Shown one piece after another: positions 1 to 64,000 of a DNA stretch of 64,000 nucleotides; position 1 is the stretch's first letter, and every line of letters starts with the position of its first letter. Both the position numbers and the translations under genes were made by a program. Origin of the DNA: Thermoplasmata archaeon (GTDB lineage: Archaea; Thermoplasmatota; E2; JACPAO01; JAHFTW01); contig JAXDQS010000003.1 of assembly GCA_034667725.1 (NCBI GenBank), positions 288,001 to 352,000 of the forward strand. The letters run 5' to 3'. The notes below the pieces were generated by a model that was not told the origin of the DNA, made no database searches, and saw only the letters and a list, made by a program, of their open reading frames with translations.

Positions 1-696
1 GCTCTGGTCGCTACCCACTAAAGTTTCAATCGCAATCCAATGATAAAGGAAAGAATCAAGGCCTTCTTCCGCTAACCCTCGCATATGCCAGTGCAAAGAG
101 AGCCTTGCGCCGAAGAGCCCATCGCCCATCTTATTAAAACAGGAATCGGCATTCGTGATTTCTGAATTCATTAAACTTTTGCCACCCACCGAAACAGGTG
201 GCATTGAACCAATCACTGATCGCGTTCCTCGGGCCGGGTCATATACATTCTCAAAAATTTGGAACTGGACTAGATATGGTCCAACCATTACGGCAACGAG
301 TCCAGCCAATTGATCAGCAATTCTCTTGGCCTTTTGGGCTCCAAATTCAAATTCCGTTTCATTGTGGGGACAAATGATGAGCAAGTTTGGCCCCGCCAAT
401 GTCGCATCTTGACTTGGAAGCGGCATTCCTACGTAATTTGCACCAGTTGAAGAGGGGGTGGCAAAAATCATACCGAACGGGCCCGCTGTTGTAATGCCCG
501 GTGGTGCGTTCGGAATGTAAATGACGGGTTCGTTGCTTCGAACAATCCAACCGTCCTCCAGTTTGACAATCAATTGATTCTGATTTGAGTCTGGATTGGT
601 CATCAGTTTGTACCCACGGACCCATACTTCTCGAGTCCCTGGGCGAGCCACTGCAAATTCTTCTATGAGCGCCTTTAGCCAAGGACTCCCAGGCAT
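1..696 (-). CDS. HEPN/ApeA/MauJ-like protein (partial, runs off left edge; not in ORF track)
   Basis: Manual translation from ATG at 696 is open for 232 codons to position 1 (MPGSPWLKALIEEF...ARLSLHWHMRGLAEEGLDSFLYHWIAIETLVGSDQS). The 'AL.W..GL....D.FL..WIA.E.L' helix pair resembles the start of HEPN domains in ApeA/MauJ-like proteins. GC is much lower than in the rest of the window. A CTTAAAAT TATA-like box lies about 25 nt upstream. Confidence 0.6.
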   Translation of the reverse strand, partial: MPGSPWLKALIEEFAVARPGTREVWVRGYKLMTNPDSNQNQLIVKLEDGWIVRSNEPVIYIPNAPPGITTAGPFGMIFATPSSTGANYVGMPLPSQDATLAGPNLLIICPHNETEFEFGAQKAKRIADQLAGLVAVMVGPYLVQFQIFENVYDPARGTRSVIGSMPPVSVGGKSLMNSEITNADSCFNKMGDGLFGARLSLHWHMRGLAEEGLDSFLYHWIAIETLVGSDQS

Positions 697-762
697 TGGC
701 CAACAAGATGTGGTTGCATTTTAAGGATAATGTAGGGACGCGCGTTTTCGCAGGGCCAGAGA

Positions 763-1725
763 CTACCTCAATCCCACCGCGAACTCTCCCACCAGCTGCG
801 CCGCCGTCCGCGCCGTCATCCCTCCAACGTCCAGGTTGGGGGCGACCTCCACCAGGTCCATGCCGCGCACCCGCGGATCCGCCGCCACCGTGCGCACCAA
901 CGTCGCCGCCTCGTCGAACGTCAAGCCGCCCGGCCCCGGCGCGCTGCATCCGGGCGCGATGGCCTGGTCGAGCCCGTCGATGTCCACGCTCAGCCACAAG
1001 TGCTCCGTGCCCTTGCCCGCTTCCTTGAGCGCCTGCCTTGCCACCCGTGCCATGCCGCGGCGCCGCACCTCGCCCACGGTGTGGACCTGGATGCCTTTGC
1101 TTGCGGCATAATCCGCCAGCACCTTGGTGTTGGCGAGCGGCCGGATGCCCACTTCGGCGAGGTTGGGCCCGCGCACCCGGCCGTCCAGCTCCTCCAGCAC
1201 GCGCCGGTACGGCGTCCCGCTCGTCGGCTGGCCTTCCCACGGCCGCACGTCGTAGTGCGCGTCCAGCACGACCAGGCCGATGGGCCCTGACGTCTCGGCC
1301 GAAAGCGCGTCGAGCACCGGGAAGCTGAGGGAGTTGTCGCCGCCCAGCACGACCAGCGGCTTGCGGTGGGCGAACGCCGGCCGCAGCGCGCGCTTCGCGG
1401 CGGCGTGCGCGGCCAGCACGTCCTCCTCCGGCAGCCCGGCGACGTCGCCGAGGTCGTGCAGCCGCAGGCTGGCGAGGTCGACGCGGGCGTCCGGGTCCCA
1501 GGTGGCAACATAGCGCAGCGCCTCGCGGATGGCGGTCGGGCCGCCGCGGGCGCCCTTGCGGCCGATGACTGCTTCGTCGAACGGGATGCCGCACAGCAGC
1601 ACGTCGGCGGCGGCGGGCGCGTCCACGAACAGGTCGAGGAGGCGCGGGTCCGGCGCGCCGTCGCGGCGCGGCGGCAGGCGGGCGGGGCTGGGCGCGAAGG
1701 CCATCGGGTCCGTGACCGCCGCCAT
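763..1725 (-). CDS. hutG: formimidoylglutamase (arginase/ureohydrolase family)
   Basis: Ureohydrolase motifs GGDNS, DAHYD, SVDIDGLD and EVAP. Divergent from hutI, with hutH and hutU nearby. Confidence 0.85.
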   Translation of the reverse strand: MAAVTDPMAFAPSPARLPPRRDGAPDPRLLDLFVDAPAAADVLLCGIPFDEAVIGRKGARGGPTAIREALRYVATWDPDARVDLASLRLHDLGDVAGLPEEDVLAAHAAAKRALRPAFAHRKPLVVLGGDNSLSFPVLDALSAETSGPIGLVVLDAHYDVRPWEGQPTSGTPYRRVLEELDGRVRGPNLAEVGIRPLANTKVLADYAASKGIQVHTVGEVRRRGMARVARQALKEAGKGTEHLWLSVDIDGLDQAIAPGCSAPGPGGLTFDEAATLVRTVAADPRVRGMDLVEVAPNLDVGGMTARTAAQLVGEFAVGLR

Positions 1726-1758
1726 CGCCTTGAAACCCCACCTCCGCTTGCCTGCCGC

Positions 1759-3021
1759 GTGCCCCCCGGCGACGCCGACAAGGCCGACCTCTTAATCCGC
1801 AACGCCACCGTGGCGACGATGGAGGGCCCGCGCAAGCCGCGCGACGGCTTCGAGGCGTCCGACTGCGCGCTGGAGGCGGGCTGGGCGGTCGCCGTCAAGG
1901 ACGGCCGCATCCTGTGGGTCGGGCCGGAGCCGGACTGGCGCGGCAAGACCGCCCGCGCCCTCGATGCGCGCCGCAAGCTGGTGACGCCGGGCTACGTGGA
2001 CAGCCATACGCACTTGGTGTACGCCGGCGACCGGGTCAACGAGCTGAAGATGAAGCTCGCGGGCAAGTCGTACATGGAGATCCTGGCGGCCGGCGGCGGC
2101 ATCATGCAGACCGTGCGGGCGACCCGCGAGGCAACCGAGAACGAGCTGGAGGAGCAGGCCACGGGACGGCTGCGCCGGATGCTGGAGCTGGGCACGACGA
2201 CGGTGGAGGGCAAGTCGGGCTACGGCCTGGAGACCAAGACCGAGCTCAAGCAGCTCGCGGTCGCGCCGCGCCTGCGCAAGCGGACGGGGATGGCGGTGGT
2301 CTCCACGTTCCTCGGCGCCCACGCCGTGCCGGAGGAGTTCAAGGGCCGCACCGACGCCTACGTGGACCTGGTGGTGGACGAGATGCTGCCCGCCGTGGGC
2401 GCGCAGGACATCGCGCGCTACTGCGACGTCTTCGTCGAGGAGGGCGTCTTCACCTTCGAGCAGGGCGAGCGCATCCTCATGGCGGCGAAGAAGCTCGGCT
2501 TCGAGACGCGGCTGCACGCGGACGAGATCGTCAACACCAAGGGCGCGGAGCTGGCGGCCAAGGTCGGCTGCGTGTCGGCGGACCACCTGCTGAACGTCTC
2601 GGACGCGGGCGTCCAGGCGATGGCCGACGCGGGCACCATCGCGACCCTGCTGCCCACCGTGCCGCTCACCATGATGAAGCCGCGCTGGGCCCCCGCCGCC
2701 AAGCTCCTGGACGCCTTGGTGCCGGTCGTCGTGGCCACCGACCACAACCCGAACAACCCGGTGCTGGACCTGGGCTTCGCGGCGCAGCTGGCCTGCTACT
2801 CCCTCGGCCTCAACGCGCCCCAGGCCCTCACCGCCGTCACCTGGAACGCCGCCTGCGCCTTGGGCGTGGAGGACAAGGTCGGCAGCATCGAGGCCGGCAA
2901 GGTGGCCAACCTGCTGGTGCACGACGCCCCCACCATCCACCACTGGGCCGCCGGGCTGGGCCACTCCAGCGTCGCGCACGTCATCCTCAACGGCAAGCTG
3001 GTCCCGCCCCGCGCCGCCTGA
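1759..3021 (+). CDS. hutI: imidazolonepropionase
   Basis: PGYVDSHTH, Y.EILAAGGGI, EGKSGYGL, LGAH, LHADEI, SADHL and TDHNP motifs. GTG start at 1759 is inferred; the track ORF from 1366 is over-extended. Confidence 0.93.
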   Translation: MPPGDADKADLLIRNATVATMEGPRKPRDGFEASDCALEAGWAVAVKDGRILWVGPEPDWRGKTARALDARRKLVTPGYVDSHTHLVYAGDRVNELKMKLAGKSYMEILAAGGGIMQTVRATREATENELEEQATGRLRRMLELGTTTVEGKSGYGLETKTELKQLAVAPRLRKRTGMAVVSTFLGAHAVPEEFKGRTDAYVDLVVDEMLPAVGAQDIARYCDVFVEEGVFTFEQGERILMAAKKLGFETRLHADEIVNTKGAELAAKVGCVSADHLLNVSDAGVQAMADAGTIATLLPTVPLTMMKPRWAPAAKLLDALVPVVVATDHNPNNPVLDLGFAAQLACYSLGLNAPQALTAVTWNAACALGVEDKVGSIEAGKVANLLVHDAPTIHHWAAGLGHSSVAHVILNGKLVPPRAA

Positions 3022-3236
3022 AGATGCAGGCAACTGCCTGCCTGCCGGCTCGTTGGTTGCGCATCCAGGTTCCACCTGCAACCAACCCCCTAGCCTCTCC
3101 TGGAGGCCCCGGGTTCGTCAGGAGGGAAACGGTCCATGGGCCGGTTCAGCGAAACCTGAACCCGTTCGATTCCTGACGCGAAATCCACCAGGAAAACAAC
3201 GGAAACCGGGGCCACGATCAGCCAAAAAGACCAAGA

Positions 3237-6200
3237 ATGTCCCAAGTGCGTCGGGCCGTCGTGTCCGCCCGTGCGCTGTCGCAAGCCCGGCCCCTCGTCG
3301 CCCTCCTGGCCCTCCTGATGGTGGTCGCCCCCGCCCTGGCGCCCGCCACCCAGGCCATCACCGTCGGCCCCGCCGACGTGACCCAGGCCGTCCAGGAGGT
3401 CCGCACCACGGCCACCAGCGCCAGCAGCAGCGCCCGCGCCGCCGTCACCGAGGCCGTCCTCGACGCCGCCGACCCCGCCCTCGACCTGGCCCTCGCGGAA
3501 CTGGACCAGGTCGAGGCCGAGGCCAACGCCGCCCGCGACCAGGCGCTGGCGCTCCTGGCCCAGGACGCGGCCTGGCGCGACGAGGTCCGCGCCATCCCCG
3601 AGGCGCTCTACGGCGTCCTGGCGATCCTCGACCAGACCCTTGCCGACGCCCGGCAGGCCGCCGACCCGCGCCCCTACCTCGCGCCGCTTTCGACCCTGGT
3701 CGCCGAGCAGGCCGCCCTGGTCGAAGAGCTGCGCGCGGCGGTCGCGGCCGCCACCGACGTCGCGCCCGACGCCCCGGTCGAGGCCGACGCCCCCGACGAG
3801 CCGACCGAGCAGGAGCACGTCCACGCCGCCGGCTACGGCGAGGAGGAGCACGCCGACGGCCAGGCCGGCCGCGTGTTCGCCGACGACCTGGCGGACGACC
3901 TCGGCCACCGCGCCTACTTCGCGATGGACCGCAACTGGGCCGTCGTCGGCGCCCCCATCAGTGTTGCCTCCCTGAGCAAGCCCGCCGCCACCCTGGCGGG
4001 CGTGCAGTGGCACTTCGACGAGCACCCCATCGCGGGCGTCGGCTTCGTCGGCGGCGACTCCGGCGCCAACGCCGCGGCCATCGTCCCGAGCTTCGAGGGC
4101 GACCGCCTCAGCGTCCGCCCGATGCGCTCCGGCCTGCACCACCTCACCCTCACCGCCACCTGGGAGGACGCCGACGGCACCCACCTCGACCGCGTCACGA
4201 CGCCCATCTACGTCGAGGACCCCGCCATCGCCACCCTCCAGGCGCTGCCGCCCCCCTCCGAGTGGGAGGCCGACGTCGTGGGTGCTCTCACCAGCCTCAA
4301 GCCGGGCGACGCGACGGGTGCAGGCGGCCTGGACGGCCTGCTGCTGCGCGACCGCCCCACGGTCCTCTTGATCTCCGACTTCCTCGGCGGCTACGACCCG
4401 CCCGCGGGTGTCGTCGCCCCGACCCAGGGCGCGCTCGACGCGCTGGCCGAGTCGGTGGCCAGCTTCGACCCGGACGCCGGCCTCGGCCAGATCGAGGCGT
4501 GGGGCGTCACCGACTACGGCGCCGACATCACCCACCACGGCGGCGCCATGGCCGCGACCCTGGTGGAGGCCGGCCTCGCCAACGTCGTGTTCGCAAGCGG
4601 CATCGACCCCGACACCGGCGTCCTCGACCGCGCCGCCATCCGCAACGCGCTGCTGTACGCCCAGCACTCCGGCAACATCGACGCCGTGCTGTGGGGCCTG
4701 CCCGCGAGCGCCTACCTGCCCGGCGTGCTGCAGAACGCCGCCCGCCCCAACCTGAACTTCCAGTCCACCCCCATGCTGCCGCTGGCGGCCGACGCGCCGC
4801 TGCCCGCCGCCGCCCGCGACTGGCGCGCCGCCCCGCTCATGCCGGCCGACACCTCGTCCGTGCTGACCGACCTCATGAAGCTCGGCTTCGCGCTCGACCC
4901 CGGCTCCGACGGCACCGGCCTCATCGGCCGCCTGCACGCCAACCTCGACCAGGTCTACAACCGCTACAAGCCGCTGGTCGAGGCCGTCCACAACGACCTC
5001 CAGTTCGACGCCTTCCTCCAGACCCAGCTGTTGGCGCTGGGCGAGCAGGGCATCCCCACCGTGGTCCCCGCCGAGGAGTGCGCCGCCCTCGCCTCGACCT
5101 ACATGACCGTGCTCGGCCTCGGCCACCTCGTCGGCACCTACACCGTCGCCGCCGGCACCAAGGACGACGGCGTCGACCCCACCAGCTGCAAGGGCCCCGA
5201 CCGCCGCGCCCACGGCCACGGCCAAGGCATCGACTTCGTCGCCGACCCCCGCCCCGCCAAGGCCACCCTGCTGGACGCCGTCCTCCCCGAGGCCCGCCTG
5301 ATTCCCTACGTCGAGGGCTCGCTGGGTGCTGCCGCCAAGGTCGCCGCCAAGCTGGCCGACCTGCGCTTCCGGCTGCGCGACGACGGCCACCCCTGGCAAG
5401 GCCAGGACCTCGCCGGCATCCTTGCCAGCCACGCCGAGTCGAGCGACCTCAGCCCCTGGGCCGAAGGCATCGGCTTCGTCGACGTCGACGGCATCCCCAG
5501 CACGCTGCCGCGCATGTTCGCCCGCCAGACGGGCGTCACCTTCCAGCCGTTCGACCTCGAGGCCGGCAAGGCCACCGGCTTCGCCCAGGTCGTCGTCACC
5601 GGCCCTGACGCCGCCACCGCCCTCGCCACCGCGGCCACCTGGGACGCCGAAGGCGGCACCCAGTGGCGCATGGCGGACGACGGGTGGGGCGGCCGCGCCG
5701 TCGAGCAAGTGACCCCGGAGACGCCGGGCCACATCGGCGTCCACCAAGGCGACAGCGTCGCCACCGCGGTCGCGCCCGACGTCACCATCGTCACGATGGA
5801 GCTGCAGGCCGAGCCCGCGACCACCTCCGGCGGCGGCTGGATGGGCACGCCGTGGGCGCCGCCGCGCGACTGGCTGCTCCCCGGCCTCTACTCGGGCCGC
5901 ACCTGGATCAGCACCTCCGCCGGCGTCCTCCAGCTTCCGATCAACCTCGGCGTCGGCACCATCGTGGACGTGTACCGCTTCCTCGCGCCCGACAAGCCCG
6001 TCGGCGACACGCTGGTCTGCCTCGCGCTCCCCGACATCGTCGGCGACGTGCTGGGCCTGCGCGAGACCAGCCACGAGCTGGGCCTCGACGAGCTCTGCCT
6101 CTACGTCGCCAGCACCGACGTGCACGGCATCGCGCGCTTCTACACGCCGCTGCCGGTCATCCCTTACAAGCTCATCTCCTGGTTCGACGGCCGCTTCAAC

Positions 6201-9200
6201 ACCCGCGGCGGCGGCATCGGCAAGGTGTACCCGCACATCGAGGTCGAGGACGTCGCGTTCCCGCTGCCCCTGAACCTGGCCGGCGCCGCGGCGTTCGCGG
6301 CCGAGGCCGTCGGCTCGGTCGCAGGCTACAACCCCCCGCCGCCCGACCAGCTCCCCGAGGAGGGCCTCCAACTGGGCTGGGCCGAGGTGGACGCCACCCC
6401 GGAGAACGAGACCCACCCCATCTTCGTGCGCGCCGACCTGCCCTACCCGCTGCTGTACGTCCCGATCAACATGACGTTCCAGCTCGCGATCGCCGTCAAC
6501 TGGCGCTACCGCGACAACATGGAGACCGACCACTTCGTCCCCGTGGCCACCACCGACGTCCTGGGCGTCCTCGACCTGCTCTCCGGCGGCCGCCTGCCCG
6601 GCTTCGTCAGCGACGTCTACTTCGAGGCCGTCCAGACCAGCGACGTGCTCACCAAGGCCGCCCAAGGCATCGAGGCGCAAGTGCTCGGCGCCGCCACCGA
6701 CCTGCCTGGCCTCAACGGCACCATCCTCGACGACATCCTCGGCCAAGGCGTCCTCAAGTCGCTGCCCGCCCTCAGCGACGTCCCCGGCACCTGCAGCTGG
6801 GGCTACGGCCATGCCACCAGCCCCGCGCTGACGCCCGAGATGGCGCCCATCCTGGCCGCCGACGACCACGCCGGCTGGAGTGCTGCCAGCTTCCTTGCCG
6901 ACAAGGTCCGCCCCGCCGTCGACCGCGAGGCCAAGGACCCCAACCAGTTCGCCTGGCCCGACACCCTGACGATGCGCAGCCGGCCCACCATCGAGAACCT
7001 GCTCACGATGGGCCTCAGCCTGCCGCTGTGCACCGCGGCCTACCCGTTCAACGTCCCGCAGCCGAACTACTACCCCACCTCCGTCGTCCACTCGTTCAAC
7101 CTCGGCATGGAGAACACCATCCTCATCGTCTGCATCTCCGCCGGCATGGACACGGTGTGCTGGATCATCCTCGCCGGCCCCGAAGGCCCCGCCATCATCG
7201 TGCCGTGGGACCTGGACGCCAAGCTGCGCGAGCTGCTGAAGGAAGCCAACGGCCTCGTCAACTTCGGCATCGAGCCGCTGCCCGAGCCCGCCGACCCGAC
7301 CCTCGCGGACCTCACCGCCGGCATCCGCGGCCTCGCCAACGTCCCGCAGCTCAACGTGGACCTGCCCGTCCTGCCCGGCATCCAGGTCGGCGGGGACGGC
7401 GGCCGCATCACGCTGGCCACCGACCTCGTCACGGCCGGCGCCCAGAGCGGCCTCATCACCTACACCGCCATCCCGCTCGCGGTCGCCGACACCGGCCTGC
7501 TGGACCCCATCGTGGGCATCCTCACGGCCAACGGCATCGACGTCGCAAGCCTCGCCCGCAGCGCCCGCATCGACATGGGACTGCCCGGCGGCGGCCTCGT
7601 CGACGGCGCCGTCAACGTCACCGCCGACCTGCCCGCCCTGCTGCGCGACTCGATCCAGGACCTCCTGGGCATCGAGTCCAAGGTCGCCATCTCGCGCGGC
7701 AGCCTCGACCTCAACGCCTGGTGGTGGGACGACTCGTTCTTCGACGCCCCCATCGCCCTCAACGCCCACCTGCCCCGCTCCACCACGACCGACTGCCTCC
7801 GGAGCTGGGACGTCGCCACCGACCCGGACCTCATGGCCGGCCCGCGCTGGCCCGCCGACGGCGACGACCCGACCTGCCTGCGCGACGCCGACGGCGACAT
7901 CGTCCTCCAGTCCGGCACCGTCGGCACCCCGAACGGCGGCTTCGACCTCGGCGAGGACTGGTGGTGGCGCACCTTCCCCAACGTGGACCGCCAATTGTTC
8001 GAGCGCGGCATGCGCTACTGGGACCCCGCGACCCTGGTGCCCGACCGCGCCGCCATGCAGGCCGACGGCTACCCGTGGGCCCAGCCCGAGATGTTCGAGG
8101 TGCTGCTGGAGCAGTTCGACGACGAGGAGATCACCGGCACGCTCCCGAACCAGAACCACTTCCACGCCGGCAACGGCCACAACGCCCACGACTTCGTCAG
8201 CACCGCCGCCCACTGCACCCGCGAGCAGGTCTACGACACCATCACCGGCGACCCGCTCCTGAACGAGAACGGCGAATACTGCTACGAGGGCCTGCTGGCG
8301 TTCGAGGAGGGCAACGGCTACCTGTTCCACGACAACACCCGCGACGGCTCCGGCATCTACGACCCGGACATGGGCCTCGGCGGCGTCGACGCGAAGCTGC
8401 TCCCGCTGCTGGACCTGCTCGGCGCCCCCACCGTGGCCAACCCCGTCGTCTGGTCGCTCGGCTTCGAGTGGGGCGGCACCCGCGCCACCACGCCGGGCCT
8501 GGTCGAGAACGTCACCGGCCACGACCCGCGCGAGCTCGACTGGTGGTCCCGCGGCGTGAGCTTCACCGCCAACCGCACCATCTACTCGGACCAATACAGC
8601 AACACGACGCTGCTCTTGGGCGACCACTTCAAGCCGTGCGAGGAGATCTCGCTGTTCAGCCGCGCCCCATTGTTCCGCATGGACGGCGTCTACGACAAAC
8701 GCCCGCGCTGGCAGGTCGCCTGCCCCATGCTGCCCGGCCCCACCGCCGTGCTGGCCCGCCAGGCCGACCCGACCCTCCCCGTGGGCTACGTGCCCGCCGG
8801 CTTCGCCGACCCCGCGGCGCCCGCCTACTGGGACTGGCAGCCGCGCCGCATGGACATGGGCCCCGACGCGCAGCTGCTGACGGCGCCCACCGTCGACGGC
8901 TGGGTCCAGGACGGCCCGCTGCTGGCGCCCTGGCTGGAGGCGCCCAGCGAGGCGCCCGAAGGCCAGGCGTGGTTCGCCAACGAGGGCGTCCGCTGCCGCC
9001 GCGAGCGCTGGATGGGCTGGGCCCCTGGCGCCGACGCGCAGGCGCGCCAGGCCGCCATCGTGCGCTTCTACGGCCAGCAGGCGCAGGACGTCCACGAGGT
9101 GCGCGTCGTCGTGCCCGAGGCCGGCCGCAGCAGCCTGTCCGGCTTCAAGGACGAGTGCGCCACCTATGACGGCTGGACCTACTGGGTCCGCGCCGACGTC

Positions 9201-12200
9201 GGCTTCAACGGCGGCGCCGTGCCGCGCTGGAACGCCTACATCCGCAACCTGCACCCGCTCTACAGCAACGGCACCTTCGCCGTCAACCTGGAGGCGTGGA
9301 ACCAGTGCCGCGCCACCGCCGACCACAAGCTCGACGGCTGGTCGTGCGCGGCCCCCGACCCGATCGCCCAGGCATGGCGCGACCTCCTGGCCCAGGCCGC
9401 CGTGCGCCACGAGGAGTACGTGCAGCCGACGACGGGTGCTGCCGTCACCACGCCCCTCACGGACGACGTGGTGGACCGCTACTGGGTCGCCAAGGCGCTC
9501 GACTTCTTCGGCATGAACGTCCAGGAGTCCGGCTACGACTACGACGGCGCCACCGACCCGACGGCGGCGCCCGCCGGCGTGCCCGTCGGCCCCGACCGCA
9601 CCGAGCGCGTCGTCACCGTGCCCCTGGCCGCCAACCCCGACGGCTGGTATGGCCTGAGCCCCGACGCCACCGAATGGGACGCCTTGTTCCACAACCTGGG
9701 GTTGCGCCAGGCCGACTGGAACCCCAACGACCCCAGCGTGCAAGTGGGCGGCATGGCGCTGCTGCAAGACTCGCTGGCCGACCTGTCGTTCCTGCTGCGC
9801 GCCTACCTCGAAGGCGACCAGGCCGCCGCGCTCGCGTGGCTGGCCTCGGAGCGTGCCCACCCGACGCTGGCAGACCCTGAGATCCGCAAGGCCGACTACT
9901 ACGAGGCCGCCCCCGCCTGGACCGGCGCCACCACCGGCCCCAACCCGTTCTGGACCGACGTGTCCGGCCACCTCGTGCCCTACGTCGAGCTCGACCGCCC
10001 CCGCCGCGACCCGACCGGCGCCCCCTGCGTCGGCCACTTCTGGCTCGGCGAGTGCCATCGCTTCGAGGTCAAGATGGACGCTGGCGACCTCACCGGCATC
10101 CGCGCCGCCGGCCCGTGGGAGAAGGACCGCGCCGCCAACGGCGCCCCGCTTCCCAAGGACAAGACCGCCTTCATCCCGCAAGGCTCCTCCTACGCCCGCT
10201 GGAACCGCCAGCACCGCGTCCCCGTCGACCTCGCCGTCGACGGCGGCCTCGCCATCGACGAGCTGCACGCGCTGCCCGCCACCGTGTCGTCCTGCCCCGG
10301 CGCGGCCACCGATTTCTGGATCCGCACCGCCGAGGCCCGGCACGCCCCCGACGGCTGGACCGCCGCGTTCCTTGGCCCCGCCGGCGCCCCCACCGCCAGC
10401 CTGCCCGGCTGGTGGACGATGACCGCGTGCGCCGTCGACACGACGCCCTGGGAGGCCTGGGCCGCCCTGGTCCACTTCGAGCCCGGCGCCCACACCGACC
10501 CCGTGTCGTACGCGCTGCCGCCCGCCCTCGGCGCGGCGTTGCTGCCCGGCGACGACGTCGGCGCCGTCAAGCTGCTGCACGCCTACTACACGTTCGGCGA
10601 GACCGACCCCAACGACCCGATCGGCAAGGCCCGCGTCACCGTCACCACGCGGGAGGCGCCCAGCGCCGAGCACCCGCTCGGCCGCGACCTCGGCTGCTGG
10701 ATCGACCGCCGCGCCCAGCACGGCACCGTGCCCCACCTGGAGTTCCGCCAGTTCGACACGACGTTCTGGAACGGCGTGGTCCGCAGCGGCTTCTACCACA
10801 ACGTCGAGGAGAACGCCCACCAGTCGTGGAACGGCGTCTCCGGCCTCGGCGGCCTGCTGTCGGGCGACGACTACGACGCCCAGTACGATGAGCCGGTGCC
10901 CGCGACCCGCTACGGCCCCTGGTGCGTCGTCCCCGGCGAGGGCGGCGACCCCGTCCTGGTGCCCGCCCGCAGCGACCGCGAATACATCCAGCAGCGCCTT
11001 GCGTGGAACATGCAGGGCGGCACCCGGCACGCCAACCGCACCATGCTGGCGCCCGCCAACCCGTTCGGCCCTGTCGGCCGCCCGATGGAGGACAGCCCGC
11101 TGCAGCTCGACGTCGGCGCCCTCCTGCGCCTGCTCGATGCCCTGCTGAACGACGTCACAGCCCTTGCCGACCTCGGCATCCCGGTGCCCGACCTGAGCGG
11201 CGCCGTCGCAGGCGTCGTCGCGGACACCCGCCTCCTCAACCACACGGGCGACATCGCCCAGGCCGCCAAGGATCTGCGCACCACGCTGGAGGCGCTGCCC
11301 ATCGACATCGGCATCGAGGCGTCGGCGCCGGACCTGGTCCGCTTCGACCTCGCAAGCCCCGTCGTGCCCCTGGCCCGCGTCAGCATCGCCAGCGACGTCA
11401 CCGTCGCCGAGGCGGCGCTGCGCCAGACGCACAGCTTCCCGCCCGGCACGCAAGGCATCTTCCTGGCGTCGCTCGACGGCGAGACCTGGCATCACCTGCC
11501 CGGCCGGCTGCGCGTCGGCGTCACCAGCGGCGACGCCGAAGCCGGCGAGCGCATGGAGTTCCTCGACCTGAGCGCCTTCCGCGGCCAGAGCGTCCTTTTG
11601 GGCACCCAGTTGCTGGGCGCCGGCTGGGGCGACGCCTCCTGGCGCATCGACGGCCTGCAGGCCTACGGCACGGGGGTCGCCACCGGCGTCGGCCCTGCCA
11701 TGGACGCCTTCCCGGGCAGCCTGGGCGGCGCCGTCGCGTTCGACCCGCCGCACACGCCCGGCCAGACCTGGGCGTCGCTCGGCGCGCTGGCGCCCGGCTC
11801 CGTCGTCCACCTCAAGGCGCCCCTCACCATCCCGACCGGCCAGACCCTGACGCTCAACGGCGTCAAGCTGGTGGCGGGCCGCTGCGGCGCCGCCGCCTGC
11901 GCCATCACCGTCGATGGCACGCTGCGGATGACCGGCGGCGAGATCGCGCCGGCCACGGTCGCCGCGCCCGACGCCAGCCAGGTCGCCCAAGGCGCCCTCG
12001 TGCAGGTGCACGGCCTGCTGGAGGCCAGCGGCACCACGCTGCGCGGCCTGCTCGGCGGCATCCACGTCCTCGGCGGCAAGCTCGTTGCCCGCGACTGCTG
12101 GGTCGTCGACACCGGCGTCCTCGGCATCGCGAGCCTGTTCGGCGAGCTCGACGTCCAAGACTGCGTCTTCATGGGCCAGACCGTCGGCCTCTACACCCTC

Positions 12201-15200
12201 GGCAGCCGCGTCCGAGTCGAGGACAACCTGTTCGCGCGCATGGACCGCGTCGCCGGCGCCTTCGACGACTCGTGGGGCACCCTCCGCGGCAACGCTGTGC
12301 TGCACGCCGAGAAGGCCGGCTTCCTCGTCAAGGGCATCCTCGGCGCCCAGAACCTCGCCATCCTCGACAACGTCGTGCGCGAGACCTCCACCGGCATGGG
12401 CAGCCTGTTCGCCCTCGAGCAGCGCATCCTCGCCCTCGACCCGCTGCACGGCGGCGTCCCGCTGTCGGCCCGCACCCGCTACCAAGGCAACGACATCGAG
12501 TTCGCCACCCTGGAGGGCCTGTTCGCCAGCGACCTGGCGGCACCCTACTTCGTCGGCAACGACGTGACCCACGACGGCTACGGCGCCACCAACGGCATGC
12601 TGTCGGACGGCGCGTTCCACCACAACAGCCTGTACACCAACTTCAACGGCTGGATGGACCCCGTGCGCGCCGACCCGCCGCAAGGCGACGCCTGGTTCGA
12701 GGCCGGCAACGCGCCGCGGCCGTTCGCGCCGCCGGTGCGCCGCGGCCCCGTCCCCGAGGACGGCAACCTCCTGGGCGGCGCCCGCGGCCACTCGGTGGCC
12801 CCCGGCGCGATGGACTACAACTACTGGGGCCCGGAGCGCGTCGGCGGCTCGCCCGAAGGCCGCGTCCCCAAGGGCCCCGGCGGCTTCCGCCTGGCGGCCC
12901 CGCCCGACAAGCCGATGATGGCGGCCCTGACCGCGCCGGCCTACGGCGGCGGCGCCCTGCCGGACCTGCTCGACGCCACCGGCGGCGTCCTCGACCCCGC
13001 CACCGACATCCTCGGCGTCGGCGGCGACAGCCAGCCCTTCGCCGGCCTGCCCGACCTGGTGGACGTCGACCAAGTGAAGCTTGGCCTGTTCCGCGACCGG
13101 CTCGTGCCGCTCGAGGTGGACGTGCCGCCCGGCGTCACCGCGGTCACCGTCCAGGCCACGTTCCGCGAGACCGGCTTCATGCAGGCGCTCCAGATCGCCG
13201 ACCTGGACGAGCTGGCCGACACCTCGTTGGAGGAGTTCGTGGGCAGCCTGCGCGACCTCGTCGGCACCATCGTGGACGACCCCGCCGTCACCCGCACCGA
13301 GACCTGGACCCTCACCGTCCCGGGCGGCCAGTCGCACGCCGGCCGGACCTTCGCGTTTGACGGCATCCGCGAGGCCTACGTCGACGTCGAGGTGGCGAGC
13401 TTCACCGTGGACCCCGCCCTGTGGAGCCCCGCCCGGATGGCCGCCATGGGCGCCGTCGCCGTAGGCACGAACGCCTACCAGGGCGACGTGCTTCTCACCA
13501 AGGACGTCCGCGTCCACAACTCGATCACCTGGCCCCTGCTGCTGGACCTGACGACCCTCGTGCACGACCTCACCTTCACGGTCGTCAACGAGACCCTGGC
13601 CACCTTCGACCAGACGGTGCTCGGCGTCGGGCTCACGGCCTCCATCGACGGCGCCAGCAACGCCGGCCTGCCGGTCCTCCCCATGCCGGACGGCACCCTG
13701 CCGCTGCACGGCGTCCCCGACCTCCTGACATTGGCCAAAGACCAGGACCCCGTGCGCGGCATCGAGGCCCGCTTCGAGCTCGGCGCCGACGCCACCGCCC
13801 TCGCGGGCGTCCTCACCGGCATCGGCATGGACAAGAGTGTTGCCCTGCCCGACGTGCCCGAGGGCCTGACCCTGGCCGTCGAGGCCCGCGCCATGGACGC
13901 CAGCAACCTGGTGTCCCCGTGGGTCGGCGTCCGCCTGCTCACCGACCTGCACCCGCCCGCCATCGCGCTCGACAGCGAATGCCTGTCGGACACGCAAGGC
14001 GGCGTGCCCTACGAGGTCCACGAATGGCGCGGCACGGGCTGGACCGCGGCGCACCGCGCCAGCGGCGTCAGCAACGTCGCCATCCGTGTCGCCCCGGCCA
14101 TCGAGGTCGAAGGCGGCCCGCAGCCGTTCCGCGTCGACCTGCCGTTCCCCGGCGACGACGTCACGGGCGCCATCCCGATCCCCTCCTACGGCATGGTCGA
14201 CGGCATGGTGTACCAGGTCCGCGGTGTTGCCCAGGACCGCGCCGGCAACGCCGGCAGCGACGAGCTGACCCGCCTCGTGGTGGACCTGTCCGGCCCGCGC
14301 ATCCAGCTCGGCACCCTGCTCGACGCCATCGTCAGCCGCGCCCAGTCGGGCAAGCCGTTCGTCGGCCTCGGCGACCTGGTGGGCGGCAAGCTCGCCATCC
14401 GCGTCGACGTCGACGACGGCCCCACCGCGGTCGCGGAGGCGCTGCGGAACTCGTGCGGCCTCTTGGAGGCCAGCCTGGAGATGCGCACCGCCGCCAACGG
14501 CCCCTGGACCACCCTGGCCTCCTGGTCGGGCGACTCGGGCGCCAACCACGCCGACCTCGACCACGACCTCGACGTCGCCGCCGCCCTGAGCGGCCGCTAC
14601 CTCGAGCTTCGGGTGCGCGCCCGCGACGGCGCCAACCACCAGGCCGAGGCGACCACCGGCAACCTGCTGGCCGACCTGACCATCCCCGTGCCCATCGTCC
14701 TGCCCGACCTGCCCGCCTGCGTCGGCGACACCCTCGGCACCGTCGCCGTCCAATGGGGCGGCCGCGAGCTCATCCCCACGGGCGGCCTGGCCGGCAGCGG
14801 CCTCGCCTCCGGCGAGCTGGTCGCCCTCAAGGGCGCCGCCACGACGACGCTCGACCAGTTCACGGCGCCCGTCGGCACCATGGCCGTGCAACAGCCGTAC
14901 AGCCTCGACCCCGTCGCCCGCCTCACCGACGGCAGCTACGTCCTGGCCGTCCGCCTGCACGACCACGCCGGCAACAGCCAGCTCTGGAGCAGCGTCAGCG
15001 GGCTCACCCCCGCCCAGGCCGCGGAGGCCGTCGCCCTCGGCGCCCTCGCCGTGGACCCGCACGACCCCGTGCTCACGGAGCAGACGTTCCGCCACTGGGA
15101 AGGCACGGTCGCCAGTCTCCTCACGAGCGACCCGCTCAACGGCGACCTCGTCAACGTCGACGCCGCCATTGACGACGCCCTGGCCGGGATCTACAGCTGC

Positions 15201-18113
15201 GGCCTCAAGGTCGTCCAACTGTTCCTCGACAGCGCCGCCGGCACCGAGCTGCTGTCGCAGGAGAACCCGACGGGCACCGCGCAGCCGTTCTACGGCCGCG
15301 GCGTCAACCTCGCCACCAAGCCCGCGCTCGACGGCCGCACCGCGACGCTGCGCGTGCGGGCCGAGGACAACGGCGGCAACGTCCGCCAAGCCACCTCGCC
15401 CACGTTCCTGGTGGACTTGACGGCGCCCGTCATCGGCACGCTGCCCACGCTGCCCGCCTGCGTCGGCACGGCCGGCGCCGCCATCCCGTGGACCACCGTG
15501 GACGGCGCCCCCAGCGGCGTCGGCTACCCGTACACGCCCTCCGGCCTCGCCACCGACCGCGCCCGGGTCTACCGCAACGGCATCGCCACCTCGACCTACC
15601 TTGCCCCAGGCGCCGCCTGGGCGCCGGGCACGGGCGACCACGGCGTCGGCTTCACGTTCCGCGTCGAGGCCGCCGACCGCGCCGGCAACGCCGCCGCAGC
15701 CAAGACCTTCGCCACCACGGTCACGGCCGACCTCACCGGCCCGCCGCTGACGCTCGGCCTCGCTGGTCTCGGGATGCAGCTCGTCCCGCTGCCCGGGGGC
15801 GCGGACGACGGCGCCATCCACCTCTACGCCACGCCTGGCGCGGACGTCGGCTGCGCCGGCGCCGCCGGCCTCAAGGTCATGGCGCAGCGCGTCGTGGACG
15901 GCGCCGACTGGGGCAGCCCCGTCGACATCACGGCCACCGCCGCCGACTGGAGCGACCCGCTCTCGACCAACGCGGCGCTGCACCACCACAACGTGAAGTA
16001 CAAGGTGTACGCCCAGGACAGCCTCGGCAACAAGGGCGCCACCAAGGAGACGCAGCAGCTCCACGTCGACTACCGCTACCCGAACATCGACCTCGGCAGC
16101 ACCGCCGCGTTCTTCGGCCGCCTCGTCGCCACCGGCACCGACCTCGGCAACCCCTACACGGGCGTCCTCGACCTCGGCCCCGGCTTCGGCACCGAGGACG
16201 GCGCCGGCCTCGCCACCGTCGTCGGCCCCAACGCGCGTCTGCTGTCGGGCTACACCACGCTCCCGATCCGCGCCACCGTCACCATGCCCGGCGCCGTCGC
16301 CATCAAGGCCGGCCCCACCGCCACCATGGACGGCCTCAGCGCGGGCCTGTCCGGCACCGGGCCGTGGACCCACACCTACAACGTGCTGGGCGCCGCCGTG
16401 AACGCCGAGCACGCCTTCGTGGCGAGCGTCACGGGCAGCAACGGCCTCACCGGGCAAGCCAGGCACCGCGTCTTCGTGCCCCAGGACAGCAGCACCATGC
16501 TGGAGGAGTCGGCCTGGACCAAGACCGGCACCGGCACCGGCGACCGCCTGTTCGGCTCGCCCACGGGCACCACCGGCTACGCCCTGCGCATTGACGCCTC
16601 GACGACGCAGGCCGTCGACCTGCGGCGCACCGTCGCCAACCCGTCGCCGCGGCTGGCCGTCGCGGCCGACGTCCGCCTGGAGCGCAAGGACGCCACCGGC
16701 GACCTGCGCGTGCTCGACGTCCTCGACACGGCCACCACCAGCCGCGCGGCCCTCGTCGTCAAGGACGCCACCCGCGAACTGTTCCTGCGCACCAGCGCCG
16801 GCGACACCGCCACCGGCAAGTCGTTGCCCCTCGGCAGCTACACCCACGTCGCCCTCGTGCTGCGCGGCACCATCGCCGAGCTGCACGTCGGCGGCGCCTT
16901 CGTCGGCGAATACGCCGTCCCGGCCGCCACGGCGGGCGTGGCGGCGCTGGCCACCGGCGGCACGGGCGGGAAGGTGCATCTGGACAACGTGCAGGTGCAC
17001 GGGCTCGAGCTGTCGTTGAAGGAGGTCGATCCGCTGCCGTTCGGGGACGCAGGCGCCTGGACGCCCGTCGGGCTCGGCGTGACGCTCACCAGCGTCGGCT
17101 TCGGCACCGACACCGCGACCAAGATCCAGGCCACGACCACCGCCGAGGCCACGATGCCCTTCGTGGAGTCCGGCACGCGCGGCCAGGCGACCGTCCACTT
17201 CCTGCAGTCGGCCACCATCTCCACGAGCGAGGTGGCGCGCTTCGTCGACGCGGACGGCGACGCGGTCCTGACCGCCAAGCTCGGCGGCAACCGGCTGCTG
17301 GTCTCCGACGGCCTCAGCGGCTTCCACATCTTCAGCACGCCGCTCAACCTCGACTGGCACCGCCTCGACGTCTTCCGCGAGGGCAGCGACGTCTTCGCGC
17401 AGCTCGACCAAGGGACCGCCGTCAAGCTCGCGGCCAGCAGCCCCGACCCGATCGCCGACGTGGCCGCCGGCCGCGGCGGCACGGTCTACCTCGGCGACGC
17501 GCGCAGCCTCGACAGCGTGCCGTTCAAGCTCGACAACAGCCGCGGCCTCTCGGAGGCCGGCGGCTGGACGGTCGGCGGCACGGCCGCCGCCGTCACCACG
17601 GCGGTGGGCGGCCACTGGACGCCGGGTGCGTTCTCGGTCGACCCGGCCGCCAACGAGGCCGCCTACCTGGCGGTCGACGTCGCGCCAGCCGGCAGCGCCT
17701 ACACCGCGAAGGCATCGTTCCGGCCGCCGTTCGCGGGCTCGCCGGCCGCCGACCAGTGGGTGCTCGCCTTCCTGGATGCAAGCCTGGCGCCGAAGTTCGG
17801 CGTCTACTCGCTGCCGGTCGGGGCGCCGGGCGCCTACGCCGGCTACGACCTGGTCTACCGCGACCCGGCCGGCGGCGAGACGACCGTCGCCGAGGTCCGG
17901 GGCTCCAACGTCTGGCAGACCGTGGCCGTGAAGGTGGACGCCAAGGCCGGGACCGTCGAGGTGCTGGCCAACGGCGTCTCGTTCGGCGCGGCGGCCTTCG
18001 CGCCCTTCCCCGCCATCGCCAAGGTCGCGGCCGGCGACGTCTCCACCGCCGCGGCCGCCAGCCCCGGCCCAGGCGAATACGACGACCTCGTGCTCCTGCC
18101 GGGAATCAACTGA
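3237..18113 (+). CDS. giant (4958 aa) secreted multidomain surface protein: degenerate S8-like domain, parallel beta-helix, Ig-like repeats, LamG/ConA-like C-terminus
   Basis: Uninterrupted ORF with strong GC3 codon bias. Signal peptide (LVALLALLMVVAPALAPATQA). Subtilase-like motif order at about 4350-5492, beta-helix-type repeats at about 11800-12650, and D-x-x-GN...D-x-x-x-P Ig-like repeats at about 13860-16480. Confidence 0.85.
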   Translation: MSQVRRAVVSARALSQARPLVALLALLMVVAPALAPATQAITVGPADVTQAVQEVRTTATSASSSARAAVTEAVLDAADPALDLALAELDQVEAEANAARDQALALLAQDAAWRDEVRAIPEALYGVLAILDQTLADARQAADPRPYLAPLSTLVAEQAALVEELRAAVAAATDVAPDAPVEADAPDEPTEQEHVHAAGYGEEEHADGQAGRVFADDLADDLGHRAYFAMDRNWAVVGAPISVASLSKPAATLAGVQWHFDEHPIAGVGFVGGDSGANAAAIVPSFEGDRLSVRPMRSGLHHLTLTATWEDADGTHLDRVTTPIYVEDPAIATLQALPPPSEWEADVVGALTSLKPGDATGAGGLDGLLLRDRPTVLLISDFLGGYDPPAGVVAPTQGALDALAESVASFDPDAGLGQIEAWGVTDYGADITHHGGAMAATLVEAGLANVVFASGIDPDTGVLDRAAIRNALLYAQHSGNIDAVLWGLPASAYLPGVLQNAARPNLNFQSTPMLPLAADAPLPAAARDWRAAPLMPADTSSVLTDLMKLGFALDPGSDGTGLIGRLHANLDQVYNRYKPLVEAVHNDLQFDAFLQTQLLALGEQGIPTVVPAEECAALASTYMTVLGLGHLVGTYTVAAGTKDDGVDPTSCKGPDRRAHGHGQGIDFVADPRPAKATLLDAVLPEARLIPYVEGSLGAAAKVAAKLADLRFRLRDDGHPWQGQDLAGILASHAESSDLSPWAEGIGFVDVDGIPSTLPRMFARQTGVTFQPFDLEAGKATGFAQVVVTGPDAATALATAATWDAEGGTQWRMADDGWGGRAVEQVTPETPGHIGVHQGDSVATAVAPDVTIVTMELQAEPATTSGGGWMGTPWAPPRDWLLPGLYSGRTWISTSAGVLQLPINLGVGTIVDVYRFLAPDKPVGDTLVCLALPDIVGDVLGLRETSHELGLDELCLYVASTDVHGIARFYTPLPVIPYKLISWFDGRFNTRGGGIGKVYPHIEVEDVAFPLPLNLAGAAAFAAEAVGSVAGYNPPPPDQLPEEGLQLGWAEVDATPENETHPIFVRADLPYPLLYVPINMTFQLAIAVNWRYRDNMETDHFVPVATTDVLGVLDLLSGGRLPGFVSDVYFEAVQTSDVLTKAAQGIEAQVLGAATDLPGLNGTILDDILGQGVLKSLPALSDVPGTCSWGYGHATSPALTPEMAPILAADDHAGWSAASFLADKVRPAVDREAKDPNQFAWPDTLTMRSRPTIENLLTMGLSLPLCTAAYPFNVPQPNYYPTSVVHSFNLGMENTILIVCISAGMDTVCWIILAGPEGPAIIVPWDLDAKLRELLKEANGLVNFGIEPLPEPADPTLADLTAGIRGLANVPQLNVDLPVLPGIQVGGDGGRITLATDLVTAGAQSGLITYTAIPLAVADTGLLDPIVGILTANGIDVASLARSARIDMGLPGGGLVDGAVNVTADLPALLRDSIQDLLGIESKVAISRGSLDLNAWWWDDSFFDAPIALNAHLPRSTTTDCLRSWDVATDPDLMAGPRWPADGDDPTCLRDADGDIVLQSGTVGTPNGGFDLGEDWWWRTFPNVDRQLFERGMRYWDPATLVPDRAAMQADGYPWAQPEMFEVLLEQFDDEEITGTLPNQNHFHAGNGHNAHDFVSTAAHCTREQVYDTITGDPLLNENGEYCYEGLLAFEEGNGYLFHDNTRDGSGIYDPDMGLGGVDAKLLPLLDLLGAPTVANPVVWSLGFEWGGTRATTPGLVENVTGHDPRELDWWSRGVSFTANRTIYSDQYSNTTLLLGDHFKPCEEISLFSRAPLFRMDGVYDKRPRWQVACPMLPGPTAVLARQADPTLPVGYVPAGFADPAAPAYWDWQPRRMDMGPDAQLLTAPTVDGWVQDGPLLAPWLEAPSEAPEGQAWFANEGVRCRRERWMGWAPGADAQARQAAIVRFYGQQAQDVHEVRVVVPEAGRSSLSGFKDECATYDGWTYWVRADVGFNGGAVPRWNAYIRNLHPLYSNGTFAVNLEAWNQCRATADHKLDGWSCAAPDPIAQAWRDLLAQAAVRHEEYVQPTTGAAVTTPLTDDVVDRYWVAKALDFFGMNVQESGYDYDGATDPTAAPAGVPVGPDRTERVVTVPLAANPDGWYGLSPDATEWDALFHNLGLRQADWNPNDPSVQVGGMALLQDSLADLSFLLRAYLEGDQAAALAWLASERAHPTLADPEIRKADYYEAAPAWTGATTGPNPFWTDVSGHLVPYVELDRPRRDPTGAPCVGHFWLGECHRFEVKMDAGDLTGIRAAGPWEKDRAANGAPLPKDKTAFIPQGSSYARWNRQHRVPVDLAVDGGLAIDELHALPATVSSCPGAATDFWIRTAEARHAPDGWTAAFLGPAGAPTASLPGWWTMTACAVDTTPWEAWAALVHFEPGAHTDPVSYALPPALGAALLPGDDVGAVKLLHAYYTFGETDPNDPIGKARVTVTTREAPSAEHPLGRDLGCWIDRRAQHGTVPHLEFRQFDTTFWNGVVRSGFYHNVEENAHQSWNGVSGLGGLLSGDDYDAQYDEPVPATRYGPWCVVPGEGGDPVLVPARSDREYIQQRLAWNMQGGTRHANRTMLAPANPFGPVGRPMEDSPLQLDVGALLRLLDALLNDVTALADLGIPVPDLSGAVAGVVADTRLLNHTGDIAQAAKDLRTTLEALPIDIGIEASAPDLVRFDLASPVVPLARVSIASDVTVAEAALRQTHSFPPGTQGIFLASLDGETWHHLPGRLRVGVTSGDAEAGERMEFLDLSAFRGQSVLLGTQLLGAGWGDASWRIDGLQAYGTGVATGVGPAMDAFPGSLGGAVAFDPPHTPGQTWASLGALAPGSVVHLKAPLTIPTGQTLTLNGVKLVAGRCGAAACAITVDGTLRMTGGEIAPATVAAPDASQVAQGALVQVHGLLEASGTTLRGLLGGIHVLGGKLVARDCWVVDTGVLGIASLFGELDVQDCVFMGQTVGLYTLGSRVRVEDNLFARMDRVAGAFDDSWGTLRGNAVLHAEKAGFLVKGILGAQNLAILDNVVRETSTGMGSLFALEQRILALDPLHGGVPLSARTRYQGNDIEFATLEGLFASDLAAPYFVGNDVTHDGYGATNGMLSDGAFHHNSLYTNFNGWMDPVRADPPQGDAWFEAGNAPRPFAPPVRRGPVPEDGNLLGGARGHSVAPGAMDYNYWGPERVGGSPEGRVPKGPGGFRLAAPPDKPMMAALTAPAYGGGALPDLLDATGGVLDPATDILGVGGDSQPFAGLPDLVDVDQVKLGLFRDRLVPLEVDVPPGVTAVTVQATFRETGFMQALQIADLDELADTSLEEFVGSLRDLVGTIVDDPAVTRTETWTLTVPGGQSHAGRTFAFDGIREAYVDVEVASFTVDPALWSPARMAAMGAVAVGTNAYQGDVLLTKDVRVHNSITWPLLLDLTTLVHDLTFTVVNETLATFDQTVLGVGLTASIDGASNAGLPVLPMPDGTLPLHGVPDLLTLAKDQDPVRGIEARFELGADATALAGVLTGIGMDKSVALPDVPEGLTLAVEARAMDASNLVSPWVGVRLLTDLHPPAIALDSECLSDTQGGVPYEVHEWRGTGWTAAHRASGVSNVAIRVAPAIEVEGGPQPFRVDLPFPGDDVTGAIPIPSYGMVDGMVYQVRGVAQDRAGNAGSDELTRLVVDLSGPRIQLGTLLDAIVSRAQSGKPFVGLGDLVGGKLAIRVDVDDGPTAVAEALRNSCGLLEASLEMRTAANGPWTTLASWSGDSGANHADLDHDLDVAAALSGRYLELRVRARDGANHQAEATTGNLLADLTIPVPIVLPDLPACVGDTLGTVAVQWGGRELIPTGGLAGSGLASGELVALKGAATTTLDQFTAPVGTMAVQQPYSLDPVARLTDGSYVLAVRLHDHAGNSQLWSSVSGLTPAQAAEAVALGALAVDPHDPVLTEQTFRHWEGTVASLLTSDPLNGDLVNVDAAIDDALAGIYSCGLKVVQLFLDSAAGTELLSQENPTGTAQPFYGRGVNLATKPALDGRTATLRVRAEDNGGNVRQATSPTFLVDLTAPVIGTLPTLPACVGTAGAAIPWTTVDGAPSGVGYPYTPSGLATDRARVYRNGIATSTYLAPGAAWAPGTGDHGVGFTFRVEAADRAGNAAAAKTFATTVTADLTGPPLTLGLAGLGMQLVPLPGGADDGAIHLYATPGADVGCAGAAGLKVMAQRVVDGADWGSPVDITATAADWSDPLSTNAALHHHNVKYKVYAQDSLGNKGATKETQQLHVDYRYPNIDLGSTAAFFGRLVATGTDLGNPYTGVLDLGPGFGTEDGAGLATVVGPNARLLSGYTTLPIRATVTMPGAVAIKAGPTATMDGLSAGLSGTGPWTHTYNVLGAAVNAEHAFVASVTGSNGLTGQARHRVFVPQDSSTMLEESAWTKTGTGTGDRLFGSPTGTTGYALRIDASTTQAVDLRRTVANPSPRLAVAADVRLERKDATGDLRVLDVLDTATTSRAALVVKDATRELFLRTSAGDTATGKSLPLGSYTHVALVLRGTIAELHVGGAFVGEYAVPAATAGVAALATGGTGGKVHLDNVQVHGLELSLKEVDPLPFGDAGAWTPVGLGVTLTSVGFGTDTATKIQATTTAEATMPFVESGTRGQATVHFLQSATISTSEVARFVDADGDAVLTAKLGGNRLLVSDGLSGFHIFSTPLNLDWHRLDVFREGSDVFAQLDQGTAVKLAASSPDPIADVAAGRGGTVYLGDARSLDSVPFKLDNSRGLSEAGGWTVGGTAAAVTTAVGGHWTPGAFSVDPAANEAAYLAVDVAPAGSAYTAKASFRPPFAGSPAADQWVLAFLDASLAPKFGVYSLPVGAPGAYAGYDLVYRDPAGGETTVAEVRGSNVWQTVAVKVDAKAGTVEVLANGVSFGAAAFAPFPAIAKVAAGDVSTAAAASPGPGEYDDLVLLPGIN

Positions 18114-18124
18114 GGGAACCACCC

Positions 18125-19297
18125 ATGCGAAACAACCACCGAACCACCGCCGCCGCGCTCGTGACCGCCCTCGCCTTCAGCCTGGGCGCGCTCGCGCACC
18201 TCCCGTTGCCCGCCGCCGGCGCCTACCTGGCGCCGTCGCAGTCCGCGACCATCTCGTCCGACCCCGTCAACGGCACGGACTTCACGACCGGGTACGACCC
18301 CGACGTGCGCAACCAGGACGGCACGCTCATCGGCGACGGCGTCGAGCCTGTGCCCGGCGCCACCGGCAAGCTGGTCAACGGCCAGTTCGGCTGGCTGAAA
18401 GGCACTGGCAAGCACATCCTGAGCCCCCAGGAAAGCCTGGACGGCCAGCTGAGCGAGCTGCGGCTGGTGCCCGGCCTCGGCTGGTTCTGGAGCATCGACC
18501 GCCCCAGCCAGATCTCCGACGACGACCTGCACACCAGCGAGGTCGCCACCGCCACCCTGTCCCCCGTCGCCGGCGAGTACCTGCGCGTGTCGCTCTCCTG
18601 GAGCTCGCCCACCTGCGGCGCCTCCTACACGCAGCGCGACATCTGGAACGCGGGCGCGCCCATGAGCGGCCTCAAGCTCGGCGTCTTCTACCAGAAGGAC
18701 CCCGTCAACTTCATGGACAACCCGAACAATGTCGAGGAGGTCGCCAACATGCGGCATGACCGCCTGGTCCTGAACGTCGACGCCACCCCCGCCTCGGCCC
18801 TTTGCCAGGCCACCGTCGAGTACGCCTTCAACCTCCGCTTCGTCTTCGAGACCTCGTACATCAGCCCGTGGGACGGCACCGGCGCGTTGTCGAACCTCGG
18901 CGCCCAGCGGGAGGAGATGCGCGCCTGGGTCGTCCAGCCCGGCGCCACCCAGGCCCCGGCCACGGCCAGCCAGCCGAGCGACGTGCTGTACGCGCCCGTC
19001 ATCCCGCTGGTGTGGGTCTGCTCCGAGCTGCCCCGCGAAGCCCCCGACGCTTGCGCCCAGACCGCGATGGCCAACGCCCGCGCCGGCGGCCCCAAGGCGG
19101 TCGTGTTCCCAGACCCCACGAACGGCTGGCACACGCTCGTCATGAAGGTCTACCCGACCGGCGTCGTCCAAGGCTCCCGGACCTACGTGCCCGACCCCTA
19201 CACGTCGTACACTGTCACGCGGACCCGGCTGGCGACCCTGGACAGCCTGAACTACTACAACGAGCAGCCCTGGCCGTTCGCGCCGATGTACACGTGA
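18125..19297 (+). CDS. secreted hypothetical protein (390 aa), co-oriented partner of the giant protein
   Basis: ATG 11 nt after the giant-gene stop, preceded by a GAGGGA SD-like sequence. Signal peptide MRNNHRTTAAALVTALAFSLGALAHLPLPAAGA. Coding-type codon bias. Confidence 0.8.
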   Translation: MRNNHRTTAAALVTALAFSLGALAHLPLPAAGAYLAPSQSATISSDPVNGTDFTTGYDPDVRNQDGTLIGDGVEPVPGATGKLVNGQFGWLKGTGKHILSPQESLDGQLSELRLVPGLGWFWSIDRPSQISDDDLHTSEVATATLSPVAGEYLRVSLSWSSPTCGASYTQRDIWNAGAPMSGLKLGVFYQKDPVNFMDNPNNVEEVANMRHDRLVLNVDATPASALCQATVEYAFNLRFVFETSYISPWDGTGALSNLGAQREEMRAWVVQPGATQAPATASQPSDVLYAPVIPLVWVCSELPREAPDACAQTAMANARAGGPKAVVFPDPTNGWHTLVMKVYPTGVVQGSRTYVPDPYTSYTVTRTRLATLDSLNYYNEQPWPFAPMYT

Positions 19298-19328
19298 CGG
19301 CGGGCCGCTCCTTTTCCTCCTCTTTCTT

Positions 19329-20894
19329 CTAGTCCAGCCTGACGCCCGCCTTCGCCACCGCCGCCCGCAGCGTCCCCTCGCGCAGCAGCCGCGCCACCGC
19401 GGCGACGTCGTCGGCGAGGATGCGGTCCTTGTCGAGCTTCGGCACGCGGGCCCGGATGGCGCGGTGCGCCGCCGCGGAGCCGGCGCCGGGCGCAAGCGGC
19501 GCCTTGAAGTCGAGCGCCTGGGCGGCGCAGAGCGCCTCGATGGCGACCACGTTGCGGGCGTTCTCCAGCACTTGGCCGAGCTTGAGCGCCGAGATGCTGC
19601 CCATGCTGACGTGGTCCTCCTGGTTGGCGCTGGTCGGGATCGAGTCCACGCTCGCGGGGTGGGCGTGCACCTTGTTCTCGGACACCAGCGCCGCCGCGAC
19701 GTACTGCGCGATCATGAAGCCGGAGTTGAGGCCGCCCGCGTCCACCAGGAACGGCTTGAGCCCCTCGCTCAGGTCCGGGTTGACGAGGCGCTCGACCCGG
19801 CGCTCCGCGATGCTGGCCACCTCGGCCAGGGCGATGGCCAAGAAGTCGAGCTGGAACGCCAGCACCTCGCCGTGGAAGTTGCCTTGGCTGACGATGCTGC
19901 CGTCGGGGAACACGAGCGGGTTGTCGGTGGCGGCGTTGACCTCGATCGCCAACACTTGGGCCGCTGTCTCCACCACGTCGCGGCAGGCGCCCAGCACCTG
20001 CGGGATGCAGCGCAGCGAGTAGGCGTCCTGCACGCGCTCGCAGCCGGCATGGCTCTGGACGATCGCCGAGCCGGCGGTGGCGGCGCGCAGGTTGGCGGCG
20101 ACGACGGCCTGGCCCGGATGCGGGCGGGCGGCGTGGACGCGCGGGTCCATCGGCGCCGTCGAGCCCATCAGGGCCTCCAGGCTCATGGCGGCCGCCACCT
20201 GGGCGTCGTGCAGCAGGCCGCGGGCGTCGTGGACGGCGAGCACGCCGATGGCCGCCATCATCTGGGTGCCGTTGATGAGCGCCAAGCCCTCCTTGGCCTC
20301 CAGCACGAGCGGCGCCAGGCCGGCCTCGCGCAGCGCCACGTCGGCGGGCACGATGCCGCCGTCGGCGCGCGCGACGTGGCCGAGGCCGATGATGGGGAGT
20401 GCCATGTGCGACAGCGGCGCCAGGTCGCCGGAGGCGCCAACGCTGCCGCGCGACGGCACCATGGGCACCAGGTCCTTCTCCAGCAAGAGCAGGATGCGCT
20501 CGACCAGCAGGCGCCGGACGCCTGATAGGCCCTTCAGCAGCGTGTTGGCGCGAACCAGCATCATCGCGCGCACCACCTCGCGCGGGAGCGCCGGACCGAC
20601 GCCGACGCTGTGGCTCATCAGCAGGTTGCGCTGCAATTCGCGGACCTGGGCGGGGTCGATGCGGACGTGCGCGAACTCGCCGAAGCCCGTCGTGATGCCG
20701 TAGGCCACCTCGCCTTTCCGGACGAGGGCATCGACGACCTTGCGGCTGGCCTCGACGGCGGCCCAGGCAGCGGGAGCGACCTCGACGCGGGTGGCGGGGT
20801 CGCGGGCGACGCGGGCCACGTCCTCAAGGGTCAGGCTGGAGCCGTCCAGGCGCACCGGCTGCACGGTGGGGCGGACCCTGGGGGGGCGGTTCAA
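19329..20894 (-). CDS. hutH: histidine ammonia-lyase
   Basis: YGITTGFG, MIO-forming GSVGASGDLAPLSH, KEGLALINGT, QDAYSLRC and NQEDHVSMG motifs. The start may be a few codons downstream (GTG of VQPVRLDG). Confidence 0.96.
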   Translation of the reverse strand: MNRPPRVRPTVQPVRLDGSSLTLEDVARVARDPATRVEVAPAAWAAVEASRKVVDALVRKGEVAYGITTGFGEFAHVRIDPAQVRELQRNLLMSHSVGVGPALPREVVRAMMLVRANTLLKGLSGVRRLLVERILLLLEKDLVPMVPSRGSVGASGDLAPLSHMALPIIGLGHVARADGGIVPADVALREAGLAPLVLEAKEGLALINGTQMMAAIGVLAVHDARGLLHDAQVAAAMSLEALMGSTAPMDPRVHAARPHPGQAVVAANLRAATAGSAIVQSHAGCERVQDAYSLRCIPQVLGACRDVVETAAQVLAIEVNAATDNPLVFPDGSIVSQGNFHGEVLAFQLDFLAIALAEVASIAERRVERLVNPDLSEGLKPFLVDAGGLNSGFMIAQYVAAALVSENKVHAHPASVDSIPTSANQEDHVSMGSISALKLGQVLENARNVVAIEALCAAQALDFKAPLAPGAGSAAAHRAIRARVPKLDKDRILADDVAAVARLLREGTLRAAVAKAGVRLD

Positions 20895-20910
20895 TGCTTC
20901 GCGCGGCCGG

Positions 20911-21585
20911 CTAGGGCATCCACCGCACCACCCTCATCCTCCCCCGCGCCGCGCACGCCGCCACGATGCGCTCCGCCCACGCCAGTTTCCTCGGCTTCGT
21001 CGTGGGGTCCCAGTCATGCGAATACGGCCCGGGCAGGCGATCAAAGTCGAACCCGAACAGCCGGACCTCCAACGCGCCGACGGCTTCGCACAGCAGCACG
21101 GCGCGGTCGCCGTCGGTGAAGCCGCCGAGGTTCCGCAAGGGCTCAAGCTCCGGCGTCGGCTCGACCTGGTGGGTGCCGTAGCCGGCGGCCAACTTGGGCG
21201 CGAGGTCCCGGATGCGCGTCCGGTTGTCGCCGTGCGCGTGCACCACCATGTGCGCGCCGGCCTGCGCCGCCCATGCCAAGTCCTCGGGGGCGCCGTCGAG
21301 GTCGGTGACGACGACGTGCGGCACCAGGCCTTGCTGGCGGAGCCAGGTGCAGGCGCCGTCGGCGGCCACCACGACCTTGCCGGCAAGCTGGCTGGCGGGC
21401 ACTTGGTCGAGGCTGGGCCCGCAGCCGAGGACGGCGACGTTGCGGCGGTTCCGGAGCTCGACGCCGAGCATCCGCCAGTGCTGGGGGCGCAACGCGGCCT
21501 TCAACTCCAGGGCGGCGGCACGGTCGGCCGCTTCGTCGTAGCCGAACTCGGCGCGGATGGCGTCCCAGTCGGCCGTGCTGGTCAT
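20911..21585 (-). CDS. mptE: 6-hydroxymethyl-7,8-dihydropterin pyrophosphokinase (MptE/DUF115 family)
   Basis: FGY....DR.AA, VAADGA, VVTDLDG, VHAHGDN, NLGGFTDGDRA, GFDF and KLAWA motifs. ATGA overlap with the DUF373 stop. Confidence 0.85.
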   Translation of the reverse strand: MTSTADWDAIRAEFGYDEAADRAAALELKAALRPQHWRMLGVELRNRRNVAVLGCGPSLDQVPASQLAGKVVVAADGACTWLRQQGLVPHVVVTDLDGAPEDLAWAAQAGAHMVVHAHGDNRTRIRDLAPKLAAGYGTHQVEPTPELEPLRNLGGFTDGDRAVLLCEAVGALEVRLFGFDFDRLPGPYSHDWDPTTKPRKLAWAERIVAACAARGRMRVVRWMP

Positions 21586-22703
21586 GGGCGGGGGCGGGCG
21601 GCGGTGCTGAAGCTGCGGATGTAGCGGTGCACGAGGATGCCGCCCATGCCCACGACGAGGCCGGCCATGAACTGGACGAAGCGCGGGAAGGTGACGAGGT
21701 GGTAGATGTCGCGGGCTTCGAGGTAGTCGACGGCGACGTCGGCGGCGACGGTGCCCATGAGGCCGATGGCGATGAGGGTGAAGGCGGCGGTCCAGTGGCC
21801 GATGCCGGCGCGGCCGTGGCGGACCCAGGCGTCGAACAGGCCGCCCGCGATGCGGACCAAGAGGGCGCTCACGAGGTAGGGCAGGAACGCCTGGGTGAAC
21901 ACGGTGGCTTCCAGGAGGGCGATGTTGCGCACGAAGACGTTGGGGGGCAGGCGGTGGTCCTGGACGGCGCCGATGGCGGCCAGCGCGCCCACGAACAGCA
22001 GGACGAGCATGAGGCCGGTGGCGAACAGCGTGAGCTTGCCGGAGCGCAGCGCGCGCCCCATGTCGTGCATGGTCTGCTTCACCTTCTCCTCCCACTTCAT
22101 GGCGTGCATCAGGAGCCAGAAGCCGAAGACCGCAAGGGTCGCGCCCCAGGCGTAGGTCTGGAGGTTGACGAGGTAGGCGATGCCCCACAGCATCAGGATG
22201 ATCCCGAACGGCAGCACGAACCGCTTGGCCTGCTTCTCGTCGTCCAGGATCCGCGTCAGCACGTAGTAGAAGCCCTCCAGCCGCGGCGCCTGCTTGACGA
22301 CGCTGCGGTGGACGTGCACCACCTTCGTGCGCGACTGGAGGATCGGGAGGATCTGCTCGTCCTCGGCGCCGTCGGACACCAGCACGACCTCGTCGGGGCG
22401 CACCGCGGCCAGCACCTGCTCCAGCTCCGCCGCCATCTTGCGGTCGGCGCGGATGCCCATCGCCTTGTCGCCCGCCACGGCGGCGACCTCGACCGGGGCC
22501 CCGCCGCGCTTGGCGTCGGCCAGCTCGCGGTCGTAGAGGTGCACCGCGGCCAGCAGGGCGTTGGTGTCCGAGTCCTCCGGGTCCGCGAGGCCCAGCGCCA
22601 TCGCGGCGTCCAAGGCGCGGCGGCGGCCGATGACGGGGGTGACGACGCCGGCCTTGACGCCCAGGTCGTCGTCGCGGTCCACGCACAGGATGAGGGTCTT
22701 CAC
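21582..22703 (-). CDS. DUF373 family archaeal membrane protein
   Basis: LILCVDRDDDLG.KAG, DPEDSDTN, VSDGAEDE and VVKQ motifs followed by several TM helices. GTG start inferred (ATG at 22736 is an alternative). Confidence 0.88.
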   Translation of the reverse strand: MKTLILCVDRDDDLGVKAGVVTPVIGRRRALDAAMALGLADPEDSDTNALLAAVHLYDRELADAKRGGAPVEVAAVAGDKAMGIRADRKMAAELEQVLAAVRPDEVVLVSDGAEDEQILPILQSRTKVVHVHRSVVKQAPRLEGFYYVLTRILDDEKQAKRFVLPFGIILMLWGIAYLVNLQTYAWGATLAVFGFWLLMHAMKWEEKVKQTMHDMGRALRSGKLTLFATGLMLVLLFVGALAAIGAVQDHRLPPNVFVRNIALLEATVFTQAFLPYLVSALLVRIAGGLFDAWVRHGRAGIGHWTAAFTLIAIGLMGTVAADVAVDYLEARDIYHLVTFPRFVQFMAGLVVGMGGILVHRYIRSFSTAARPRP

Positions 22704-22801
22704 GGGAGGCAGGGGGAAGTGCGGCTCCCCGTTCATAAAGCGACGCAGGCGGCTTGCTTCGGCACGAAACACCCATAGCGACCCCGCAAGTCCCCCGCCC
22801 A

Positions 22802-24448
22802 ATGGCCCCGCGCCCCGCCGTCGCGACCCCGAAGACCCCGCTGCGCGCCAAGTCGTGGCGCACCGAGGCCATCCTGCGGATGCTGGAGAACAACCTGCAC
22901 AACGCCGAGGACCCCGACAAGCTGGTCGTCTACGGCGGCACCGGGAAGGCGGCCCGCAACCCCGAGTCGCTCGCGGCCATCAAGAAGGCCCTGAAGGCGC
23001 TCGGCGACGACGAGACCCTGCTCATCCAGTCCGGCAAGCCGGTCGCGGTGTTCCCCACCTGGCCCCAGGCGCCCCGCGTCCTCATCGCCAACTCCCACCT
23101 GGTCCCGCACTGGTCGAACTGGACCGAGTTCAACCGGCTGGAGGCGGAGGGCCTCACGATGTACGGCCAGATGACGGCGGGCTCGTGGTGCTATATCGGC
23201 ACGCAGGGCATCATCCAGGGCACCTACGAGACCTTCGCCGCCGCGGCGCAGGCCCACTTCAAGGCCAGCCTTGCAGGCCGCGTCGTGCTCACCGGCGGCC
23301 TCGGCGGCATGGGCGGCGCGCAGCCGCTCGCTGTCACGATGAACGGCGGCGTCTGCCTCGCCGTCGAGGTGGACCCGGCCCGGGCGCGGCGCCGCCTCGA
23401 CGCCGGCTTCCTGGACATCATCGTCGACGACCTCGACCTTGCGCGCGACCTTGCCGAGCAGGCGGCCGCCAGCGGCACGCCGCGCAGCATCGGCCTCATC
23501 GCCAACGCGGCCGAGGCGTTCCCCGCGCTGCTGCGGGCGGGCTTCAAGCCGGACCTGGTGACCGACCAGACCTCGGCGCATGACCCGTTGAACGGCTACG
23601 TGCCCGCCGGCCTGACCATCACGGCCGCCGCCGCGCTCCGGAAGAAGTCGCCGGCCGCCTACACCAAGCGGGCCCATGCCTCGATGGCGGCGCAGGTGCA
23701 GGCGATGGTCGGCTTCGCCAAGAAGGGCAGCCACGTCTTCGACTACGGCAACAACATCCGCGAAGGCGCCCGGCTCGGCGGATTGGACCGCAAGGTGGCG
23801 TTCTCGTTCCCCGGCTTCGTGCCCGCCTACATCCGCCCGATGTTCTGCGAAGGCCGCGGGCCGTTCCGCTGGTTGAGCCTCCAGAACCGCCCCGCCGACA
23901 TCCGCCGCACCGAGGCGCTGGTGCGCGCGATGTTCCCCGACAACCGGACGCTCACGAACTGGCTCGACCTCGCCGAGAAGCACCTTCCGTGGGAAGGCCT
24001 GGCCGCCCGTGTCTGCTGGCTTGGCATGGGGGAGCGCGACCGCTTCGCCCTCGCCATCAACGACCTGGTGCGCGCTGGCGAGATCGGCCCCATCGCGGTC
24101 ACGCGCGACCACCTCGACTGCGGCAGCGTTGCCTCCCCTTACCGCGAGACCGAGGGCATGAAGGACGGCAGCGACGCCATCGCCGACTGGCCGATCCTCA
24201 ACGCCATGCTCAACGTCGCCGCCGGCGCCGACTCGGTCCACCTGCACAACGGCGGCGGCGTCGGCATCGGCTACTCCACCCACGCCGGCGTCGTCGTGGT
24301 GCTCGACGGCTCCGACCTGGCCGCCGCCAAGGCCGAACGGGTGTTCCGCGCCGACCCGGGCATGGGCATCGTGCGGCACGTGGACGCGGGCTACGACGCC
24401 GCCCGCAAAGTCGCTAAGAAGACCGGGGTCCGCACTCCGCTCATGTAA
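22802..24448 (+). CDS. hutU: urocanate hydratase
   Basis: LVVYGGTGKAAR, MYGQMTAGSWCYIGTQGI, GLGGMGGAQP, TDQTSAHD, FDYGN and RDHLD motifs. Confidence 0.97.
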   Translation: MAPRPAVATPKTPLRAKSWRTEAILRMLENNLHNAEDPDKLVVYGGTGKAARNPESLAAIKKALKALGDDETLLIQSGKPVAVFPTWPQAPRVLIANSHLVPHWSNWTEFNRLEAEGLTMYGQMTAGSWCYIGTQGIIQGTYETFAAAAQAHFKASLAGRVVLTGGLGGMGGAQPLAVTMNGGVCLAVEVDPARARRRLDAGFLDIIVDDLDLARDLAEQAAASGTPRSIGLIANAAEAFPALLRAGFKPDLVTDQTSAHDPLNGYVPAGLTITAAAALRKKSPAAYTKRAHASMAAQVQAMVGFAKKGSHVFDYGNNIREGARLGGLDRKVAFSFPGFVPAYIRPMFCEGRGPFRWLSLQNRPADIRRTEALVRAMFPDNRTLTNWLDLAEKHLPWEGLAARVCWLGMGERDRFALAINDLVRAGEIGPIAVTRDHLDCGSVASPYRETEGMKDGSDAIADWPILNAMLNVAAGADSVHLHNGGGVGIGYSTHAGVVVVLDGSDLAAAKAERVFRADPGMGIVRHVDAGYDAARKVAKKTGVRTPLM

Positions 24449-24452
24449 GGCC

Positions 24453-24797
24453 TCATCCCGCCGGCCGCAGCGTCTTGCCCTTCTGCTCGCGCTGCACGCC
24501 CACCGCCCACGCCGCGTACTCCTCGCTTCCCTCCACCATCCAGGCCTCGATGCACGGCAACTGGTACGGGTGGGCCTTGCGGAGGTAGCGCCGCGTCTCC
24601 TCGACCACGTCGCCCGTGGTGCGCGCCTCCAGCAGCCACTCGGTCTCCTCGCACGCCTCGCCCTCCCACATGTAGGTGGACGTGACCTCCTGCACGTGGA
24701 CGCACGCCGCCAGGCCTGACTCCGCCAGGTCGCGCGCCAGTTCGGCCGCCAGGCTGCCGTCGGCGAAGGTCGTGCGCACCAGCCACATCCGCTGCAT
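24453..24797 (-). CDS. cutA: divalent-cation tolerance protein CutA
   Basis: LAAC, S.Y.WEG and HPY.LPCI motifs; about 114 aa. Confidence 0.88.
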   Translation of the reverse strand: MQRMWLVRTTFADGSLAAELARDLAESGLAACVHVQEVTSTYMWEGEACEETEWLLEARTTGDVVEETRRYLRKAHPYQLPCIEAWMVEGSEEYAAWAVGVQREQKGKTLRPAG

Positions 24798-24857
24798 GGC
24801 GCCCCGGATGCTGCAAGCCAAGAAACCTTATGCCAAACCGGTTCGTGGAACAACCGC

Positions 24858-26276
24858 TTGGACATCGGCATCTACGTCGCCTTGGGCCTCCTGGCGGTGT
24901 ACCTCCTCTTCGTGTACTGGGTCATCCGCACCGGCAAGCTGGAGAAGTGGAACCTCAGCCTGATGCTCGGCGTCGTGCTGATGGTGCGCACCGAGCGCGG
25001 CCGCGGCCTCCTCACCGCCATCGCCCGCCCCCGCCGCTTCTGGAACGTCGTCGGCGACCTCGGCATCGTCCTCACCCTGGGCGGCATGCTGGTGATCACG
25101 TTCTTCTTCCTCTGGTCGGTGTGGTTCGTCCTCCAGCCCGGTTCCGGCGTGCCCGCCCTCGGCGCCTCCGAAATCCTCGTCATCCCCGGCGTCAACCCCT
25201 TCGTGCCGCTCTGGTACGGCCTCGCCGCCCTCGCCTTCACGCTCGTCGTCCACGAGGCCGGCCACGGCGTCTTGGCCCGCGCCAACGGGATGCGCGTCAA
25301 GTCCATCGGCCTCCTCATCGCCGTCGTCCCCGTCGGCGCCTTCGTCGAGCCCGACGACCTGGACCTGAAGGTCGCCAGCCGCCGCGCCCGATTGCGGGTC
25401 TTCGGCGCCGGCCCCGCCGTCAACCTCGGCTTCGCCGCCCTCGCGCTGGCCGCGTTCGCCCTCCTGGTCGGCGCCGCGACGCCCACCCCGGGCGCCCATG
25501 TGGCGCAGCTGGTGCAGGACGCGCCCAGCATGAAGGCCGGCCTCGCGGTCGGCGACACCATCGTGCTCGCCGACGCCCAGCCGGTGCGCGACTGGACCGC
25601 GTTCCAAGGCGTCCTCAACCGCTCCACGCCCGGCCAGGAGCTGCACCTCACCCTCGCCGATGGCGGCGTGCGCACCGCCACCCTGGCCAGCTACTGGGCC
25701 CAGCTCTCCAGCCGCGACAAGGACAACGTCACCGCCGGCACGCCCGCGGGCATGACGACCTGCCGCGCCCGGCTGGAGCCCGACCCCGCCACCGGCGACG
25801 AGTGCGCCACCCGCCTCCAGGCGCAGGCCTACATCGGCATCGTGCCCCTGCTGCCGCAGCACACCGCCTTCCTGTCCGACCCCTTCGTCGGCGGCGGCCG
25901 CGGCCTGCTGAACATGATGTCGCTCCCGGTGGCCGAGGTGCGCGGCAACGCCCCGTACCTCTCGACCTACCTGCCCGCGTTCCACGACGCCCCGTTCGAG
26001 CCGGCCCTGTTCTGGGGCCTGGTGTCGCTGGCGTTCTGGATCTTCTGGATCAACCTCATGGTCGGCCTCACCAACATCCTGCCGATGCTGCCCCTGGACG
26101 GCGGGCACATCTTCCGCGACGCCGTCGGCGGCGTCGTGCAGCGGTTGCGCCCAGGGCTGGCGGCCGAGACGCGGGAACGGATGGTCGGCCGGTTCGCCAC
26201 CGGCATGAGCCTGCTGATCCTGGGCGCGTTCCTGCTGCAGATCCTGGGGCCGCACCTGGTGCAGTCGTTCGTGTAG
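24858..26276 (+). CDS. site-2 intramembrane metalloprotease (M50) with PDZ domain
   Basis: HEAGH, GAFVEPD, AGPAVN and NILPMLPLDGG motifs; PDZ-like 'PS.KAGL.VGD.I' insert. Confidence 0.92.
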   Translation: MDIGIYVALGLLAVYLLFVYWVIRTGKLEKWNLSLMLGVVLMVRTERGRGLLTAIARPRRFWNVVGDLGIVLTLGGMLVITFFFLWSVWFVLQPGSGVPALGASEILVIPGVNPFVPLWYGLAALAFTLVVHEAGHGVLARANGMRVKSIGLLIAVVPVGAFVEPDDLDLKVASRRARLRVFGAGPAVNLGFAALALAAFALLVGAATPTPGAHVAQLVQDAPSMKAGLAVGDTIVLADAQPVRDWTAFQGVLNRSTPGQELHLTLADGGVRTATLASYWAQLSSRDKDNVTAGTPAGMTTCRARLEPDPATGDECATRLQAQAYIGIVPLLPQHTAFLSDPFVGGGRGLLNMMSLPVAEVRGNAPYLSTYLPAFHDAPFEPALFWGLVSLAFWIFWINLMVGLTNILPMLPLDGGHIFRDAVGGVVQRLRPGLAAETRERMVGRFATGMSLLILGAFLLQILGPHLVQSFV

Positions 26277-26343
26277 GCCGCCGTTCCCGGAAGGGCGCGG
26301 TCGAAGCCCTCTTATCAACCCAGGCCTGCGCCTCATCCCGGAC

Positions 26344-27687
26344 ATGGCCGTCTCGCTCGACCGCGTCAAGATCCCGGAGCTCCAGCCCGAGCTTCGCGTG
26401 AAGACCTACGACGAGGCCGTCCTCGGCTACTCCCGCAAGCTCGCGATCGAGGAGGCCGCGCGCTGCATCGACTGCAAGACCAAGCCCTGCACCTACGCCT
26501 GCCCCGCCCTCACGCGGGCGCCGGAGTACATCCAGGCCATCGCCGCCGGCGACTTCGACAAGTCCCTCGCCATCGCGCTCGAGACCTACCCGCTGCCCGG
26601 CACCTTGGGCCGCACCTGCTTCCACCCGTGCGAGGACTCCTGCGTCGTCGGCTTCAAGGGCGAGCCGGTCGCCATCTGCGCCCTCAAGCGCGCCGCCTTC
26701 GACTACGGCCAATGGCCCGAGATCCAGCCGCCCGCGCCCACGGGCCGCAAGGTCGCCGTCGTCGGCTCCGGCCCCGCCGGCCTCCAGGTCGCCTACGACC
26801 TTGCCCGCCAGGGCCACGCCGTCACCGTCCACGAGGCGCTGCCGAAGCTGGGCGGGATGCTCACCGTCGGCATCCCCGAATACCGCCTGCCGCGCGACGT
26901 GGTGGACCGCGAGGTCGCGAAGCTCCAGGAGTGGGGCGTGCGTTTCGAGAAGGAGTGGCGCCTTGGCGAGGGTGGGCACACGCTGGACGCCCTCCTGGCC
27001 GCCAACGACCTGGTGTTCCTCGGCGTCGGCTGCCACAGCCCGAAGGCGATCCGCGTCCCCGGCGAGGACTCCAAGGGCGTCACGCACGCCGTCGACTGGC
27101 TGCGCCGCCTGGAGCTGGGCGAGCGCCACGACCTCGCGGGCCAGCGCATCGTCATCATCGGCGGCGGCTCGACCGCGATGGACGTTGCCCGCAACGCCAT
27201 CCGGCTGGGCGCCCGCAGCGTCCACATCGTCTACCGTCGCGGTCGCCGCGAGATGACGGCTTCCCCCGAGGAGGTCGTGCAGGCGCGCGACGAGCGCATC
27301 AAGTTCCTCATGCTCGCCAACCCCGTGCGCATCGTGACGCGCGAGGACGGCAACGTCAAGGCGGTCGAGTGCATCCAGATGGAGATGGGGGCCGCCGACA
27401 AGGCCGGCCGCCGCAGCCCCGAGCCCATCCCCGAGTCCGAGTTCCTGCTGGCCGCCGACCAGGTGGTGCTCGCCGTCGGCCAGAACCCGAGCCTGCTGCA
27501 CGACGCCGTCAAGGGCCAGGTCACGCTCTCCAAGTGGGGCGACATCGTGGTGGACGCCGACTGCCGCACCAGCCACGCGCGCATCTACGCCGCCGGCGAC
27601 ATCGCCTTGGGTCCGTCGAGCATCATCGAGGCCATCGCCCAGGCCCGCAAGGCCGCCCAGTCGATGCAGCGCGCCCTTGCCCGGTGA
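26344..27687 (+). CDS. FAD/NAD(P)-dependent Fe-S oxidoreductase, GltD/SudA/NfnB-like
   Basis: EAARCIDC..KPC..ACP and GRTC..PCE..C Fe-S motifs; GSGPAG and GGGSTAMD dinucleotide motifs; YRRG; AAGD. Confidence 0.9.
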   Translation: MAVSLDRVKIPELQPELRVKTYDEAVLGYSRKLAIEEAARCIDCKTKPCTYACPALTRAPEYIQAIAAGDFDKSLAIALETYPLPGTLGRTCFHPCEDSCVVGFKGEPVAICALKRAAFDYGQWPEIQPPAPTGRKVAVVGSGPAGLQVAYDLARQGHAVTVHEALPKLGGMLTVGIPEYRLPRDVVDREVAKLQEWGVRFEKEWRLGEGGHTLDALLAANDLVFLGVGCHSPKAIRVPGEDSKGVTHAVDWLRRLELGERHDLAGQRIVIIGGGSTAMDVARNAIRLGARSVHIVYRRGRREMTASPEEVVQARDERIKFLMLANPVRIVTREDGNVKAVECIQMEMGAADKAGRRSPEPIPESEFLLAADQVVLAVGQNPSLLHDAVKGQVTLSKWGDIVVDADCRTSHARIYAAGDIALGPSSIIEAIAQARKAAQSMQRALAR

Positions 27688-27691
27688 CCCG

Positions 27692-28039
27692 ATGCGCCTG
27701 CCCGACGTGAGCGGCCAGGTCCCGACCCACCGCATGGCCGTCGCCCGCGGCACCCTGCACGCCGACGTCGACCCCGCCCGCGTCCCCGCCGCCCAGGCCG
27801 CCGCCCTCCTGGCCGTCAAGCACGCCGCCACCCTCCAGCCGGACGCGGTGCCGTTCCAGCTCACCGACGCGTTCTGCGACGTCGCGCACGGCACCGCCAC
27901 CGTGACCGTCCAAGGCATGGCGCGGACGCCGATCGGGCACGCGGCGCTGGCGGGCGTGGCGGCGGCGCTGGTGGCGCTGGCGGGTCCTGCGGGCGAGGGC
28001 CGGATGGAGCTGGCGATCGTGCAGAACGTCGAGCACTAG
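27692..28039 (+). CDS. short, degenerate MoaC-like protein
   Basis: N-terminus DVSG...T.R.A.A.G and 'A..AVK' resemble MoaC, but the LIPLCHP and GVEMEAL catalytic motifs are absent. Confidence 0.4.
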   Translation: MRLPDVSGQVPTHRMAVARGTLHADVDPARVPAAQAAALLAVKHAATLQPDAVPFQLTDAFCDVAHGTATVTVQGMARTPIGHAALAGVAAALVALAGPAGEGRMELAIVQNVEH

Positions 28040-28040
28040 G

Positions 28041-28976
28041 CTAGGATTTCCCGCCCGCTTCCTCGATCGCCCGCATCACGGTGACCGCCTGCCGCTTGAG
28101 GTCGGCCTTCACCTGGTCGTAGACCTCGACCGGCATCTCGTTGTTCTGGCGGGCCACCTCGACCTCCTTGAGGGCGGCGACCAGGGCGCGCTTCTTGCCC
28201 TCCAGCACGGGGACCGGCTCGGCCTTGGCGACCTCGACGTGGGCGGCGGTGGCGACGACCTGGCGGCGGCTGCGGGCCTGCACCATGCCGCGCGAGACCA
28301 GCAGGGCCCACAGCAGCGCGCCCAGCACCAGGGCGCCGACGAGCCACGGCAGCATCTGGCCCAAGGTCGGGGCGCCGGCAGGTGCCGTGACGGTCGTGGT
28401 GGTGGCGGTGCCGCCCGGGGCGCCGCCGGCCGGATGGAGGGTGACCCAGAAGGGCATGGGGAACGGATGCTCGGCGGAGGCGGCGTGGACCTGGATGGTG
28501 CAGGGCGCGCCGCCGGTGCAGGGGAGGGTCTGGGTGACGGGGACCGGCGTGTCGAGGGCGGCGCCGTTGGGGACGTAGAAGATGGCGATGGCCTGGGCGC
28601 CGAAGTTGGGGTTCTCCAGCTCGAAGCCGTAGGTGCGGCCGCCGAACGCCTGGTTGGTGGTCACGAACAGGGTGTGCGCGCCGGCGGTGAGGTTGAAGAC
28701 CACTTGCTGCCCGGCGTTGAAGCCGGCTTGATGGGTGGCGGTCTCGGCCCGGACGACGGCGGACCCGCGCGGGATGGGGACGAAAATCTGCTGGGCGGCG
28801 GTCAGGTTGAGCTCGATGCGCTGCTCCAGGCTGAACCCGCTGGCCGGCTCCGCCGTGGCGGTGGACGGGATGTCGCCGATGGCCCCGCGCAGCTGGTAAG
28901 GCTGGCTGAAGTCCATCTGGGCCTGGGCGGCAGGGAGCAGGACGAGGACGAGCAGCACGGTCGTCAGGACGCGCAT
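28041..28976 (-). CDS. type I membrane protein (signal peptide, extracellular beta domain, TM, cytoplasmic helical tail)
   Basis: MRVLTTVLLVLVLLPAAQA signal, Thr-rich linker, TM (WLVGALVLGALLWALLV), then a 'K.AL..ALKE.E.....E.Y..' helical tail. A TATA-like element lies about 25 nt upstream. Confidence 0.75.
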   Translation of the reverse strand: MRVLTTVLLVLVLLPAAQAQMDFSQPYQLRGAIGDIPSTATAEPASGFSLEQRIELNLTAAQQIFVPIPRGSAVVRAETATHQAGFNAGQQVVFNLTAGAHTLFVTTNQAFGGRTYGFELENPNFGAQAIAIFYVPNGAALDTPVPVTQTLPCTGGAPCTIQVHAASAEHPFPMPFWVTLHPAGGAPGGTATTTTVTAPAGAPTLGQMLPWLVGALVLGALLWALLVSRGMVQARSRRQVVATAAHVEVAKAEPVPVLEGKKRALVAALKEVEVARQNNEMPVEVYDQVKADLKRQAVTVMRAIEEAGGKS

Positions 28977-29020
28977 CGGGACGCGGCCAAGGGGGGGACC
29001 GATAAAAGGGCGGCTAGGGG

Positions 29021-29824
29021 TCAGGCGCCCAGCTCGGCCGACCGCCTGGCGGCCGCCTCGACCGCGTCCATCAGGATGGCCTGGAAGCCTTCCCGCCGCA
29101 GCACATGAAGCGCCGCGATGGCGGTGCCGCCGGGGCTCGTGACCTGGTCCTTCAAGGCGGCGGGATGCAGGTGCGAGTCCTGCGCCAGGCGGGCGGAGCC
29201 GATGACGGTCTGGACCGCGAGCCGGCTGGCCACGTCGCGCGACAGGCCGACCTTGACGCCGGCGTCGGCGAGCCCCTCGACCAGGTGGAACACGTACATC
29301 GGCCCGGTGCCGGACAGGCCCGTGACGGCGTCCATCAGCTTCTCGGGGACCTCCTCGACGACGCCGACGGCCTCGAACACGCTGCGGGCGAGGGCGAGGT
29401 GCTCGCGGGTGGCGTGGGCGCCGGGGCTCATGGCGGTGGCGCCGAGGCCGACGGTGCAGGCCAGGTTGGGCATGGTGCGCACCACCGGGAGGCCCGGGAG
29501 TGCTGCCTCGATGCGGGCGGTGGCGAAGCCGGCGGCCATCGACACCACGAGCGGGTGGCCGTCGAGCTCGGTGGCGATGCGCGGCAGCACCTCGGGCAGG
29601 ATTTGGGGCTTGACGCCGAGCAGCACGACGTCGGCGCCCGCCAGCGCCTTGCCGAGGTCGCTGCCCACCTGGAAGCCGGCCTGCTTGGCGATGGCGGCGG
29701 CGCGGTCGCGGCGGGGGTGGTAGCCGGCCACCTTGTCCTTCGTCGTCCACTTCGAGGCCAGGAGGCCGCGCACGACGGCGGTCGCCATGTTGCCGGGGCC
29801 GACGACGGCCAGGCGGCGGGTCAT
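29021..29824 (-). CDS. proC: pyrroline-5-carboxylate reductase
   Basis: G.GNMA, VKPQ, RTMPN, TGLSGTGP and VTSPGGT motifs. Confidence 0.95.
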   Translation of the reverse strand: MTRRLAVVGPGNMATAVVRGLLASKWTTKDKVAGYHPRRDRAAAIAKQAGFQVGSDLGKALAGADVVLLGVKPQILPEVLPRIATELDGHPLVVSMAAGFATARIEAALPGLPVVRTMPNLACTVGLGATAMSPGAHATREHLALARSVFEAVGVVEEVPEKLMDAVTGLSGTGPMYVFHLVEGLADAGVKVGLSRDVASRLAVQTVIGSARLAQDSHLHPAALKDQVTSPGGTAIAALHVLRREGFQAILMDAVEAAARRSAELGA

Positions 29825-29847
29825 GCCCGGGCCATCCGGCCGGCAGG

Positions 29848-29854
29848 CTTGAAG
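29848..29854. promoter_or_regulatory. putative bidirectional TATA-like box (CTTGAAG) between proC and coaD-yjjX
   Basis: Near-palindromic AT-rich heptamer 23-24 nt from both divergent start codons in a 52-nt GC-rich gap. Confidence 0.5.
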
Positions 29855-29876
29855 CCGACCCCGCCGGTCGGAGGCC

Positions 29877-30893
29877 GTGCGGGTCTGCCTCGGCGGCACC
29901 TTCGAGCCGTTCCATGCCGGCCACCGCGCCCTGCTGCGCGCCGCCGCCGACGGCGCCACCGAACTGTTCGTCGGCATCACCGAGGGCAGCCTCGCGCACC
30001 GCGGCGACCGCGACGTGTCGCCTTGGCCCCGGCGCGCCGGCCTCGTCGAGTCGTTCCTGCGCAACGAAGGCCGGTACGCGGGCAAGCTCACCGTCCGCGC
30101 CCTCACCGACGCGCACGGGCCCGCCGCCACCGAGCCGTTCGACCGCATCGTCGTGAGCCCCGAGACCGAGCCGGGCGCGCACGCCATCAACGCCGCCCGC
30201 CGCGGCCGCGGCCTCGCGGAGCTGGAGGTCCGCGTCGTGCCGCACGTGCTGGGCGAGGACCTGCTGCCCATCGCCGCGACCGCCATCGCCGCCGGCCGCG
30301 TCGACCCGGACGGCAAGCGGCTGGCCCCGCTCCAGGTCGCCGTCGGATCCCAGAACGGCGTCAAGGTGGCCGCCGTGCGCGACGAGCTCGCCCGCCTCCT
30401 GCCGCTCACGGCCGAGGTGCGCGGCTTCGCGGTCGCAAGCGGCGTGCCCGAGCAGCCGCGCGACGGCGACACGCTGCGCGGCGCCCGCTCCCGCGCCCTC
30501 GCGGCGCGGACGGCGTGGCCCGGCTGCGACTACGCCGTCGGCATCGAGGCCGGGCTGGTGCGGTTTCCGGAGTCCGAGGGCTACCTGGAGGCGCAGGCGT
30601 GCGTCGTGCTCGACCGCGCCGGCTTCGAGACCCACGGCTGGGGACCCGCGTTCCACTACCCGGAGTGGGTGACGGAGCGGGCCTTGGCCGGCGAGATGGT
30701 GTCCACGATCTTGGGGCCCGTGGCCAACGATCCCAGGATCGGCAGCACGACGGGCGCCATCGGGTGGCTGACGGACGGCAAGATGGACCGGGTGGCGTTG
30801 TCGCGGGTGGCCGTGCTGATGGCGTTCGTGCCAAGGTTCCGGCGGAGGCTGTACGCTACGCGTCCCGCAACCCCGTCACCAGCCGCCCAATGA
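29877..30893 (+). CDS. bifunctional archaeal phosphopantetheine adenylyltransferase / inosine-xanthosine triphosphatase (CoaD-YjjX fusion)
   Basis: N-terminal GGTF..FHAGH, VVSPET and IN..R...GL. C-terminal VGSQN.VK..AV, SGVPEQP, VGIEAG and GAIG.LT.G...R. Confidence 0.88.
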   Translation: MRVCLGGTFEPFHAGHRALLRAAADGATELFVGITEGSLAHRGDRDVSPWPRRAGLVESFLRNEGRYAGKLTVRALTDAHGPAATEPFDRIVVSPETEPGAHAINAARRGRGLAELEVRVVPHVLGEDLLPIAATAIAAGRVDPDGKRLAPLQVAVGSQNGVKVAAVRDELARLLPLTAEVRGFAVASGVPEQPRDGDTLRGARSRALAARTAWPGCDYAVGIEAGLVRFPESEGYLEAQACVVLDRAGFETHGWGPAFHYPEWVTERALAGEMVSTILGPVANDPRIGSTTGAIGWLTDGKMDRVALSRVAVLMAFVPRFRRRLYATRPATPSPAAQ

Positions 30894-32043
30894 TCAATCG
30901 CTGGATCTGGTTGGTGCCTTCGTAGATGCCGAGGATCTTGGCGTCGCGCCAGTAGCGCTCGACGGGGTAGGCGTCGGTGTAGCCGTTGGCGCCGTGGACC
31001 TGGATGGCGTCCTCGCACACCTTCAGCGACATCTCGGCGACGAACAGCTTGCAGCGCGACACGGCCAGGGTCCAGTCGTCGCGGGTGACCTCGCCGCGGT
31101 CGAACGCCTCGCGGGCGCGGGCGGCCTGCCAGACCAGGAGGCGGCCGGCCATGATCTGGACCTCCATGTCGGCGAGCATCGCCTGGACGAGCTGGAAGTT
31201 GCCGATGGGCTTGCCGAACGCCTTGCGGTCGCGGGCGTAGTCGAGGCTGGCCTCATAGGCGGCCTGCGCGATGCCGACGCCGCCGGCGGCGACGCTGAGG
31301 CGGCCGTGGTTGAGGACGTGCATGGCGTTCTTCCAGCCCTCGCCCTCCTTGCCGATGAGATGGTCGGCGGGGATGCGGCAGTCGGTGAACGCGAGGGTCG
31401 CGGTGGGGCTGCTGCGGAGGCCGAGCTTGTTCTTGGTCTCGACGCCGACGCACTCGAAGCCGGGCGTGCCCTTGTCCACCATGAAGCAGCTGATGCCCTT
31501 GTGGCCCTTGGCGGGGTCGGTCTTGGCGTACACGATGACATGGTCCGCGATGCCGCCGTTGGAGATCCACGCCTTGGTGCCGTCCAGGACGTACTCGTTG
31601 CCCTTGCGGGTCGCCGTGGTGGCCATGCCGGCGGCGTCGGAGCCGGAGCCGGGTTCGGTGAGCGCCCAGGCGCCCAGCTTCTTGCCGGCCGCCATGTCGG
31701 GCAGCCAGCGCTTCTTCTGCTCCGGGCTCGCGAAGTACTTCAGGGTCGAGCCGCACAGCGAGCCGTGCACCGAGATGCTGGTGCGCAGGCTGCTGCAGCC
31801 CTTGGCCAGCTCCTCGGTGAGCAGCGCGTAGGCGACGGCGTCGAGGCCGCCCCCGCCATACTCCGAAGGGAACGGTGCGCCCAGCAGGCCCTGCTCCGCC
31901 ATCCTGGTGTAGATCTCGTGCGGGTGGTCGCCGGCCTCCTCCCACTGCCGCACGATGGCGGGGGTGATGTGCTGCTGGACGAACGCGCGCGTCATGTCGC
32001 GGACCATGCGCTGCTCGTCCGAGAGGGTGAACTCGACGGCCAC
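30856..32043 (-). CDS. acyl-CoA dehydrogenase
   Basis: ALTEPGSGSDA, G.K.WISNG, KLGLR, R.AFGKPI, QVHGANGY and IYEGTNQIQR motifs. Confidence 0.95.
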   Translation of the reverse strand: MAVEFTLSDEQRMVRDMTRAFVQQHITPAIVRQWEEAGDHPHEIYTRMAEQGLLGAPFPSEYGGGGLDAVAYALLTEELAKGCSSLRTSISVHGSLCGSTLKYFASPEQKKRWLPDMAAGKKLGAWALTEPGSGSDAAGMATTATRKGNEYVLDGTKAWISNGGIADHVIVYAKTDPAKGHKGISCFMVDKGTPGFECVGVETKNKLGLRSSPTATLAFTDCRIPADHLIGKEGEGWKNAMHVLNHGRLSVAAGGVGIAQAAYEASLDYARDRKAFGKPIGNFQLVQAMLADMEVQIMAGRLLVWQAARAREAFDRGEVTRDDWTLAVSRCKLFVAEMSLKVCEDAIQVHGANGYTDAYPVERYWRDAKILGIYEGTNQIQRLIIGRLVTGLRDA

Positions 32044-32073
32044 GGCGCGGCGACCGCGCCTTTGCTCATAACG

Positions 32074-32253
32074 CTAGGCGGCGGTCGCGACCAGCCGCTC
32101 GTCCCGGCTGTTGCGGGACGCGATGCCGCCCTTGTCGTGGACGCGGTGGGCCAGCTCGCTCAAGACGGCGGCGCTGACGGCGGTGACCGCGATGGGGACG
32201 AGGACATACTTGACCGCCAGCTTGGCGGAGAACCAGACGAGGCGCCCGAGCAT
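32074..32253 (-). CDS. small (59 aa) single-TM protein, not in ORF track
   Basis: MLGRLVWFSAKLAVKYVLVPIAVTAVSAAVLSELAHRVHDKGGIASRNSRDERLVATAA*. Strong GC3 bias, fills an intergenic gap, TTAAAT about 27 nt upstream. Confidence 0.65.
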   Translation of the reverse strand: MLGRLVWFSAKLAVKYVLVPIAVTAVSAAVLSELAHRVHDKGGIASRNSRDERLVATAA

Positions 32254-32280
32254 AGCCTTGGATGTTCCCCTTCGCGGTAT

Positions 32281-33474
32281 TTAATCCCGCCCGGCAAAGG
32301 CTAGGCTTGGGGCGCAGGCCGGTCCCAGGACGCTGGTGCCGGGCACGCCGTGCAGCGCCGACGCCGTGCCGGCCACCCCCGGCGCGCCCGGCACGCCGGC
32401 CGGCGCCCCGGCCCCGCCGGGCCCGCCGTCGCCGCCGAGGGCCGCGGCCTCGGCTCGGCCTTGGCCGCCGGGCCGGCCGCACAGGGCGTTGCCGCCGTCG
32501 CCGGCCTTGGCGTTGGCGGTGCCGCCGTTGCCGCCGAGGCCGCCGTCGCCGCCCTTGCAGGCGCCGAACCAATGGTCGCCGCCGGCGCCGCCCGCCCCGC
32601 CCCGGCCGCCTGCCGCCCCGGCGCGGGCGTCGCCGCCGCGGCCGCCGGCGCTGAAGCCGGCGCCCCCTGCGCCTCCGGTGGCGGTGGCGTCGCCGCCGTT
32701 GCCGCCGTGCCCGCCGTTGCCGCCGGCGGTGCAGGTCCACCAGCCGCCGGCGCCGTCGCGGCCGGCCTCGCCGGCCTCGCCGCCGACCTCGGCGCAGGCG
32801 TCGCCGCCGTCGCCGCCGCGCCCGAGCGCCTGGGCGTCGCCGGGCTCGCCGTCGGGCTGGCCGCAGGCGGCCTCGGTCCCCGTGGCGTCAGCGAGGGTGA
32901 GGTCGGGCGCCAGGGTCCAGCCGCCCGCGAGGGCCGGGTCGAAGGCGCCGCCGGGCCCGCCCGCGCCTCCGGTCGCGCGGGGGCCGGTGGCGTCGCCGCC
33001 GTCGCCGCCCCGCCCGAGCGCGAGGGTGGCGCCGATCCACGCCTCGCCGGCGTGGACCGCGAGCGAGCCGCCGCGGCCGCCGGCGCCGCCTTGGCCTGCG
33101 GCGTCGCCGCCGGCGCCGCCGCTGCCGGTGACCAGGAGGGCGCCCACCTCGGCCCGGACCTGGTGGGCCGCGAGGACGATGCCGCCGCCGTCGGCGCCGG
33201 CTTCGCCGGGCGCGCCGCGGCGGCCGTCCGCGGCCTGCAGCAGGGCGCCGGCGCCGAGGGTGATGGCGTCGGCTTGCAGGACGAGGTCGCCGGGGGTGAG
33301 CTTCAGGAGGCTGCCTTCGACCTGGATGGTGGCGGCGACGACGGGGCCGTCCACGACGACGATGGCGCCGGCGGGGACGACGAACGCGGCGGCGGGGCCG
33401 TCGCCTTCGGCGGCGGGCAGGGCGGGGACCAGCAGCACCAGGGCTGCGAGGGCTTGGATGGCAGGGTGGGCCAT
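32281..33474 (-). CDS. secreted glycine-rich (GGxGGxGG, PGRS-like) protein
   Basis: Signal MAHPAIQALAALVLLVPALPAAEG. Repeated GGAGG/GGDGG/GGNGG blocks interleaved with short beta strands and several Cys. Confidence 0.75.
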   Translation of the reverse strand: MAHPAIQALAALVLLVPALPAAEGDGPAAAFVVPAGAIVVVDGPVVAATIQVEGSLLKLTPGDLVLQADAITLGAGALLQAADGRRGAPGEAGADGGGIVLAAHQVRAEVGALLVTGSGGAGGDAAGQGGAGGRGGSLAVHAGEAWIGATLALGRGGDGGDATGPRATGGAGGPGGAFDPALAGGWTLAPDLTLADATGTEAACGQPDGEPGDAQALGRGGDGGDACAEVGGEAGEAGRDGAGGWWTCTAGGNGGHGGNGGDATATGGAGGAGFSAGGRGGDARAGAAGGRGGAGGAGGDHWFGACKGGDGGLGGNGGTANAKAGDGGNALCGRPGGQGRAEAAALGGDGGPGGAGAPAGVPGAPGVAGTASALHGVPGTSVLGPACAPSLAFAGRD

Positions 33475-33632
33475 GCGCCTTGGAGGGCGGGTCCCAGGAG
33501 AGTCGCAAACGCTCGGGCCCCGCCCCGTCCTATGCAAAAGCCCTTCAACCCGCACCAGGTCGGAATGTCCAGATTCGTACATCGGGTGCTTTCTTGGTCC
33601 GCTGGAACCCTTTCAAGCGCAAGTCCGCCCCC

Positions 33633-34457
33633 GTGGCGTCCGGGTGTCCGTTCGGCTTCGGGTCCGCCGCCGTCACCGCATTGGCGGCGCCCGCCGTCAC
33701 GCCGACCCCCGACTCCCCCGGCCACAGCGCCGCCGGCATGGTCCCCAACACCCCGCGCGGCAACCCTCAGCCGCTGCCCGGCCCGGCCAACGTCTCCGAC
33801 TACGAGAAGTACATGCGCGTGCCGGAGCTGCTGACGCTCCAGAAGCCCGAGGCCGCCCTCGTCCACCACGACGAGCTGATGTTCCAGGTCGTCCACCAGA
33901 GCTTCGAATTGTGGTGCAAGCTGGTGCTGTTCGAGCTGCGCACCGTCGGCAAGCTGCTGGACGAGGACCGCGTCGTCGAGGCCTACCCGCTGATCGAGCG
34001 CTGCACCGACGTCGTCAAGCTCCAGACCGACGCCATCCACGTCCTCGAGCGCATGCACCCGATGGACTTCCACGTCATCCGCGCCGCCCTCGGCCAAGGC
34101 TCCGGCGCCGAGTCCCCCGGCTTCCGCGACATCCAGCTCCACGCCCCCAGGCTCTGGCCCAAGGTCGAGGCGCTGCTGAAGCGCCGCGGCGCCAGCCTGC
34201 TGGAGATCTACGCCGAGCCCCGCAGCCACCCCGACCTCTTGCGGCTGCTGGAGCACCTCACCGACCTGGACATGTTCTTCCACATCTGGCGGCTGAACCA
34301 CCTCGCCATGGTCAAGCGCGTCATCGGCCGCGACGTCAAGTCCCTCAAGGGCTACGCCGTCCACCAGTTGGAAGTCGACGTCCAGATGGTGCTGTGGCCC
34401 GCCCTGTGGAAGGTGCGCAACCAGATCACGGAACGGGCAGGGACGAGCCCGCCTTGA
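33633..34457 (+). CDS. kynA: tryptophan 2,3-dioxygenase
   Basis: Y..Y....ELL.LQ, HDELMFQVVHQSFELW, F..IR..LG.GSG.ESPGFR, WRLNH..MV.RVIG and P.LW.VR motifs. Start uncertain (GTG 33633 giving SGCPF, or ATG 33738). Confidence 0.9.
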   Translation: MASGCPFGFGSAAVTALAAPAVTPTPDSPGHSAAGMVPNTPRGNPQPLPGPANVSDYEKYMRVPELLTLQKPEAALVHHDELMFQVVHQSFELWCKLVLFELRTVGKLLDEDRVVEAYPLIERCTDVVKLQTDAIHVLERMHPMDFHVIRAALGQGSGAESPGFRDIQLHAPRLWPKVEALLKRRGASLLEIYAEPRSHPDLLRLLEHLTDLDMFFHIWRLNHLAMVKRVIGRDVKSLKGYAVHQLEVDVQMVLWPALWKVRNQITERAGTSPP

Positions 34458-34525
34458 CCGGCTTCTTCCGCTTGTCCAGCCACGAAATTGGCAACATCTA
34501 AGTGCGAACCTTCGTGGGACGCCTG

Positions 34526-35539
34526 ATGCTGCGACCCTTGGCCTGGCTTGCGCCCGCCTTGCTCTTGGCGGGGTGTATCGGCGGCAACGGACCCGACGAG
34601 GTGGTCGGGCGCGAGCAGACGTTCGTCGTCCACGTCCTTGGGCCCGACGAACCTGTCCCTGGCGAGGTCCGGCTGAACCTCTTCTGGCAGGTGGGCGACG
34701 CGCTGTATCACATCGGGGGGCACGCCCACGACGGTGAAGCCGTCTTCCACGTTCCCCGGGAGGTCGTCGAGGTCCGTCTGCGGGCGGGCGGCGACGGATG
34801 GGCCAACGACATGGTGGGCGTGAAGGCGGCCGCCGCCGACGGGCAGGCCACCGTGCAAATCTACCCGGCGAAGGTGGAGGGGCGCGTCGAGGGCGTGTGG
34901 CAGACGCCGAACCCGCCAGCGAGCCCTCTGCCAATGCCCTTGGGCGTGGCCTTGACGCCTTGGCGGATGCACGACGTCACGCCCGGGGCCACCGAGGAAA
35001 CGCGCGCGGGGTTCCAGAGCCGACTCGTGCGCGCCAACGCGACGCTCGCTTGGTCGAACGGCCCCGGGGCGCAGGCGGATTTCGGGGCCGGCCTGCTGCG
35101 CCGCGACGCCGCCGACGAGTGCGCGTTCGCAGACAACGAAAACCAGTTCGGCGTGGACGGCGCCGCCCAGGAGTCGTTGGAGGCCAAGAGCACGTTCGGC
35201 TATGATCCGTGCAAGGCCTACCTCTCCTCCGGCGACCCCGACGGCCTGCCCTTGAAGGGCATCCTGGCCGGGCCCATGGCGCGCGGCGCCGTCGTCGGGC
35301 CGGTCGGCTACGCCGTGGACTATCGGCTGGAGTTTGGCGACCCCGTTGTTGGGGACGCTTTCGAGTTTGACGACGGATGCCCCGTGTGCCACTACGACAC
35401 GTTCTACGAGGTCGACCCCGAGACGGGCGACGCCTACCGGATGTCGTGGCCCCTGGGCGCCGCCGCCTCGCCCGCGCTGGCTGCGATGGCCGTCCTTCTG
35501 CTGGCCGCCATTCCCCTGCGCCGCCGCAAGGCGCCCTAG
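34526..35539 (+). CDS. putative lipoprotein with C-terminal TM/basic anchor
   Basis: Lipobox LLLAGC. C-terminal PALAAMAVLLLAAIPLRRRK. Contains CPVCH. Confidence 0.7.
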   Translation: MLRPLAWLAPALLLAGCIGGNGPDEVVGREQTFVVHVLGPDEPVPGEVRLNLFWQVGDALYHIGGHAHDGEAVFHVPREVVEVRLRAGGDGWANDMVGVKAAAADGQATVQIYPAKVEGRVEGVWQTPNPPASPLPMPLGVALTPWRMHDVTPGATEETRAGFQSRLVRANATLAWSNGPGAQADFGAGLLRRDAADECAFADNENQFGVDGAAQESLEAKSTFGYDPCKAYLSSGDPDGLPLKGILAGPMARGAVVGPVGYAVDYRLEFGDPVVGDAFEFDDGCPVCHYDTFYEVDPETGDAYRMSWPLGAAASPALAAMAVLLLAAIPLRRRKAP

Positions 35540-35583
35540 GGCATGCGAAGCCTTCAGATACGCGCCTCCATGGGACGCTGCCC

Positions 35584-36822
35584 TTGCTGTTCGACGTGTT
35601 CTTCAGCATCTCGCAGACGCCGGTCGACGGCCGCACGCCGTCGGAGCCCGAGATGCTCCGGAGCTTCTTCGATCAAGTCGAGGCCGCCGACCGGCTCGGC
35701 TACGGGGTGGCGTGGATCGCGGAGTCGCACCTCTCCACCCACGTCCAGAAGCGCAACCCCAACCCCGTCGTCCCCCACTGGCAGGGCGAGGTGGGCCTCA
35801 ACGCGGACATCCTGCAGATGGCGCACGCCGTGTTCGCGCGCACCCGGCGCATCGAGGTCGGCAGCGCGGTGCTGAACCTGCTGTGCAACGGCGGCCCCGT
35901 CGCGCACGCCGAGCGCATCGCCACCTGGGCCAGCCTGCACGGCCTCGACCCCAGCGAACGCCGCCGGCTCCACGTCGGCTTCAGCGCCGGCCGCTTCGAC
36001 TACCAGAACCGCGCCTACGGCGTCGTCCCCCGCACGCCGCTGGAGAAGGCGATGCCGTTCGGCCTGTGGAAGGGCAAGGTGTTCGAGGAGGCCGCCGAAG
36101 TGTTCGCCCGCGTCCTGCTGGGCGGCGTCGTGGCCGGCGCCGACGTCGCGGAGCGCACGGTCGCGCGCGCCGACTGCCGCACCGACGCCGACTGGGACCG
36201 CATCGCCGCCGCCGCGAGCGCCGAAGGCCGGCTCGACGGCGACCGCGTGCGGCTGCCGAAGTGGTTCACCTTCGAGCCGCTCCAGGTGATTCCGAAGGAG
36301 TGGCGGCGCGGCCTGGTGCAGCTCGTCGTCGGCAGCCACGACCCCGTCGTGCACGCCCTCGTCAACCGGTTCCTGCCGGCGCACATCGCCAACCTGAGCA
36401 TCACGCCGCCCGCCGTCATCGAGGCGACCCACGACCGGATGCGGCGCGAGTTCCATCCGGACGGCGGCCCGTGGAAGCGCTCCTACATGCCGCGCACCGT
36501 CATGGTGTTCCTCAACGAGGAGGCCGGCCTCACGCCGGCGGCGCGGACCGAGGCGGCCAAGGCCGAGGCGAAGAAGGCGCTCACCGCCTACTGGAACGCG
36601 CTGGAGGGCACGCTCGACCCCAAGAAGGTGAACGAGGCGGCGGACAACGCTGTCATCGGCAACGCCGCGGAGGTCGCGTCCCAACTGGCGGCGCGCTACC
36701 ACCCGGAGGACCGCCTCATGCTCTGGTTCGACTTCTTCAACCACGACTCGGCGCGCGTGATCCGGAACATGGAGGCGTTCATGCAGAAGGTCGCGCCGAG
36801 GCTGCAGGAGGTCGCCGCATGA
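35584..36822 (+). CDS. luciferase-like (LLM class) flavin-dependent monooxygenase
   Basis: AD.LGY..AWIAESH, ARTRRIEVGSAV.NL, P..HAE.IA, RL.VGFSAG and C-terminal 'V.R.ME.F..KVAP.L' typical of the LLM TIM barrel. Confidence 0.88.
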   Translation: MLFDVFFSISQTPVDGRTPSEPEMLRSFFDQVEAADRLGYGVAWIAESHLSTHVQKRNPNPVVPHWQGEVGLNADILQMAHAVFARTRRIEVGSAVLNLLCNGGPVAHAERIATWASLHGLDPSERRRLHVGFSAGRFDYQNRAYGVVPRTPLEKAMPFGLWKGKVFEEAAEVFARVLLGGVVAGADVAERTVARADCRTDADWDRIAAAASAEGRLDGDRVRLPKWFTFEPLQVIPKEWRRGLVQLVVGSHDPVVHALVNRFLPAHIANLSITPPAVIEATHDRMRREFHPDGGPWKRSYMPRTVMVFLNEEAGLTPAARTEAAKAEAKKALTAYWNALEGTLDPKKVNEAADNAVIGNAAEVASQLAARYHPEDRLMLWFDFFNHDSARVIRNMEAFMQKVAPRLQEVAA

Positions 36823-37949
36823 AGCATCACCTGGAGTCCGGCCCCGGCTCCGAGATGTACCCCACCTCGCCGCTCGGGGAGCAGGCCAAAGGCATCCCGA
36901 CCGGCCGCGACGTCGAGTGGGAGCCGCTGGTGGACTACCGCCGCCACGGCATCAGCGAGACCACCATCCACGGCGCCGTCGCGTGGGCCAGCGGCAAGAA
37001 GATCATCCACTCCTTCGGCGGCAACGTGCTGTGCTACGGCCGCTCGATGATGAAGCCGTTCGCGATGAAGGTGTTCGCCGAGGAGCTCGCGGGCCTGTCG
37101 TGGGAGCAGAAGGCGATCGCGTGCAGCAGCCACAACGGCGACGTCGAGCACGTGGCGGCCGCCCAGAGCATCCTGCAACCGACCGAGTGGGGCCTGATGC
37201 AGGCGCCGCTCGACGTGCCCCTCGTGCAGTTCGGCCGCCAGGTGCGCCGCCCCCGCCGCTGGTACCACACCTGCTCCGGCGAGCACGCCGCCATCCTGCG
37301 GGGCTGCAAGGCGAAGGGCTGGCCGCGCATCGGCTACCTGCTGCCGCAGCATCCCTGGTTCTCGGCCTACCTGGGCCAGATGCAGCGCTTCCTCGGCAAC
37401 GACTGGCAGCCGCTGCGGGTCGCCCGCGACGGCTGCGGCCTGCCCACCGCCAGCAACACGGTCGCCGAGCTTGCCCTGCTGTACGCGAGCCTGGCCCAGC
37501 GCAAGGACGAGGACTGGATCTGGGAGGCGATGGTGCGCAACCCGGACCTGGTGGGCGGCTTCAACCGGCTCGACTCGACCATCCTGAAGGCGTGCGGCGG
37601 CAAGGTCCTGGCCAAGGAGGGCGCCGACGGCCTGCTGGGCCTCGCCATCGAGCACCCGGACTACCCGGACGGCCTCGGCGTCGTCATCAAGATCGCCCAC
37701 GGCTGGAACCCGCGGGCCACCTGGTACGTCGCGCGGGCCATCCTCGGCGTCCTCGGCTTCGAGCTCAGGAACCCCTACAAGCTGCACCGCCAGAAGGCGT
37801 TCCTGGTCCCCGGCATCGTGCCCCCGAAATACGCCAAGGCGCTGGAGGAGATCCCCACGTGGGACACTTGGGACCCCAACGACGACCGCTGGTACTACGA
37901 CTGGGAGAAGTGGAGCGAGGAGTGGCCGGCGCCGGGGTGGTCGCCGTGA
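36819..37949 (+). CDS. class 3 (Rhizobium etli AnsA-type, Asparaginase_II) asparaginase homologue with altered active site
   Basis: RSMMKP, SSHNG..EH, TCSGEH (canonical NCSGKH), DGCGLP and AKEGADG motifs. ATGA overlap with the LLM gene. Confidence 0.82.
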   Translation: MKHHLESGPGSEMYPTSPLGEQAKGIPTGRDVEWEPLVDYRRHGISETTIHGAVAWASGKKIIHSFGGNVLCYGRSMMKPFAMKVFAEELAGLSWEQKAIACSSHNGDVEHVAAAQSILQPTEWGLMQAPLDVPLVQFGRQVRRPRRWYHTCSGEHAAILRGCKAKGWPRIGYLLPQHPWFSAYLGQMQRFLGNDWQPLRVARDGCGLPTASNTVAELALLYASLAQRKDEDWIWEAMVRNPDLVGGFNRLDSTILKACGGKVLAKEGADGLLGLAIEHPDYPDGLGVVIKIAHGWNPRATWYVARAILGVLGFELRNPYKLHRQKAFLVPGIVPPKYAKALEEIPTWDTWDPNDDRWYYDWEKWSEEWPAPGWSP

Positions 37950-38317
37950 AGGAGCCCCGCGCCGCCGCGCTGGCGCTCGCCGTGGCCGCCGTGCTGGCGT
38001 TCTGGGTCCCCCTGCTGCTTGCCGTCGACGGCCGGTCCTGGGCCCTCTGGCTCACGTCGTTCACGCACGTCCCGGCCTGGATCGCCTTGGCCTTGGCCTG
38101 GCCCGCCGACCGCGTCGTCGTCCTGGGGCAATGGCGCAGCATCGCGCTCCTGCTCGCCCTTGCCGCCATCGCCGGCCACGCCTGGTTCTCGCTGCTGGTG
38201 TCCCTCAACAGCGGCCTCCCCTTGGCAGCGATTCTGGCCCTTTTGGTGCCCGCGATCGTGCTGGCGGCCCGCTGGCATCTCGCCTCGCCCCAGGCGGAAA
38301 CCCCCATGAACCCCTAG
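37946..38317 (+). CDS. small 4-TM membrane protein
   Basis: GTGA overlap with the upstream stop; four hydrophobic segments. Confidence 0.6.
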   Translation: MKEPRAAALALAVAAVLAFWVPLLLAVDGRSWALWLTSFTHVPAWIALALAWPADRVVVLGQWRSIALLLALAAIAGHAWFSLLVSLNSGLPLAAILALLVPAIVLAARWHLASPQAETPMNP

Positions 38318-38334
38318 GCCTCGTGGCCTCCTTG

Positions 38335-39894
38335 GTGACCGACGGCTTCGGCTGGCTGGAGAAGGACCGCGCGGTCCATCAGCGCGACCTCGGGCGGGCC
38401 TACGGGCACTTGCGCCGCGAGGGCGAACGGGAGCGCGAGGCCGAGGCCGCCGCGTGCATGGTGCGCAAGACGCCAAACTGGATCGGCGGCAAGCCCGCGT
38501 TCTCGCAGGGCGGCTTCATCAAGGACCTCGACCCGGCCACGGGTGCGATCATCGCGACCATCCCGCGCAGCCAGAAGGACGACGTGGACGCCGCCGTCGC
38601 CGCCGCCACGGCCGCGTTTCCCGCGTGGGCTGCCACCCCGCTCGCGGAACGCTGCCGCATCCTCGACCGCATCGCGGACATCCTGGAGGCCGACCTCGAC
38701 ACCATCGCGCGCCTGGAGTCGCTGGACACGGGGAAGCCCATCACGCTGGCCCGGCGCATGGACGCCGACCGCTCGGTGCGCAACTTCCGCTTCTTCGCCC
38801 AGTTCGCGCGCGACTGGCGCGACGCCGACCACCCGATGGAAGGGCACGGCAACCGCACCCACCGCAAGCCGCTCGGCGTCGTCGCCCTCGTCACGCCGTG
38901 GAACCTGCCGCTCTACCTGCTGTCCTGGAAAGTGGCCCCCGCGCTCGCGATGGGCAACACCATCGTCGCCAAGCCGAGCGAACTGACCCCGCTCACCGCC
39001 GACCACCTCGCCCGCGTCGCGAAGGAGGCAGGCCTCCCCGACGGCGTCCTCAACATCGTCCACGGCTACGGCCCCGAGGCCGGGCAGGCCCTCGTCGAGC
39101 ATCCCGATGTCAAGGCCGTGAGCTTCACGGGCGGCACCGCCACCGGCCGCAAGGTCGCAGCCAGCGCCGCCGCGACCCTCAAGAAAGTCAGCCTGGAGCT
39201 CGGCGGCAAGAACCCGACCCTCGTGTTCGCCGACTGCGACCTCGACGCCACCGTCGAAGGGGTCGTCCGCAGCGCCTTCACCAACGCCGGCCAGATCTGC
39301 CTGTGCGGCAGCCGCGTCCTCGTCGAGCAGTCGATCGAGCCCGCGTTCCGCGCCCGCCTGGTCGAGCGGGTGCGGGCCCTGCGCGTCGGCGACCCCATGG
39401 ACCCCGCCACCGACGTCGGCGCCCTCATCTCGCAGGAGCACCGTGCCAAGGTCGAGGGCTACCTCGCCCTCGCCCGCGACGAGGGCGGCCAGGTCCTGGT
39501 CGGCGGCAAGCGCCCCGACGACCCCCGGCTCGCCAAGGGCGCCTTCCTGGAGCCGACCGTGATCGCGGGACTGCCCCAGTCGTCGCGCTGCGTGCAGGAG
39601 GAAATCTTCGGCCCCGTCGTCACCCTGCAGCCGTTCGCGACCCAGGCCGAGGCCGTCGCGCTGGCCAACGACGTGCCGTACGGGCTCGCCGCCACCGTCT
39701 GGACCCAGGACGCCGCCAAGGCCGACCGCGTCGCCGAGGCCCTGGACTCCGGGATGGTATGGGTCAACTGCTGGCTGGTGCGCGACCTCCGGGTCCCGTT
39801 CGGCGGCATGAAGCAGAGCGGCGTCGGCCGCGAGGGCGGGCACTGGTCGCTGGAGTTCTTCAGCGAGGCCCGCAACATCTGCGTCAAGGCCTAA
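38335..39894 (+). CDS. 2-aminomuconate/2-hydroxymuconate semialdehyde dehydrogenase (ALDH8A1/AmnC-like)
   Basis: TPWNLPLYL, KPSELTP, FTGGT.TG, LELGGKNP, GQICLCGSR and NCWLVRDLRVPFGGMKQSG motifs. Start is GTG 38335 (with N-terminal extension) or ATG 38458. Confidence 0.88.
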   Translation: MTDGFGWLEKDRAVHQRDLGRAYGHLRREGEREREAEAAACMVRKTPNWIGGKPAFSQGGFIKDLDPATGAIIATIPRSQKDDVDAAVAAATAAFPAWAATPLAERCRILDRIADILEADLDTIARLESLDTGKPITLARRMDADRSVRNFRFFAQFARDWRDADHPMEGHGNRTHRKPLGVVALVTPWNLPLYLLSWKVAPALAMGNTIVAKPSELTPLTADHLARVAKEAGLPDGVLNIVHGYGPEAGQALVEHPDVKAVSFTGGTATGRKVAASAAATLKKVSLELGGKNPTLVFADCDLDATVEGVVRSAFTNAGQICLCGSRVLVEQSIEPAFRARLVERVRALRVGDPMDPATDVGALISQEHRAKVEGYLALARDEGGQVLVGGKRPDDPRLAKGAFLEPTVIAGLPQSSRCVQEEIFGPVVTLQPFATQAEAVALANDVPYGLAATVWTQDAAKADRVAEALDSGMVWVNCWLVRDLRVPFGGMKQSGVGREGGHWSLEFFSEARNICVKA

Positions 39895-39918
39895 AGAGCG
39901 GACCCGGTCGGCGCCGCC

Positions 39919-40335
39919 GTGGAGTCCCCGTACCTGCTGGTCAGCCCCGCCCTCGCCGGCTACGTCGCCGGCTTCGTCCTCATGGCGCCCGCCCTCCAGG
40001 CCGCAAGCCGGGCCAGCCCCGTCGGCAAGGGCCGCGCCTTCATCTTCGCCATCCTGCCGCTGGCGGGCCTGCTGTTCGCGTTCGTCGCGGCGTTCCTGGC
40101 CTCCGGCAACGGCGCCGACATCCCCACGCCGCTCATGCTGCTGGGCGCCGCGGCCGCCGTGCAGTGCATCCTGCAAGGGTTCCTGGTGCGCGCCCGCCTT
40201 GGCACGCTCGACCCCGCCGACCCGCAGGACCCGGCCTTCGGGAAGCTCCTTGCCATGGTTGTCGCTTGCGAGGTGCTGACCATCCTCGCGTTCATCAACG
40301 CCTTCCTGGCGATGGGCCGGGCGACGGCGGGCTAG
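39919..40335 (+). CDS. orphan V/A-type ATPase proteolipid (subunit K/c)-like 4-TM protein
   Basis: GRAFIFAILPLAGLLFAFVAAFL and ILQG...FGKLLAMVVACEVLTILAFINAFL parallel NtpK helices 2 and 4, including the membrane-embedded Glu. Confidence 0.55.
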   Translation: MESPYLLVSPALAGYVAGFVLMAPALQAASRASPVGKGRAFIFAILPLAGLLFAFVAAFLASGNGADIPTPLMLLGAAAAVQCILQGFLVRARLGTLDPADPQDPAFGKLLAMVVACEVLTILAFINAFLAMGRATAG

Positions 40336-40373
40336 CACCACCTTCAAGGACCGGGAGCCCTGCTGGCGGCGCC

Positions 40374-41297
40374 ATGCCTGGCAAGAGTGGCCGCATCGTC
40401 GCCGGCTGCCTCACGCCCCACCCGCCTCACCTCGTCTACGCCGACAACCCGCCCCAGAACGAGCCGCGCGCCGAATGCGGCTGGGAGACGGTGCGCTGGG
40501 GCTACGAGCGGCTGCGCCACAGCCTGGGCCGCCGCGACTACGACGTCCTCATCGTTCACTCGCCGCACTGGCGCACCCAGGTCGGCCACCACTTCCTCGG
40601 CGTCCCCCACTTCTCGAACCTGAGCGTGGACCCGATCTTCCCCAACCTGTTCCGGTTCAAGTGCGACATCGACGTCGACGTCGAACTGGCCGAAGCCATC
40701 GAGCAGCGCGCCCGCAAGAAGGGCCTTGTCACCAAGATGATGCGCAACCCCGCCTACCGCGTCGACTACGGCACCATCGCGGCGTGCCACCTCGTCAACC
40801 CGGCGTGGGACAAGCCCATCGTCGGCATCAGCTCCAACGGCGCCTACAAGTATTACTCGAACGACGTGGGGCAGGCCCAGCAGCGCGCCCTCGGCGAAGC
40901 AACCAAGGAGGCCATCGAGGCCACCGGCCGCAAGGCGCTGCTGCTCGCAAGCAACTCGATCAGCCACCGCCACTTCACCCGCGAAGGCCCGCTCCCCGAG
41001 GACATGAGCCAGGAGCGCATCTACCACCACGGCCAGTACCTGTGGGACATGCACGCCATCCGCCTCATGCGCGAAGGCCGCGCCGAGCAGCTGTTCGACG
41101 AGATGCCCGACCTGATCGACGACGCCACCTCGGAGGCCGACGCCGGCTGCCTCAGTTGGCTCTTGTCCGCCTTGGGCTACCCGAAGTATCCCGCCGAGCT
41201 GCATGGCTACGGCACGGTGATCGGCACCGGCAACGCCGTCGTCGAATGGGACCCGGACCCCAAGACAAGACAAGTGACGCCACGGGGAAGGACCTAG
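40374..41297 (+). CDS. amnB: 2-aminophenol 1,6-dioxygenase beta (catalytic) subunit, LigB-type extradiol dioxygenase
   Basis: PHPPHLVY..NPPQNEPR....WE..RW.YER, HSPHW, SVDPIFPNLFR, RVDYGTI, S.SHRHF and YGTVIGTGN match the AmnB/CnbCb pattern. Confidence 0.9.
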   Translation: MPGKSGRIVAGCLTPHPPHLVYADNPPQNEPRAECGWETVRWGYERLRHSLGRRDYDVLIVHSPHWRTQVGHHFLGVPHFSNLSVDPIFPNLFRFKCDIDVDVELAEAIEQRARKKGLVTKMMRNPAYRVDYGTIAACHLVNPAWDKPIVGISSNGAYKYYSNDVGQAQQRALGEATKEAIEATGRKALLLASNSISHRHFTREGPLPEDMSQERIYHHGQYLWDMHAIRLMREGRAEQLFDEMPDLIDDATSEADAGCLSWLLSALGYPKYPAELHGYGTVIGTGNAVVEWDPDPKTRQVTPRGRT

Positions 41298-41342
41298 CAA
41301 AAAACGCTATACCGAGCCGCCGATGCCGACGTGGTCCCGCCC

Positions 41343-41792
41343 ATGCGCTCCACCCTGCTCGCCTGCGCCTGCCTTCTGACCGCGATCTTGGCTGCCGCCC
41401 CCGTGGGCGCCTCGCCGCCCCCCGGCTACGACCCCAAGAGCTGCCGCTTCGCCATCGAGACGCACGGCATCGACGCCCACTGCACCGTCAAGGGCATGAC
41501 CGTCGGCGGCTACGTGGACTGCAACACCAACTGCGACTTCACCGGCCACGAATGGTCGTGCTTCTTCAGCACCGGCGGCCCCGTGGACTACTTCCAGTGC
41601 CCGGTGGCGGACCTGCTGCCGGACGCCTACTGCGTCCTCACCCCCACCAGCGCTGGCCTGTTCGGCGCCTGCACGATCGCCGGCAGCACCCTCCCCATCC
41701 TGGTCGGGTGCGAGAGCTGCGTCCCGCTCTGGGTCGGCCCCACCTGCACCCTCGGCCTCAAGGACGGCACGCCGGTCGCCGTGTGCGCCTGA
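41343..41792 (+). CDS. small secreted Cys-rich protein
   Basis: Signal MRSTLLACACLLTAILAAAPVGA; about 12 Cys in a mature part of about 125 aa. Confidence 0.75.
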   Translation: MRSTLLACACLLTAILAAAPVGASPPPGYDPKSCRFAIETHGIDAHCTVKGMTVGGYVDCNTNCDFTGHEWSCFFSTGGPVDYFQCPVADLLPDAYCVLTPTSAGLFGACTIAGSTLPILVGCESCVPLWVGPTCTLGLKDGTPVAVCA

Positions 41793-41844
41793 GGACGCCA
41801 GAGGGGCCGCAACCGTCAAGGCGGCGGCCCTTCTGGCCGGGCCG

Positions 41845-43281
41845 ATGAGCCGCAAGGCCGCCCCAAAGGCCACGGGCACAAGGTCCGCGCCCAGCCCCAA
41901 CGCCGCCTCCGGCCTCGTCGCCGCCTTCCTCGTCCCCGGCCTCCCGCATCCGTACCTCATCCCGGACGCGAACCCGGGCTACCGCCGCGTCCGCGACGCC
42001 TACGACGCCGTGCGCACCGAAGTGCAGCGCCTCAAGCCCGACCTGCTGCTGCTCTACTCGACCCAGTGGCTCTCCGTCGTCGGCCACCAAGTCCAAGCGC
42101 GTGCGGAAGCGGTCTGGGACCACGTCGACCCCGAGTGGCACGAGCTGGGGCACATCCCCTACAAGCTCCGGTTCGACCCTGCCTTCGGAGCCCAGTACGT
42201 CGAGAAGGGCCGCGCCCGCGGCCTCGAGATGCGCACCGTGGACTACCACGGCTTCCCCATCGACACCGGCACCGTCATCGCGCTCAAGCTGCTGGACCCC
42301 GACGGCCGCATCCCCGCCAGCGTGGTGTCGTGCAACATGTACGCCGACCGCGCCGAGACCATCGTGCTCGGCAAGGCCGCCCGTGACGCCGCCCAAGCCA
42401 CCGGCAAGCGCGTCGTCGCCGTCGCTGTCACCGCCCTCAGCAGCCGCCTGCACACCGGCATCGTGCCGTGGAAGGACGACCGCATCCACAGCCTCAAGGA
42501 CGACGAGTGGAACCGCAAGTACCTCGAGTTCCTCGGCAAGGGCCGCCTCGAGGACGCCAGCCAGCTCGCCCGCGAGTTCAGCAGCCAGGCCAACGGCGAC
42601 CAGAAGCTGAAGGCCGTCTGGTGGCTGTCCGCCGTCATGGGGGCCAGCAACGCCTACGACGGCCGCGTCTTCGCCTACGAGCCGCTCTACGGCACCGGCG
42701 CCGCCCTCGTCGGCCTCACCCCGACCCAGAAGGCCACGGCGGACAAGGAGTTCGACGAGGACGACGCCGAGGTCTATCTCGGCGACCGCAACGTCCTCTC
42801 CAGCGGCTCCGACGCGGCGACCCTCACGATGGAGGAGCAGGACAAGTGGGCCGGGACCGCGACCGTCGTGCACGCCAAGGCCGCGCCCAAGCCCGTCGGC
42901 GCGTACGCGCACGCCCGCCTAGTTGGCGACCTCCTGTTCCTCGCCGGCATCGGGCCCCGCACGCCCGGCACGGACGAGATTCCCGGCGGCCCCATCCGCG
43001 ACGCCAACGGCAAGCCGCGCGACTACGACGTCCGCGCCCAGACCCGGCAATGCATCGAGAACGTCAAGGCCGTGCTCAAGGAGTCCGGCGCCAGCCTGGA
43101 GGACGTCTTCGACGTGCAGGTGTTCCTGGTCGACATGGACCGCGACTTCGCGGCGTTCAACGAGGTCTACGGCGAGCACTTCGGGAGCATCCAGGCCACG
43201 CGCACGACGGTCGAGGTCGAGGCGCTGCCGACGCCGATCGCGGTCGAGCTGAAGGTCATCGCGCAGGTGCGCAAGGCATGA
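41845..43281 (+). CDS. 2-aminophenol 1,6-dioxygenase alpha subunit fused to RidA-family 2-aminomuconate deaminase
   Basis: N-part AFLVPGLPHP, YSTQW, HVDPEW, GFPIDTGT and Y.P.YGTGAA (AmnA-like). Acidic linker. C-part PKPVGAY.HA..VGDLLFLAG and FN.VY...F....TRTTVEV..LPTPIAVELKVIA (RidA). Confidence 0.85.
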   Translation: MSRKAAPKATGTRSAPSPNAASGLVAAFLVPGLPHPYLIPDANPGYRRVRDAYDAVRTEVQRLKPDLLLLYSTQWLSVVGHQVQARAEAVWDHVDPEWHELGHIPYKLRFDPAFGAQYVEKGRARGLEMRTVDYHGFPIDTGTVIALKLLDPDGRIPASVVSCNMYADRAETIVLGKAARDAAQATGKRVVAVAVTALSSRLHTGIVPWKDDRIHSLKDDEWNRKYLEFLGKGRLEDASQLAREFSSQANGDQKLKAVWWLSAVMGASNAYDGRVFAYEPLYGTGAALVGLTPTQKATADKEFDEDDAEVYLGDRNVLSSGSDAATLTMEEQDKWAGTATVVHAKAAPKPVGAYAHARLVGDLLFLAGIGPRTPGTDEIPGGPIRDANGKPRDYDVRAQTRQCIENVKAVLKESGASLEDVFDVQVFLVDMDRDFAAFNEVYGEHFGSIQATRTTVEVEALPTPIAVELKVIAQVRKA

Positions 43282-44072
43282 GCGCCCCCATCCGCCTCCA
43301 GTTGTCCGACGACGAGGCCGCCGTCCTGTGGGACCTCATCATGGAGTCCAGCGAAGAGGACCAGCGCATCCTGCGCCGCGTCGCCGGCGAGCTGGAGCCG
43401 CACGTGCTGGAGGGCGACGACGAACCCGAGGCGGCGCCGGCCCAAGACCCCGAAGGAATCCTCGACATCAGCCCCCTCGTCTCGCCCCGCATCGCCGTCT
43501 GGCCGGGCGACGTCCCGTACACCAGCCGCAAGTCCGCCACCCTTGGTCCCGCCGGCGGCATCGACCTCGGCGACATGCACACCACCTACCACGTCGGCGC
43601 CCACACCGACGCGCCGCGGCACTACAAGCTCGGCGCCGCCGACGCCGCCTCGGTCCCGCTCGAGCCCTACGTCGGCCCGTGCCAAGTGGTGCAGGTGCGC
43701 GCCCGCCGCGGCAAGCGCTTCGGCCTCGTGGACCTGGCGCAGCAGGTGACGGCGCCGCGGGTGCTGTTCAAGACCGGCACCTTCCCCGACCCGCACGCCT
43801 GGAACACCGACTTCGCTGCCCCCGAGCCGGAGCTGCTGGACGCCTTGGCCGCCCGCGGCGTCGTCCTCGTGGGCTTCGACACGCCGAGCACCGACCTGTT
43901 CGACTCCAAGGACCTGGCCGCGCATCAGCGGCTCGCCAAGCACGGCATGATGAACCTCGAAGGGCTCGTGCTGGACCACGTCGCGCCCGGCGACTACACC
44001 TTGGTCGCGCTGCCCCTGAAGCTCCAGGACGCCGACGCAAGCCCGGTGCGGGCCGTCCTGCTGCCGCCGTGA
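43278..44072 (+). CDS. kynB: kynurenine formamidase (cyclase family)
   Basis: DIS......VWPGD, HVGAHTDAPRH, G.DTPS.D, LEGL.L and LPLKL..ADASPVRAVL motifs. Extra acidic N-terminal segment of about 60 aa. ATGA overlap. Confidence 0.88.
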   Translation: MSAPIRLQLSDDEAAVLWDLIMESSEEDQRILRRVAGELEPHVLEGDDEPEAAPAQDPEGILDISPLVSPRIAVWPGDVPYTSRKSATLGPAGGIDLGDMHTTYHVGAHTDAPRHYKLGAADAASVPLEPYVGPCQVVQVRARRGKRFGLVDLAQQVTAPRVLFKTGTFPDPHAWNTDFAAPEPELLDALAARGVVLVGFDTPSTDLFDSKDLAAHQRLAKHGMMNLEGLVLDHVAPGDYTLVALPLKLQDADASPVRAVLLPP

Positions 44073-44121
44073 AGCCCGCGCGTTGGACAACTTCAAGCCC
44101 TGCGCACCCACCCAGGTCCCG

Positions 44122-44703
44122 ATGGCCGCCCCCGTCCCGCGCCGCCCCTTGCCGCCCGCGCGCGCCGCCTACCGCTTCCCGACCCAGCCCGACCCGGCCA
44201 TGAAGACCGTGTGGGCGATCCGCGCCGCCGGCTTCGGGCTGTTCTACGCCATCCCGGTGACCTTCATGCTGGGTCCCTTGAGCCTGTTCCTGCGCGGCGA
44301 CGAGAAGCCCACGACGCTGCTCGACGTGGTCGGCCCCCTGATCGGCGTCTACGTCGCCGCCTGGCTCGTCTTCACCGTGATCGGCGTCGTGTACGCCCAA
44401 CTGGCCTGGGGCCGCTACCGCATCGAGGTGCGCGACGAGGAGGTCGTCGTCCACAAGGGCGTCCTGTTCCGCACCACCAGCCGCGTCCCGCTCCGGAAAG
44501 TGCAGGACATCCACGTCCGCCAAGGCCCGCTGCTGCGCGCGTTCGGCCTGGCCAGCCTCAAGCTCGACACCGCCGGCGGCTACGGCCCCGCCAACTCCGG
44601 CCGCGGCATGGCCGCCGAAGGCCAGATGCCCGGCATCCGCGACGCCCACGCGGCGGCCGAGGCCCTCATGGTGCGCGTCAAGCAGATCCGCAGCGACCTG
44701 TAG
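44122..44703 (+). CDS. membrane-flanked bacterial PH (bPH_2/DUF304) domain protein
   Basis: Two TMs, then Y.I....V....GVLFR....VP..KVQ.I...QGPL.R.FGL..L.L.TAG. Confidence 0.85.
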   Translation: MAAPVPRRPLPPARAAYRFPTQPDPAMKTVWAIRAAGFGLFYAIPVTFMLGPLSLFLRGDEKPTTLLDVVGPLIGVYVAAWLVFTVIGVVYAQLAWGRYRIEVRDEEVVVHKGVLFRTTSRVPLRKVQDIHVRQGPLLRAFGLASLKLDTAGGYGPANSGRGMAAEGQMPGIRDAHAAAEALMVRVKQIRSDL

Positions 44704-44707
44704 CGCC

Positions 44708-45268
44708 ATGATCGGGATTCCGCCGCGCCGCCTCGAGACGGTCCTGGTCGTCTCGGCCTTCGCCGGCACGCTCGTGGCCGCCATCCTCGGCTTGGCCCAC
44801 GCCAGCAGCGCCCTCCTGCTGTTCTGGCTGGAGACCGCCATCGTGCTCGCCGTCGGCGCCGTCCGGGGCGCGCTGCGCCGCGCCCCCAAGCCCGCCGCGC
44901 TGGCGCTGTTCTTCGGCTTCTTCCTGTTCGTCCACCTCCAGTTCCTCATCGCCCTGGCGGCAGCCGACCAAGGCGACTCCTTCCTGGTGTTCCGGCCCGG
45001 CTTCGCGCCCGGCCTGTTCGTGCCGCTGCTGCTGCCCGCCCTCGGCCTTGCCGTCGGCCACGCCCTCGCCGCCCCGCCCAAGGACGCGCTGCCCGCCGCC
45101 GCCATCGCCCGCGTCCTGGTGCTGCACGTCGCCCTCGTCCTCGGCGGCTTCGCCTCCTTCGTGCTCGGCACCGCCGTCCCCGTGCTGTTCGTCCTCACCG
45201 CCTTGCGCCTTGCCGCCGAGTTCGTGCCCGTGCGCTGGCCGTCGCGGCTTTCACCCCGCGCGGCTTGA
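44708..45268 (+). CDS. DUF6498-like membrane protein
   Basis: LLLFWLET, FF..F.FVH..F and R.LVLH.AL.LGG motifs. Confidence 0.6.
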   Translation: MIGIPPRRLETVLVVSAFAGTLVAAILGLAHASSALLLFWLETAIVLAVGAVRGALRRAPKPAALALFFGFFLFVHLQFLIALAAADQGDSFLVFRPGFAPGLFVPLLLPALGLAVGHALAAPPKDALPAAAIARVLVLHVALVLGGFASFVLGTAVPVLFVLTALRLAAEFVPVRWPSRLSPRAA

Positions 45269-45275
45269 GCCGGGC

Positions 45276-46061
45276 GTGGACCTCTCCCTGCGCGGCCGCC
45301 ACGCCCTCGTGTGCGGCGCCTCCCAAGGCATCGGCCAGGCCGCCGCCGTCGCGCTCGCCGAGCTGGGCGCCACCGTCACGGTGCTGGCGCGCAACCCCGC
45401 CAAGCTCGCCTCGCTGCGCCCCATCCTGATGCAGGCCGGCGCCACCGAGACCCACATGATCGTGGCGGACCTCGACGACCGCGCCGGGCTGCGCGAGGCG
45501 GTCGCGGCCCATCTGGAAAAGGCGGGGCCGGTCCACATCCTGGTCAACAACACCGGCGGCCCCCACTCCGGCGCCCTGCTGGAGACCAAGGAGGCGGAGT
45601 TCCTCCACGCCTACGGCCGCCACCTCCTGGCCAGCCACCTCCTGGTCCAGCTCGTCGTGCCCGGCATGAAGGAAGCCGGCTACGGCCGCATCGTCAACGT
45701 CCTCTCCACCAGCGTCCGCGAGCCCATCCCCGGCCTCGGCGTCTCGAACACCATCCGCGCCACCATGGCCTCGTGGGCCAAGACCCTCAGCCGCGAGCTG
45801 CCGCCCGGCGTCACCATCAACTCGGTGCTGCCCGGCTACACCGACACCGAACGGCTGACCGAACTGTCCACCACGATGGCGGCCCGGCAAGGGAAGTCGC
45901 CCAAGGACGTGGCGAAGGGATGGGTGGACGTGACACCCGAAGGCCGCTTGGGTCGGCCTGAGGAAATCGGGAGCGTCATCGCGTTCCTGTGCAGCCCGGC
46001 GGCGTCGTTCGTGCGCGGCGTGGTGCTGCCGGTGGATGGCGGGCGGCTGAACTCGATCTAG
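45276..46061 (+). CDS. short-chain dehydrogenase/reductase
   Basis: CGASQGIG, VNNTGGP, GRIVN..S, atypical SNTIR in place of YxxxK, LPGYTDT and VDGG. Confidence 0.92.
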   Translation: MDLSLRGRHALVCGASQGIGQAAAVALAELGATVTVLARNPAKLASLRPILMQAGATETHMIVADLDDRAGLREAVAAHLEKAGPVHILVNNTGGPHSGALLETKEAEFLHAYGRHLLASHLLVQLVVPGMKEAGYGRIVNVLSTSVREPIPGLGVSNTIRATMASWAKTLSRELPPGVTINSVLPGYTDTERLTELSTTMAARQGKSPKDVAKGWVDVTPEGRLGRPEEIGSVIAFLCSPAASFVRGVVLPVDGGRLNSI

Positions 46062-46805
46062 TCACTCCGAACCGTCCTCGTAGTCCAGGCAGCCAACATC
46101 GTTGATGTCCACAGCGCCATCCATGTCGTTGTCCGCCTTGTCGTCGCACACGGGCGGCACGCAGCCGGTCCCGTTCACCTTCATCCAGACGTCGTAGGTT
46201 CCGGACGAGGCGCCACCACCAACGTTGCCGGGGATGGAACTGCCCCAGTTGCCAATGAAGGCCACGATTTGGCCCTGGGTCCACGGCGCAGGGGCGCTGG
46301 GGTTCGCGGGCACCATGCAGAAAAAATGGGTGAATTCGGCGTCGGTTGGATCGGGGCAGTCCTTGGCGTCCTTGTCCTGCCCCTTGCAGTCTGCGCCTGG
46401 GACCGGCTTGTTCGAGTAAGCGAAGCGAAGCTGGTCCGTGGCGTCCCCAATGTTGCGGCACCAGCCATTCAGGTCGCGGTCGTTGCACACGGCCAGGTCG
46501 AACCCGGTCTGGAACTTGCCGCTGGTCCACTCGGCCCACACGCTGACGTCCACGGTCCCTGATGCAGGAAAGGCGGACATGTCGAAGACCGCGATCCCAG
46601 GCGTCGTGGTGGGGGCCATGAAGCACGGGACGTCATCCTTGAGACAGGGCTTCGAGAGCGCATGAATCGGCCCCAGGGCGGACCAACACTCGATGTTGTC
46701 CCCGTCCGCGTTGGTGTTGATCTCGGTGGAGCAGTCTGTGTCGCCATCGGAAGGGTTGGTGTCGTACGGGTTGCCGCTTGCCGACAGCGTGGCGACGGCG
46801 AGCAC
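46062..46805 (-). CDS. secreted Cys/Asp-rich protein with CxDxxDNDxDGxxDxxDxGC motif
   Basis: C-terminal CDDKADNDMDGAVDINDVGC and many Cys. Lower GC3 than neighbours. Start uncertain (GTG 46805 or slightly upstream, overlapping the wHTH stop). Confidence 0.6.
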   Translation of the reverse strand: MLAVATLSASGNPYDTNPSDGDTDCSTEINTNADGDNIECWSALGPIHALSKPCLKDDVPCFMAPTTTPGIAVFDMSAFPASGTVDVSVWAEWTSGKFQTGFDLAVCNDRDLNGWCRNIGDATDQLRFAYSNKPVPGADCKGQDKDAKDCPDPTDAEFTHFFCMVPANPSAPAPWTQGQIVAFIGNWGSSIPGNVGGGASSGTYDVWMKVNGTGCVPPVCDDKADNDMDGAVDINDVGCLDYEDGSE

Positions 46806-46807
46806 GG

Positions 46808-47056
46808 CTATCCGAACCAGCGTTGCAGCCAGGCGCCGAGGTCGGTCCAGGCCTTCTCGCCGGCGGGCGTGACGCGGATGCCACTTTCGTCCTCGATGGC
46901 CCAGCCTTTCTCGATGGCCATGGCGAGGTAGCGGCGGAACAGGTCGTAGTTGAGGCGGGTGGCGGCTTGGAGGCGGCTGCGGCTCCATGTCGTGCCTGGG
47001 CGTGCCAGGGCGCCGAGGAGGCGGGCGACGACGTGCAGGTCGAAGCGGGCGGGCAT
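46808..47056 (-). CDS. small archaeal winged-helix DNA-binding protein (HTH_45-like)
   Basis: D..VVAR.L..L, RL..A.RLNY..F.RYL....EKG and .T..G pattern; 82 aa. Confidence 0.75.
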   Translation of the reverse strand: MPARFDLHVVARLLGALARPGTTWSRSRLQAATRLNYDLFRRYLAMAIEKGWAIEDESGIRVTPAGEKAWTDLGAWLQRWFG

Positions 47057-47057
47057 G

Positions 47058-48044
47058 TCAGGCCAGGGGGTTTTGGGCGGCGTGGCGGCGCCAGGCGCGC
47101 AGTTGCCGTTGCACGCGCCATGCCATGAGGAGCCAGCAGGCCAGCACCGCGGCGGCGGCGGCGAGGTAGCTGGCTTGGACGGTGTCTTGCAGGCCGGGGG
47201 CCCAGACGCCGACGCGGTCGCGCAGCAGGCCCCACAGCAGTTGGCGGCCGAGCAGGATGGCGACGAGGAGGAACAGGCCGGCGGCGGCCATGGTGTCGCG
47301 CAGTTGGCGCAGGTGGGCGCCGGCGGCGGTGAACAGGGCGGCGACGTCGGGGAGGCCGGGCGGGCCGGTGGGCGGGGGCGGGGCCGTGGGGTGGCGGCGC
47401 CAGGGGACCAGGACCGCGACGGTGGCGAGGATCAATGCGGCCTCCAGCGTCAGGAAGCCAGGTTCCATGGCGAGCCAGAGCCCTTCGGCGCGGGTGAGGA
47501 CGACGGTGATGCCGGCGCCGTTGGGCTGGGTGGCGTTGTACCAGGCGAGGTCGATGCCGTGGACGCCGGCGGGGACGCGGAGCTGCCGGTTGATTTGGCG
47601 GACGACGTCGCCGTCGTTGGGGTAGATGCTGAAGGTGATGTTGCGGGTGGTGTTGCTGGAGCCGATGCCGTCGGGCCCGACGACGTGGCTGGTGGGCGGC
47701 GTGAACGGGACGTGCAGCAGGACGCGGGCGGTGCCGTTGGGGACTTGGAGGCCTTCGCCCAAGGGGACGACGTAGAGGTCGAGCGGGTACGGGTAGCGGG
47801 CGGCGGTGTCTTCTTCGATGCGCACGATGTCGCCGGGCTGGGCGTCGTCGTAGGGATACACCAGCAGGGTGGCGTTGTCGAGGTGGCTGCCCGTGGTGCC
47901 GGCGAAGGCGTGGCGCTCGCTTCCGTGCAGGCCTTCGCCGTAGAGGAACGCGGCGGCCACCGCCGTGCTGGCCAGCAGGAGGGCGAGGGCGAGGCGGCCG
48001 GGGCCGGGCAGGTCCATGGGCTGCACCACGGGCGCCTGCCTCAT
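47058..48044 (-). CDS. hypothetical membrane protein (extracellular N-domain with several N-x-S/T sequons, 3 C-terminal TMs)
   Basis: N-terminal hydrophobic helix, NAT/NGT/NTT/NIT sequons and C-terminal TMs. Start may be 48017. Confidence 0.65.
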   Translation of the reverse strand: MRQAPVVQPMDLPGPGRLALALLLASTAVAAAFLYGEGLHGSERHAFAGTTGSHLDNATLLVYPYDDAQPGDIVRIEEDTAARYPYPLDLYVVPLGEGLQVPNGTARVLLHVPFTPPTSHVVGPDGIGSSNTTRNITFSIYPNDGDVVRQINRQLRVPAGVHGIDLAWYNATQPNGAGITVVLTRAEGLWLAMEPGFLTLEAALILATVAVLVPWRRHPTAPPPPTGPPGLPDVAALFTAAGAHLRQLRDTMAAAGLFLLVAILLGRQLLWGLLRDRVGVWAPGLQDTVQASYLAAAAAVLACWLLMAWRVQRQLRAWRRHAAQNPLA

Positions 48045-48069
48045 GGGCGTTCCTCCGCGCCGGTCGGGC

Positions 48070-48993
48070 TCACGCCACGACGCGGCGCGCGCGGGCGCTG
48101 CGCGCCACCGCGAGGGCGGTGAACCCTGCCAGGCCGAGCAGCAGCGCGCCCAGGAAGGGGCGCAATTCGTCGAGGCCGAGGCCGAAGGCGTAGAGGTCGA
48201 TGAGGAAGTGGAGCATGATGGCGGCCCAGAGGCCGAAACGCCATGCCACGACGCCGGAGAGCAGGCCGAACAGGGCGGCGAACAGGAAATGCTGGAGGTT
48301 CTGGTAGCCGGCGTGGGCGAAGCCGAACAGGGCGGCTTGGAGGGTGATGGCGACGGCCATGGCGCCGCCGGCGTGGATTCGCTTCAGGGCGTGCCAGAGG
48401 CCGGTCTGGACGAGGCCGCGGTAGAGCAGCTCCTCGCCGACGGCGGCGACCGCCGAGATCATCAGGACGTGGTAGAGCGTGATGTTGGCGTCGAGCCGCG
48501 ACTCGTCGGAGTTCGACAGCCCCGCCGTCAGCCAAAGCAGGGCGAGGTTGGCGAGGGCCAGGACGGGGAACGCGGCGAGGCCGAGGCGGGCGCTGGGGGC
48601 TTCGCCGGCGCCGAGCGGGACGCCGGTGGCGCGCAGGTGGCCGGCGAGGCGGCGGGCCGAGAGGTGGCGCCACAGGCCGGGGTCGCGGCCGCGGGCCCAG
48701 AGCAGGAAGCCGGCGCCGAGCGGGCCGAGGACGCGCAGCGCGGGGACGATGTAGCGGCTCGACTGCTGCTGCGTGTCCAGGGGGCGGAACGGGACGGGGC
48801 TGCCGACGAACGGCAGCGCGAGGTCGGGCAGGACCGCGAGCAGGGTTTGCCAGGCGGGGACGGTCATCAGCCCGACGCCGGCGGCCTGCCAGCCGTTGCG
48901 GCGCACGGCGAAGTGGGCGAGGGCGACGGCGAGGCCCAGCACGAAGGCGGCCTGGTGCTCCTGGACCGCGGTCAGGAGTCCTTGGACTTCCAT
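48070..48993 (-). CDS. CPBP/Abi (CAAX-type) intramembrane glutamic endopeptidase
   Basis: EELLYRG, LFGFAH and HFLID motifs. Confidence 0.88.
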   Translation of the reverse strand: MEVQGLLTAVQEHQAAFVLGLAVALAHFAVRRNGWQAAGVGLMTVPAWQTLLAVLPDLALPFVGSPVPFRPLDTQQQSSRYIVPALRVLGPLGAGFLLWARGRDPGLWRHLSARRLAGHLRATGVPLGAGEAPSARLGLAAFPVLALANLALLWLTAGLSNSDESRLDANITLYHVLMISAVAAVGEELLYRGLVQTGLWHALKRIHAGGAMAVAITLQAALFGFAHAGYQNLQHFLFAALFGLLSGVVAWRFGLWAAIMLHFLIDLYAFGLGLDELRPFLGALLLGLAGFTALAVARSARARRVVA

Positions 48994-49988
48994 GTGCGCG
49001 GGTAGGTGCCCTTGCGGAGCACGACGCGGGTCGGGACGGCGGCGATGCCCTTCTCCTCGGCGAGGGCGCGCTGGCTGGTCATCTTGGCCTCGCCCAGCGC
49101 CACCAGTTCGCCCTTCAGGGTCAGGAGCGCCACCTGCTCGCCCTCCTCGATGCCGGCGTCGAGCTGCGCGATGCCGATGACGGCGAGCGGGGCGCCGTGG
49201 CACACGGCGTCGACGGCGGAGTCGCGCAGCACGATGGCGTTGAGGTGGGCGGCGACCGCCTCGACCGGCCGGAGGACGCGGCGCATCCAGGCCTCGTCCT
49301 TGTCCGTCTGGAGGAAGTGGCGGGCGTCCAGGACGTCGTGCAGCGTCACGAGGTCGGACTCGGTGAACAGGCCGGTGCGGGTGCGGCGCAGCTCCTGCAT
49401 GTGGCCGCGGGTGCCGAGGGCGCGGCCCATGTCGACGCAGAGGTTGCGGATGTAGGTGCCCGCCTGGCAGCCGACGCGGAACAGCACGTCGCGGCCCGAG
49501 ACTTCGAGCACGTCGAGGTAGTACACGCGCCGGATGCGGGGGCGGCGGGCGACGGCGCTTCGAACTGGCGGGGTCTGGTTGATCTTGCCGACGAAGGTGG
49601 CGGCGACCCGGCGGATGTCGGATTCGGGCCGGTCCTCGTGCAGCCGCATCACGGCGACGTACTCCTTGCCCGCGGTCAGCAAGGCGCCGACGGCCCGCAC
49701 CGCGCCGCCGACGCACACCGGCAAGGCGCCGGTGACGCCGGGGTCAAGGGTGCCGCCGTGGCCGACCTCCTCCACCTGCAGGGCGTTGCGGAGCCACGCC
49801 GCCACCTGGTGGCTGGTCGGGCCCGCCGGCTTGTCGAGGACGATGACGCCCGCGGCCAGCAGCTCCGCGACGGAGCGCTGGCTCGGCGGCTTGCCGTACT
49901 TGTCGTCGGTGGCGGCGGCCATGCGGACGAGCCGCTTGCGCGGCCGCTCGGCCGGCAGCACGCCGCTGCGCGCCGGCCCCGCCGTCAC
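48972..49988 (-). CDS. cbf5: H/ACA RNA-guided / tRNA pseudouridine synthase Cbf5 (TruB)
   Basis: DKPAGPTSHQV, GHGGTLDP, QTPP.RSAV, GTYIR.LC, MQELRR and a PUA domain (DSAVDAVCHGA). GTGA overlap with cmk. Confidence 0.95.
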   Translation of the reverse strand: MTAGPARSGVLPAERPRKRLVRMAAATDDKYGKPPSQRSVAELLAAGVIVLDKPAGPTSHQVAAWLRNALQVEEVGHGGTLDPGVTGALPVCVGGAVRAVGALLTAGKEYVAVMRLHEDRPESDIRRVAATFVGKINQTPPVRSAVARRPRIRRVYYLDVLEVSGRDVLFRVGCQAGTYIRNLCVDMGRALGTRGHMQELRRTRTGLFTESDLVTLHDVLDARHFLQTDKDEAWMRRVLRPVEAVAAHLNAIVLRDSAVDAVCHGAPLAVIGIAQLDAGIEEGEQVALLTLKGELVALGEAKMTSQRALAEEKGIAAVPTRVVLRKGTYPRTWKSKDS

Positions 49989-50542
49989 GGCGCCTTCCCC
50001 GTCGTGCCGACCTGCGACTCGGCCAGGCGGGCCTGGATGCGCCCGATCAGCTGCTCGGGGGTCTCGTTGGTGGAGTCGAGCACCAGGTCGTAGAAGCCGG
50101 TCTCCTTGAGGTCGACGCCATAGTAGCGGCGGTAGCGGTCGGCCTCCGACTGCTCGCGCGCCCAGGTCGCCTCGGCCTGGGTGGCAAGGTCGCCGCCGTC
50201 GCGCTGCACGATGCGCCGCAGCCGCTCCTTCTCCTCGCACACCACCCACACTTTGAGGGCGTTGACCTTGTGGCGCTGGGCGAGCCAGCCCGACAGGCGG
50301 CCCTCGAGGATCAGGTTGCCGCGCTTGAGGAGGAAGATCTGGCGGTCGTCGAGCGCCTCGTCGATCGAGGGGTCCTTCTGGCAGAGGGCGCCGAACTCGG
50401 CGATGCTCATGCCGCGGCGCTTGGCCTCCTCGCGGAACAGCGCGCCGGCGTAGGTGTAGGGGAGCTGGAGCTTGTCCGCCAGCAGGCGGCACAGCGTGCT
50501 GGTGCCCGTGCCCGGGAGGCCGCCGACGGTGACCGTCCTCAT
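49985..50542 (-). CDS. cmk: archaeal cytidylate kinase
   Basis: GGLPGTGTST, G..FR..A...GMS, EGRLSG and RY..YYG.D motifs; syntenic with DUF106 and cbf5. Confidence 0.92.
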   Translation of the reverse strand: MRTVTVGGLPGTGTSTLCRLLADKLQLPYTYAGALFREEAKRRGMSIAEFGALCQKDPSIDEALDDRQIFLLKRGNLILEGRLSGWLAQRHKVNALKVWVVCEEKERLRRIVQRDGGDLATQAEATWAREQSEADRYRRYYGVDLKETGFYDLVLDSTNETPEQLIGRIQARLAESQVGTTGKAP

Positions 50543-51216
50543 CCGTGGACCCCGGGGTGGCGCTTCGCCCAGCGCTCCTTCCAGGCGTAGTACTTCATGG
50601 CCTTCCCGATGAGCGAGCCCAGCGGGATGGACAGCAGCATGTAGAGGAGGACCCAGTGGGGGAAGACCGAGGTGCCGAACAGGACGCCGTTGTTGGCGAA
50701 CATGTTGACCTGAGGGTTCCACGGCGCCGTGAACCAGGTGTAGTCGAGCTGGTAGAGCCAAGTCGTGAGCCACGCGAACAAGGGCACGGCGACGATCATG
50801 GTGATGGGCATCGACTTGAGCTGCTTGCCCTGCAACGCCTGGCTGCGCGCCATGATCTCCGGCTGCGCGTCGTTGAGGACCTTCAGCTTGTAGGTGTTGT
50901 TCTCCTTGGTCGCCTTGATCTTCTCGCGCTGGAAATGGCGCATGTAGGCCTGGGTGCGCGCCGTCTCGAGCCAGTCGGTGGTGAAGTGGCGCACGACGGT
51001 GGAGCCGATGACCAGCAGGCTGCCGGCCAAGAGGATGGTCAGCACGGGGTAGTGGCCGCCGAAGCCCACCAGGGGGTCCAGCACGTAGCCGGCGTAGCGG
51101 CCGGTGACCAGCCGGAGGTCGTTGTTGAACAGGATGAAGAAGACCAGCACGATGCTGAGGATGGTGAGGAACCCCATCTTCGGGCGGGGCGGCGCCGGCT
51201 TGGCGTCGGCCATCAC
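50539..51216 (-). CDS. EMC3/TMCO1 (DUF106, Oxa1 superfamily) membrane insertase
   Basis: TM, coiled-coil, TM layout, W..LY.L.S motif, canonical position after adkA. Confidence 0.88.
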   Translation of the reverse strand: MMADAKPAPPRPKMGFLTILSIVLVFFILFNNDLRLVTGRYAGYVLDPLVGFGGHYPVLTILLAGSLLVIGSTVVRHFTTDWLETARTQAYMRHFQREKIKATKENNTYKLKVLNDAQPEIMARSQALQGKQLKSMPITMIVAVPLFAWLTTWLYQLDYTWFTAPWNPQVNMFANNGVLFGTSVFPHWVLLYMLLSIPLGSLIGKAMKYYAWKERWAKRHPGVHG

Positions 51217-51785
51217 GCCACCGCCTTGACGGGAAGGTGGGCCACGACGGGCAGCATCTGGCGGATGGCCTCCTCGACCTTGCCGTCATGGTTGTGGACG
51301 GTGTGCACGGTGGCGCCGGTCAGGGTGGCGTAGGCGGCGGCGAAGCGGCGGTTGAACTCCTGGTGCTCCGCGATGGCCGCGAGCGTGTCGTCGTCGCGCT
51401 TGCGGGTGGCGTCGTTCTGGCGGCGGCGCAGGATCTCCTCCGGCGCGGCCTCGACCAGCACGATGGCGCTCGGCTCCAGCTCCGTCAGCACCCAGGCGGG
51501 CAGGCCGGGCAGGTAGCCGGTGGGCGTCTTGATGCTGCAATGGGTGTCGACGATGACGTCGCCCATGGCGGCGATGCGCTTGGCGGCCTCCTTCTGGATC
51601 TGCTTCTGGACCGTGGCCGGCAGCTTGCGCATCTCGTCGCGCGACTGCACCGTGCCGCTGCGCTGCGCGACCTCGAACATGACCGAGCCATAGACCGCGA
51701 TCGGGAGCTTGCGGGACTTGGCGGCGGTCTCCATGACCGTGGTCTTCCCGACCCCGGGGATGCCGGTCACGATGATGGCGCCCAT
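51213..51785 (-). CDS. adkA: archaeal adenylate kinase
   Basis: VTGIPGVGKTT, RDEMRKL, IVDTH..IKTP.GYLPGLP and RR..D..R.RD motifs. Confidence 0.95.
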   Translation of the reverse strand: MGAIIVTGIPGVGKTTVMETAAKSRKLPIAVYGSVMFEVAQRSGTVQSRDEMRKLPATVQKQIQKEAAKRIAAMGDVIVDTHCSIKTPTGYLPGLPAWVLTELEPSAIVLVEAAPEEILRRRQNDATRKRDDDTLAAIAEHQEFNRRFAAAYATLTGATVHTVHNHDGKVEEAIRQMLPVVAHLPVKAVA

Positions 51786-51850
51786 GGCGGCGCCGACTCG
51801 GAGGCGGTTCTTAAGACCGTGGCCAAGCGTCCCACGACGCGCCCCCACGC

Positions 51851-51900
51851 GACGCAGATTCCACAGAATCCGCTTTGGCTCGGTCTGTGGAATCTGTGTC
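51851..51900. repeat. 17-bp inverted repeat / hairpin in adkA-traB divergent intergenic region
   Basis: GACGCAGATTCCACAGA (51851-51867) pairs with TCTGTGGAATCTGTGTC (51884-51900) with one G-T mismatch. Confidence 0.8.
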
Positions 51901-51990
51901 CAGTCGGGGCGGGCCGGCCGGCACACCGTTCTGCAGAGCCCAACGCCGACCAGATGGTTTTCATCCCAAGCCCAGGTCGCCTGCCTTGCC

Positions 51991-53166
51991 GTGATCGAGG
52001 AGGTGCGCCCCGGCGTCGTGGTGGTCGGGACCGCCCACATCAGCGCGACCAGCGTCGCAGAGGTGGAGTCGACCATCCGGTCGCGCCGGCCGGCCAAGGT
52101 GCTGGTGGAGCTCGACGCCGTCCGCCGCGCCGCGCTGGAGGACCCGGAGGCGTGGCAGCGCACCGACATCTTCCAGGTGCTGAAGCAGAAGAAGCAGCAC
52201 CTGTTCATGCTGCAGCTCTACTTGGGCGCCATGCAAGCCCAGATGGGGCGCCAGACCGGTGTGGCCCCCGGCGCCGAGCTGCTGCGCGCCCTGCAGGTCG
52301 CCCACGAGGTCGGCGCGGAGGTCGTGCTGGTGGACCGCGACATCCGCATCACCCTCAAGCGCGGCTTCGGCGGCATGGGCTTCTGGGCCAAGATGCGCCT
52401 GGCGTTCCACGTCGCGATGGCGGTCTTCACGCCCTCCAAGGCCGGCGACGCCCAGAAGCTCGACGTCGATGCGATGCTCCAGTCGGACGCCATCACGCAG
52501 ATGACCGAGGAGTTCGCGCGCTTCGCCCCCGAGATCAAGGTCGCCCTCATCGACGAGCGCGACGCCTACATGGCCTCGCACATCCACGAGCAGGCGCAGC
52601 AGGCCGGCCCCACGGGCCTGGTGGCGGTCGTCGGCGCCGGCCACATGCCCGGCATCCGCGCCCACCTCGCCGCTCCCGCCGCGATCCCTGCGCGCGCCAC
52701 GCTGGACGAGCTGCCGGCGCCCCGCCTCACCGTCGGCAAAATCATCGGGTGGGCCATCCCCATCCTGTTCGTCGCCTACTTCGTCTGGCTGGGCGTCAGC
52801 GGCAACTACCGCCAGCTTGGCGAGGAGGCGGTCTGGTTCATCCTGATCACGGGCGGCTGCTCGGCCATCGGCTGCGCGCTTGCCCTAGGCCATCCGCTCT
52901 CCATCCTCACCGCGTTCGCCGCCGCCCCCATCGGCGTGCTGCATCCCTTGGTGGCCACGGGCTGGTTCGCGGGGCTGGTGGAGGCCAAGGTCCGCTCCCC
53001 CACCGTGGCCGACTTCGCCGCCATCAAGCACATGGAGACCATGGGCCAGTTCCTCCGGAACGGCGTCGTGCGGATTTTGTGGGTCACCGCCCTCACCAAC
53101 CTCGGCGCCATGGTGTCCACCGTGTTCGTGGCCTCGCGCATCATCGGGGCGCTGGGAGGCGGCTGA
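51991..53166 (+). CDS. TraB/PrgY (pheromone shutdown) family protein
   Basis: VGTAH.S..S, VELD..R, PG.E, DRDI.ITL.R, LIDERD.YMA and VVGAGH motifs plus C-terminal TMs. Confidence 0.92.
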   Translation: MIEEVRPGVVVVGTAHISATSVAEVESTIRSRRPAKVLVELDAVRRAALEDPEAWQRTDIFQVLKQKKQHLFMLQLYLGAMQAQMGRQTGVAPGAELLRALQVAHEVGAEVVLVDRDIRITLKRGFGGMGFWAKMRLAFHVAMAVFTPSKAGDAQKLDVDAMLQSDAITQMTEEFARFAPEIKVALIDERDAYMASHIHEQAQQAGPTGLVAVVGAGHMPGIRAHLAAPAAIPARATLDELPAPRLTVGKIIGWAIPILFVAYFVWLGVSGNYRQLGEEAVWFILITGGCSAIGCALALGHPLSILTAFAAAPIGVLHPLVATGWFAGLVEAKVRSPTVADFAAIKHMETMGQFLRNGVVRILWVTALTNLGAMVSTVFVASRIIGALGGG

Positions 53167-53813
53167 TGGAGGACTGGCATGACGGCCCGCCCAAGGTGCG
53201 CTTCAGCGGCACCGAGGCCTTGCACCTGGCCGTCGGCGTGGCGGTCCTGACCTACTGCTTCGCCATGCTGCGCGCCCCGCTGGTGGAGACGCCGGCCGAC
53301 CTGGCGCGGCGCATGACCCCCGAGCCCATCCACCTGCTGGCCGCGTTCCTGGCCGTCACCACCGGCTTCGTGCTGCACGAGCTGGCCCACAAGGTGGTCG
53401 CCCAGCGCTACGGCTACTGGGCCGAGTTCCGCGCCCAGTTCCCCAGCCTCGGCCTCAGCCTCCTCATGGCGGTCTTCACGCCGCTCTTGGTCGCGGCCCC
53501 CGGCGCCGTCTTGATCCAGGGCCGCGTCACCGCCCGCGAGTCCGGCATCATCAGCCTCGTCGGCCCCGCCCTCAACTTCGTCGTCGCCTTGGCCGCCCTG
53601 CCGTTCGCGCGCGGCGTCAACCCCGACGCCCCCGTGCCCCTGGTGTTCGGCATGGTCGCCCTGGTCAACGCCGTGCTGGCCGCCTTCAACCTGCTGCCGT
53701 TCGGGCCGCTCGACGGCCGCAAGGTGCTGCGCTGGAGCAAGCCGGTCTGGGCGGCCTGCTTCCTGGCCACCGGCGGCCTCGTGGTGCTGGCCTTCCTCCT
53801 GGTGCCGGCGTAG
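53166..53813 (+). CDS. site-2 protease family Zn metalloprotease (M50)
   Basis: HELAHK, AAPGAV, GP..N and FNLLPFGPLDG.K motifs; coupled to traB as is common in archaea. Confidence 0.92.
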   Translation: MEDWHDGPPKVRFSGTEALHLAVGVAVLTYCFAMLRAPLVETPADLARRMTPEPIHLLAAFLAVTTGFVLHELAHKVVAQRYGYWAEFRAQFPSLGLSLLMAVFTPLLVAAPGAVLIQGRVTARESGIISLVGPALNFVVALAALPFARGVNPDAPVPLVFGMVALVNAVLAAFNLLPFGPLDGRKVLRWSKPVWAACFLATGGLVVLAFLLVPA

Positions 53814-54017
53814 TCACCAGCGGCCGCCGGCGCGGCGCCGGGCGTTCTGGCGCGTGCCCACGAGGATGAGCGCCAGGACGGCGGCCAAAAGCGACAGGAT
53901 CCACGCCAGCACGAAGGCGTTCACGCCCTGGTCGGGCCAGAGGAGGCTCGCAATCCACTCGCCGAGGAACCAGGCGAGGGTGCCGGCGGCGAAGGCGGCG
54001 GCGACACGGCCTAGCAT
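53814..54017 (-). CDS. small 2-TM membrane protein
   Basis: 67 aa with two hydrophobic helices and a basic tail. A TATA-like element lies about 25 nt upstream. Confidence 0.6.
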   Translation of the reverse strand: MLGRVAAAFAAGTLAWFLGEWIASLLWPDQGVNAFVLAWILSLLAAVLALILVGTRQNARRRAGGRW

Positions 54018-54086
54018 GGCTGGCGCCAGCGCGGCCGGCCTATTCAAGCGCCAAGCCTCAAGCCTGCGACCCGCCTCGCGCGCCGC

Positions 54087-55052
54087 ATGGACCTCGCGGC
54101 GCATCCTGAGGTGCGCGACCTTGCCGTCGACCGGCCGCTCCGGGTGCGGCAGCTCATGCAGATGTGGAGCGCGGGCGGCGGCTTCACCGCGAAGAAGCTC
54201 GCCGACGCCGCCGACCTGTTGGAGCGCATGGTCGCGAACCCGGACGAGAAGGTGTTCCTGAGCTTCCCCGCCGCCCTGTGCGCGACGGGCACGCGCGGCG
54301 TCCTCCGGGACCTGGTGAAGCACAAGCTCGTGGACGCCGTCATCACCACTTGCGGCACGCTCGACCACGACCTCGCCCGGCTGTGGGAGCCCTACTTGTC
54401 CGGCTCGTTCGAGATGGACGACCGCGTGCTGCACCAGGAGGGCATCAACCGGCTCGGCAACGTCCTGGTGCCGAACTCCAGCTACGGCGACGTGCTGGAG
54501 GCCAAGCTCCGTCCGCTGCTGGCGGAGTGGGTGGCGGCCGGCAACAAGCACTTCGGCACCCGCGAGCTGTGCGCCAAGCTGGGCGAGTGGGCGGGGCGCG
54601 AGGACAACCGCGAGGAGTCGATCCTCTACTGGGCGCACCGCAACAACATTCCCGTGTTCGTGCCCGGCCCCACCGACGGCAGCGTCGGCGCGCAGGTGTG
54701 GATGACGTACCAGCAGAACCGCGACCTGCGCTTCGACCTCTTGAAGGACGAGCAGGAACTGTGCGACTTCGTCTACGGCGCCAAGCGGCTCGGGTCGCTC
54801 ATGATCGGCGGCGGCATCTCGAAGCACCACGTCATCTGGTGGAGCCAGTTCCGCGACGGCCTCGACACGGTGGTCTACCTGACGAGCGCCCCCGAGTGGG
54901 ACGGCAGCCTGTCCGGCGCCCGCGTGCGCGAGGCCGTGAGCTGGGGGAAGGTGAAGGAGGACGCCCGCTGGGAGACGGTCGAGGGCGATGCGACGGTGCT
55001 GCTGCCGTTGCTGGTGGCGGACCTGTTCGAGCGGCTGGGCGGGCGCGTTTAG
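54087..55052 (+). CDS. dys: deoxyhypusine synthase
   Basis: GINRLGN, TDGS.G, IGGGISKHH and DGSLSGA..EAVSWGK (catalytic Lys). Confidence 0.95.
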   Translation: MDLAAHPEVRDLAVDRPLRVRQLMQMWSAGGGFTAKKLADAADLLERMVANPDEKVFLSFPAALCATGTRGVLRDLVKHKLVDAVITTCGTLDHDLARLWEPYLSGSFEMDDRVLHQEGINRLGNVLVPNSSYGDVLEAKLRPLLAEWVAAGNKHFGTRELCAKLGEWAGREDNREESILYWAHRNNIPVFVPGPTDGSVGAQVWMTYQQNRDLRFDLLKDEQELCDFVYGAKRLGSLMIGGGISKHHVIWWSQFRDGLDTVVYLTSAPEWDGSLSGARVREAVSWGKVKEDARWETVEGDATVLLPLLVADLFERLGGRV

Positions 55053-55408
55053 CCGAAGCGGGAGCCGAGCAGGCCAAGCAGGCCCAGGCCGCCGCTGGTG
55101 CCGACGAAGCCGCCGCCAATCAGGAGCGCGGTGCGCACGCCGTCGGTGAGGCGGGAGGGCAGGGCGGCGCCGAGCGCGCACGCGACCTGCAGCGTGATGC
55201 TCCCGAGCGTCGTGAACACCATGTAGGTGATGAGCTGGCCAGGGGCGCCGTCGGAGTCGGAGAGGGTGACGACCAGGAGCACCAGCGAGCCGAGGGCGAG
55301 GATGCCGAGGCCGATGGCGCCGACCAGGAACGGCAGCGGGGCGGGGTCCCACGTGGACGACGCCGGGGCGGGCAGGGGCAGCGGAGCCGGCAGGGGAGCA
55401 GGCTCCAT
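55049..55408 (-). CDS. 3-TM membrane protein (paralogue 3 of tandem triplet)
   Basis: VGAIGLGIL...LSD...LG...DGVRTALLIGG. Start is 55408 or 55450. Confidence 0.65.
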   Translation of the reverse strand: MEPAPLPAPLPLPAPASSTWDPAPLPFLVGAIGLGILALGSLVLLVVTLSDSDGAPGQLITYMVFTTLGSITLQVACALGAALPSRLTDGVRTALLIGGGFVGTSGGLGLLGLLGSRFG

Positions 55409-55481
55409 CGGGTAGGCGGGGCGGGCGGCGGACGCGCGGGGAGTCGGCATCGCGACGCCGCAGGTCCCACAGGTGAAAAGG

Positions 55482-55769
55482 CTAGCCGACCAGGTTCGCG
55501 GCCCCTGGCACGTGCGTCATGAAGTAGGCGGCGGCCACCAGGAACGCGCACCGCACGCCCCAGCCGAGCCCGCGCTGGAAGAAGGCGACGAGGGCCATGC
55601 CCACCGGAAGGGCGAGGAGACCCAGGAACCGGAGGGTCAGGACCAGGTGGTCGTCGGCCGCGTCCTCGAGGGTGGCGAAGTAGCGGGCCGCCGCCGCGGC
55701 GGCCATGAGGCCGAGCCCCGCGGCGGCGACCCACATGCCGAGGCCGGGCCGGTCGGCGGGGCTGGACAC
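55482..55769 (-). CDS. 3-TM membrane protein (paralogue 2 of tandem triplet)
   Basis: VAAAGLGLM...LED...LG...WGVRCAFLVAA. Confidence 0.65.
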   Translation of the reverse strand: MSSPADRPGLGMWVAAAGLGLMAAAAAARYFATLEDAADDHLVLTLRFLGLLALPVGMALVAFFQRGLGWGVRCAFLVAAAYFMTHVPGAANLVG

Positions 55770-55805
55770 GGCCTGGCAACGGCGGGGTCCGCTATGGCGT
55801 TGGCG

Positions 55806-56120
55806 CTAGCGGAAGGGCGGCAGGACGCCGGTGATGCCGACCAGCACCAGCGCGGCGCCGAGCAGCATGGCGAGGCGGATGCCCCAGGAGGCGCCCGTCA
55901 TGAACAGCGCGCCCAGGGCGAGGCCGCCGGTCAGGCCGACGACGCCGAGCATCTGGAAGAACATGGACGCCTTCTCCTCGTCGCGGTAGTCGTCGAGGCC
56001 GTTGAAGAACTGGATGATGAAGGCGAGCACCATCAGGGCCAGGCCGATGGCGGCGATGAGCCACCAGAGGTTGGCGCGGGCGTCGAAGCGGGCGTGCGAG
56101 GGGGAATAAGTCTCCACCAT
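55806..56120 (-). CDS. 3-TM membrane protein (paralogue 1 of tandem triplet)
   Basis: IAAIGLALM...LDD...LG...WGIRLAMLLGA. Confidence 0.7.
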   Translation of the reverse strand: MVETYSPSHARFDARANLWWLIAAIGLALMVLAFIIQFFNGLDDYRDEEKASMFFQMLGVVGLTGGLALGALFMTGASWGIRLAMLLGAALVLVGITGVLPPFR

Positions 56121-56209
56121 CGCGGCAATGATCAAGGACCAGGAATGAAAGGCCTCCGGAATGCATCGCGGTTGGACGGGGTCGAGGGCAAGCGGCAGGT
56201 TCCTAAACC

Positions 56210-56680
56210 ATGTTCAACGTCGATGCGTCGGTGCCTGACGACCTGGACCGTCGCATCCTGCGCATCCTCATGGTGGACGCGCACACGCCGTTCCGCGAGA
56301 TCGCCGCCCAGGCCGGCACCACCGTGGGCACCGTCCACAACCGCATCAAGAAGATGCGCGCCGAAGGCATCATCAAGCGCTTCCTGCCGGAGATCGACGC
56401 CCAGAAGCTCGGGTTCGGCATCTGCGCCCTGATCGAGCTCAAGATTGCCGGCGGCCACCTTTTGGAGGTCCAGCAGGAGCTGAGCCGCGACCCGCACATC
56501 GTGGCGGTCTACGACGTCACCGGCGAGATGGACACCGTGTTCGTCGGCAAGTTCCGCGACACCGGCGACCTGGACCGCTTCGTCAAGGGGACGCTCCAGC
56601 ACAAGCACGTCAAGGAGACCCGCACCCGCCTGGTGCTGAACGTCGTGAAGGAAGGGTTCGCGCCGCGGCTGGACGACTGA
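56210..56680 (+). CDS. Lrp/AsnC family transcriptional regulator
   Basis: DDLDRRIL..L..DA.TPF.EIA......GTV.NRI..M...GII HTH, and YDVTGE.D RAM domain. Confidence 0.95.
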   Translation: MFNVDASVPDDLDRRILRILMVDAHTPFREIAAQAGTTVGTVHNRIKKMRAEGIIKRFLPEIDAQKLGFGICALIELKIAGGHLLEVQQELSRDPHIVAVYDVTGEMDTVFVGKFRDTGDLDRFVKGTLQHKHVKETRTRLVLNVVKEGFAPRLDD

Positions 56681-56681
56681 C

Positions 56682-56768
56682 GTCTGACGCAGAAGTCTCC
56701 TGGCGCCGGGCTGCCCGGAGCCGACCGGCTGCGGATGGCCCGGCGGACAGGCTCCTTCCGCGTCAGAC
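56682..56768. repeat. long imperfect palindrome between convergent genes (terminator/REP-like)
   Basis: Nested stems GTCTGACGCAGAAG/CTTCCGCGTCAGAC, CCTG/CAGG, CGCCGGGC/GCCCGGCG and AGCCG/CGGCT. Confidence 0.7.
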
Positions 56769-56769
56769 T

Positions 56770-58314
56770 CTAGCACTCGACCTGGCGCTGGTATTGTGCG
56801 CCGAAGTGTCCGCCGAGGTCTGCGACGTAGGCGACGTGGACGCAGCCGTCCTCGTCCAGGTCGATGCCGATGAGGTCGCCGGCGAAGCGGTAGTCCGGGT
56901 CGGCGCTGGCGCAGCCCGCGATGCAGGCGTCCCCTTGGTGAAGGCCGCGCGCCACGGCCGTCTCCTGCCACACGGGGTTGGGGCTGCCGGCGTCGTCGGT
57001 CTCGGCGACGTAGAGGGTCCAGTTGCCGCCGTTGCCGTTGGCCATCCCCTCCCGGTCGGAGCCGTAGTAGACCAGGGCGGCGCGGCCGTGCGGGCCGGCG
57101 GCGACGTAGCTGAAGGAGACGGCCTTGGCCTCGCTCGCGATCGGGAACGTCTGCCAGGACACGGCATCAAGGCTGCGCGCCGCCACCACCCGGGACGAGC
57201 CGCCCTCGACCGGCTCGCCGCTCGTCCACAAGGCGCCGTCGTGCTCGGCCAGCCACGGCAGGGCGACCGTGTTCGGGACCTTGGTGTCGCGCGACTGGAC
57301 GAAGCCGAGGCTGTCGACGCGCAGCAGCTGCTGGGTGCCCCCGGTGTACTCGATCTGCCAGTACGCCTCGCGGGTGGCGTCGTAGAGCATGTTGCCGTTG
57401 CGCACCGCCAGCAGCGTCGTGGCCGTCGCGGTGGGGACGTACTTCAGGCTCCCCGTCGTGGTGGTGGCCCAGACGTGGTGGTAAAGGCCCTCGTTGGTCT
57501 GGACGATGCCGTTGGCGGCGTCCTTGGCGGCGATCCACATCCGGTCGGTGGCGCCCGGGATGGCGAGGTTGTCGCAGGTCCAGGAGTCGCCGCGGTCGGT
57601 GCTGGTGCAGGCCAAGGTGCCGCCGGCGTAGCCCCAGGTGCGGCTGAACCAGAGCGAGCCGTCGCGGGCGACGTAGAGTGCGGTGTCGCTGGCCAGCACG
57701 GGCAGCGCGTCCACCGCGGTCGGGGAGACGTCCTGGAAGGTGGCGCCGCCATCGGTGCTGCGGTAGACGCTGTTGAGCGGCGAGTAGTAGATGGTGCCGT
57801 CGGACGCCACGGCCACCTGCGGCTCGGCGCCCGCGGCGTCGTCCCAGACGGTCACCGGCGGCGCCCACGCGCGCTGCGCCAGCGGCACCGGCACGGGCTC
57901 GGCCTGCGCTTCGACGGTCAGGTTGGCGGCCGGCTCGACGGAGGGCTCCTCCGAAGGCGGCGGCGCCGGCAGCGGCACCAGCACCAGCCGCACCGCCACC
58001 GGCCCCTTGGCCTCGACCGCGGCCGACGCCGCCTCGCGGCCGGGCGCGCGGCCGGTCAGCAGGCCGGCGCCGGGCGGGACGCTGAGGCGGGCGGCGCCGT
58101 CGCCGTCCACCGGGACGATGCGGTCCAGGCCGGGGAAGCGGAACTGGCAGGTGCCGTCCGTGACGGGGTCGCCGGCCGGGTCCACCAGCCGGCACGTGGC
58201 CGCCACCAGGTCCGAGGTCGCCGCGTTGGAGGTGGCGGCCGGCTGGGCCGGGCCGGCGCATCCGGCCCCCACGAGCAACGCCAAGGCCATCGCCCCGGCC
58301 CACCAGCCACGCAT
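56770..58314 (-). CDS. lipoprotein with carboxypeptidase-regulatory-like domain and BNR/Asp-box (sialidase-like) beta-propeller
   Basis: Lipobox LVGAGC. Asp-boxes YRSTDGGATF, TSTDRGDSW and RSLDAVSW. EP..AV...G..Y propeller start. Confidence 0.8.
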   Translation of the reverse strand: MRGWWAGAMALALLVGAGCAGPAQPAATSNAATSDLVAATCRLVDPAGDPVTDGTCQFRFPGLDRIVPVDGDGAARLSVPPGAGLLTGRAPGREAASAAVEAKGPVAVRLVLVPLPAPPPSEEPSVEPAANLTVEAQAEPVPVPLAQRAWAPPVTVWDDAAGAEPQVAVASDGTIYYSPLNSVYRSTDGGATFQDVSPTAVDALPVLASDTALYVARDGSLWFSRTWGYAGGTLACTSTDRGDSWTCDNLAIPGATDRMWIAAKDAANGIVQTNEGLYHHVWATTTTGSLKYVPTATATTLLAVRNGNMLYDATREAYWQIEYTGGTQQLLRVDSLGFVQSRDTKVPNTVALPWLAEHDGALWTSGEPVEGGSSRVVAARSLDAVSWQTFPIASEAKAVSFSYVAAGPHGRAALVYYGSDREGMANGNGGNWTLYVAETDDAGSPNPVWQETAVARGLHQGDACIAGCASADPDYRFAGDLIGIDLDEDGCVHVAYVADLGGHFGAQYQRQVEC

Positions 58315-58358
58315 CGCAGGGACCCGCCGGCCAGGTTCTTGGAGTTTGCCAGGGTGCC

Positions 58359-59372
58359 TCAGGCGCGAATCTCGGCGACCGACTTGCCCCGGGCCGCCGC
58401 CGCGTTGGCCGTCGCGACGCGGGCGAACGCCTCCTGGGCCGCCTTGACGTTGCCGGCCTTGCCGACCCAGGCCTTCATGGCGGGCTCCTGGAGGGCGCGG
58501 CCGTAGCTGAAGGTGAGCTTCCACGGCTGCGGGCCGAGGGTGTTCATGATCCGCAGGTGCTCGGTGGCCTGCTCGGGCGACTGGCCGCCGCTCAGGAACA
58601 CGATGCCGGGCACGGCGGGCGGCACGTGGGCGCGCAGCAGGCGGACGGTGCGCTCGGCGACCTCGGCGGGCTTGGCCTGCACGGGGCACTTCTTGCCGGG
58701 CACGACCATGTTGGGCTTCAGCAGGATGCCGGGCAGGTGGACGCCCATGAGCTGCAGCTCGTGGAACACCTCGCGCCACGCGGCGGCGGTGACCTCCTCG
58801 CAGCGCTCGATGGTGTTGTCGCCGTCCATGAGGACCTCGGGCTCGACGATCGGGACCAGGCCGGCCTCCTGCGCGAGGGCGGCGTAGCGGGCCAGCGCGT
58901 GCGCGTTGGCGTGCAGGTTGGCCTGGGTCGGCAGGCCGGCGCCGATGGTGATGACGGCCCGCCACTTGGTGAAGCGGGCGCCCAGGGCGTGGTACTCCTT
59001 GAGGCGCTCGGACAGGCCGTCCAGGCCCTCGGTGATCTTCTCGCCCGCGTGCAGCGGCATGTCCTTGGCGCCGGTGTCCACCTTGATGCCGGGCAGGATG
59101 CCTTGCGACAGCAGGACCTGGGAGAGCGGGGTGCCGTCGGCGGCCTTCTGCCGGAGGGTCTCGTCGTAGAGGATGACGCCGGAGACCGACTTGGCGACGC
59201 TGGGGGCCGTGAACAGCAGGTGGCGGTAGTCGCGCCGGTTCGCCTCGGTGTTCTCGACGCCGAGGTCCTTGAAGCGCTTGGCGATGGTGCCCGTCGACTC
59301 GTCGGCCGCCAGGATGCCCTTGCCGTCCGCCACGAGCTGCTGCGCGACCTGTTCCAAGGCCTTCTTGTCCAT
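58359..59372 (-). CDS. class I fructose-bisphosphate aldolase (eukaryal/bacterial 'Glycolytic' family)
   Basis: GKGILAADES, GIKVD.G, KWRAV, LVPIVEPEV, LLKPNMV (Schiff-base Lys), FLSGGQ and FSYGRALQ. Confidence 0.96.
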   Translation of the reverse strand: MDKKALEQVAQQLVADGKGILAADESTGTIAKRFKDLGVENTEANRRDYRHLLFTAPSVAKSVSGVILYDETLRQKAADGTPLSQVLLSQGILPGIKVDTGAKDMPLHAGEKITEGLDGLSERLKEYHALGARFTKWRAVITIGAGLPTQANLHANAHALARYAALAQEAGLVPIVEPEVLMDGDNTIERCEEVTAAAWREVFHELQLMGVHLPGILLKPNMVVPGKKCPVQAKPAEVAERTVRLLRAHVPPAVPGIVFLSGGQSPEQATEHLRIMNTLGPQPWKLTFSYGRALQEPAMKAWVGKAGNVKAAQEAFARVATANAAAARGKSVAEIRA

Positions 59373-59430
59373 GCCGTCGCCACAGGAGGGGCGCGCATAA
59401 GTCTTAGGCCGCCGGCACCTGGCGGCCGGC

Positions 59431-59748
59431 GTGGCGGAGCGGGGCCTCGCGGCGTTGTCCTACCTCCCGGTGCCGGGCCTGGCCTACCTCGTGGCCCGGG
59501 CCCGTCCGAAGGACGAGCTGGTGCGCCACCACGCCCGCCAGGGCGGCCTCTTGACCATCGTCGCCTGCGGCCTCCTGGTGGCGCTCGGCCTCCTGGCCGG
59601 CATCGGGCCCGCCCGCCCCGTCGTGGCCGCGGTCGCCGCCGTGGTGCTGGCCGTCGCCGTGGCGGGCGCCCTGACGGGGGCCATCGGGGCGGGGCGGGGA
59701 CGGTTCGTGCGGCTGCGGCCGCTGTGGGATGTCTTGGCGAGGTCGTGA
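59431..59748 (+). CDS. DUF4870-like small membrane protein
   Basis: LAALSYL......L.....D..VR.HA.Q pattern; three TMs. Confidence 0.7.
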   Translation: MAERGLAALSYLPVPGLAYLVARARPKDELVRHHARQGGLLTIVACGLLVALGLLAGIGPARPVVAAVAAVVLAVAVAGALTGAIGAGRGRFVRLRPLWDVLARS

Positions 59749-59750
59749 CG

Positions 59751-59827
59751 CTTCGGTGGGTTCGGTGGCCTCGGTGGATGGTCGCGCGTAGCGCACCAGT
59801 CCACCGAGCGCACCGAGGACACCGAAG
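59751..59827. repeat. hairpin built from 3x TCGGTG / 3x CACCGA (9-nt period) between convergent genes
   Basis: TCGGTG at 59753, 59762 and 59771; CACCGA at 59802, 59811 and 59820. Confidence 0.75.
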
Positions 59828-59831
59828 ACGG

Positions 59832-61043
59832 TTAGTGTTCGAGCTGCACGTCGTAGCCGGCCGCCTTGAGCCCGTTCACCAGCTCCTCGATGTGCGCCGG
59901 CCCGCGGGTCTCGACGTGGACCTCGACGTTGGTGCGGTTGATGCTGATGTCGACGCGGTGGCGGTCGTGCCGGATGTCGATGACGGACGCCTTGTGGAAC
60001 GCGATGCGGTTCAGGAGGCCGGCGAGGGAGCCGGGGCGGTCGCTGATGGTGAGCGACAGGATGGCGATGCGGCCCTCGGCCACGAGCCCGCGGCGGATGA
60101 TGCGCGACATCAGCGTCATGTCGATGTTGCCGCCGGAGACGATGGCGCACGCCTGGCGGCCGGCGAGGTCCACCTTCTTGGTGACGGCGGCGGCGAGCGT
60201 CACGGCCCCCGCGCCCTCGGCGACGGCCTTGGTGCGCTCCAGGAGGAACAGGATGGCGGCGGCGATGTCGGGCTCGCCGACGGTGACGATCTTGTCGACG
60301 CGCTCGCGGATGATGGGCAGCGTGACGGTGCCGGGGGTGCGCACGGCGATGCCGTCGGCCATGGTGTCGGCGTGGTCGAGGCGGATGGCGACGCCCTTCT
60401 GGAGGCTGGGGGCCATGGTGCTGGCGCCCTCGGCCTGGACGCCGATGACCTCGATGTCGGGCCGCATCCCCTTGAGGGCGGTCGCGACGCCGCTGATGAG
60501 CCCGCCGCCGCCGACGGGGACGAGCACGGTCTCGACGTCGGGCAGGTCCTCCAGGATCTCCAGGCCGAGGGTGCCTTGGCCGGCCATGATGTGCGGGTCG
60601 TCGAAGGCGTGGACGTAGGTGGCGCTGGTCTTCTCCTGGAACCGGAGCGCGTGCTCGTAGGCCTCCTGGTAGTCGGCGCCGGCGAGGTGGACGCGGGCGC
60701 CGTAGCCGCGGGTCGCCGTGACCTTGGCGAGCGTGGCCTCCTCCGGCATGAAGATGTCGCACGCGACGCCGGCCTTGCGGGCGGCGAACGCGACGCCCTG
60801 CGCGTGGTTGCCCGCGCTGGCGGCCACGACGCCGCGCCGGCGCTCGTCGGCGTCCAGGCGGTGGATCTTGTTGAGCGCGCCGCGGACCTTGAACGAGCCC
60901 GTCACCTGGAAGTTCTCGAGCTTGAGGTGGAAGTCGGCGCCGGTCATCTCGCCCAGCGTGCTCGAGCGCTTCATCGGGGTGTGCCGCGCGACGGGACGCA
61001 CGACGGGGAGCGCCGCCTGGACGTCCGCCAGGGAAAGGACCAC
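59832..61043 (-). CDS. ilvA: threonine ammonia-lyase with single C-terminal ACT domain
   Basis: KLENFQ.TGSFKVRGA, ASAGNHAQG, PVGGGGLISG, SGGNID and DRPG.L ACT motifs. Confidence 0.95.
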   Translation of the reverse strand: MVLSLADVQAALPVVRPVARHTPMKRSSTLGEMTGADFHLKLENFQVTGSFKVRGALNKIHRLDADERRRGVVAASAGNHAQGVAFAARKAGVACDIFMPEEATLAKVTATRGYGARVHLAGADYQEAYEHALRFQEKTSATYVHAFDDPHIMAGQGTLGLEILEDLPDVETVLVPVGGGGLISGVATALKGMRPDIEVIGVQAEGASTMAPSLQKGVAIRLDHADTMADGIAVRTPGTVTLPIIRERVDKIVTVGEPDIAAAILFLLERTKAVAEGAGAVTLAAAVTKKVDLAGRQACAIVSGGNIDMTLMSRIIRRGLVAEGRIAILSLTISDRPGSLAGLLNRIAFHKASVIDIRHDRHRVDISINRTNVEVHVETRGPAHIEELVNGLKAAGYDVQLEH

Positions 61044-61068
61044 GGGCCGCAGGACCCTGGGTCGCGCG

Positions 61069-62028
61069 TTAAGGCTTCGCAGCGGCGGCGGGCGGCAGCC
61101 GGGCCCGGTTGACCACCAGGACGCCGACGATGACGAGCGCGCCGCCGAGGACGAAGTAGGGGGTCATCGGCTGGGCCGGGTAGCGTCCCGGGTCGAGGGC
61201 CGCCAAGGCAAGGGCGGCGAGGGCGGCCACGACCGGGTTGAAGTAGATGTACGTGGCAACGCTGCTGGCGGCGCGCTGCTTGATGGCGTGGTTCCACATG
61301 GCGTAGCCGAGCGCGGTGGACAGCAGGGCGAGGAAGGCGAGCCAGAACCAGCCTTGGCCGTCGAGGGCCGCAAGCGGGGCGGTGCCGTACCAGAAGGCGA
61401 GCGGCAGCAGGGTGGCGACGCCGAGGCTGAGGGTGGTTCCCGTGACGAACAGGCCGCCGTGCTTGGCGATGATGGGCTTGGTGTAGATCGAATAGAGCGC
61501 CCACGACAACGGGGCCAGGAGGCCGATGCCGGCCTTGGCGGCGACCGTGACCTCGGCATCGCCGTGCCCCTTGAGGACGACCAGCACGACGCCCGCGAAC
61601 GCCAGGACGGACCCAAGCACGGCGAGGGGGCGGGCGTTCTCGCGGCCGGTGGCCACCGAGACGCCGAGCGTCCAGAGCGGCGTGGTGGCGACCAGGAGGG
61701 CCCCCGTGGCGGGGCTGACGGCGCCGTCGCCCGCCATCGCCCAGTTGAGGCTGAAGTGGTAGCCGACGACGCCGAGGAAGCCGAGCAGGCCCATGCGGAT
61801 CCAGTCGAGGCCGGAGACGGCGCGGAACACGGCGCGGCGGCGCAGCAGCAGGTAGGCGCCGTACAACAATGGGAACGGCACGTAGCGGTACCAGGTGAGC
61901 TGGAACGGGTCGAGGGTGCGCTCCAGGTACTGGATGCCCGGGAACGCCGTGCCCCAAATCAGCACCAGGCCCACCATCATGGCGTCGACGCGGTCGAAGC
62001 CGAAGCCGCTCCTTGCCGCCGGGGCCAT
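61069..62028 (-). CDS. DMT/EamA family transporter
   Basis: IWG..F start, about 10 TMs, Y..PVVA motif. Confidence 0.9.
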   Translation of the reverse strand: MAPAARSGFGFDRVDAMMVGLVLIWGTAFPGIQYLERTLDPFQLTWYRYVPFPLLYGAYLLLRRRAVFRAVSGLDWIRMGLLGFLGVVGYHFSLNWAMAGDGAVSPATGALLVATTPLWTLGVSVATGRENARPLAVLGSVLAFAGVVLVVLKGHGDAEVTVAAKAGIGLLAPLSWALYSIYTKPIIAKHGGLFVTGTTLSLGVATLLPLAFWYGTAPLAALDGQGWFWLAFLALLSTALGYAMWNHAIKQRAASSVATYIYFNPVVAALAALALAALDPGRYPAQPMTPYFVLGGALVIVGVLVVNRARLPPAAAAKP

Positions 62029-62102
62029 GGCGCGGCCACCTGGAGCCGCCATATGCGGGTTTGGGAACGATTATGGCCACGGCCCCTGTGGGCCGAAAGA
62101 GC

Positions 62103-63500
62103 ATGGACCTGGACGCGCCCCACGGCAAGATCGAGGAGGCGCCCACGCCCACGCCGGACCCCGCGGCCCAGCCGCCGTCGGAGCCGCGGCCGACGTTCCT
62201 CGACCGGCTCCCCGTGTGGATCGTCCCGGCCCTTCTGGTCGGCATCCCGCTCGCCATCGCCCTCGGCGCCGCCGTCGCGCCCGAGGCGGTGTACGACGGC
62301 TTCGTCTGGAAGTACTACTGGGGCCCGATCCACGCCGACGCCTCCAACGTCGGCGCCGAGTGCCTGCGGGCCGACGGCGCCATCGTGCGGGGCGCGTGCG
62401 GCCCGGCCGGCGGCGTCACGGCCGAGTCCGGCTACAACGTCGTCAACACCGCCACCTGGGCCGCGCTCTTGGGCCTCTGCCTGGTGGGCGTGGCGCAGCT
62501 CCTGGCCCGCCGCAAGACCGTGATGGGCGGCACCCTCATCGTCGGCGCCGTCGGCTGGGTGGTCGCGGGCTCGGTGTTCCACGTGCTCGAGGACGTCGGG
62601 CTGTTCGCGCCGCCGACGCAGTACTTCTTCATCACGCCGCCCATCTACCTGCTGTTCGCCGCGATGGGGGTCGTGACCTTCGTCCTCGGCCATTACCTCA
62701 AGGGGGTCGCGGAGCGGGCCAACCTCGAGCTGGCGCTCCAGAAGCTGCTGTTCGTCGTCGCCCTCCCCATCGTCGGCTACCTGCTGCTCTGGGCCCGCAC
62801 CAACGAGACCCTGAGCGGCCAGGTGACGGCCTACCTCAACCCCATCGTCGTGACGGTGTTCGGGCTTGCCGCCTACCTGGGCGCCTGCGTCCGGTTCCGC
62901 CGCCTCGGCCGCATCGACCCCAGCGAGCTCGTCGGCTGGATGAGCCTCGGCTGGATTCTCACCAGCCTCGCCTACGTGGCCCTCTACCTGCAGTCGCCGT
63001 GGCCGGACCCCGCCACCGGCCGCGTCGACGGCGGCGACGGCCTGCTGACGGCGCTGTGGGCCCCCGTCCTTGCGCTCCTGGGCGTCCTTGCCGTCCGCCT
63101 CGTGGCCAAGGCCATCAAGAACCCGAAGGCCAAGGCCTACCTCGACCCCATCAACGGCCTCCTCATCTACAGCCAGCTGCTGGACGGGTTCGCCACCAGC
63201 ATCGGCATCGACACCGGCGCCTACACCGAAAAGCACGTGCTGTCCGACGCCGTCATCCAGCGCACCCACGACCTCGGCGTCGCCATCGGCTTCGGCCCCA
63301 TGGCAGACTACCCCAGCTTCTTCGGCTTCCTGCCCATCAAGCTCGCCCTCAGCCTGCTCGTGGTGTACGCCATCGACGTCTCCAACCCGAAGGAGGCACA
63401 ACGCAACCCGACCCTCATCGGCCTGGTGAAGTTCGCCATCATCATGGTCGGCCTGGGGCCCGGCATCCGCGACTTCGTCCGGATGGCTTTGGGCGTCTAG
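62103..63500 (+). CDS. DUF63 family archaeal membrane protein
   Basis: YYWGPI, GYNVVNT, LED....P.....ITPPIY, LDG.AT..GI, Y.EKHVL and GLGPG.RD motifs. Confidence 0.88.
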   Translation: MDLDAPHGKIEEAPTPTPDPAAQPPSEPRPTFLDRLPVWIVPALLVGIPLAIALGAAVAPEAVYDGFVWKYYWGPIHADASNVGAECLRADGAIVRGACGPAGGVTAESGYNVVNTATWAALLGLCLVGVAQLLARRKTVMGGTLIVGAVGWVVAGSVFHVLEDVGLFAPPTQYFFITPPIYLLFAAMGVVTFVLGHYLKGVAERANLELALQKLLFVVALPIVGYLLLWARTNETLSGQVTAYLNPIVVTVFGLAAYLGACVRFRRLGRIDPSELVGWMSLGWILTSLAYVALYLQSPWPDPATGRVDGGDGLLTALWAPVLALLGVLAVRLVAKAIKNPKAKAYLDPINGLLIYSQLLDGFATSIGIDTGAYTEKHVLSDAVIQRTHDLGVAIGFGPMADYPSFFGFLPIKLALSLLVVYAIDVSNPKEAQRNPTLIGLVKFAIIMVGLGPGIRDFVRMALGV

Positions 63501-63504
63501 CGCG

Positions 63505-64000
63505 CTACAGCACGGCCTGCTTGGGCTTGGCGGCCTTCTTCGCCCGCACGAGGGGCTCGTCGGTGCGCAGCGACCGCAGCAGCGCGATCTCCTTCTTCCA
63601 CGACTCCGGCCCCTCCGGCGTCTCGAGGTAGCCGGCCACGCCGTCCAGGCGGCGGTCGTTGACGAGGGTCCGGAAGAACTCCAGCCCCAGCAGCCCCTCG
63701 CCGATGGTGTCGTGGCGGTCGACGCGGGCGCCGCACGGCTGCTTCGAGTCGTTGAGGTGGAACGCCACCAGGTGCTTGCGGCCGACGGCGGCCTCGAAGC
63801 CGTCCCAGCACTCGTCGTAGTGGTCGCGCCAATCGTAGCCGCACGCCCACGAGTGCTGGGTGTCGATGGTGACGCCGACGCGGGCCTTGTCGGACACGGC
63901 GTCCACCAGGCGGCCGACCTCCTCCCACGAGTTGCCGACGTTGGTGCCTTGGCCGGCGGCGTTCTCGATGACGAGCTTGCAGCCCGAGCCTTTGGTCTCG
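63505..64000 (-). CDS. nfo: endonuclease IV (partial, 5' end outside window)
   Basis: IENAAGQG..VG, DTQH, HLNDSK, DRH..IG.G and LETP motifs. Confidence 0.93.
   Translation of the reverse strand, partial: ETKGSGCKLVIENAAGQGTNVGNSWEEVGRLVDAVSDKARVGVTIDTQHSWACGYDWRDHYDECWDGFEAAVGRKHLVAFHLNDSKQPCGARVDRHDTIGEGLLGLEFFRTLVNDRRLDGVAGYLETPEGPESWKKEIALLRSLRTDEPLVRAKKAAKPKQAVL

Follow-up and report, generated by a model that had tools for sequence, protein, structure and literature searches.

Tryptophan entry enzymes and 2-aminophenol ring-cleavage enzymes are encoded side by side in a soil archaeon in which we found no kynureninase. What connects them? We consider it very likely that the cluster encodes kynureninase-independent tryptophan catabolism. 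The chemistry that we favour, with a probability of roughly 0.6, is an oxygen insertion of the Baeyer-Villiger/Dakin type into kynurenine or N-formylkynurenine by a luciferase-like monooxygenase (LLM), after which a hydrolase would yield aspartate and 2-aminophenol.

Genes of the cluster and their entry enzymes

The window, a stretch of 64,000 nucleotides from a 90% complete soil Thermoplasmatota MAG, holds eight enzyme genes, all on the + strand:

33738..34457, + strand: TDO family protein (KynA); PF03301 E 5e-33, TIGR03036 127 bits (cut-off 391), alignment to 2NOX, clade conservation
35584..36822, + strand: luciferase-like (group C) flavin monooxygenase (LLM); PF00296, predicted fold
36819..37949, + strand: class-3 asparaginase homologue; PF06089 E 3.5e-51, matches to ReAIV/ReAV by sequence and fold
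38458..39894, + strand: 2-aminomuconate 6-semialdehyde dehydrogenase (AmnC type); best PDB matches 4U3W and 7BZV
40374..41297, + strand: 2-aminophenol 1,6-dioxygenase beta subunit (AmnB); 3VSG_B E 3e-115, 8IHG_A, 7TXY_B
41845..43281, + strand: AmnA (alpha subunit) fused to a Rid-family 2-aminomuconate deaminase (AmnD type); LigB and PF01042
43278..44072, + strand: KynB arylformamidase; TIGR03035 202 bits (cut-off 223), PF04199
45276..46061, + strand: atypical SDR, putative NAD(P)H reductase of 2-oxohex-3-enedioate or 2-aminomuconate; sequence comparison, loci counts

The original prediction had named this gene set, and all eight genes were identified. The ATGA overlap that it described between the end of the LLM gene and the start of the asparaginase gene lies at 36819-36822, and a second joins AmnA::Rid to KynB at 43278-43281. 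Co-orientation of the enzyme genes stood as well. A single tight operon did not, because six small membrane or secreted ORFs, not conserved at related loci, are interspersed among them. Promoter and terminator scans gave chance levels. The TDO start had been placed at 33633; the ATG at 33738 is likelier, and the start is uncertain because the frame is open from 33480.

Both entry enzymes score below the cut-offs of their TIGR models. TDO keeps His53, Arg115 and His188 in the alignment to 2NOX, which we take to be the distal His, the substrate Arg and the proximal heme ligand. It is nevertheless atypical for its family: the GTGG(S/T) substrate loop is missing, and in its place stands a different motif that does not vary among 10 archaeal homologues. 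KynB has a short acidic N-terminal extension, and other amidases also occur among proteins of its fold. The atypical TDO loop, the range of amidases with the KynB fold and an LLM active site without the luciferase His44 would suit a pathway whose substrate is related to tryptophan but is not kynurenine (a modified tryptophan, an indole-derived anilide, another aryl ketone), or an LLM that is no oxygenase. We regard this as unlikely. Other carriers of the cluster have ordinary TDOs of different clades, one bacterial carrier with the canonical GTGG(S/T) loop; no extra enzyme or transporter recurs around 80 loci; and the exclusion of kynureninase described below indicates competition for kynurenine itself.

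Search for the canonical route and distribution of the cluster

Kynureninase (KynU) was not found by profile search or tblastn in the window or the source genome, nor in any of 151 genomes of the same class; controls matched in both cases. The KMO query had no match in the source genome, and those FAD_binding_3 matches that we checked as KMO candidates are of the geranylgeranyl-reductase type. The sole Amidohydro_2 protein, considered as ACMSD, matches no ACMSD structure. The lack of these three enzymes, noted earlier for the cluster, was upheld across the source genome by profile, tblastn and structure searches. No canonical route emerged beyond the window either, the 3-HAO search of the source genome being blank with a control that also matched nowhere.

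The cluster recurs in archaea and in several bacterial phyla, with many uncultured bacteria among its carriers. We compared 70 LLM loci spanning 15 kb or more: 65 carry the asparaginase homologue, 51 AmnB and 46 TDO or KynB, and none carries KynU; KynB was found at 31 of 80 loci. The linkage of the LLM/asparaginase pair to TDO, KynB and AmnAB that had been predicted therefore holds elsewhere. The proposed anti-correlation with KynU was also borne out. In 201 Myxococcota genomes, 29 (14%) carry the LLM clade, together with TDO (27/29), the asparaginase clade (27/29) and AmnB (28/29). KynU is missing from all 29, where about 11 would be expected to have it given the TDO-positive genomes, and kynureninase is present in 38 other genomes of the sample. 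In the Bdellovibrionota sample, 24 genomes (16%) have LLM and 34 have KynU, with an overlap of 0 against 5.4 expected; these expectations treat genomes as independent, which kin are not, so that significance is overstated. KynU is likewise missing from 50 further LLM genomes of several phyla, in which controls matched. The sparse Planctomycetota sample (LLM 8, KynU 14) has an overlap of 1 against 0.7 expected. Gene absences are, throughout, absences from MAGs.

Might chance alone have set a stray monooxygenase and an asparaginase of the usual kind beside a xenobiotic amn operon? The unrelated ORFs interspersed in the window would fit such a chance grouping, but cross-phylum conservation, gene fusions and whole-genome co-occurrence contradict it, and three LLM carriers have an additional, distant class-3 asparaginase. 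We find this reading barely credible.

In relatives the genes also occur fused or adjacent. One distant subclade, its LLM 31-35% identical, encodes TDO and LLM next to an asparaginase::KynB fusion, and there are AmnA::asparaginase fusions too. Gene content further bears on the order of steps. Four genomes (G628, G576, G635 and G604) contain TDO, LLM and the asparaginase homologue, with no LigB gene found. The hydrolase therefore probably acts before ring cleavage, the order originally proposed. G196, a carrier that looks complete, encodes LLM and AmnAB but gives a weak asparaginase match only, and no clear replacement was found near the G196 or G377 genes.

A different order would follow if LLM were a KMO analogue producing 3-hydroxykynurenine, whose ring AmnAB would open before the asparaginase homologue removed the aspartyl group by C-C hydrolysis, replacing KynU and ACMSD. 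The gene set and end products would be identical, 3-hydroxykynurenine is an o-aminophenol, the main cluster has no KMO, and the AmnA::asparaginase fusions are compatible with either order. However, LLM and the asparaginase homologue are retained in the four genomes without a LigB match, and AmnB shares about 57% identity, counted from the alignment, with 3VSG_B, a plain aminophenol dioxygenase. Moreover, several lineages (56-98% identity) stably pair an LLM offshoot with a genuine KMO homologue, beside which a second KMO would be redundant; one such genome is KynU-positive. The model aromatic hydroxylases covered by one review, finally, belong to flavoenzyme groups A and D (PMC10696468). We judge a ring-first order distinctly unlikely.

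Candidate chemistry of the monooxygenase and the asparaginase homologue

LLM is a 412-residue protein with a confidently modelled structure (pLDDT 91.7) containing the luciferase-like TIM barrel. Its closest folds are LuxA, RslO1, 8K74, 2I7G and diketocamphane monooxygenase, grouping it with luciferase and the type II Baeyer-Villiger enzymes, which we count in favour of the proposed chemistry. The matches (Z 24.6-29.0, rmsd 3.1-3.6, about 300-320 residues aligned) leave the reaction unfixed because identities are 14-20% and several are tied. The clade is uncharacterised and, in what is a quick tree only, isolated. In a motif-based alignment, the position of luciferase His44 is Ser in 67 of 81 clade members and Ala in the other 14, and the next His is invariant. 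In luciferase His44 is the base generating the nucleophilic peroxide (PMC10696468).

As regards the cofactor, FMNH2 or F420, a search of 5 genomes gave no CofD. The source genome has two flavin reductases, both unlinked to the cluster, and none lies in any LLM cluster compared. An LLM homologue from Andalucia is fused to ApbE and to a weak flavin-reductase-like domain (E 0.2 only). In weighing the Baeyer-Villiger reading we counted against it the Ser/Ala substitution, the lack of a clustered flavin reductase and the tied, low-identity folds, as well as the TDO loop of the window, the weak asparaginase of G196 and the KMO-paired offshoot in a KynU-positive genome. We propose LLM as the oxygen-inserting enzyme.

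The asparaginase homologue retains the class-3 fold, with both Ser-Lys tandems and the equivalents of Arg47 and Asp187; the residues kept are Arg75, Ser76-Lys79, Ser104-Lys266, Cys152, His156, Asp204 and Cys206. Its Cys/Lys/Cys zinc site (NCSGKH) is altered. The equivalent of Lys138 is Glu155, and Glu occurs in 55 of 60 main-clade sequences; the distant subclade retains Lys. In ReAV, L-Asn is anchored by the metal site and Arg47 (PMC12292245). Column counts indicate that these anchor residues are kept. An intact alpha-amino-acid anchor points to aspartate as the hydrolase product, and we propose that the protein is a putative beta-aspartyl aryl ester/anilide hydrolase.

Two other assignments deserve attention. 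If LLM hydroxylated C3 of kynurenine and the hydrolase cut the aryl-carbonyl bond (retro-Friedel-Crafts), aspartate and 2-aminophenol would also result, in agreement with both the LLM-then-hydrolase order and the intact aspartyl anchor. We think this very improbable: a hydroxyl introduced at C3, meta to the acyl group, would not assist departure of the ring, the Ser-Lys apparatus is of the amidase type, and the KMO-coupled offshoot speaks against LLM as a KMO analogue. Alternatively, the hydrolase could be a PLP-free kynureninase forming anthranilate and alanine, with LLM converting anthranilate into 2-aminophenol by decarboxylative hydroxylation. This is the most direct account of mutual exclusion with KynU, but we give it very little credence. 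We know of no electron sink for the alanine carbanion, and LLM would be pointless where it is kept though AmnAB was not found. Furthermore, by the geometry of asparaginases the aryl side would be the one to leave, with an aspartyl-enzyme as the result (PMC12292245).

The reading that we prefer is oxygen insertion followed by hydrolysis. By family assignment, TDO would form N-formylkynurenine and KynB would remove the formyl group. LLM would take FMNH2 from an unlinked flavin reductase, and its flavin peroxide would attack the aryl ketone of either kynurenine or N-formylkynurenine. Migration of the electron-rich aryl group would then give an aryl beta-aspartyl ester, and possibly, by an O-to-N acyl shift that is optional in the scheme, an anilide. 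The asparaginase homologue would hold the alpha-amino-acid end with its metal and Arg75, pass through a beta-aspartyl-Ser76 intermediate and release L-aspartate together with 2-aminophenol, either free or still N-formylated. We rate N-formylkynurenine almost as probable a substrate of LLM as kynurenine; KynB would in that case act after the hydrolase.

Lower pathway and comparison with known systems

Downstream, family assignments predict that AmnAB, AmnC and the Rid domain would convert 2-aminophenol into 2-oxohex-3-enedioate. Both the catalytic beta subunit, with its iron ligands, and the non-catalytic alpha subunit are encoded in the cluster. AmnB His16, His65, Tyr132, His198 and Glu254 are invariant in the clade; we presume their iron-site roles from the CnbC structure. 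The second-best PDB match of AmnA::Rid is the 2-aminomuconate deaminase 6IZH (E 1.8e-24).

The amn lower genes (decarboxylase, hydratase, aldolase) were not found in the source genome; DmpE/H-type genes are present in a distant subclade. The SDR occurs in 81 loci, none with DmpE/H, which is found in 6. This alternation suggests that the SDR is probably a lower-pathway enzyme. SNxxR replaces YxxxK in its sequence, and its second-best PDB match, 6JH7, which we take to be AerF, likewise lacks YxxxK. AerF is an NADPH-dependent double-bond reductase according to a paper title in a reference list. The SDR would probably, by about even odds, reduce 2-oxohex-3-enedioate to 2-oxoadipate. For further steps, the source genome has a 2-oxoacid:ferredoxin oxidoreductase beta subunit and an E1 alpha; no glutaryl-CoA dehydrogenase was assignable, every acyl-CoA dehydrogenase falling below the cut-off.

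Our searches found no description of this pathway, most subscription journals lying outside their coverage. On balance, we favour a widespread, undescribed branch of tryptophan catabolism, with Dakin-type insertion and recovery of aspartate, which would extend across archaea and several bacterial phyla and perhaps to a jakobid eukaryote. If true, it would be a new route in a much-studied amino-acid catabolism, with two new enzyme activities and a PLP-free analogue of kynureninase. It would supply a natural source of 2-aminophenol and a natural role for AmnAB, known mainly from pollutant degraders. Many class-3 'asparaginases' would be mis-annotated, and TDO-positive genomes without kynureninase (27/53 in the Myxococcota sample) would be explained.

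The kynurenine pathway to 2-aminomuconate shares its entry (TDO, formamidase) and exit (2-aminomuconate semialdehyde dehydrogenase, Rid-family deaminase) with the cluster, in which LLM, the asparaginase homologue and AmnAB appear to replace KMO, KynU and ACMSD. The predicted by-product is aspartate instead of alanine and CO2, and no quinolinate precursor is predicted. With the 2-aminophenol meta-cleavage systems (amn/cnb/nbz operons and the ARO microcompartment, PMC10470539), homologues of AmnA, AmnB, AmnC and AmnD are common ground. By contrast, the cluster adds a tryptophan upper pathway, fuses AmnA to the deaminase and, in the main clade, has the SDR in place of decarboxylase, hydratase and aldolase. 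The ARO paper gives the natural origin of its 2-aminophenol as unknown (PMC10470539).

The asparaginase homologue resembles ReAIV/ReAV of Rhizobium etli in fold, both Ser-Lys tandems, Arg47, Asp187 and two metal cysteines. It differs in overall identity (21-27% in fold alignments), in Lys138 (Glu in the main clade) and Cys249 (Asp), in its own conserved loop 129-148 and C-terminal tail, and in its occurrence with LLM, at times fused to KynB or AmnA. LLM shares its TIM-barrel subgroup with bacterial luciferase and the type II Baeyer-Villiger enzymes 3,6-diketocamphane monooxygenase, MsnO8 and RslO1, but has about 60 extra residues besides its low identity and Ser/Ala at His44. Like the Tyr-less SDR ene-reductases, finally, the SDR of the cluster dispenses with YxxxK, its proposed substrate being a ring-cleavage product.

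Cluster and host genome

Eight co-oriented enzyme genes in a single cluster had been predicted. All eight are found in the window in one orientation, but they are interrupted by six small ORFs for membrane or secreted proteins. None of these ORFs is conserved in related loci, so they are lineage-specific insertions into a conserved cluster. The ATGA overlap between the genes for the luciferase-like monooxygenase (LLM) and the class-3 asparaginase homologue (hereafter the hydrolase) is borne out; the junction between kynB and the fusion of AmnA with a 2-aminomuconate deaminase (Rid) domain also overlaps by ATGA. Four stretches of the window hold other proteins:

32281-33582: long Gly/Ala-rich low-complexity ORF with several cysteines, immediately upstream of TDO
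34526-35539: protein that looks secreted and matches no Pfam family; a paralogue with 25% identity lies elsewhere in the genome (G000:C3:277922-278857)
41343-41792: small Cys-rich secreted-looking protein between amnB and amnA, without a Pfam match
44200-45268: bPH_2 membrane protein and DUF6498 protein, between kynB and the SDR gene

The window DNA is from a soil metagenome and belongs to contig C3 of a genome of 2.3 Mb, 90% complete. A search of this genome finds neither kynureninase (KynU) nor kynurenine 3-monooxygenase (KMO), and its sole Amidohydro_2 protein is not ACMSD-like. The 3-HAO search gave no match in the genome, and its control likewise matched nothing anywhere. DmpH, DmpE and an aldolase were not found in the genome. 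It encodes two flavin reductases, both outside the cluster; a search for CofD found none, which makes F420 unlikely.

Conservation of the cluster and exclusion of kynureninase

A genome scan confirmed at least 509 relatives of the LLM. Neighbours in the best 80 of these at least 509 loci include the asparaginase (64), dehydrogenase (60), SDR (54), AmnB (40), AmnA (40), Rid (35), KynB (31) and TDO (26). A larger survey covered 180 loci, and in the 70 that reach at least 15 kb we found the asparaginase 65 times, AmnB 51 times, TDO or KynB 46 times and KynU never. Of the 22 genomes in the window's family, 20 carry the LLM; the remainder of the class sample gave no match to it. Among the matches listed, its closest relatives are from Thermoplasmatota MAGs. 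A quick tree, whose taxon labels are the submitters' own and in some cases clearly wrong, places it within a supported Thermoplasmatota group, separate from marine archaeal copies and amid mixed bacterial phyla.

The LLM has the genome profile of a kynureninase alternative. In 201 Myxococcota genomes (LLM 29, TDO 90, KynU 38), the expected co-occurrence holds for TDO (27/29), the asparaginase clade (27/29) and AmnB (28/29), as does the expected anti-correlation: KynU is in none of the 29, where about 11 overlaps would be expected among TDO-positive genomes. Similarly, 151 Bdellovibrionota genomes (LLM 24, KynU 34) give no overlap against 5.4 expected, and KynU is absent from all 50 LLM genomes of several phyla. 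Related genomes are not independent; nonetheless, the pattern recurs across phyla. The Myxococcota sample also holds 26 TDO-positive genomes with neither KynU nor this LLM; in one (G359) the cluster is cut at a contig end, and the other 25 may use other routes.

The exception is one Planctomycetota genome (G519) with both genes. It carries a canonical KynU-KMO-TDO-KynB cluster and, away from it (L122:4954-7571), a divergent LLM paired with another KMO homologue; AmnB was not found. The same pair is seen in five metagenome loci (L155-L159) and keeps the LLM family linked to kynurenine. Could the LLM simply be a duplicate KMO? The pairing itself argues otherwise. Upstream of the pair in L122 and L157 lie a class I/II aminotransferase and a cNMP-binding protein.

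LLM and hydrolase

The hydrolase has the fold of ReAV, the Rhizobium etli class-3 L-asparaginase. Across 60 sequences Arg75, Ser76, Lys79, Ser104, His156 and Asp204 are invariant, Lys266 occurs in 59 of them and the two cysteines in 55. The equivalent of ReAV Lys138 is Glu; ReAV tolerates Lys138Ala with reduced activity (PMC11024299). Judged by these residues, the substrate would be a free amino acid of the beta-aspartyl-X type. Kynurenine can be regarded as beta-aspartyl-aryl, and with oxygen inserted the aryl would leave readily.

The structure model of the LLM has high confidence (pLDDT 91.7). The folds closest to it are luciferase alpha and RslO1 (Z 29.0), then 8K74, 2I7G and 3,6-diketocamphane monooxygenase (26.4-26.8) and MsnO8 (24.6); RutA (23.4) and HcbA1 (19.4) rank below. 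At identities of only 14-20%, these matches offer a possible working analogy and not a statement of membership. At the position of luciferase His44 the LLM clade has Ser or Ala, and this speaks against it working simply as luciferase does. With 112 representatives at E 1e-30, most of them fragments, the family is a compact one. Six distant members were inspected: three adjoin an asparaginase, and the other three show no pathway neighbour. A 1501-residue protein of the jakobid Andalucia godoyi (P0124, EukProt ANDGO_01838) combines a domain of the LLM clade (45%) with a GATase-like hydrolase domain, ApbE and a domain that weakly resembles flavin reductase. This hints that the LLM needs reduced flavin and a hydrolase, and the gene may have passed to a jakobid that pairs it with another type of hydrolase.

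A distant Bdellovibrionota subclade (LLM 31-35% and asparaginase 28-35% identical, with the ReAV Lys138 kept) encodes the LLM and then an asparaginase-KynB fusion; TDO adjoins in nine of ten loci, and the tenth stops at a contig end. Genes for amnB, amnA, deaminase, dehydrogenase, dmpE and dmpH precede the cassette in two loci, and a third has the last four; the SDR is absent from these loci. Three loci (L125, L237, L241) place a minimal LLM, asparaginase-KynB, TDO cassette immediately behind guaB-guaA, and relatives have the amn genes between guaA and the LLM. Three other proteins are AmnA-asparaginase fusions, one adjoining an operon for TDO, SDR, LLM, an ALDH-Rid fusion and KynB, in that order. 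A rearranged cluster (L111:10001-19989) has AmnA-asparaginase and ALDH-Rid fusions on converging operons; fusion partners differ within the family. The hydrolase is thus physically tied to both upper and lower modules, although fusions follow gene order too and leave adjacent steps unproven.

TDO, LLM and asparaginase occur in four genomes (G628, G576, G635, G604; G628 is nearly one contig, 2.17 Mb) where the search that recovered AmnAB in G583 detected no LigB-family gene. If the gene is truly absent there, the hydrolase acts independently of a ring-opened substrate, and the LLM is required even where no ring is cleaved. The LLM then precedes the hydrolase, and the gain is aspartate.

Lower pathway and relation to known routes

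The other enzymes are of known type. AmnB matches solved aminophenol dioxygenases (E 3e-115, ~57% identity) with invariant iron-site residues. The dehydrogenase has 2-aminomuconate semialdehyde dehydrogenases as its top PDB matches, and the Rid domain has 2-aminomuconate deaminase as its second-best. KynB scores slightly below the TIGR03035 cut-off. TDO (33738-34457) keeps its heme and substrate residues; in the archaeal TDO clade the GTGG(S/T) loop is swapped for another, invariant motif, and bacterial carriers have TDOs of other clades, one with the canonical loop. AmnAB also has a different context: in L119 (G248) it lies beside phenol hydroxylase and intradiol dioxygenase, without LLM, asparaginase clade or TDO.

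In the SDR the catalytic Tyr is missing and an NADP-type Arg is present. It occurs in 81 loci and DmpE/H in six, never together, and it is missing from minimal cassettes, so it probably acts below ring cleavage. That it would there reduce 2-oxohex-3-enedioate to 2-oxoadipate stands at about even odds. A search for the steps that follow gave no assignable route.

The gene identities, conservation, fusions, TDO co-occurrence and KynU exclusion are direct observations, and the cluster very probably serves tryptophan catabolism. We put at roughly three in four the probability that LLM and hydrolase together yield aspartate and 2-aminophenol. Oxygen insertion is the mechanism we somewhat favour, with N-formylkynurenine close behind kynurenine as the candidate substrate. 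Our search of the available literature for a kynureninase-free route via 2-aminophenol found no paper, and the ARO paper calls the natural precursor of 2-aminophenol unknown (PMC10470539). The cluster route would be a kynurenine-pathway variant in which two enzyme activities are probably new.
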